NCBI GenBank assembly: GCA_030618505.1
Contig: JAUXDF010000003.1
Location: forward strand, 1 to 38,321
DNA: 38,321 nt
Source of the DNA: Spongiibacteraceae bacterium
GTDB taxonomy: Bacteria; Pseudomonadota; Gammaproteobacteria; Pseudomonadales; PIVM01
Reading direction: 5' to 3'
In this document: one piece after another, positions 1 through 38,321 of the stretch
How the letters are laid out: every line of letters begins with the position of its first letter
Numbering within the stretch: the stretch's first letter is position 1
The notes under the pieces: model-generated
Database searches by the model: none
What the model was told of the DNA's origin: nothing
The model's input: only the letters and a program-made list of their open reading frames with translations
Made by a program: the position numbers and the translations under genes

Positions 1-6
1 CGCGCA

Positions 7-39
7 GATCCGTACGTGCGCTACTAACGCATACGGCTC
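7..39 (-). ncRNA. Group II intron catalytic domain V
   Basis: Minus strand GAGCCGUAUGCGUUAGUAGCGCACGUACGGAUC: AGC triad, two-helix hairpin with AC bulge, directly after the RT stop codon. Confidence 0.92.
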
Positions 40-49
40 CTACATCGAG

Positions 50-1393
50 TCAAACACGCAACCGCTGGTTCGGGTACGGGTGAATAACACGCGCTTTCGG
101 AATGAACTCATCAATCAAACGAGTGAATCGACGCCACGGAACTGACTGGCCCCGCTGACTTCGCCTCCTCATTGATTTGATCCATAATCGGATCACCGCT
201 GTTCTGAAGCTGTCTAACGTTTTCATGTTGCTCGGCACGGCATAATAATTAAAGTAACCTTGAACCACAACTTTCAACCACGCACCAACCTTTACCGGGC
301 GGTCGTGATAGCGCTGCTTTAGTACCGACTTAATAGCGTTGATTTTTCCTCGTTGCCGCTTTGCAATGGTTTTACGCAAAAGGGTAAATCCATCATCGCT
401 GCGACGACGTGAACAGCAATGCGTAAACCCCAAAAAATCAAATGTCTGGGGTTTTCCTTCGCCTCGCTCCTGTCGATTGCTCGCTGCAAATCGACCAAAC
501 TCTATCAAGTGGGTTTTGTCTGGGTTCACTGTTAATCTAAACTCTGCCAATCGCTCTGTCAGTGCTTGTTGTAAGCGCTCTCCATCACGTTTGTACTGGC
601 AACACATGACACTATCATCTGCATAGCGAACGACGTAAACTTCTCCGCGCGCATGGCGTTTCCGCCACTGATTTACCCATAGATCTAAAACGTAGTGCAG
701 GTAGATGTTGCCCAGTAAAGGGGATATCACTGCACCTTGTGGTGTTCCTACCACTGTCTTCGATCGACAACCCTCATCCATCACGCCTGCGGTTAATGTC
801 AATTTAATTAATCGCAAAATGCGTGGGTCTGCTATCCGGTGCTTCAGGAAGGCCATCATCCAATCATGGTTGATGTTATCGAAGAAACCTTGAATATCTG
901 CATCCAACACCCAACTAACTTTCTTGACGGTAATCGCCATGTACACCGCATCCAGCGCTCGATGTTGATTGCGCGCTGGACGGAAGCCATAACTAAACCC
1001 CAGAAAGTCTGTTTCGTAAATCGACTCGAGCACCCAGACCAAGGCTTGCTGAACAATTTTATCTTCCAAACAGGTAATCCCTATTGGTCGTTGTTCGCCA
1101 TTGGCTTTGGGTATCCAAAGTCGCTTTACAGATTGCGGCCTATACCGATTGCCATGCAGTCGCCGGCAAAGCTGTTTCAGTTTTGGCGCAAGATTCTCGC
1201 CGTACTGACTCCAGTTTTGACCATCCACTCCAACGGCGGCACGCTTATTTAAAGACCGATAGGCCTTCTCCAGCATCGCTTCGGTGATAGTGTGCATCAG
1301 ATTGTTGAATTGCAGCGAGTTGTTCCGTTTTGCTGCCGTGTGTAGCCGAGCTAATACAGGAAACGCTGTTGTTATGCTCTGAGTCATAGTCAC
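50..1393 (-). CDS. ltrA: Group II intron reverse transcriptase/maturase, no endonuclease domain
   Basis: Motifs GVDG, IPKANGEQRPIG, YGFRP, DADIQGFFDNI, GTPQGAVISPLL, RYADD, FDFLGF and domain X GYFNYY. The protein ends without an HNH domain. Confidence 0.96.
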   Translation of the reverse strand: MTMTQSITTAFPVLARLHTAAKRNNSLQFNNLMHTITEAMLEKAYRSLNKRAAVGVDGQNWSQYGENLAPKLKQLCRRLHGNRYRPQSVKRLWIPKANGEQRPIGITCLEDKIVQQALVWVLESIYETDFLGFSYGFRPARNQHRALDAVYMAITVKKVSWVLDADIQGFFDNINHDWMMAFLKHRIADPRILRLIKLTLTAGVMDEGCRSKTVVGTPQGAVISPLLGNIYLHYVLDLWVNQWRKRHARGEVYVVRYADDSVMCCQYKRDGERLQQALTERLAEFRLTVNPDKTHLIEFGRFAASNRQERGEGKPQTFDFLGFTHCCSRRRSDDGFTLLRKTIAKRQRGKINAIKSVLKQRYHDRPVKVGAWLKVVVQGYFNYYAVPSNMKTLDSFRTAVIRLWIKSMRRRSQRGQSVPWRRFTRLIDEFIPKARVIHPYPNQRLRV

Positions 1394-1938
1394 GTCCGAT
1401 TAACTCCACTTTCTCTCTGTCAAGACACTTCGCTCCACCCACTCCGCCGCCGTACTCACAACATGGTTTTCGTGGCCTTGTTCGCGGGCTTCTTCACTAC
1501 TATTATCTTGTCCGACTTCCTACCCTATAGTTTTCAGGATTCGCTAAACACTTCCCCGAAAATACCACCGCTGGAACGGCGGTGGTTACTGGTAGGATCT
1601 CCCGAGTTCCGCACAAAAGACATCCGTACATGCACCAGGTCTACGACTCCGGAGAGTCGACTATCGCACTCACGATGTCGCGCGATGGTCGTATTGCCTT
1701 CCCCTTCAGACAACAGGGTCAGCACTCTCAAGTGGTGATTTCGGAGCTCAATACTGAGCCTGCACATTCCTCTGTCAACGCTTAACCGTTAGCCTTACGA
1801 CTAACCGCTCATGACTCGAGGCCTCAGCGGGTCGTTACCCCTTACTGAGTAGAGGGCTTTCACCTCCAATCTTTTGCCGATTTATCTCGGCGCTCTGCCT
1901 GTCCCTGTTGGTTCTTGGTATTAATCAGAGGGAAATTT

Positions 1939-2256
1939 ATGTCTGCATTTAACAATGTAACGGTAATCAAAGCCGCCAGTATTTACTTTGATGGTAAAGC
2001 TACCAGTCGTAAAATTACTTTTGCCGATGGCAGTATAAAAACCTTAGGCATTATGATGGTGGGTGACTATGATTTTGCTACGGTTGAAAAAGAGTTAATG
2101 GAAATTTTAGCGGGCGATATTGATGTGTTGTTACCCAAGTCAACTAACTGGCAAACAGTTAATGCATGGCAATCTTTTTAAGTGAGCGCAAACGCTTCTT
2201 TTAAAATTCGCGCTAAAACACTGACTGACTATTGTTGTTCATATTTAGCAGAATAA
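1939..2256 (+). pseudogene. ppnP: Pyrimidine/purine nucleoside phosphorylase (PpnP/DUF1255 family) with an in-frame stop
   Basis: ATG 1939 after AGAGGGA. Motifs IYFDGK.TSR, KTLGIM, E.MEIL.G. TAA at 2179-2181 interrupts the frame, which resumes as VSANASFKIRAKTLTDYCCSYLAE* to 2256. Confidence 0.85.
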
Positions 2257-2293
2257 TTTTTATAGTCACTCAAAAAAATCTAAAATAGATAGG

Positions 2294-2337
2294 TATACCA
2301 AGCCACTTGAAGATGCAATATTCAGCAGGTGGCTTGG
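2294..2337. repeat. Short inverted repeat, possible ERIC/IRU-like MITE remnant
   Basis: Arms CCAAGCCACTTG (2298-2309) and CAGGTGGCTTGG (2326-2337) match 11/12. The TATACC...CTTGAAGATGCA start resembles ERIC-like repeat termini. Confidence 0.5.
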
Positions 2338-2392
2338 ATTCTATTAGAACAGAGATCAAAGTGTTATTTTCATCCCTTCAATCATGCTCCTT

Positions 2393-3946
2393 TTATTTAA
2401 GTTTGCGGAAGTCTTTCACTTTATTAATTACTGGAAACTTATAGGTGTCGTCAAAAAATGCTTTACCAGCACCATAACCACGCATATAAGGGAACCAACC
2501 ACGCTCAGGTAGCGTTCTAACAAAGTTAGCTTCCCAACCTTTAGGCGCTTTACCTGGACCTAAAAGCATATAATAAGAACCATCTGGGTTTGTACGAAGA
2601 CCAGGGGTTCTGCTACCTACCGTTGCTTTACCATCGCCATTTTTTTCACGATTATCAATAACCGTTCGAGTATCTGTATCATAAATTACAATCGACCAGA
2701 ATAGAGATGCAGGAACATCTTTCTCGATACGGATAATGTAGTTTTCCTCACCATGTAATCTAGCGCCAGTTTCATCTTCAAATTTACCAATGTACGCTTG
2801 AGCTCGCCCTCCTGTACGCGGAATAGTCATAGCAGGAGAGGTAGTAATTGCTTCATAGGTGTAACGAGCACGAGGATCAAAGATGTCATAGTATCTCATG
2901 CGTTGATTGCCTTTAATGCCATCACCCCATTTACCACCAAGAACCATGCGCCAGTTATTTTGACGTAAAACACCATCTAATCTTTCATTGAAGACAAAAG
3001 TCTTCGCCATTAGCTCGCCCTGTAATGCACCGTCGATTAATATTTTTTTCTGACGTTCGGTAGGGTTGAATGGTTTACCTTTTTCAATACCTAATGTTTT
3101 TAGCCAGTACATGAATAATCTATCACGCTCCATCACTAGCTCTTCATTGATCGCTATATGAAGCATTTCCCAATAAGCTAATCCACGAGGTTGATAGCTC
3201 ACCAGTAATTGATCGTTTGCATCTAAATGTTTAGTAACTGGTTTTTCTCCGTAGTAATTTATATACATTTTACTACTTAGTTCTTTAATTTTTTCAGGAG
3301 AACCAATAATACGACCTAATAATAATACGCGGTTTGTTTTAACATGGTGGACATGGAAGTCATCTGTAAGTGCTGAAGGTTCAGGTATCGTATCAACAGG
3401 CGTATTTGGACCTACAATAATATGTCTGCCACCATGACCCGCCTGAGCACTAAATAAGCCAACATCATCAGGGCTTGCTTGCCAGCTATCAACAACCATA
3501 CCGACAACTGTACCCGCGGGAATATCTAAGATAACGGCGGATTTACTGGTATCGGAAGTGGCGACGAAATAAGTGCTGGATTCATTTGCCGTTAAAACAC
3601 CTCTACGTTCATTGAAAGTGCTGATAGTAGCGAACCTGTTGTCGCCATAACCTTTAACTTTCTCTGTAAGCTCGTGTCTAATACGAGTAATGCCTACAAT
3701 CGGTAAGCCCCATAGATAAAGCTGAGTAGCACGTTGATGATCCATGAGATCATACATTTTATCAGCTGTTTCATGTGTTGGAAAACTATGATCAAGTTCA
3801 TATTCACCAAAAAATGTTTTTACTTTTCCGGTAATTGGCATCAAGCTTTCAAACTCTTTTTCAGTCTGAATTTCAGACAGTGCCATACTGGGAATTAATA
3901 AAACAGACATGGCAATGCTTAACAATAATTTCACTTTTATTTTCAT
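2393..3946 (-). CDS. Exported DUF1254/DUF1214 domain protein
   Basis: N-terminal signal peptide. Motifs D.QRATQLYLWGLP, LTANESS.Y, LGIEKGKPFNP, VPASLFWSIVIYD, NPDGS, P.GWEAN, GWFPYMR.YG. Confidence 0.88.
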   Translation of the reverse strand: MKIKVKLLLSIAMSVLLIPSMALSEIQTEKEFESLMPITGKVKTFFGEYELDHSFPTHETADKMYDLMDHQRATQLYLWGLPIVGITRIRHELTEKVKGYGDNRFATISTFNERRGVLTANESSTYFVATSDTSKSAVILDIPAGTVVGMVVDSWQASPDDVGLFSAQAGHGGRHIIVGPNTPVDTIPEPSALTDDFHVHHVKTNRVLLLGRIIGSPEKIKELSSKMYINYYGEKPVTKHLDANDQLLVSYQPRGLAYWEMLHIAINEELVMERDRLFMYWLKTLGIEKGKPFNPTERQKKILIDGALQGELMAKTFVFNERLDGVLRQNNWRMVLGGKWGDGIKGNQRMRYYDIFDPRARYTYEAITTSPAMTIPRTGGRAQAYIGKFEDETGARLHGEENYIIRIEKDVPASLFWSIVIYDTDTRTVIDNREKNGDGKATVGSRTPGLRTNPDGSYYMLLGPGKAPKGWEANFVRTLPERGWFPYMRGYGAGKAFFDDTYKFPVINKVKDFRKLK

Positions 3947-4073
3947 ATTTTTTTCCTTTTTTAGCTACCGCGTACTCAGATTTGAACCCATATTTCACTT
4001 ATTGTAATTCAGGAATTATGAAATGGTATGTACATTCCTCATAACTCCTAAATTTAAGACCTAATCAGTGATT

Positions 4074-5621
4074 TTAATTTATTTTTTCAAAATCATTTAA
4101 TTTCCATGATCCATCCCAAAAAGTCTCAGTAGGACCATACCAACGAAAATAGGCGTGCCATGTTTTTCCTGGTATTGTTTGAACCCAGTTATTCTCTTTA
4201 CCTTCTGGCGCTGTTGGCCCTAAATAAAGATCTACAGATCCGTCTTCATTATAATCTAAGTCTGAAATTCTATTATTAAACTCAACACCTCGTTGTTCGG
4301 TTTCAATAAATGAGCGTGTTTCTACGTCGTAAATAGCTAAAGACCAAAAATGCTTAGCTGGCACATCAGCATCAACATGTAATTTGTAGGTGTTTTCACC
4401 AAAAAACCAATTGCTGTCACGATCTTTTGCGATAGCCGCATAAGTTTGCCCAAACCCTGGTGGGTATTCACGTGGCGTCCATACTTGTTGTACTGACACT
4501 ATTTGATACCAAAGGATTGACCTTGGTGTGTAGGCGCCATAGTTTTCTTCTCTTTGTCCTTCAAAATCAGACATAATTTTAAGATTCAACCATTCAGTGT
4601 CATCATACACGTGCCTAAGTTTAGGGTTTTTCAAGTTATCAGGAATCTTGTACCGAATAGTAAACGCTTCGTTTACAAGCATTGCGTGTCCAATAGTTTC
4701 TGCTTCAATCAGTATTTTCTTTAAACGTTCATCTGGGTTAAAAGGCTTTCCTTTTTCAATACCTATTTCTCGCAGCATAGATAGTGCATAAAGATCACGC
4801 TCTTCAATCTCAAGATTTTGAATTACCTCATTAATCTGTTCCCAATATTTAAGTCCTTTTTGGCGATTAATTCTATATTCTTTTCCACCCGTGGCAGGAT
4901 CACCCATTAAAACAAATTTCTTTTTAAAGGTGGGATCGCTGAGAGGATATGTTTTAATTTGTTGCAGTAGTGTCGTCGCTTTTTCCGCCGTCATATCCTT
5001 AGACAAAGGGACTCGTGTTATGGAATATACTTGGTAAGTCTTTGCCTGTGCAATTTGGTAACCCGACGGAATATCACCTTCATAGTTAGGTGGAAGAATT
5101 AATATTTTATCTCCCTTGGCTCTATTAGGGCCAACCATACCAAAGTCATAAAATGCTCGATTCCATTCATCGTAAAACCCTGCATTAATAGGGCCGGCAG
5201 GCACCTCATAAACAACTGGACCACCCGTTTTACGTAAATCAATATTATCAAAAAGATAAACTACCGACTGGTTTGGTGTTAAAACCTCATGACCTGCATG
5301 CACTTTCTCATTGTAGAGCATCGCTCCTAGGTTCTGTACACCGATTTCATCCATAGCCTTTTCAAATAAATAAGTATTATAAGCGGCCTCAACCCAGAAA
5401 ACAGACTGCGTTGCTCTTTGAAAATCAAGTTCATCAAATAGCTTTTGCGAACTCGCGGCTGTAGGTAAATCATGATCGAAATCTAACTTCCCAATTTTTG
5501 AATCCAAGGTTTTTTTATATTCTACACCCGAAGTTGATTGTGCTTTCGTGGTTGTATTTGCACAACTTATAACAAATGAAATAGTTGATATAAGCAGCAA
5601 AGCCTTCGCTATTTTTTTCAT
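4074..5621 (-). CDS. DUF1254/DUF1214 domain protein, probable lipoprotein
   Basis: MKK-hydrophobic stretch-VISC lipobox-like sequence. Motifs DFQRATQ, LTPNQSVVY, IGIEKGKPFNPD, VPAKHFWSLAIYD, NEDGSVDLYLGP, NWVQTIPGK.W..YFR.YGP. Confidence 0.88.
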   Translation of the reverse strand: MKKIAKALLLISTISFVISCANTTTKAQSTSGVEYKKTLDSKIGKLDFDHDLPTAASSQKLFDELDFQRATQSVFWVEAAYNTYLFEKAMDEIGVQNLGAMLYNEKVHAGHEVLTPNQSVVYLFDNIDLRKTGGPVVYEVPAGPINAGFYDEWNRAFYDFGMVGPNRAKGDKILILPPNYEGDIPSGYQIAQAKTYQVYSITRVPLSKDMTAEKATTLLQQIKTYPLSDPTFKKKFVLMGDPATGGKEYRINRQKGLKYWEQINEVIQNLEIEERDLYALSMLREIGIEKGKPFNPDERLKKILIEAETIGHAMLVNEAFTIRYKIPDNLKNPKLRHVYDDTEWLNLKIMSDFEGQREENYGAYTPRSILWYQIVSVQQVWTPREYPPGFGQTYAAIAKDRDSNWFFGENTYKLHVDADVPAKHFWSLAIYDVETRSFIETEQRGVEFNNRISDLDYNEDGSVDLYLGPTAPEGKENNWVQTIPGKTWHAYFRWYGPTETFWDGSWKLNDFEKIN

Positions 5622-5641
5622 AACATTTCCTTTTCATAAGT

Positions 5642-5962
5642 TTATTTATAGAGAAGCCAAGATAGTTTCCCCCTTAAAATCAACAAACAGGGAAATTGCT
5701 CACGAATATCGACAACAATTGAAGCCCAATCATACAACAGGAATGCCGCCAATTCCAAATCAGATAATAGGTGGACGATTCGACCATGTGTTATTGCGGG
5801 CCGTCGATGAACACGACCCTTGCTAGGTACATCGCGAACTTCAAGAAAAGGCTTATATGATTTCCCGGTGCCTGCGCCCCTGCCATCTTTAAAGCGTTTG
5901 CGGATTTTGGGCTCTAAGAGCTCAATTACTGGTTTAGGGGAAGGTTCAAGAAAGGTGCTCAT
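5642..5962 (-). pseudogene. tnsA: Truncated TnsA endonuclease (N-terminal part only; similarity ends near 5689)
   Basis: GRG.GTG..YKPFL.VRDVPSKGR.HR...GR.VHLLSDLE...FL..DW...VVDIREQFP is the TnsA N-terminal signature. It is followed by 15 unrelated codons and a stop. Confidence 0.9.
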
Positions 5963-6010
5963 AGAAAGATTCCAAACTACGCCTGAATTTTAAGCATAGC
6001 TTAGAAAGCT

Positions 6011-6040
6011 GAAAGTATGACACTTTATTGTAAGCTTACA
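6011..6040 (-). mobile_element. Tn7-like transposon right end at attTn7
   Basis: Minus strand TGTAAGCT-TACAATAAAGTGTCATA: terminal TGT, 8-bp end, then an ACAATAAAGT TnsB-site core as in Tn7R. It lies 25 bp after the glmS stop and upstream of tnsA. Confidence 0.88.
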
Positions 6041-6065
6041 ATAGCGGTATCTCCCATTTTTAGAA

Positions 6066-7898
6066 TTACTCCACTGTCACCGATTTAGCTAAATTACGCG
6101 GCTGATCTACATCCGTACCTTTTAACACGGCCACATGATAGGAAAGCAACTGCAGAGGCAGGGTATATAAAATAGGTGCGACAATATCGGCTGCATGGGG
6201 AACATTAATTACGCTTACTCCCTCCTCATTTTTAAACCCTGCATCACTATCAGCAAATACATACAGCTTGCCACCACGTGCTCGCACTTCTTCCAGGTTC
6301 GATTTTAGCTTTTCAAGCAACTCATCATTAGGCGCTACAGCAACAATTGGCATATCTTCATCGACCAATGCCAGCGGGCCATGTTTAAGCTCACCCGCAG
6401 GGTAGGATTCGGCATGGATATAGGATATCTCCTTCAGCTTTAATGCCCCCTCCATCGCAACAGGGTAGAGCACGCCACGGCCCAGAAACAGTGCGTGACG
6501 CTTATCTGCAAAGGCTTGTGACATCTTTTGTATTGGGCCATCAAGCTCCAGCGCCCGTTCCAACAAAGAGGGAGTTTGATGCAAAGCCATAACAATTTTT
6601 TCTTCCTGCTCCGCACTCATACCATGGCGACGTCCCAGTGCCAAAGTCAGGATTAACAAGGCAACCAGTTGGGTAGTAAAGGCCTTGGTTGAAGCAACGC
6701 CAATTTCCGGACCAGCAAAGGTCATTAATGCCAGATCGGACTCTCTAACCAATGAGCTTTGTGCAACATTGCAAATAGTCATTGTTGAGGTATAACCCAA
6801 GCCCTTTGCCAAACGTAAGGCGGCGAGAGTATCGGCTGTTTCACCGGATTGAGAGATGGTAATTAACAGGGTATTTTTTTGTACCACAAATTTTCTATAA
6901 CGAAACTCACTGGCCACCTCGACACGACAAGGTATATTGGCTACTCCCTCAAACCAGTATTTGGCCACCATCCCAGAATGATAGCTGGTACCGCAGGCTA
7001 CAATCTGTACCGCTTCCACTTGATCAAGTATCGCTTTAGCATCTGCACCGAAGGATTCTTCAATGATTGTTTTTTTACCGATACGCCCTTGTAAAGTATC
7101 TTTAATAACCTCGGGCTGCTCGTAAATCTCCTTAAGCATATAGTGGCGGTATTGGCCTTTTTCAGCAGCTTCAGCACTTTCATGTATATGCTCTTGCTTT
7201 CGCTCTACGCTTTCACCCTTACTGTTCCAGATATGAAAACTATCCGGTGTAATTTCTGCCATATCACCTTCTTCAAGGTAAATAAATCGATCAGTAACCT
7301 GCCGTAATGCCAGTTGATCGGAGGCCAGAAAATTTTCTCCCAAACCTAATCCCAACACCAAGGGGCTGCCACTTCGGGCAGCAATAATTTTTTCAGGCTC
7401 AGCAGTGCTGATAACAGCCAAACCAAAAGCTCCCTCAAGCTCAGTAATTGTAGAGCGAAGGGCTGACATTAAATCAGCATTGGTTTTCAGTTTTTCTTTA
7501 AGCAAATGGACAATTACTTCAGTATCGGTTTCTGACTGAAATTCATAACCCTTTTGTTTCAGCGACTGTCTTAGCTCATCGTGGTTTTCAATAATACCAT
7601 TATGCACCAAAGCAATTTCCTCTCCCGATTGATGCGGGTGGGCATTGCTTTGTGAGGGTTTACCGTGGGTAGCCCAACGGGTATGGGAAATACCAACCGA
7701 TCCACTAAGTGGACTTTTATTTAGGCTGTCTTCCAATGCAGCGACTTTTCCAAGCTCTTTAACACAAGCGAGGTTATGTTGTGCATCAATGAGTGCGATG
7801 CCAGCTGAGTCATAACCTCGATATTCAAGACGTTTAAGACCTTCCACTAAAATAGCAGCTACTTCTCTTTTAGCTGCCGCGCCAACTATGCCACACAT
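6066..7898 (-). CDS. glmS: Glutamine-fructose-6-phosphate aminotransferase
   Basis: MCGIVG start, HTRWATHG, C-terminal [11 protein letters not shown]. Confidence 0.99.
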
Positions 7899-7921
7899 AC
7901 TTTATGTCCTTTATATATTGA

Positions 7922-9286
7922 TTACGATTTTTTTACTGGTCGCTGCCAGCTTGTAATGTTTTTTTGTTTACCACGTGCAACAGCAAGGTTGTTATCACTC
8001 ACTTCTCTGGTAATAGTTGAACCTGCACCAACGGTAGCTTCTTTGCCAATAGTAACGGGGGCAACCAATGAGGTGTTGGAACCAATAAATGCGCCATCAT
8101 TAATTTTAGTTTTGAATTTATTAACGCCATCATAATTGCAGGTTATCGTGCCAGCGCCAATATTTACACCACTACCGATTTCTGCATCTCCAATATAACT
8201 GAGATGGCTTACTTTGGAGCCTTCGCCAATAATGGTTTTTTTGGTTTCTACAAAATTACCAATTTTTGCTTTTTCTGCCAATTGACTACCTGGTCGCAAA
8301 CGAGCAAAGGGGCCAATAACACAATCAGCGGCAACGCTGGCCTGTTCCAAAATACTGTTAGCTTTTATTTCTACATTATCGCCAATACTGCTGTCGCTGA
8401 TAATACAGTTAGAGGCTATTGTTACATTGTCTCCAATACTAACCTTTCCTTCAAATATCACATTGGTATCAATAATTACGTCGGTACCGACAGTGATTTC
8501 GCCACGCAAATCAAAGCGTGAAGGATCTTTTAAAGTGACGCCCTGCTCCTGAAGTTCTCTCGCCTGGCATAACTGAAACCATCGCTCGAGGTCCGAAAGC
8601 TGAAGACGATTATTGACACCCTGCACTTCTTGCTCGGAATCAGGATGAACCGTCTTTATTTCAATACCCTGATTGGCCGCCATCTCAATAATATCGGTAA
8701 GGTAATACTCCCCCTGAGCATTATTATTCGATAATTTTGGCAACCATTCTCGTAAATGACTGGATTTTACTGCCAGTATGCCTGTATTGATTTCACGTAT
8801 ATTTAACTGAGCCGTATCCGCATCTTTATGCTCAACAATAGCCGTTACTGAGCCTGAAGCTGAACGAACAATTCGCCCATAACCAGCAGCGTCATCGAGT
8901 TCCACCGTTAGCAATGCAATTGATTGCTCTGTCACCAATGAAACCATACTTTTAAGGGTCGATAGGCGAGTAAGCGGAACATCACCATAGAGAATTAATG
9001 TAATACTGTCCTCTTTTAAAAAAGGCAGCGCCTGCTGTACAGCATGTCCTGTTCCCAGTTGCTGCTGCTGGGTAATCCATTGGATATCTTCGTTAACGAA
9101 GCGCTCTTTTACTAAGTCCGCACCATGGCCAATAATAACCTGTAAATGCGTGTGTTCCAGCTGCTGTGCAGTATCAATAACATGTTTTAGCAACGATTTT
9201 CCGGCAAGATCATGTAAGACTTTCGGCAACTTTGATCGCATTCTACTGCCTTGACCCGCTGCCAGAATAACAACATCTATGTTCAT
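7922..9286 (-). CDS. glmU: Bifunctional UDP-GlcNAc pyrophosphorylase/glucosamine-1-P acetyltransferase
   Basis: LAAGQGSRM.S.LPKVLH, GEYYLTD, hexapeptide repeats, NYDGVNKFKT. Confidence 0.99.
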   Translation of the reverse strand: MNIDVVILAAGQGSRMRSKLPKVLHDLAGKSLLKHVIDTAQQLEHTHLQVIIGHGADLVKERFVNEDIQWITQQQQLGTGHAVQQALPFLKEDSITLILYGDVPLTRLSTLKSMVSLVTEQSIALLTVELDDAAGYGRIVRSASGSVTAIVEHKDADTAQLNIREINTGILAVKSSHLREWLPKLSNNNAQGEYYLTDIIEMAANQGIEIKTVHPDSEQEVQGVNNRLQLSDLERWFQLCQARELQEQGVTLKDPSRFDLRGEITVGTDVIIDTNVIFEGKVSIGDNVTIASNCIISDSSIGDNVEIKANSILEQASVAADCVIGPFARLRPGSQLAEKAKIGNFVETKKTIIGEGSKVSHLSYIGDAEIGSGVNIGAGTITCNYDGVNKFKTKINDGAFIGSNTSLVAPVTIGKEATVGAGSTITREVSDNNLAVARGKQKNITSWQRPVKKS

Positions 9287-9375
9287 ATACTTTCCTTAAA
9301 GCCTAATGATTCTTTTATGCTATGCCTTCAACTATAAATTAAAAAGTTGCTGCATGAAACTGTAACGCTTAAACC

Positions 9376-9405
9376 AAAAAAGGGTAGCCTAAGCCACCCT
9401 TTTTT
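9376..9405 (-). terminator. Rho-independent terminator of the atp operon
   Basis: Minus strand AGGGTGGC-TTAG-GCTACCCT followed by a T run, just after atpC. An A/T run is present on both sides. Confidence 0.85.
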
Positions 9406-9429
9406 ATTATTTTCTCTTCAACTTGTGAC

Positions 9430-9858
9430 TTATTGGCCGAGCTTTTTACGAATCTGCTGCAAGGTTCTCAACTGTGCCGCCGCCTCTGCCAACTGGGTTG
9501 CTGCTCTAGTGTAATCAAAGTCTGCACTTTGATTAGCAAGGGCCTGCTCGGCTTCTTTCTGTGCTTCAAGTGCTGCTGCTTCATCAACATCACCAGCACG
9601 CAAGGCAGTATCTGCCAAAATTGATACGACGCCAGGCTGAACTTCCAGATAACCACCGGAAACGTAATACACCTGCTCTTCTTCCTCACCCTCAACTCTC
9701 AGTCGTACTGGACCTGGGATAAGTGAAGTCAAAAGGGGCGCATGCCCGTAGTAAATACCAAGATCACCCAGAGCACCGGTGGCAATAACAACCTCCACCA
9801 AACCCGAGAATATCTCTTGCTCTGCACTGACTATATCGCAATGGATAGTCATAGCCAT
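9430..9858 (-). CDS. atpC: ATP synthase F1 epsilon subunit
   Basis: [30 protein letters not shown]; position in the operon. Confidence 0.98.
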
Positions 9859-9898
9859 ATCTTATCCTCAATTAGCGTAAGTAACGCACCCGCGCTAC

Positions 9899-11308
<1,410 letters not shown>

Positions 11309-11396
11309 TTAAACCAAGTTTTAATTCTTTTATAAAGGGGTGAAAACTACTAACCCTTTATCTAAACTGTATATTACTGCTTGTCTTATGCGCTGC

Positions 11397-12260
11397 TTAG
11401 GAAATCGCCGAAGCACCACTTACTATTTCTGAAAGTTCCTGGGTAATCGATGCCTGGCGCGCTTTGTTATAAATAAGCTCCAGACCATCAATCAGGTCTC
11501 CGGCATTATCGGTGGCATTTTTCATTGCCAGCATGCGTGCTGCCTGCTCGCAAGCGCCGTTTTCAACCACGGCCTGATATACCTGGGATTCGATATAACG
11601 GGCAAATAAACCATCCAACAAATCGCGAGCATCGGGCTCGTAGATATAATCCCAATGATGTTTCATGTCTTCGCTTTGTTCAGCTTCTAAAGGCAGTAGC
11701 TGCGATACACCTGGATTCTGTGTCATGGTGTTAATGAACTCATTACCCACCAAGAACAGCTTATCGATTTTTCCTTCACTAAAACCGTCAAGCATGACCT
11801 TCACGCCACCGATCAGATCGGCAACATCCGGAGTTTCACCCAGATCCCTTATTGCGGCTATAACATTACCACCGTAACTCTTAAAAAATGCCGCCGCTTT
11901 AGCGCCCACTAAACAAAGATCGATCTCTACATTACTGTCGTGCCATTGTTTCATTGCTTTAATGGAGGCCTTAAACAAGTTAATGTTTAAACCTCCACAT
12001 AAACCACGATCAGACGAAACGATAATAAAGCCAACTCGCTTTACATCACGCTCCTGCATAAACTTGTGCTTGTATTCCGGTGTAGCATTAGCAACATGGC
12101 CAATAACCTGGCGTATACGCTGGGAATAAGGCTTACCCAATTGCATGCGTTCCTGTGCCTTGCGCATTTTACTCGCAGCAACCATCTCCATTGCGCTCGT
12201 AATTTTCTGCGTACTCTTAATACTGCCGATCTGAGTACGTATTTCTTTTCCGCCAGCCAT
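11397..12260 (-). CDS. atpG: ATP synthase F1 gamma subunit
   Basis: [30 protein letters not shown]. Confidence 0.99.
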
Positions 12261-12361
12261 CTCTTCCCACCTGAACCTTGTTAAATAAGGTACAACTAAA
12301 TCTTATCGATTTAGCTTATAACAAGCCAGTCAAAGACTAAGTCTTTGACCGTACCGGATTT

Positions 12362-13906
12362 CTACCAAGTCTGGGTAGACTTGAATTTTTCTATTGCTTC
12401 TTTGAACTTGCCTTCAAACTCATCATTCCAGTTACCAGAGCTAACAATTGCTTTCATGGTGTCGGCAAATTCGCTGTTAGCAAAAGACAATAACGCTGAT
12501 TCAAAAGCGCCAATCTTTTCTACAGCCACATCTTTAAGGTGGCCTTCGTTAGCGGCATAAACCATCAAACCCATTTCAGCAACATTCATTGGAGAATACT
12601 GCTTTTGCTTCATCAATTCGGTAACGCGCTCTCCATGATCGAGCTGCGCACGAGTGGCTTCATCAAGGTCGGAAGCAAACTGGGAGAAAGCGGCCAATTC
12701 ACGATACTGGGCCAGCGCAGTACGAATACCACCGGACAGTTTCTTCATAACTTTGGTCTGCGCGGCACCACCAACACGAGATACGGATATACCCGCGTTC
12801 ATCGCTGGACGAATACCAGCGTTAAACATATCCGCTTCCAGGAATATCTGTCCGTCAGTAATTGAAATTACGTTGGTTGGTACGAATGCAGATACGTCGC
12901 CCGCTTGAGTTTCGATAATTGGCAGTGCGGTCAATGAACCGGTTTTGCCTTTTACTTCACCATCGGTGAATTTCTCTACGTAATTGGCATTAACTCGCGA
13001 GGCGCGCTCTAGCAAACGTGAGTGGAGATAGAATACATCACCAGGATACGCTTCACGTCCTGGTGGACGGCGTAGCAAGAGTGAAATCTGACGATAGGCC
13101 CAGGCTTGTTTAGTCAGGTCATCAAAAATAATCAGTGCATCTTCACCACGGTCACGATAGTACTCACCCATCGAAGCTCCAGCAAAAGGCGCCAAATATT
13201 GCATGGCAGCAGGATCCGATGCGGTAGCAGCAACAATAATGGTGTGATCCATAGCGCCATGCTCTTCGAGTTTTCGCACAACAGCAGCAATAGAAGAGGC
13301 TTTCTGTCCGATCGCTACATAGATACACTTAATACCAGAGTCTTTCTGGTTAATAATTGCATCAATGGCTATCGCACTCTTACCAATCTGACGGTCACCG
13401 ATAATCAACTCGCGCTGACCACGACCGATGGGCACCATTGCATCTACAGCTTTTAAACCAATCTGCACCGGCTGATCAACCGATTGGCGATCAATTACAC
13501 CGGGGGCTACTTTTTCGATAGCATCGGTCAGTTTAGCATTAACCGAGCCTTTTCCATCAATGGGGCTACCCAATGCGTCTACTACACGACCTTGTAATTC
13601 AGGCCCGACCGGTACTTCAAGAATTCGGCCAGTACACTTACAGCTCTGACCTTCGGCCAGACTGCGGTAGTCGCCCAAAATTACTGCGCCAACGGAGTCT
13701 CTTTCGAGGTTCAAAGCCATGCCATAGACACCGCCTTCAAACTCTATCATTTCGCCGTACATTACGTCGGCAAGACCATGGATTCGAATGATACCGTCGG
13801 TTACGGAAACAACGGTACCTTCGTTGCGGGCCTCAGTAGATACATCGAGTTCGTCGATGCGCTGCTTGATTATTTCGCTAATCTCGGATGGATTCAGCTG
13901 CTGCAT
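12362..13906 (-). CDS. atpA: ATP synthase F1 alpha subunit
   Basis: [29 protein letters not shown]. Confidence 0.99.
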
Positions 13907-13922
13907 GCTCTGTTCCTCAATC

Positions 13923-14459
13923 CTACAATTTCATTGATTCTGCAAGCTTGGCCAAACGGCCTCGCACAGAACCGTCAATGACGATGTCGCCGGCACGAAC
14001 TAATATTCCGCCCAGCAAATTTTTGTCTACAACTGTACTTACTCGTATATCGCGTTCCAGCTTTTTACTCAGTGCGTCATCCAGTTTTTGCTGAATATCT
14101 TCACCTAAAGTAAATGCTGTCGAAATCTCGACATCTACCGTACGCTCTTGATTTGCCTTTAAGTCAGCAAAAAGTTGCTGAATTTGAGGCAATAATCTCA
14201 GTCGCTTATTTTCAGCTAATACCGTGACAAAGTTGCGTCCTTTTTCACTCAGTACATCTCCACACACTTCAACCAGCATGTTTGACTGCTGCTGAGATGT
14301 TATAGAAGGTGACGCAATAATCTTTGTTACATTTTCACTCTGGCAAACTGCAGATAATATCGCAATTTGTGTTTCCCAACCCGCAAGATCCTTATCCGCC
14401 ATAGCCTGCTGAAAAACAGCTTTTGCGTAAGGTCGTGCCAAGGTATTTAATTCAGCCAT
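13923..14459 (-). CDS. atpH: ATP synthase F1 delta subunit
   Basis: [19 protein letters not shown]. Confidence 0.98.
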
Positions 14460-14471
14460 TAGATGCCTCGC

Positions 14472-14942
14472 TTAAAGACCAGCGGCCAGCTTGTCGACCA
14501 AATCTTTATGCGCACTTTCATCAATTGAGACTTCGAGAATTTTCTCAGCCCCAGCCAATGCCAATGCACCCACTTGCGCACGTAACTGCTCTTTTGCGCG
14601 ATTAACCTCTTGGTCAATCTCGGCTTGAGCGGCTTCTTTTAAACGATCACCTTCTAGTCGAGCCTGATCTTTGGACTCATCAACTATTTGGGTAGCTCGT
14701 TTGTTTGCCTGTTCAATAATACTGGTAGCCTCTATTTTGGCTTCATGCATTTTTTGAACGGCGTTCTTTTGTGCTAATTCCAGGTCTAGCTGTGCGCGAT
14801 CTGCTGCGCTCAAACCTTCATCAATAAGCTTTTGACGTTCCTGCATCGCTTCAATGACCGGTGGCCATATGAACTTTTTGCAGAACCAGACAAACATAAC
14901 GAAGCTTATGAGCTGGCCAAGAATTGTTAAATTGATATTCAC
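14472..14942 (-). CDS. atpF: ATP synthase Fo b subunit
   Basis: [10 protein letters not shown], one TM helix, WPP, long coiled coil; GTG start. Confidence 0.98.
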
Positions 14943-15004
14943 TACAACACCTCTTGCTGTTGTGGAACGTTAGGTCTTAATCAACCCGCGTTTGTAAAAA
15001 CTGT

Positions 15005-15250
<246 letters not shown>

Positions 15251-15262
15251 CTAATGGTTATG

Positions 15263-16170
<908 letters not shown>

Positions 16171-16174
16171 CTAT

Positions 16175-16588
16175 CTATCTCTTTGAATGACTATAGTGAG
16201 TAGAGCCTTTTGACTGCAGTAATACCGCTGCGCCAATCGTTCCTACTAATAAAGTAACAACAAAACCAATTAACAAAGCTACTGTGTGCAGGGGTTCTAT
16301 AAATTTGAACACCATTGCCATCAGTATTGCCATTACAGCAAATTTTCCAATCTCGGCCTTGTAAAATGAGCCGAGTACCTTATTGGCATAGCGCGTTCCG
16401 TTGTAACGAAACGCTCTCCAGCCAAAATAAGTATTTCCTGCAGTAACAACCAAAGCGCCCAAAGCCGCTGAAATTGCTGCTGTGACTCCTGAAATACTAA
16501 ACAAGACAGCTAGCAGCGCAGTTGTTAATAATTGTAAAAGTATTAAGCGATGTAGCGGTGGTTTAGCAATGACGGATGAGTGTTTCAT
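16175..16588 (-). CDS. atpI: ATP synthase protein I
   Basis: Four hydrophobic segments, SFYKAE.GK motif, first gene of the atp operon. Confidence 0.9.
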   Translation of the reverse strand: MKHSSVIAKPPLHRLILLQLLTTALLAVLFSISGVTAAISAALGALVVTAGNTYFGWRAFRYNGTRYANKVLGSFYKAEIGKFAVMAILMAMVFKFIEPLHTVALLIGFVVTLLVGTIGAAVLLQSKGSTHYSHSKR

Positions 16589-16736
16589 GTTCTTTTAGCC
16601 TTATTATGAGCCTACCTCGCCACAACAAAGCCACACTGCCTTCCAGATAGTTACAAGAAACCCTGAAACTATATTGATTACCCCAACCCTACCTTTTACA
16701 AATACTGCCTCGTTAGCCCTAAGCTAACGGGGGCGC

Positions 16737-16765
16737 ATTATAAGGAATACGGATTAGGGAATCAA
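16737..16765 (-). promoter_or_regulatory. Sigma70 promoter of the atp operon
   Basis: TTGATT-17 bp-TATAAT followed by a GC-rich discriminator (GCGCCCCC). Confidence 0.7.
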
Positions 16766-16883
16766 CTGCTACTGCGCCAATGATGCACCCAAATCCGGTA
16801 GCCGCACCATTTTGGTTCTTAATACCGATATTCATCACTGGTTTTACTAATTGGATAGGGATTCAATGGTGGTTTGGGTAAAA

Positions 16884-17768
16884 CTACTTAATATGGTTTA
16901 AAATCCCATCAAGCTCATCAAGGCTGTTGTATTTAAAAACCAGTTTTCCCTTACCTTTTGCGCTATGTTGAATCAATACTGTAGCTCCGAGCTTTCCAGA
17001 CAACTGCTCTTCCAGACGTTTGATGTCCGGATCAATCTTCTTCTCGGTATTTTGGTTATTGTGCTCCTGCTGCAAACGACGAACCAGCGCTTCTGTCTGC
17101 CTGACTGATAAGCCCCTGCTCACCACACTGCTAGCTGCACTGACTTGCTTATTCTCAGCTAGTCCCAATAAAGCCCGCGCATGCCCCATCTCAAGGTCAC
17201 CATGCTCTAGCAGACGGCGTACTTCCTCCTTAAGACTCATCAGGCGCAGCAGGTTGGTTATCGTAGTTCTGGATTTTCCTACCGCATCCGCTACTTCCTG
17301 TTGGGTTAACTCAAACTCCTTTTGCAGGCGTTGCAAGGCAATCGCTTCTTCAATTGGATTGAGATCTTCGCGCTGAATATTTTCGATCAGTGCCATCGCT
17401 ACTGCAGCTTCATCGGGTACATCTCGAATAATAACCGGAATATCTTGTAGTCCCGCTAGCTGACAAGCTCGCCAACGGCGCTCACCAGCAATAATTTCAT
17501 AATGGTCTTTGGAAACTGGCCGTACCACAATCGGCTGCATTACACCTTGAACTCTTATCGATGCCGCCAACTCCTCAAGAGCCTCGGGGTGCATATCACG
17601 GCGTGGCTGGTATTTACCACGCTGAATAAATTCAACCGGTAATTTTTTTAACTGTCCATCCAGGGACTTGGTTTCACTTTTTTGATCAACTATATCATCA
17701 GCAGCTGGCCTGGTGCCTGCTAGCAGGGCATCAAGCCCCCGTCCCAAACCTCGCTTTTTTGCTGCCAT
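16884..17768 (-). CDS. parB: Chromosome partitioning protein ParB
   Basis: KKRGLGRGLDALL, QPRR, IIAGERRWRA, ENIQREDL, HTH. Confidence 0.98.
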   Translation of the reverse strand: MAAKKRGLGRGLDALLAGTRPAADDIVDQKSETKSLDGQLKKLPVEFIQRGKYQPRRDMHPEALEELAASIRVQGVMQPIVVRPVSKDHYEIIAGERRWRACQLAGLQDIPVIIRDVPDEAAVAMALIENIQREDLNPIEEAIALQRLQKEFELTQQEVADAVGKSRTTITNLLRLMSLKEEVRRLLEHGDLEMGHARALLGLAENKQVSAASSVVSRGLSVRQTEALVRRLQQEHNNQNTEKKIDPDIKRLEEQLSGKLGATVLIQHSAKGKGKLVFKYNSLDELDGILNHIK

Positions 17769-17875
17769 AGAATCCTCTAGCTACTTCAAATTAGTATTTC
17801 TTTACGCTTGGTTTATTACTGCCTTGATGACAGCAGTAACCAAGTCGGACTTAATAAGCTTGGTAATCCATCAGA

Positions 17876-18670
17876 TTACAGTTCAACCACCGACTGACAG
17901 GACTTTTCATCCATTCTTCGTAATACTTCACCTGCCAGAACCAGGTAGGCTTTTGCTCCCCTGGAGGTTTTGTCATAAATCAGTGCTGGCAAACCATGGC
18001 TAGGTGCCTCTGCCAAACGCACATTACGTGGTATACAGGTTCGATAGAGTTGATCGCCAAAGTGACGTACCAGCTGTTTAGAGACATCTCGCGTTAAGCC
18101 GTTTCTGGGGTCGTACATAGTACGTAAAATCCCTTCTATTTTTAAATCAGGGTTTATCACATCTGTAATACTGGCAATTGTCCTCAGCAGATCACTTAAA
18201 CCTTCCAAGGCGTAATATTCACACTGCATGGGAATAATCACACCATCGGCGGCACAAAGCCCATTAACGGTCAACATATTTAACGAGGGGGGGCAGTCAA
18301 TAATAATAAAATCATAGTTATCAGCAACCGTACTTAATGCCCTACGTAAGCGAGTTTCTCTGGCTAAGGTATCCAAAAGCTGGACTTCAGCTGCTGTCAG
18401 ATCGGCATTTGCTGGTAATACATCGTAAGCACCGACAGTATCATAAACACAACAATCACTAACCGTGGCCTCATCAACCAGTACATCGTAAATACTTAAC
18501 TCGAGGTTATTTTTATCGACACCACTACCCATAGTGGCATTTCCCTGCGGGTCAAGATCAACCAGTAATACGCGCTTTTTGGTTGCTGCCAGCGAAGCCG
18601 ACAGATTTACTGTGGTGGTGGTTTTAGCTACACCGCCCTTTTGATTTGCTACCGCTAGTATTCTGGCCAA
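17876..18670 (-). CDS. parA: Chromosome partitioning ATPase ParA/Soj
   Basis: NQKGGVAKTTT deviant Walker A, DLDPQGNAT, DCPPSL; TTG start. Confidence 0.98.
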   Translation of the reverse strand: MARILAVANQKGGVAKTTTTVNLSASLAATKKRVLLVDLDPQGNATMGSGVDKNNLELSIYDVLVDEATVSDCCVYDTVGAYDVLPANADLTAAEVQLLDTLARETRLRRALSTVADNYDFIIIDCPPSLNMLTVNGLCAADGVIIPMQCEYYALEGLSDLLRTIASITDVINPDLKIEGILRTMYDPRNGLTRDVSKQLVRHFGDQLYRTCIPRNVRLAEAPSHGLPALIYDKTSRGAKAYLVLAGEVLRRMDEKSCQSVVEL

Positions 18671-18701
18671 ACTGTAATTCCTGCTCTAAGCGTGGTATTG
18701 G

Positions 18702-19331
18702 CTAATTTGCTTGAATAACCACCAAGTGGCGCTCGCCCTCCAAATCAGGCACGGCAAGCGTATAACAGGCTTTGACATTAAAGCCTTTTGGCAAATCCCT
18801 CAACTCTTTTTCAGGGTATAAGCCTTTCATCGCATAAAAACTGCCCTGCTCTGCGCAAAGCGCTTGAGTATAAACCAACATTTCCCTAAGGGAAGTAAAC
18901 GCTCGGCTTAATACACCATCAAATTTTTTCAGGGGAGTGAAATCTTCTGCTCGTGCTTTAACCACCTGCACATTATCCAAGGCCAGTTCCGCTTTTACCT
19001 GTAATAAAAAACGTGTTTTTTTGCTGTTGGTATCCAATAAGGTAAATTGCTGCTCCGGTAATGCTATTGCCAGTGGAATGCCGGGTAGACCTGCACCAGT
19101 ACCAACATCAACAAAATATTCTCCCTCAAGAAAAGGCGCGATACTTAAACTGTCCAGTAAATGCAAAACCAACATATCTTCAGGTTTTTTGATTGCGGTT
19201 AGGTTATAGGACTTGTTCCATTTTTCAATCAACAGCAGATAGTTGATCAAGCAATTTTTTTGTTGTGTTGATAAAGTAATAGCTAGAGTTTCCAGGCCAC
19301 AATTAAGTCGAGAATCAAGCTGAGACTGCAT
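18702..19331 (-). CDS. rsmG: 16S rRNA m7G527 methyltransferase
   Basis: WNKSYNLTAI, HLLDSL, DVGTGAGLPGIPL, SRAF. Confidence 0.98.
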   Translation of the reverse strand: MQSQLDSRLNCGLETLAITLSTQQKNCLINYLLLIEKWNKSYNLTAIKKPEDMLVLHLLDSLSIAPFLEGEYFVDVGTGAGLPGIPLAIALPEQQFTLLDTNSKKTRFLLQVKAELALDNVQVVKARAEDFTPLKKFDGVLSRAFTSLREMLVYTQALCAEQGSFYAMKGLYPEKELRDLPKGFNVKACYTLAVPDLEGERHLVVIQAN

Positions 19332-19339
19332 ATCAATCC

Positions 19340-21235
19340 TTAGGCGCTTTTTTTATCAAGAGCGCCACGTTTTTTCATATAGATTAGCAGCAGGGAAACC
19401 GCAGCCGGGGTAACACCAGGGATACGTGATGCTTGACCTAAAGTTTGTGGTTTGGTGCTTATTAATTTCTGCTTAACTTCATTGGATAACCCTTCAACGG
19501 GCTGGTAATCAAAATCATCAGGCAGTAAACAGTTTTCATAACGGTGCATACGATCAATTTCATCTTGCTGGCGAGATATATAACCCGCGTATTTCACCTG
19601 TACTTCTATTTGTTCAACAACCTGCTTGTTAATATTTTTTTTATCTTCATTATCATATGCCGCCATCAGCTGTTGATAACTAACCCCTGGTCGTTTTAAT
19701 AAATCCAGTAGGTTATATTCTCTACTCAAGGGATTTTCTAATACTTCATTTAGCTTTTGTGCTTGCACACTATCGGGTTGAATCCAGGTTGTAGCCAACC
19801 GCTGCCTTTCTTTTTCGATGGCTTCAAATTTTTCTGAGAAAAACTGCCATTGCTGATCTCCAAGTAAACCCAACTCCCGTCCTTTTTCACTTAAGCGTAA
19901 ATCCGCATTATCTTCACGCAGAAGCAAACGATATTCTGCCCTACTAGTAAACATACGATAGGGTTCACTCGTACCCAAGTTAATCAAATCATCAACCAGT
20001 ACGCCAATATAGGCTTCATCTCTACGGGGACACCAAGGCTCTTTTTGCTGTGCGGCTAGTGCCGCATTACAACCGGCTAATAAACCTTGAGCAGCAGCTT
20101 CTTCGTAACCGGTGGTGCCATTAATCTGACCAGCAAAAAACAAACCCCTAATAGCTTTGGTTTCTAAAGAATATTTAAGACCACGTGGATCAAAAAAATC
20201 ATATTCAATGGCATAACCCGGTCGAGTGATATGAGCGTTTTCAAAACCTTTAATTGCCCGTATTAAATTAAGCTGTACATCAAAGGGAAGACTGGTGGAA
20301 ATACCATTGGGATAAAGCTCGTGGGTATTTAAGCCTTCAGGTTCAATAAAAATTTGGTGGGAATCTTTATCAGCAAAACGGTGGATTTTATCTTCTATTG
20401 AAGGGCAATACCGAGGACCTATACCTTCGATAACACCGGTGTACATAGGCGAGCGATCTAAACCGGCACGGATAATATCGTGACAACGCTCATTGGTGTG
20501 GGTAATCCAGCAACATATCTGTTTTGGGTGTTGATCAACGCTGCCCTGAAAAGACATTACCGGCCTTGGCTGATCCCCCCACTGTTCCTCCAAAATTTCA
20601 AAATTAACACTGCGCGCATCAATACGCGGCGGAGTTCCGGTTTTTAAACGTTCAACATTAAAGGGAAGTTCTCGCAGACGATCTGCCAAAGCCAGCGATG
20701 CTGGATCTCCAGCGCGCCCACCCTGATGGCTTTGTAAACCGATATGGATTTTCCCCGCTAAAAAAGTTCCTGCGGTTAGTACCACGGAGTCTGCGAGAAA
20801 ACGTAAACCCATATTGGTAACAACACCATTTATTTTATTATCGCTAATAATTAAATCATCGGCTGTCTGTTGGAAAATAAAAAGATTTTTTTGGTTTTCC
20901 AGAATATTACGTATCGCTGATTTATAGAGCGCTCGATCAGCCTGCGCTCGAGTCGCTCGTACCGCAGGACCTTTTCTGGCATTAAGAATACGAAACTGAA
21001 TACCGGCCAGATCAGTGGCTTTTGCCATTGCCCCGCCTAAAGCATCAATTTCTTTAACCAGGTGGCTTTTGCCAATACCGCCAATAGCGGGATTGCAGGA
21101 CATTAAACCCAGGGTTTCAATATTCTGGGTTAATAGTAGAGTTTTAAGCCCCATCCTGGCGCTAGCGAGAGCTGCCTCGGTGCCAGCATGTCCACCGCCA
21201 ATAACAATTACTGCAAATCGTTCAGGGAATTCCAC
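19340..21235 (-). CDS. mnmG: tRNA uridine-5-carboxymethylaminomethyl modification enzyme MnmG (GidA)
   Basis: [43 protein letters not shown]. Start placed at GTG 21235 after GAGG rather than TTG 21247. Confidence 0.98.
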
Positions 21236-21284
21236 GACTAACCTCAAGCTGATTATTCTACTGCTGGATAAAAAAGGGTGGCCG

Positions 21285-21313
21285 ATTATACGCAGAACTG
21301 ATTAAAGGATCAA
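21285..21313 (-). promoter_or_regulatory. Sigma70 promoter of the mnmG-rsmG-parAB operon
   Basis: TTGATC-17 bp-TATAAT followed by GC-rich CGGCCACCC. Confidence 0.7.
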
Positions 21314-21374
21314 AAGGCTTGTTTAATCGTTAATCAGTTATAAATCACTTACTTTTTGTTTTCGTGGAGTCTTT

Positions 21375-21710
21375 AAGTATAAAGATCTTTATGTATATAT
21401 ATGTATTATATATAGAAGATATTTAATATAGTTATTATTAGGGAGCCTATTTTCTGTTTATAAGTAGTTATTTTCAATTAAAAACAACCACTTATAGAGA
21501 ATGTAAGTGCTGTATTAACTAAGTATTTACTTGTGTAATAGCTCTTAAAGAAATTGTGGATAAAACCGATTGCAATAAATCTGTGGATAAACTTCATAGT
21601 TATCATTGTTTCGTTGACAAGTTATACACAGCTAGTTCAATTAGCTCAACTAGTATTCATGGGAGATTGATAAATAGGGATAAGTTTTAAGTTTTGTTGT
21701 GTATAAGTTG
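21375..21710. other. oriC-like region 1 (mnmG-mnmE): AT-rich unwinding element plus DnaA boxes
   Basis: AT-rich tract at about 21375-21440. Consensus boxes TGTGGATAA 21555 and 21582, TTATACACA 21622, TGTGTATAA 21698. A degenerate TGTTTATAA lies near 21455 and an IHF-like AAACAACCACTTA near 21482. Confidence 0.85.
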
Positions 21711-21829
21711 GGGGTAGCTGTTTAATAGCTTGTTAATACTGGGGTACAGACGAAATAGTAGATATTTTCGCTTCTCAATATATCTTGGGTATATATTAAT
21801 TTTGTAATGTTTGCTTCGCCTTTATTTAC

Positions 21830-23239
21830 CTACTTACCTATACAAAAACTGGAAAATATTCTTCCCAGTAGATCATCAGGGCGAAAGTCCCCGGTTATTT
21901 CTCCAAGAGATTGCTGGCAGAGCCTTAGATCTTCAGCCAGTAATTCTCCTGCTGCAGCTTGCTGTAGCTGTTCAAGCCCACACCTTAGATGATTTTCTGC
22001 TTGCTCTAGCGCGCGTAGGTGGCGCCGCCTGGCACTAAAGCAACCTTCTATATTAGTTTGATAACCCATACACGCTTTAAGGTGGTCGCGAAGATCATCG
22101 ATAGCCAAACCCTGCTTGGCAGAGAGAGCAATTGCTGGATGCTGGTCTATCTGCTCTGCTTGCATGCCTGGCTTTAAGCTAGACAGGTCACATTTGTTTA
22201 ATACAATCGTGGTATTGTTTTTCTCGATCAAAGCTTCACTACCCGGAGGCCAAAGTTCACTAGAGCTTGTTGGCAGTTTATCGCTACTATCGACAACCAG
22301 TAAAATACGATCTGCCTGCTCTATCTCCTGCCAGGCGCGACGAATTCCTTCACGCTCTACTTCATCAGGACTTTCTCTTAAACCTGCGGTATCAATAATA
22401 TGCAGGGGCATACCATCAATTTGTATTTGTTCGCGCAGTACATCCCGGGTAGTGCCTTCGATACTAGTTACAATGGCACTGTCTTTACCGCAAAGCATAT
22501 TTAGCAAACTTGATTTTCCGGCATTGGGACGACCAGCAATTACCACACTCATACCTTCTCTTATTAGTGAGCCTTGTTTAGCCTGCTTAAAGATCCTACT
22601 TAGCGTATTTTGAATATTGTGTAGGTCACTCAGTACCTTGCCATCACTTAAAAAATCTATTTCTTCTTCAGGGAAGTCGATAGCGGCTTCTACATAAATT
22701 CGCAGTTTAATGACTTCTTCATTAAGCGCATTAATTTGCCGGGAGAATTCTCCCTGTAAAGAACGTAGTGCATTACGAGCAGCTTGTTCTGAAGCACTGT
22801 CGATTAAATCTGCTATGGCTTCGGCTTGCGCCAGATCGATTTTGTTATTTAGAAAAGCCCGCTCAGAAAATTCACCGGGTCTGGCTAAACGTGCTCCCAG
22901 TGATAACACCTCCCGTAGAAGACAGTCCATAATAATAGGGCCGCCATGGCCCTGTAGTTCCACTACATCCTCTCCGGTAAAAGAGTTTGGCGTTGGAAAA
23001 TACAGACTTATTCCCTGGTCGATAACATTTTTATTGTTGGACTGTTGCTGGCACTGTTGGTAAAAATTACCATAATGGGCGTAACGGGGTTTGAGTTCTT
23101 TTTCAGTAATTTTAACTGATATTTTATAAGCCTTGGGCCCAGAAATACGGATGATAGCAACCCCGCCTTTTCCAGGTGGTGTTGCTAGAGCGGCAATAGT
23201 GTCGCCGTTAAGGGAGGAGTTTATTGGTAAATTATCCAT
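21830..23239 (-). CDS. mnmE: tRNA modification GTPase MnmE (TrmE)
   Basis: [42 protein letters not shown]-terminal FCIGK. Confidence 0.99.
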
Positions 23240-23296
23240 AGGGAGTCTCTATTTATTGCTTTTAACTTTGCTGTAAATTTCCCATAAAAATAAGCT

Positions 23297-23322
23297 AAAA
23301 AAAAGACCCTTGCGGGTCTTTT
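23297..23322 (-). terminator. Rho-independent terminator after yidC
   Basis: AAAAGACCC-(4 nt)-GGGTCTTTT hairpin with a T8 tail on the minus strand. Confidence 0.85.
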
Positions 23323-23337
23323 AAAATTTCCAGTACA

Positions 23338-25044
23338 TTATGATTCACTGGCTTTTTCAATTTGTCGAGTAATAATGTATTGTTGAATGATCGAGAGAAT
23401 ATTGTTAACCACCCAGTACAAAACAAGGCCAGCCGGGAACCACAGGAAGAAAAAAGTAAAAATTACCGGTAGCCATTGCATAACTTTTGCCTGCATAGGG
23501 TCAGGTGGTGGAGGATTAAGTTTTTGTTGAATGAACATACTAGCGCCCATAACCAGCGGCAGGAAGAAATAAGGATCCATAGCTGACAGATCTTTAATAT
23601 AACCTATAAAAGGTGCATGGCGCAGTTCAACCCCTTCTAGTAATACCCAGTACAGTGCTATAAATACCGGCATTTGAATGACTATGGGTAAGCAGCCTCC
23701 TAAGGGGTTAACGCCTTCTTTTTTATAAAGCGCCATCATTTCCTGAGATTGTTTTTGTTTGTCATCAGGGTGTAGCTCTTTAATTGAGAGCATTTTAGGT
23801 TGTATCTGACGCATTTTCGCCATACTGCGATAAGAAATAGCAGAGGGGTAGAAGAAGGCAGCTTTTACTGCGATAGTTAATAAAATAATTGACCAACCCC
23901 AGTTGCTGGTTAGGTTATGGAAAAATGTTAGTAAGGCAAATAATGGTTGAGCAATCCACCATAACCAGCCGTAATCGACACTAAGGTCAAGGCCTTCAGC
24001 AAGTTCTTCAAGGCGATACTGATCTTTTGGACCTACGTAGAATCCGGCTTTAATGCTGCCTTGTGTTCCTGGGGCAATAACAACCTCTGAGCCAGTAAAA
24101 CGGGCAATATTTTGTTTGGCACTGGTGACTACGGTTGAATAAGTATATTGCTGATTATCTTCGGGGATCCAGGCGGTCAGAAAATAGTGTTGTAGCATGG
24201 CAATCCAGCCGCCAGTTCGGGTAGTGCTGAAGTTATCTTCAGCCATTTCCTCAAAATCTATTTTTAAAAATCGTTCTTCTGATGTGGAAGTAGCGACACC
24301 AAGAAAAGGCTGCATACCCATACCATTACCACTATCTGCTGCAGGGTCCTGACTATTGTCTCGTTTTATTTGACCATACAAAACTGCTTTCCAGTTTTCT
24401 TCGCTTTGGTTATTAATAAGGTATTCGATAGAAACCAGGTAGTCTTCTCGATGAAAACGATAACGCTTGGTAATCAAAATATTGTTTTCACTCGGTAAGG
24501 TGAGATCTACGATCAGTTCATCAGCACCTTCTTCCAGTTGATAAGATTTTTGCTCGCTATTAAAGTTTGGTCTCCCTTTATTAGTGTCGGTGCCATTAGG
24601 GCCCACCAAGCCACTTTGTGCTATATAAAGCCGCTTGTTATTTTCCAGTAAGGTAAAAGGAATGTCCGGTGTATCAATGTCAGCAAAATGTTTTATTAGC
24701 GCAGCATAGATAATATCTCCACCTAGTAGATCTATATTGAGCTTGAGTACATCGGTTTTTACTTCAATAATATTTTGTGAGTTGGCAATATTATTCTCTA
24801 CCATTACTTCTTTGCTAGCACTGACAACAACAGGAACATCACTGCTTGTTTCAGATATTTGCCCTGCGGAGGGGGTAATGTTTCCAGGAATAGCACTACT
24901 ATTCTCCATAACCTCGTTAGTAGTAATGTCACTGGTGATAGTTTGTTCAGTTCGCTGCTGCTCCTTAAAAGGAACCCATTCTTGCAGCAGCAGCATGGTG
25001 ACTACGGCAATAGCGCCAATAAGTATAATTCGCTGAAAATCCAT
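23338..25044 (-). CDS. yidC: Membrane protein insertase YidC
   Basis: VDYGWLW, NWGWSIILLT, NPLGGCLP..IQMP, AGLVLYW. Confidence 0.99.
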   Translation of the reverse strand: MDFQRIILIGAIAVVTMLLLQEWVPFKEQQRTEQTITSDITTNEVMENSSAIPGNITPSAGQISETSSDVPVVVSASKEVMVENNIANSQNIIEVKTDVLKLNIDLLGGDIIYAALIKHFADIDTPDIPFTLLENNKRLYIAQSGLVGPNGTDTNKGRPNFNSEQKSYQLEEGADELIVDLTLPSENNILITKRYRFHREDYLVSIEYLINNQSEENWKAVLYGQIKRDNSQDPAADSGNGMGMQPFLGVATSTSEERFLKIDFEEMAEDNFSTTRTGGWIAMLQHYFLTAWIPEDNQQYTYSTVVTSAKQNIARFTGSEVVIAPGTQGSIKAGFYVGPKDQYRLEELAEGLDLSVDYGWLWWIAQPLFALLTFFHNLTSNWGWSIILLTIAVKAAFFYPSAISYRSMAKMRQIQPKMLSIKELHPDDKQKQSQEMMALYKKEGVNPLGGCLPIVIQMPVFIALYWVLLEGVELRHAPFIGYIKDLSAMDPYFFLPLVMGASMFIQQKLNPPPPDPMQAKVMQWLPVIFTFFFLWFPAGLVLYWVVNNILSIIQQYIITRQIEKASES

Positions 25045-25048
25045 AATG

Positions 25049-25363
25049 TTATTTCACGGTTAGTTTGTTTTTGCAACAGGGATGAGAATGTGTGGGTACG
25101 GGATCCATACCCCCTTCGTGCCAGGGGTTACAGCGTAAAAGTCGTCGAGCAGCCAAGTATGTGCCTTTTATTACCCCAAAGCGGCCTATTGCTTGATGAG
25201 CATATTCTGAGCAACTGGGATAAAAGCGGCAATTTTGTCCTAATACCGGAGATATAAATAGCCGGTAAAACTGGATAAAAAGAAGGAGTACACTTTGAGG
25301 TAGTCTTTTCAGATGCTGAAGAGAGAAAGCCAGGAAGTTTTTAAGCGTTAACCAGATTTTCAT
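25049..25363 (-). CDS. yidD: Membrane protein insertion efficiency factor YidD
   Basis: ISP.LG..CRFYPSCSEY, RLLRCNPW..GG.DPVP; exact start uncertain. Confidence 0.95.
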   Translation of the reverse strand: MKIWLTLKNFLAFSLQHLKRLPQSVLLLFIQFYRLFISPVLGQNCRFYPSCSEYAHQAIGRFGVIKGTYLAARRLLRCNPWHEGGMDPVPTHSHPCCKNKLTVK

Positions 25364-25372
25364 TTTTCTTGG

Positions 25373-25756
25373 CTACTGTGCTAGAGATTTTTGCTGATCA
25401 TTTTGACACCGCTTAAGCAGGCGCCGCCATAGTCCCGTTGTCTGATTTAATACTTCAGTGTTATTTAAGAGGCCTGCATCCTTCCTTGCTAGAACGATTA
25501 TATCAATACCAGTGAGTTGGTGCTGATTTAAACGAAAACTATCCCTGATTAAGCGCTTGATACGATTACGTTGCACAGCTAGTCGCACATGCTTTTTTGC
25601 GACAACAATACCTAAACGGGGTTGGGCTAGTTCATTAGGGCGACAAAGTAATAAAAATTCCTTTGTCGAAACCTTCCAGTGCACATTATTAAAAACAACT
25701 TGATAATGGCTGGCGTTTAATAAACGCAATTGTTTGTTGAACGAATAATCTGACAC
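25373..25756 (-). CDS. rnpA: Ribonuclease P protein component
   Basis: PRLGIVVAKK, AVQRNRIKRLIRDSFR (RNR motif). Confidence 0.97.
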   Translation of the reverse strand: MSDYSFNKQLRLLNASHYQVVFNNVHWKVSTKEFLLLCRPNELAQPRLGIVVAKKHVRLAVQRNRIKRLIRDSFRLNQHQLTGIDIIVLARKDAGLLNNTEVLNQTTGLWRRLLKRCQNDQQKSLAQ

Positions 25757-25788
25757 AGAAAATCAGGCAATTGCGTAATAACAGACAA

Positions 25789-25923
25789 TTATGCAGAGAG
25801 CTTCTTACGACCCCTGGCGCGACGCCGCCTGATAACTGCTTGACCACCTTTGGTTGCCATACGTGCACGGAAACCGTGGTTACGTTTACGCTTAAGGTTA
25901 CTGGGCTGAAATGTTCTTTTCAT
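25789..25923 (-). CDS. rpmH: 50S ribosomal protein L34 (not in the supplied ORF track)
   Basis: Hand translation [44 protein letters not shown]. Confidence 0.98.
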
Positions 25924-25990
25924 GATGATACATCCAAAAATTATATAAAATCTGCTTTGTAAGCCTTATGGCGTTTACAAAGGGCGGCAA

Positions 25991-26019
25991 ATTTTAGTGA
26001 ATTTTGTACTAAATATCAA
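25991..26019 (-). promoter_or_regulatory. Sigma70 promoter of the rpmH operon
   Basis: TTGATA-17 bp-TAAAAT followed by a GCCGCCC discriminator. Confidence 0.65.
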
Positions 26020-26119
26020 TTAACTATGCATATTAAATGTAATTTTATTATCAGGCTTCGAGAATTATGTGCTGGATTACCTCGGCAGAAGCCTATATTA
26101 CCTGCCCGGGAGGCTTAAT

Positions 26120-26435
26120 ATTATTCTTAATAAGTTCTTATCTTGTTGTTTTACCTAATTATTATTTCAATTTTTTATAGAATAAAATATGTATAGTTTC
26201 TGCCTAAGATATATATAATTTAATCAAAATATTATTTATACCGCTTAATGCACAAAACACCCATAAGTTACTCACAAGTTATCCACAGCTTTTATTTTAA
26301 ATGCTGTATTTTTTTTTGTTTATCTCTCTGTCAATAAAATATTAACTCTATGAATTCACAATAAAAACACTACAATCCTTTAAATGGTTTTACGGGAATC
26401 TTATGTGGATAACTATGTATAGTTCATAGTAAAAT
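26120..26435. other. oriC-like/dnaA regulatory region 2 (rpmH-dnaA)
   Basis: AT-rich tract at about 26120-26240. TTATCCACA 26279, TGTGGATAA 26404, near-matches TTACTCACA 26268 and TAATGCACA 26246. A -10 TAAAAT lies at 26430, with the last box over the -35 region. Confidence 0.75.
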
Positions 26436-26515
26436 GCCGCCTCCGGCCACCATTCAAGTGGTCGTTTGTTGGGCTTACTTAAATAACGATCTTATTATAA
26501 ATTCAGGGGGCTTTT

Positions 26516-27937
26516 TTGCCTGATATTATCTGGCAACGCTGTGTTGATCGACTTCAAGACGAATTACCGTCTCAGCAGTTCAATACATGGATTAGACCGC
26601 TTCAGGCTGAAACTATAGCTGAAGGCTTGAGGTTAATGGCGCCTAACCGGTTTATAAAAGAATGGGTTAATGACAAATACATCGATCGAATCGCTGAATT
26701 AGTCTCTGAGGCTAGTGAGGGAGAATTTGCACAAGTTTTAGTTGAGATAGACCAAAAAAATATAGGATCTGCTGTCCGTCCCAGTAGCCTTAATCGCCGG
26801 AGCGAAAAGACTAATATCACTTTAAACCGTGATTTTGATAAAACGCCCCCTCCGGCAAATATTAACCAAACTAAAGTGCTCGATCGGCAGGTAGAAATTG
26901 AAGGCGCCATTAAACACCAAAGTCACCTGACAGAAAGTAATACCTTTGACACCTTTGTAGAGGGTAAATCCAACCAGTTAGCGCGAGCAGCAGCTTCCCA
27001 AGTTGCTGAAAACCCCGGAGGCTCCTATAACCCACTGTTTATTTATGGCGGTGTTGGTTTGGGTAAAACTCATTTAATGCATGCCGTTGGTCATTCTTTA
27101 CTAAAACGAAATCCGAACGCAAAAGTTGTCTATTTACATTCTGAGCGTTTTGTCGCTGATATGGTAAAAGCTTTACAATTAAATGCGATAAATGACTTTA
27201 AGCGTTATTACCGTTCGGTTGATGCTTTGCTGATTGACGATATTCAGTTTTTTGCCGGTAAGGAACGTTCTCAAGAAGAATTTTTTCATACTTTTAATGC
27301 CCTGCTGGAGGGTGGCCAACAGATGATACTAACCTGTGACCGTTACCCTAGAGAAATAAATGGGGTTGCTGAGCGATTAAAGTCTCGGTTTGGTTGGGGT
27401 TTAACGGTCGCCGTTGAACCACCGGAGTTAGAGACACGAGTTGCTATTTTGATGAAAAAAGCAGAGCAAGCAAAAATTGATCTTCCACCTGATGCGGCTT
27501 TTTTTATTGCCCAAAGAATACGTTCTAATGTCAGGGAGCTTGAAGGCGCTCTAAAGCGGGTTATCGCTAATGCACATTTTATGGCAAAACCCATCGATGT
27601 AGAGCTCATTCGAGAGTCATTAAAAGACCTTTTGGCTCTGCAGGACAGACAAGTTAACATTAGTAATATTCAGCGTACGGTTGCAGAGTATTATAAAATC
27701 AAAATGGCTGACTTGCTTTCAAGACGAAGAAATCGTTCCATAGCGCGACCCCGGCAGATGGCAATGGCTCTAGCTAAAGAGCTGACTAATCATAGTTTGC
27801 CAGAGATTGGAGATGCCTTTGGTGGCAGAGACCATACTACTGTGCTGCACGCTTGCAGAAAGATCGCTGAACTAAAAGAAGCAGATTCAGATATAAAAGA
27901 AGACCATAAGAATTTATTAAGATTATTGACTACCTGA
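26516..27937 (+). CDS. dnaA: Chromosomal replication initiator DnaA
   Basis: [45 protein letters not shown]; TTG start. Confidence 0.99.
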
Positions 27938-27991
27938 TATGTCTGTTTAAAACAGAATATTCATAAAAGGGAAACATAAGAGACGACCGTT

Positions 27992-29095
27992 ATGAAATTT
28001 ACAGTAAAAAGAGAAGCACTACTTAAGCCACTCAATTTGGTGGCTGGTGTTGTAGAGCGTCGTCAAACTCTGCCCATACTATCTAACGTTATGTTGGTTT
28101 TAAATAATAATCAGCTCTCCTTAACCGGCACAGACCTGGAAGTTGAAATAGTAGGTAGGGTGCTAGTTGAAGATGGCGGCGATGATGGTGAAATTACCGT
28201 ACCGGCAAGAAAGCTGCTGGATATTTGTAAATCCTTACCGGATGGTGGGGATATTCAAATTAGCCTTAAAGATCAAAAGGTTGTGGTAAAAAGCGGCCGT
28301 AGCCGATTTACTCTTTCTTCATTACCTGCTAATGATTTTCCTAATATCGAAGAAGGACCGGGAAGTTTTGAAATTGACATACTGCAGGGACAATTAAAAC
28401 GCTTGATTGAAAGAACTTCCTTTGCAATGGCACAGCAGGACGTGCGTTATTATCTTAATGGTATGTTGTGGGAAGCATCAAAAGATCAGCTAAAAGTAGT
28501 AGCTACCGATGGTCATAGACTCGCTATGTGTAATCTTGCTACAGAGCTCAATATTTCAGAGGTAAAACAAGTCATTATTCCACGTAAAGGGGTTAATGAA
28601 CTCCTGCGTTTGTTGATGGAAGAAAAAAAGGGTATCAAAATTGTGTTTGGTACTAACCACATGAAAGCGACCACCGATGACTTTACTTTTACCTCTAAAT
28701 TGGTTGATGGTAAATTTCCTGATTATGACAGAGTGTTACCTAAAGGTAGCAATAAGAGTGTCTATGGTTCTCGCCAGGAATTAAAGCAGGCTTTCTCACG
28801 TACGGCTATATTATCAAATGAAAAATATCGTGGTATCCGGCTAGTTCTTACTGATGGCAGCCTACAAATACTTGCTAATAACCCAGAGCAGGAAGAGGCT
28901 GAAGAGACTGTTAGTGTTGATTACCAGGGAGAAAACCTGGAGATAGGTTTTAATGTCAGTTACCTTGTTGATGTTATGACCGTTTTATCCGGTGATCAGG
29001 TTAAAATTAATCTCTCAGATTCCAATAGCAGTGCATTAATTGAAGAGTCTGACGATAGTGACTCTCAATATGTTGTAATGCCGATGCGACTTTAA
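27992..29095 (+). CDS. dnaN: DNA polymerase III beta sliding clamp
   Basis: TLPILSN, TGTDLE, QDVRYYLNG, ATDGHRL, VVMPMRL. Confidence 0.99.
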   Translation: MKFTVKREALLKPLNLVAGVVERRQTLPILSNVMLVLNNNQLSLTGTDLEVEIVGRVLVEDGGDDGEITVPARKLLDICKSLPDGGDIQISLKDQKVVVKSGRSRFTLSSLPANDFPNIEEGPGSFEIDILQGQLKRLIERTSFAMAQQDVRYYLNGMLWEASKDQLKVVATDGHRLAMCNLATELNISEVKQVIIPRKGVNELLRLLMEEKKGIKIVFGTNHMKATTDDFTFTSKLVDGKFPDYDRVLPKGSNKSVYGSRQELKQAFSRTAILSNEKYRGIRLVLTDGSLQILANNPEQEEAEETVSVDYQGENLEIGFNVSYLVDVMTVLSGDQVKINLSDSNSSALIEESDDSDSQYVVMPMRL

Positions 29096-29115
29096 ATGGC
29101 TGTTAAGAGGCATAC

Positions 29116-30228
29116 TTGAACGTGCACCCTACCCTTTTAGAATGTTTAACGGTGCAGGATGTACGAAACATAGAAAATATAAAACTGGATCAGCTTACTA
29201 ATATCACGATTTTGTATGGAGAGAACGGCAGTGGTAAAACCTCTATACTGGAAGCGATAAATATATTGGGTTTGTCTCGATCTTTTAGAACGAATAAAAT
29301 CAACACTGTAATTCGCAAAAATAGACCCGAGTGCATCGTATTTGGCAATTTAAGAGAAGAAAACTCGGAGCGACTTACCCCCTTGGGTATTAGTCGCTCT
29401 AGTGATGGTAAGCGCAAGATCCAGGCAAACCAACTGGAGATTAAAAGAATTAGCGAGCTTGCCAGGCTTTTGCCTATACAGGTTATAGATGCACAAGCGT
29501 TTAAGTTACTGGAGGGCGGGCCAAAAGAAAGGCGACAGTTTCTGGATTGGGGGGTGTTCCACGTGGAACACCAATTTGTTTTATTGTGGGCAAAGCTGGA
29601 ACGCTCGGTAAAACAACGGAATGCGACACTACGGCAATATAAAGTAAATACCACCCCTTTGCAGGTAGAAATATGGGATAGGGAAATATATACGCTTGCT
29701 GAGCCTATTCATCGCTTGCGAAAGAGCTATTTTAATCGCTTTAACGAAAGGTTTTGTGAGATATGGCGTAAGATTAATAGCGGCATTGAGATTGAGCTTC
29801 AATATGATAAAGGATGGAGCGTAGATCAGCCCCTTGATGCTGAGCTCAAACAAAGGTTTGAACTGGATAAGCGCAGAGGTCTTACCTCTATTGGTCCCCA
29901 CAGAGCGACAATTGATATAATTAGCGCAGGTAGACCAGCACATCTTATCTTGTCGAGGGGGCAGCAAAAACTTGTCGTTTCGGCATTAAAAATCACGCAG
30001 GGGCAGTTATTAAGGGACTATCTTTCGAAAAAAACTATTTATTTGCTCGATGATTTACCCTCAGAATTTGATAAATCCAACCGGAAAGTTATTTGCCGGT
30101 TGTTAGAAGATATAGATGCGCAGCTATTTTTAACCTGCGTAGAGGCCGATAGCCTTAAGGGCTGCTGGAAAAATGAGACCCAAGTGAAAATGTTTCACGT
30201 GGAACATGGCACAGTCACAGAAGTTTAG
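29116..30228 (+). CDS. recF: DNA replication/repair protein RecF
   Basis: GENGSGKTSILEAI, ERRQFLDW, LSRGQQK, LLDDLPSE; exact start uncertain. Confidence 0.97.
   Translation: MNVHPTLLECLTVQDVRNIENIKLDQLTNITILYGENGSGKTSILEAINILGLSRSFRTNKINTVIRKNRPECIVFGNLREENSERLTPLGISRSSDGKRKIQANQLEIKRISELARLLPIQVIDAQAFKLLEGGPKERRQFLDWGVFHVEHQFVLLWAKLERSVKQRNATLRQYKVNTTPLQVEIWDREIYTLAEPIHRLRKSYFNRFNERFCEIWRKINSGIEIELQYDKGWSVDQPLDAELKQRFELDKRRGLTSIGPHRATIDIISAGRPAHLILSRGQQKLVVSALKITQGQLLRDYLSKKTIYLLDDLPSEFDKSNRKVICRLLEDIDAQLFLTCVEADSLKGCWKNETQVKMFHVEHGTVTEV
29555..29570. promoter_or_regulatory. parS site (ParB binding)
   Basis: Perfect palindrome TGTTCCACGTGGAACA matching the parS consensus. Confidence 0.95.
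30191..30206. promoter_or_regulatory. parS site (ParB binding)
   Basis: TGTTTCACGTGGAACA matching the parS consensus. Confidence 0.95.
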
Positions 30229-30245
30229 TGTGTTTTTGGAGATAA

Positions 30246-32672
<2,427 letters not shown>

Positions 32673-32913
32673 GTGCTTTTGTTGTGGGTTCTCACGAGAA
32701 ATGAAAAATTCTCACCTAAAATGAATCAAATATTTTAGGTGAGTTATAATAAAATCAGTAACTTACAAATAATTACCATATAATAATTATTGTTAATTGG
32801 TCGGGTAAATCACTTTTTCCGACCAATTCTATACAGTTGAAAGCACAGATAAAGCCTCTCTAAAACCATTTTATAGTTGTGTTGGCTCCCACATAATGGC
32901 CAAATCCGACCTT

Positions 32914-32937
32914 TTCTCACATAAAATGCACTTTTCT
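32914..32937 (+). repeat. 24-bp inverted repeat, left copy (partner 35811-35834)
   Basis: TTCTCACATAAAATGCACTTTTCT versus the reverse complement of 35811-35834, TTCTCACATAAATTGCACTTTTCT (23/24). Confidence 0.9.
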
Positions 32938-33103
32938 GCCAGACACCTCAGCCTAAGCTTGTTGATTGGCTCCAGCAATTAACCGCCCTGATTCTTTTAA
33001 CATTCAACGGCTTACAAAGCCAATTGGCGCGAAAAACCACCTGCCATTTAACATTTTAGGGACACAGAAAACTCAGATCAGTTAGTAAACTCGGCCTAAA
33101 TAA

Positions 33104-33146
33104 CTTTAATATTGAAGTATATTTATTTTATGCTACAATATTAAAG
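33104..33146 (+). promoter_or_regulatory. TA operon promoter with overlapping inverted-repeat operator
   Basis: TTGAAG(33112)-16 bp-TACAAT(33134) with extended TGn. Arms CTTTAATATTG (33104-33114) and CAATATTAAAG (33136-33146). RBS AAGGAGG at 33153. Confidence 0.75.
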
Positions 33147-33165
33147 CAGATTAAGGAGGCCTATC

Positions 33166-33567
33166 ATGAGCCAATACGCAGATTTCACGAAAGAAAAAAG
33201 AAAAGAAGCTGCCGGCCCTTTAATTAAGGCTGTACTTCAAATATTTGAACGCTGGAGACTAAATAATACCCAGCAGCAATCCTTATTGGGCCTGCATAAT
33301 GAGGGTACATTCTATAACTGGAAGAAGAAGCCTGAATCAGCAACGCTCACTAATGATCTGCTAGAACGAACCAGCTATATATTGGGAATTTGGAGATCAC
33401 TTCAATTACTTATTCCTGAGGAAAGGGTCTCTGATTCTTGGATCACCTCGCCTAATAGTAGTATTGCGTTTAATGGGCAGTCTCCACTAGAAAGAATGCT
33501 TGGCGGCCAGATCGTAGATCTAGCCCATGTGCGTCAATATTTAGATTCGGAAAGAGGCGGTTGGTAA
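33166..33567 (+). CDS. Xre/MbcA/ParS-family antitoxin (HTH plus C-terminal toxin-binding domain)
   Basis: W.L...QQ..LLG....TFYNWK HTH, DLLER.SYILGI..SL..L, W...PN....F.GQSPL..M, VRQYLD..RGG; lies upstream of a RES gene. Confidence 0.93.
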   Translation: MSQYADFTKEKRKEAAGPLIKAVLQIFERWRLNNTQQQSLLGLHNEGTFYNWKKKPESATLTNDLLERTSYILGIWRSLQLLIPEERVSDSWITSPNSSIAFNGQSPLERMLGGQIVDLAHVRQYLDSERGGW

Positions 33568-34256
33568 TGGACGTTAATGGTCTGGATGTCACTAAAGTAG
33601 AAGAGACTACCTACCGTCTAATTCCAAGCAGGTTCCCACCTATTGACCTCTACGGGCGAGTCTCTACCCCAGAAGAGTTTGAATTTCTCCATGAAATAGA
33701 ATCCCTAACTAACGAAAGACTAAGAGATCAGGTTGGCGATATTAATCTCGTTGCCAAAGAAGACCGCATAGCAGGCCCAGGAACCAGCTATATCATGGCT
33801 GCATTTACGCATGCAAAAGTAGATGGTGACGGTGGCCGATTCAATAAGGGCTATGGTGTCTTTTACTGTGCAAAGGAGATAGAAACTGCACTAGAAGAGA
33901 CGAAGTATCACCGAGCAAAATTTTTTAACGACTTCAATAGTTGCCCCACAACCATTGATATGCGCTCGTTAGTATCTGACTTATCCCATGAACTTCACAC
34001 TATTCTTGATAAACAGACAGAGCTTCCTGATATTTATGATCCTGATGATTATTCTACTGGCCAAGCTCTTGGTCAAAAGCTAAAAGAAGCAGGCTCATGG
34101 GGCATTGAATACTCGAGTGTTCGCAAAGATGATGGAACATGTTATGGCGTTTTAAGACCACCAGCCCTATCAAACTGCCGACAATCAAAACACTACGAGT
34201 ATCATTTTGATGGAAATGAAATTTCACATGTAGTGGAGAAGATACCAGTCGAATGA
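33567..34256 (+). CDS. RES-domain toxin (NAD+ phosphorylase family)
   Basis: YRLIPSRFPP (R), IMAAFTH, RF...YGVFYCA, TALEET.YH (E), GIEYSSVR (S). ATG 33567 overlaps the antitoxin stop (TAATG). Confidence 0.93.
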   Translation: MDVNGLDVTKVEETTYRLIPSRFPPIDLYGRVSTPEEFEFLHEIESLTNERLRDQVGDINLVAKEDRIAGPGTSYIMAAFTHAKVDGDGGRFNKGYGVFYCAKEIETALEETKYHRAKFFNDFNSCPTTIDMRSLVSDLSHELHTILDKQTELPDIYDPDDYSTGQALGQKLKEAGSWGIEYSSVRKDDGTCYGVLRPPALSNCRQSKHYEYHFDGNEISHVVEKIPVE

Positions 34257-34834
34257 ACGATATATTATTGCCATTCACCAATCTTCCCGACGCATACATA
34301 GTCCTTGATACGGAGACCACAGGCCTACTTGATGAAATAGGCCCCCCTGGCATCGTTACACTTGGATTAACTCCAGTAGATAACCATAAGATTTTAAATT
34401 CTATCGAATTTAAATTAAAACCCTACCGCAGTATCAACGATGAAGCACAACGCGTGCACGGCATATCAAACACAGAAGCTAGTACATTCGATGACATATC
34501 AATTAAATGGCCTGAGATTAAGGGTTATTTAAACAATAACTATGTCGTTATCCACAATGCTAGCTTTGACTGGCCTATAATCGAATTTCACATCCAAAAA
34601 TTCGATTTAGACCCTTTATCTAACGTTTCGATATTCTGTTCACAAAAATCTGCTATTCCCTTCGCTAAAGAAAACAACATTCCAATGAGTTCTCGTGGGC
34701 CCTCTTTGGATGCCCTCACTGAATACCTTAATACTTCGTCTTTACGGGTGAATGGAATACATGGCGCGGCAATAGATACTAAACAAACAGCACTTGTCGT
34801 AGAGGCCTTAAGGAAGCTAGGAGAAAATAAGTAG
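34253..34834 (+). CDS. DEDDh (DnaQ-like) 3'-5' exonuclease
   Basis: ExoI VLDTETTG, VHGI, ExoII HNASFD, ExoIII HGAAID; ATGA overlap with the RES stop. Confidence 0.9.
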   Translation: MNDILLPFTNLPDAYIVLDTETTGLLDEIGPPGIVTLGLTPVDNHKILNSIEFKLKPYRSINDEAQRVHGISNTEASTFDDISIKWPEIKGYLNNNYVVIHNASFDWPIIEFHIQKFDLDPLSNVSIFCSQKSAIPFAKENNIPMSSRGPSLDALTEYLNTSSLRVNGIHGAAIDTKQTALVVEALRKLGENK

Positions 34835-35152
34835 ATGTTAAAGGAACTCGAGTTTAGAGCGAGCTAAACCCTCAGGCCAATATTTTCTGGCCTGATTGAG
34901 CTAGTTCCTCTGCTTGTTTTATCGTATTACGCGGCGTTTCTTTGCTCATCCGCATATTCCCTTTTTTTCGTCCTGTCAGGCGGCTCGAATTTTTTGCATT
35001 TACTGTTCCACCAAGACCTAGCGGCAACATGCCTAAAAATGTAAACAAGCCCCTTGCGAATTTGCGCTGCCGTTTGCGGATTGTTCTTTCGCCACGGCGA
35101 ATGACAACACAATTGCGCCTCCCTCTCACTATCCAAACAACAGTCATTTGAT

Positions 35153-35179
35153 GTGAGAGCCAACATTGTTGGTTCTCAC
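35153..35179. repeat. Palindromic junction GTGAGAGCCA-ACATTGT-TGGTTCTCAC
   Basis: 10-bp inverted arms (9/10 match) around a 7-bp spacer; the same arm motif occurs at both islet ends. Confidence 0.85.
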
Positions 35180-35407
35180 GGAAAATAAATTTTCTATTAT
35201 TTTCAAGGAGTTGAGAGTTTCTCTCGCCACATTTATTCACTCTAAATCACATTTTGGTTGGGTAACTGCACGGTTACTCAACCAAGACCCTTGATAAAGA
35301 AGCTAGATATTTACAAAAGGGTTTAGTTTATCTAATAACTGATGAGTCTATCGAAATGTGGGCGGCCTACAGGGTGATATAGACAGGGGGAAAGATCAGG
35401 GCGCGTG

Positions 35408-35659
35408 CTATTTGGTTTTTGTGATTTTGCGGAGGGCCGTATCAATATGGTTATTGTTAGCATAGGCATAAATGTTTACGTCTCCGTCAATACTGATGCC
35501 GTCACCTATTTTGATTCGTGATTTTTCCAGCATATCCCACCGGTAGCGTTTAGCGCTCAAGCCAAGAGAAGTGTAATTATCCAGGGTGAGGCCTGTTCGG
35601 GCAATAGTGCGTTTTACCGCACTCTCCAAAACGGCATAGTCTTCTGGTGTGATTTTCAT
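35408..35659 (-). CDS. Small hypothetical protein, possibly phage-like
   Basis: 83-aa ORF, ATG with AGGGAG RBS, protein-like composition (KRYRWD...YAYANNNHIDTALRKI). The phage resemblance is recollection only. Confidence 0.75.
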   Translation of the reverse strand: MKITPEDYAVLESAVKRTIARTGLTLDNYTSLGLSAKRYRWDMLEKSRIKIGDGISIDGDVNIYAYANNNHIDTALRKITKTK

Positions 35660-35810
35660 TCTGACGCTCCCTGGTTGCTGTTTATGAAAGATCGTAAATC
35701 GTTATTGGAAGAACTGACAACAAGGAATGGCGTTGACACGAAGCCGCTTATGTACCCCGAAAAGAGAAATATATCAACGGTTTGAAGCGCGATAACTTAT
35801 TCAATTATAA

Positions 35811-35840
35811 AGAAAAGTGCAATTTATGTGAGAACCAGCA
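35811..35840 (-). repeat. Right-end repeat of the islet
   Basis: Minus strand TGCTGGTTCTCACATAAATTGCACTTTTCT; a consensus IHF site TATCAACGGTTTG lies at 35772-35784. Confidence 0.85.
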
Positions 35841-36179
35841 TTGTATAGTTCTAGTGCCAAGTAAAATCCGTCAATATAAAGTATGTAAGTGCTTACAAAC
35901 TTTGTATTGTCTGCCCCCCCTCTCAATGTCATTAACTTAAGGACATTCTTAGGCCCGTAGCCGTGATCAGTGTGCCCCGTGTAACGCTTTGGGTATGAGC
36001 TTGCGAAATCAAGGGGGTTACTGGATTAATTCCCGGATTTCATTGACGATCTGCTTTAGACATTGACCCAATAAATGAAAAGGTTACCGAGTTGATCAGT
36101 TTACAGTTGAGAGTAGCCAAGCAGGAATATGAGAATATTTCTTTATCCCATGAAAAAAATGCTTTTCCCGCAGTCACAG

Positions 36180-36911
36180 TTACACGTCTTGGTTCATTTC
36201 GCTTACTTTATTTTCTATCCACTCTTGTGCCATGGCAGTAATTTCGCGACTGGTTTTGCCTTCTACTGAAATAGGCTTACTAATTTCAATTTGAATAACA
36301 CCGGGAAATTTCAGGAACTTTCTTGCCGGCCAGTAGCGACCAGCGTTGTGTGCAATAAACACCACGGGAGCCTCGGCTTTTATGGCCAGGTTGGCGCCAC
36401 CACGTGCATAGTTAGTTTTGGTGCCATGCTCGGTGCGAGTTCCCTCGGGGAAAACCAGCACAGTGTTGCCCTCCTCCAGGCGTTGTTTTCCAAGCGCCAT
36501 CATTTGTCTTAAGGCCTCTCGAGGATTACCACGGTCGATAGCGATAGGCTTCATTAAACGCAAACCCCATCCAAAACCCGGAATATCCAATAACTCTTTT
36601 TTTAATATAGTACTTAGAGGATCACATAAATTAAGTAAAAAATAGGTTTCCCACTGACTCTGGTGGTTACTTAATATGACATAGGCTTGATCAGGAAGGT
36701 TTTCTCGTCCTGTTAATTGATGTTTCACACCACAGGACCACTGTAGCCAGCGAATAACACCACGGTTCCATAAAAGAATATAAGGACGACGATGAGGGTA
36801 GGAAAAAAACCTCATAATAGTTAATGCTGTTATCCCAAACCAGGTAGTGAGAGCTGTATAGCCAATATAAAAAGCAACTGTCCTCAAGCCCAGAAAAAAA
36901 GTATTAAGCAT
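36180..36911 (-). CDS. plsC: 1-acyl-sn-glycerol-3-phosphate acyltransferase
   Basis: SNHQSQWE (HX4D/E), IDR, FPEGTR; adjacent to gmhB. Confidence 0.93.
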   Translation of the reverse strand: MLNTFFLGLRTVAFYIGYTALTTWFGITALTIMRFFSYPHRRPYILLWNRGVIRWLQWSCGVKHQLTGRENLPDQAYVILSNHQSQWETYFLLNLCDPLSTILKKELLDIPGFGWGLRLMKPIAIDRGNPREALRQMMALGKQRLEEGNTVLVFPEGTRTEHGTKTNYARGGANLAIKAEAPVVFIAHNAGRYWPARKFLKFPGVIQIEISKPISVEGKTSREITAMAQEWIENKVSEMNQDV

Positions 36912-37464
36912 TATCTTGATGATCCTTCTTAATCAGGTAGGCTGCCGCCTGTGACAGGCTTTCAAAGACCAGCAGGTTTTTCCACTCATCAGCTGAATGA
37001 ATAGCTTGAAGCGTTTTTTCCCCTTTACCCGTTTTGACCAAAACAGGTATACAATCTTTAGCCTTGGCAGCTTGTAAATCTTTAATGCTATCACCAATAA
37101 AATAGGCGCCTCTGCTATCACAGTGCAGTTCTTTTTCGATGGCATCGATTAAACCGGTTTTGGGTTTTCGACAAGAGCAGTTTTCATCAGGATGGTGGGG
37201 GCAGTAAAAAACACCCGCTATGCTGCCACCCTGTTCTTCAACCAGGTTCAACATTTTTTCATGCATAGCCTCTAATGCATCAAGGTTAAATAGACCTCTG
37301 CCAAGGCCGGATTGGTTAGTGGCAACGGCAACAGTAAAGTTATTATGTAAATCTGCTATCGCCTTAATGCTGCCGGGTATCGGCATCCATTCATCTGAGG
37401 ATTTAATGTAATCCTCAGAGTCTTCATTAATAACCCCATCCCTATCCAGTATCACCAACTTCAA
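36904..37464 (-). CDS. gmhB: D-glycero-D-manno-heptose 1,7-bisphosphate phosphatase
   Basis: LDRDGVIN, TNQSG, CPH...C.CRKP, IGD...D. Confidence 0.96.
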   Translation of the reverse strand: MKLVILDRDGVINEDSEDYIKSSDEWMPIPGSIKAIADLHNNFTVAVATNQSGLGRGLFNLDALEAMHEKMLNLVEEQGGSIAGVFYCPHHPDENCSCRKPKTGLIDAIEKELHCDSRGAYFIGDSIKDLQAAKAKDCIPVLVKTGKGEKTLQAIHSADEWKNLLVFESLSQAAAYLIKKDHQDNA

Positions 37465-37476
37465 TTGTGCGACTCC

Positions 37477-38321
37477 CTACTTATTACTGGCAAGCAGGGA
37501 TATATCAGCGACTTCGCTGAATAGGCCATGAAGTTGTTGTAACAAAGCGAGGCGGTTATTGCGCAGGGCATCATCGTCGGCCATTACCATTACCTGATCA
37601 AAAAATGCATCTACGCAAGGACGGATGGATGCCAGCTTACTGAGAACCTGCTCATAATCCTTATTGGCGATCAAAGGTGCGTTATTCGCTGCAAGTTTGC
37701 TTAGCGCAGCGGCGAGATCTTTCTCTTCAGCCTCGAGCAGCAGTTTATTGTCAATCGTACTTGATGGACTGCTGCCTTGTTTTGCAAGAATATTAGCCAC
37801 CCGCTTGTTGGCTGCTGCCAGCGCACTGGCATCGGCCAGTTGGGTGAAGGCATGAACGGCATGAATACGTTTATCAAAATCAAGAGCCCAACTTATTTGT
37901 TTAGCATTAACCGCGAGAAAAACTTCAGTAGCAATATTTTCATTACTGTACCAGGCCTTGAAGCGCTCAATAATATATTTGAGTACCTGATCAACCAGGC
38001 CATCCGGGACGGGTAAGCTTGCGTAGTTTCGCTGGGCGGATTCAAGCAGCTGACGAAGATCCAGATCCAGCTGCTTTTTAACAATAATATTTAAAATACC
38101 CAAAGAGGCACGTCGCAAGGCAAAGGGGTCTTTGTTGCCAGTTGGTGGCTCGCCGATACCGAAAATTCCCACCAGGGTATCGATACGATCGGCAATAGCC
38201 AAGGCGCAGCCGGTGAGAGTGACAGGTAGTTGATCACCGGAGAAACGTGGCAGGTATTGCTCGTTCAGCGCAAGCGCGACCTCCTCTGTTTCTCCGTCAA
38301 AGCGGGCATAGTGGCTAGCCA
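37477..38321 (-). CDS. glyS: Glycyl-tRNA synthetase beta subunit, C-terminal part (5' truncated by the window)
   Basis: Frame open to the window edge: EQYLPRFSGDQLP, AIADRIDTL.GIF, PTG.KDPFALRR, FFD.VMVM, NRLALL. Confidence 0.97.
   Translation of the reverse strand, partial: ASHYARFDGETEEVALALNEQYLPRFSGDQLPVTLTGCALAIADRIDTLVGIFGIGEPPTGNKDPFALRRASLGILNIIVKKQLDLDLRQLLESAQRNYASLPVPDGLVDQVLKYIIERFKAWYSNENIATEVFLAVNAKQISWALDFDKRIHAVHAFTQLADASALAAANKRVANILAKQGSSPSSTIDNKLLLEAEEKDLAAALSKLAANNAPLIANKDYEQVLSKLASIRPCVDAFFDQVMVMADDDALRNNRLALLQQLHGLFSEVADISLLASNK

Follow-up and report, generated by a model that had tools for sequence, protein, structure and literature searches.

A probable tandem array of non-autonomous cargo transposons directly downstream of gyrB in a Spongiibacteraceae bacterium

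Organization of the gyrB-proximal array

The window, meaning the whole analyzed stretch of 38,321 nucleotides from a Spongiibacteraceae bacterium, contains directly behind gyrB a region (32683–35840) best explained as two or more non-autonomous cargo transposons of one family arranged in tandem (Table 1). The 3' end of gyrB, presumed to be the landmark for targeting, could be aligned with the gyrB 3' ends of 37 of 40 relatives. The first unit encodes an antitoxin, a RES-domain toxin and an exonuclease, whose gene start overlaps the toxin gene stop and whose scores against NCBIfam DnaQ-type models were below the cut-offs. The second unit encodes an 83-aa protein.

Table 1. Features of the gyrB-proximal array, with positions in the window
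Feature	Position	Strand	Details
gyrB, 806 aa	30252..32672	+	ORF list; downstream of dnaN and recF; stop codon 32670-32672
10-bp spacer GTGCTTTTGT, gyrB stop to end A	32673..32682	.	Read directly; last 4 bp (32679-32682) are TTGT, left target-duplication copy
End A, gyrB-proximal (R-type) end module	32683..32864	+	Terminal TGTGGGTTCTCACGAGAAAT; terminal TGTGGG; adjacent 20-bp sites 32689-32706 and 32709-32726; inverted copy of second site 32735-32748; hairpin 32796-32827
End B, distal-type (L-type, CACAT)	32880..32937	+	Inverted orientation; terminal TGTTGGCTCCCACATAATGG; inner site TTTTCTCACATAAAATGCACTTTTCT
Xre-like / MbcA-ParS-type antitoxin, 133 aa	33166..33567	+	Pfam PF20432 (1e-11), PF09722 (3e-9)
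RES-domain toxin, 231 aa	33561..34256	+	Pfam PF08808, 8.5e-30; overlaps antitoxin gene
DEDDh / DnaQ-like 3'-5' exonuclease, 193 aa	34253..34834	+	Pfam RNase_T 1.2e-12; PADLOC DEDDh 9e-21
End C, distal-type, closes unit 1	35118..35165	-	TGTTGGCTCTCACATCAAAT at 35165(-); terminal part 35146-35165; inverted site 35118-35133
TTGT immediately after end C	35166..35169	.	Overlaps first 3 bases of end D
End D, degenerate proximal end module	35167..35300	+	Terminal TGTTGGTTCTCACGGAAAAT; TGTTGG, one site, hairpin 35253-35286
Unit 2 cargo, 83-aa protein	35408..35659	-	Second copy, 93% identical, on contig C71
End E, distal-type, closes array	35811..35840	-	Terminal TGCTGGTTCTCACATAAATT
TTGT	35841..35844	.	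Right target-duplication copy

The original prediction named four related inward-facing ends (A, C, D and E), and direct reading recovered all four with exactly the predicted positions and sequences, including the 10-bp distance from the gyrB stop to end A and the arm-adjoining bases TTGTTGT, ACATTGT and GCATTGT. All four are real. They are joined by a fifth end not named in the prediction (B, at 32880 on the forward strand), by inner repeats and by a sixth end, which lies on contig C71 of the same genome beside the second copy of the 83-aa cargo gene and is homologous to end B. Ends B and C pair at 14 of 15 bases, the inner site of end B is 96% complementary to end E over 24 nt, and inner copies of TTCTCACnnAAAATG occur at 32709(+) and 32914(+). 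The pattern TGTTGGYTCTCAC, allowing two mismatches at most, matched five times in the window against 1.13 expected, a number reached by one of 100 shuffles; the whole genome holds seven such matches (five in the window, one on contig C71 and one chance match on contig C212). Its conservation at the same place in other organisms puts the motif family far beyond chance.

The 83-aa protein has 113 homologues in marine gammaproteobacteria and matched nothing in Pfam, NCBIfam or PADLOC. As a marker for further elements the protein was rejected: 23 homologue loci on genome contigs had no end motif beside the gene, and three distant motif matches at such loci were judged to be chance. Across 20 loci no neighbour was conserved except an RND/MMPL-like exporter in four. 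Given that neither an adjoining end motif nor a conserved neighbour beyond this exporter was found, we regard the protein as cargo rather than machinery. Cargo found so far in the family comprises the RES-Xre pair with exonuclease, VapBC, a STAND NTPase, HD/nucleotidyltransferase genes, a DUF6527/DUF6791 set and a type I R-M system.

Conserved end modules

The ends are modules of 130–180 bp with several direct-repeat sites, laid out differently at the two ends of a unit, and unit termini are invariably TGT...ACA. The proximal module (about 180 bp) consists of a terminal TGTGGG, two abutting 20-bp sites and a hairpin. We found 10 copies, which align with invariant TGT..GGTT.TCACG..AAAT; all but one have TGTGGG with both abutting repeats (9/10), and even the degenerate end D can be aligned with the nine others. 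Distal modules are homologous in L081, G349 and G406, where two sites 29 bp apart are followed by about 70 bp and the terminus. The TTCTCACnnnAAAT repeats are putative transposase-binding sites. The hairpin, including that of end D, shows covariation (13 pairs, six with compensatory changes) and probably terminates gyrB read-through. A search of Rfam with 32400–36300 returned nothing at E ≤ 0.1, and inspection by eye showed no convincing resemblance of the ends to the consensus of dif/Xer-type sites. The sequence at end A is 79% identical to L081 over 232 bp and 83% identical to G349 over 144 nt.

Position, orientation and distribution in other hosts

The end family was found at six gyrB loci (the window, L081, L090, G107, G349 and G406). 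The distance from the gyrB stop to the start of the module is 10 bp in the window, L081, G107 and G349, 11 bp in L090 and 13 bp in G406; the orientation is always the same (6/6), and the module heads an array at three of the six loci (the window, G107 and G349). Insertion points in different hosts have no conserved sequence; what is conserved is their distance from the gyrB stop. One unit has a second genomic context: the vapBC unit of G349 recurs in G406 on contig C279 (87% identity over 1190 bp), away from gyrB and about 110 bp behind a gene of the HI0933/YhiN family.

Among 400 sampled genomes of the order, five matched the module at E ≤ 5e-4, with G107 and G349 being real and the other three (G173, G269 and G362) weak matches to internal AT-rich parts of the module; G107 was also the one real match among 150 genomes searched. 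None of 399 scored genomes in the class sample matched the proximal module, which was present in two of 20 genomes of the family of G406 and in two of 16 genomes of one genus. A metagenome scan yielded 10 loci, two of them true relatives (L081 and L090), the other eight lacking a second site and being judged chance. The distal-type pattern TGYKGGYTCYCACATMA gave four single matches in 400 genomes of the order against five control matches, and as all four were without a second site, they too were judged chance, as were five matches in viral contigs, none with a second site. A plasmid collection queried with the proximal and distal modules returned no match.

An empty site was found in G037, which shares its genus with the two module-bearing genomes among 16. 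The alignment of G037 with L081 has 98% identity up to base 50 and resumes at base 11630, with 92% identity over 1496 bp; G037 accordingly lacks an 11.6-kb unit. Among gyrB downstream regions at 29 loci of relatives (five unparsable), no empty site could be aligned for the organism of the window, and no close relative with an empty gyrB-plsC spacer was found. One motif match in these regions, 954 bp away, was judged chance, and the one genome of the same family was without the end motif, its spacer being unrelated.

The module might instead be immobile, an ancient element that regulates gyrB or terminates its transcription, with arrays built up as the variable region between core genes was duplicated and exchanged by homologous recombination. 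The conserved hairpin, which in G107 precedes a T-run, would suit such an element; module identity between hosts (76–83%) is not clearly above that of gyrB 3' ends (approximately 73–78%), and the search for a helper of the units, given below, did not find one. We nevertheless consider this extremely improbable, given the few matches among the sampled genomes, the clean empty site in a congener of module carriers, the copy away from gyrB in G406 and the exact target duplications that flank units.

Target duplications and the mode of insertion

The two stacked units of G349 are flanked by exact but differing 4-bp direct repeats, TCGT and GTTT, in the order TAA AAACGG TCGT [unit 1] TCGT TT [unit 2] GTTT TCACAC. 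An empty site AAACGGTCGTTTTCACAC that received one insertion at GTTT and then another at TCGT gives precisely this arrangement; both repeats are thus target-derived and overlap by 2 bp, as expected of staggered-cut insertions at +10 and +12. Exact duplications that differ between neighbouring units point to a transposition scar rather than to a shared crossover core. In the window, TTGT stands to the left of end A and to the right of both ends C and E, and all three exact duplications (TCGT and GTTT in G349, TTGT in the window) are 4 bp long; a fifth matching base is obtained only if the invariant first T of the element itself is counted. The flanks in G107 read AGGT/GGGT, and comparison of L081 with the empty site in G037 shows a duplication of GT only. 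The TTGT between ends C and D may be the middle duplication copy, slippage in a TTG repeat having removed 3 bp.

These observations bear on the original prediction that the units had been stacked by a tyrosine recombinase using a 7-bp overlap. That part is not supported, given the differing 4-bp repeats in G349 and the unconserved insertion-point sequence, and the motifs, rather than being recombinase core sites, are asymmetric, multi-site TGT...ACA transposon ends. Its broader outline stands, namely non-autonomous units with related inward-facing ends, stacked at one spot and moved in trans, and the units' toxin and defence cargo supports viewing the locus, which adjoins the origin genes, as an accretion site. 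No remnant of a multi-integrase island (GInt, RIT or gamma-mobile-trio) was present in the interval.

A wider form of site-specific recombination, in which cassettes circularize and a tyrosine or serine recombinase acts in trans at a core beside the CTCAC arms, would explain the C/D junction as a complete hybrid site, and the sequence there, GTGAGAGCCAACA-T-TGTTGGTTCTCAC, is indeed almost perfectly palindromic. All junctions examined can accommodate a GT dinucleotide, GT is the entire duplication in L081, the units carry no transposase, and the genome has six tyrosine-recombinase matches outside the window, two of which are neighbours on contig C349. However, if GT were the crossover, its distance to the TGT/ACA termini would have to vary (0 or 2 bp on either side), leaving no fixed site geometry, and the junction bases TTGT, TCGT, GTTT, GGGT and GT contain no single conserved core. 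The chromosomal "arms" vary between hosts as the distance to the gyrB stop does not, the TGT...ACA termini are invariant on long, asymmetric, multi-site ends, and none of the recombinase genes in the genome of the window has an end motif nearby (seven pattern matches). Recombination of this kind is therefore very unlikely.

Search for a recombinase or helper transposase

As the original prediction noted, the interval 32670–35897 encodes no integrase or transposase, based on its ORFs and Pfam. Genome scans for rve, Phage_integrase, TniQ and TniB returned nothing on the contig of the window, and Phage_integrase was not found in the units of L081, G349 and G107. The genes tnsB, tnsC and tniQ were absent from every unit examined, and none was linked to these ends. 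The genomes of G349 (99% complete), of G406 and of the window (84% complete) yielded no TniB/TnsC-type ATPase, and that of the window no TniQ either.

One host carries Tn7-like genes at the same locus. In G107, a complete tnsA-tnsB-tnsC(TniB)-tniQ-tniQ/HTH module lies in the gyrB-plsC interval and points away from gyrB. It has no visible TTCTCAC-type boundaries, and a search for an inverted partner of the repeats upstream of tnsA was negative; the far edge of the island shows one weak TTCTCAC-like site against 2.3 expected by chance, with no matching duplication. Its TnsD-like protein has relatives in G036, where the orientation relative to gyrB is inverted, and in G244, with no gyrB in the vicinity; these relatives are not specific to gyrB.

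A DDE system other than a Tn7-like one, whether of IS21 type (IstA/IstB), another member of the Mu superfamily or an undescribed family, could have its own way to gyrB. IS21-family elements combine TGT ends and several subterminal repeats with 4-bp duplications and abutted-end junctions, features compatible with the units described here, which depart from the 5-bp rule of Tn7-like elements and have no linked tns genes. Yet the only IS21 element in the genome of the window (contig C22, a 523-aa IstA with IstB) has unrelated ends with TTGATCA....TTCTGG repeats, no istA-type gene was found near any TTCTCAC end, and in G349 the genes with rve belong to ordinary single-gene IS that have no TTCTCAC sites. 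IS21 elements are not known for unidirectional homing to a fixed gene end, and Tn7-like selectors (TnsD/TniQ) are the only ones known to direct insertion behind a conserved gene with constant distance and orientation. We thus regard such a system as unlikely.

Proposed mechanism and related systems

The differing duplications, the conserved distance to the stop, the TGT...ACA termini and the asymmetric multi-site ends together argue for DDE transposition with a target selector, and we propose that the units are probably non-autonomous cargo transposons placed behind gyrB in trans by Tn7-like attachment-site transposition. A DDE transposase of TnsB/Mu type, supplied in trans, would insert the units, and a target-selecting protein would recognize the conserved gyrB 3' end. 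Insertion would occur some 10–12 bp past the gyrB stop, in a single orientation and with a 4-bp staggered cut, and repeated insertion would push older units outwards, so that a cargo array would grow beside the origin genes, much as attTn7 is used by Tn7-like elements. Several details fit poorly: end D lies only 1 bp from end C, such that an extra 3-bp loss is needed; end B is of distal type yet faces the wrong way; the flanks of D–E are mismatched; and the duplications of 4 bp (GT only in L081) and the lack of tns genes linked to the ends also count against the proposal.

The closest systems are Tn7-like elements (glmS Tn7, yhiN Tn6230, parE Tn7017 and the tRNA I-B2/I-D CASTs) and their transposase-less derivatives. 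Tn7-like ends are described as a short terminal TGT plus transposase-binding repeats of about 22 bp, overlapping or packed on the right and spaced on the left (PMC9308760), and yhiN and parE, the latter a paralogue of gyrB, are listed as Tn7-like attachment sites (PMC11406308). The units share with these elements the TGT...ACA termini, repeats of about 20–22 bp packed at the gene-proximal end and spaced distally, a fixed short distance past the stop of an essential gene in a single orientation, defence and toxin-antitoxin cargo, and the piling of several elements at one site. They differ in duplication length (4 bp where exact, as opposed to 5 bp) and in that no tnsB, tnsC or tniQ was detected within a unit or linked to the ends, two host genomes yielding none at all. 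Target immunity of Tn7 should furthermore oppose tandems, whereas these units stack at offsets of 0–2 bp; the arrays in the window, G107 and G349 imply that immunity, if present, is leaky or bypassed between different units. A literature search yielded no gyrB attachment site for Tn7-like elements, although supplementary tables of attachment-site surveys may list gyrB.

Integron arrays and SCC-like composite islands offer a second comparison, likewise consisting of recombinase-less head-to-tail units at one near-origin site with the enzyme encoded elsewhere. Unlike integrons, the arrays described here have no adjoining integrase, attC-type sites or shared core, and their duplications differ by unit. 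A bolder possibility, which we advance tentatively and rather doubt, is that the units are cassettes of an undescribed targeted-transposition system, whose helper, so far not seen next to its ends and either a divergent TnsB-type machine or a hybrid with IS21-like chemistry, would find the gyrB 3' end, make staggered cuts of 4 bp instead of 5 bp and serve a pool of transposase-less cargo traded among marine gammaproteobacteria, building an integron-like defence array by the origin.

Under the favored reading of Tn7-like targeting in trans, gyrB would join glmS, yhiN, comM, parE and tRNA genes as a homing site for targeted transposons, one that can be filled wholly by cargo units without a transposase. 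The conserved 180-bp end module provides a simple handle for finding such arrays, which, judging by the cargo found so far, are a source of candidate defence systems. Should the 4-bp duplication be borne out, the missing helper would broaden the known chemistry of Tn7-type machines, which are in use as programmable insertion tools.

Variants in sequencing-run contigs

Contigs from sequencing runs, which do not enter into the evidence given above, included identical pieces in X1 and variants approximately 94% identical to the window in X2, X3 and X5. None of the listed X2, X3 and X5 pieces extended over 35733–35903, and no joint skipping a unit was reported. The X2, X3 and X5 variants include the junction of gyrB with end A and the toxin-antitoxin and exonuclease cargo. 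In one X2 contig, end A is joined at 32679 after 86 unlike bases, either because it sits in a second context or simply because gyrB is more divergent there.

The ends of the gyrB array

Four related ends had been described behind gyrB in the original prediction, and on direct reading of the window the sequence and coordinates of all four (A, C, D and E) proved exact. Allowing up to two mismatches, TGTTGGYTCTCAC occurs five times in the 38-kb window (1.13 expected), a count reached in one of 100 shuffles; the fifth site, end B, had been absent from the earlier list. B is a distal-type end in inverted orientation, lying 16 bp after the proximal module, the approximately 180-bp module at the gyrB side of each unit. 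Repeat analysis identified C as the best pairing partner of B (14/15 bases), showed the inner site of B to be near-identical to E (23/24), and located two inner copies of TTCTCACnnAAAATG.

Ten copies of the proximal module could be aligned, with TGT, GGTT.TCACG and AAAT invariant in the first site. The next site lies 20 bp farther on and precedes a AATAAAATCA box and a 13-pair hairpin in which compensatory changes at 6 of the pairs preserve pairing; the end module had no match in Rfam. The distal ends of one metagenome locus (L081) and two genomes of relatives (G349 and G406) are mutually homologous and consist of two TTTTCTCACnnnAAATG sites 29 bp apart, a gap and the terminus ...CCCACA.

Features of the gyrB array and adjoining sequence in the window
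Feature	Position (strand)	Description
gyrB stop codon	32670-32672	
gyrB end	32666-32679	ATGTCTAAGTGCTT
End A	32683(+)	Proximal type
Inner copy	32709(+)	TTCTCACnnAAAATG
End B	32880(+)	Distal type
Inner copy	32914(+)	TTCTCACnnAAAATG
Toxin-antitoxin-exonuclease operon	33166-34834	Overlapping genes
Xre/MbcA-ParS-type antitoxin		Array ORF, between ends
RES toxin		Array ORF, between ends
DEDDh exonuclease		Array ORF, in one overlapping operon with antitoxin and RES toxin
Non-coding stretch	34847-35141	Before end C
End C	35165(-)	Distal type
End D	35167(+)	Proximal type
83-aa ORF		Alone in second unit
End E	35840(-)	Distal type
Recurrence of gyrB end	35883-35894	ATGT-AAGTGCTT, 43 bp past end E
Dispersed repeat	35923-36000	Between array and plsC
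Repeat of the end modules		TTCTCACnnnAAAT, putative TnsB-type binding site

The recurrence of the gyrB end past E may be due to chance, or may be what is left of an earlier gyrB tail that was displaced.

Distribution of the family

In the window's own assembly, TGYKGGYTCYCAC had seven matches compared with four for the control, and five of the seven lay in the window. The match on contig C212 looks like chance. The one on contig C71 is a genuine end, the sixth in this genome; it is homologous to B and bears the distal kind of site, as do B, C and E. After it comes another copy of the gene for the 83-aa protein (approximately 90% DNA identity over 315 bp), and the contig then runs into a repeat where the assembly breaks, leaving only one end visible. 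The 83-aa protein has 113 homologues at 40%–96% identity, spread over many marine gammaproteobacteria; because 23 other loci had no end motif beside the gene, and because it lacks a conserved neighbour of the transposase kind, we consider the protein to be cargo.

Beyond this genome, the proximal-type pattern matched 10 loci in metagenomes; two of these (L081 and L090) are real, the other eight being isolated matches without a second site. L081, whose end begins TGTGGGTTCTCACGAGAAAT..., is 79% identical to the first 182 bp after A in the window. With this 182-bp stretch as query, genome G107 was found among 150 genomes of the order and G349 among 400 (with three other, weak matches); the 399 scored genomes in a sample of the class gave no match. 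Searching the family of G349 added G406, with the module in 2 of 20 genomes there. Neither the proximal nor the distal module had a match in the plasmid collection. Six of the ten module copies lie directly behind gyrB, starting 10 bp after its stop codon in the window (end A), L081, G107 and G349, after 11 bp in L090 and after 13 bp in G406. Another three (end D and those in G107 and G349) are second modules farther along the same array, and one is elsewhere (G406, contig C279). The original observation is confirmed and extended by end B, the C71 end and relatives in other hosts.

Junctions point to transposition

The clearest junctions are those of G349, which read gyrB-TAA AAACGG TCGT (unit 1, 8.6 kb) TCGT TT (unit 2, vapBC, 1.16 kb) GTTT TCACAC. 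Both units have TGT...ACA termini and are flanked by exact 4-bp direct repeats, a different one for each. Precisely these repeats would result if unit 2 had entered the empty site AAACGGTCGTTTTCACAC at GTTT (+12) and unit 1 had later entered at TCGT (+10). For L081, genome G037 provides a genuine empty site, with 98% identity as far as the left junction and 92% over the 1.5 kb that follow the right one. The L081 flanks, TCGT and GTGT, correspond to the tetranucleotides at +10 and +12 in the reconstructed site TTTTCC TCGTGT GATGG, which fits a two-unit array collapsed via recombination between modules; a plain 2-bp duplication could alternatively underlie them. The first unit of G107 is flanked by AGGT/GGGT. 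In the window, TTGT stands left of A, right of C and right of E, and D-E as a separate unit has no duplication of its own; the simplest history would be two insertions at one TTGT, followed by the presumed loss of one TTG from the TTGTTGTTG run at C/D.

A site-specific recombinase with a GT core would need a core-to-terminus distance that varied from unit to unit, and the chromosomal half-sites are common to no two hosts; the conserved feature is the distance to the gyrB stop codon. By analogy with TnsD at glmS, such a fixed distance is the behaviour of a target selector, which would here be bound to the conserved coding end of gyrB. The idea of an accretion site at the gyrB 3' locus holds, with several units stacked there, whereas differing 4-bp target repeats, the lack of shared half-sites and the fixed gyrB distance lead us to replace the tyrosine-recombinase crossover first proposed and to read the mechanism as transposition.

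Similarity to Tn7-like elements and the search for a helper

The gyrB arrays resemble Tn7-like elements as described in PMC9308760 and PMC11406308 in end layout, homing to the 3' end of a conserved gene in one orientation, type of cargo and stacking. Table 1 and the passages on attachment sites of Tn7-like elements in PMC11406308 list yhiN, glmS, comM, parE and tRNA genes; gyrB, the paralogue of parE, is not named there, and our literature search found no report of gyrB as a Tn7-like attachment site. By this likeness the array would work like Tn7-type attachment-site transposition, although we do not file it as a proven member, because its duplication is 4 bp rather than the 5 bp of Tn7-like elements and, unlike in those elements, no tns genes are tied to its ends.

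No helper for the ends was found in the hosts examined. In line with the original prediction, ORF calling and domain searches found no recombinase or transposase gene in the window array. Nor did rve, Phage_integrase, TniQ or TniB match on the window's contig when all 461 contigs of the assembly (84% complete) were scanned. A TniB-type ATPase was lacking in G349 (99% complete), G406 and the window's genome, whose only matches were generic AAA+ proteins at 24–26 bits. The rve genes of G349 belong to ordinary IS without these sites, and the ends of the only IS21 in the window's genome are unrelated. G107 encodes tnsA, tnsB, tniB/tnsC, tniQ and a 609-aa TniQ-HTH gene approximately 15 kb into the gyrB-plsC interval, pointing away from gyrB as the tns genes of Tn7 point away from glmS. 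The DNA before tnsA carries repeats of another kind, and the module has only one weak TTCTCAC-like site, at its far edge. Relatives of the 609-aa protein occurred in 2 of 400 other genomes, one inverted in a gyrB-downstream island and one away from gyrB. The G107 module offers a lead but no connection to these ends.

Cargo and neighbouring elements

Cargo across the family is varied, much of it defence- or toxin-antitoxin-like, and includes a recombinase in no case. L081 carries a 1662-aa nSTAND1/Sel1 NTPase accompanied by an ECF-sigma-like gene, as well as two SSB-like genes, a DUF4258 protein and unknowns; G349 carries HD, nucleotidyltransferase, histidine phosphatase, DUF6527, DUF6791, IrrE-like peptidase and VapBC; and G107 carries Fic, a type I R-M system and further genes. 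Among PADLOC models, the window's exonuclease is matched by a CRISPR-associated DEDDh model and by the candidate system PDC-S48; together with the RES toxin and Xre-type antitoxin it may form a three-part toxin-antitoxin/defence module. Summed contig depth in two sequencing runs (X3 and X5) was 45–170 over the non-coding stretch before end C versus 4–8 for neighbouring cargo, which suggests, although contig depth is a poor measure, that this region is present in more copies or organisms than its unit.

Several other elements were observed nearby or in the same genomes. The repeat between array and plsC (approximately 44–77 bp) is a REP/MITE-like genome-wide repeat, present on approximately 30 other contigs of the assembly at 82%–98% identity, and many sequencing-run contigs start or end at it. 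Contig C349 of the assembly has, at approximately 7.6–12.6 kb, a pair of adjacent tyrosine-recombinase genes (314 and 315 aa) behind a 935-aa ORF. The pair has no TTCTCAC-type end nearby and may belong to a multi-recombinase element that has nothing to do with the gyrB array. On the reverse strand of the G107 locus (L099), a tandem run of five 22-bp repeats (TTTAGTTCAGTGAAGTATGGAT-like) ending ...CCCCCCCACA lies approximately 2.64–2.79 kb after the gyrB stop; it resembles a multi-site end, which would belong to another TnsB-type element in the same island. The vapBC unit of G349 is also present in G406 (87% identity over 1190 bp), approximately 110 bp past the 3' end of an HI0933/YhiN-family gene. 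Immediately past that gene's stop codon, ahead of the unit (L147, 330–435, on C279), is a stretch that starts with TGTGTCAGG and has three repeats of the TTTAGACAA type. It resembles a fragment of another TGT-type end, and may be what remains of a Tn7-like end that homes to yhiN. Finally, in the genus of the empty site, a well-conserved non-coding stretch 3' of gyrB and 5' of a 4HBT thioesterase gene (L081, 11631–11760; L011, 1877–2000) could be a leader or regulatory RNA.
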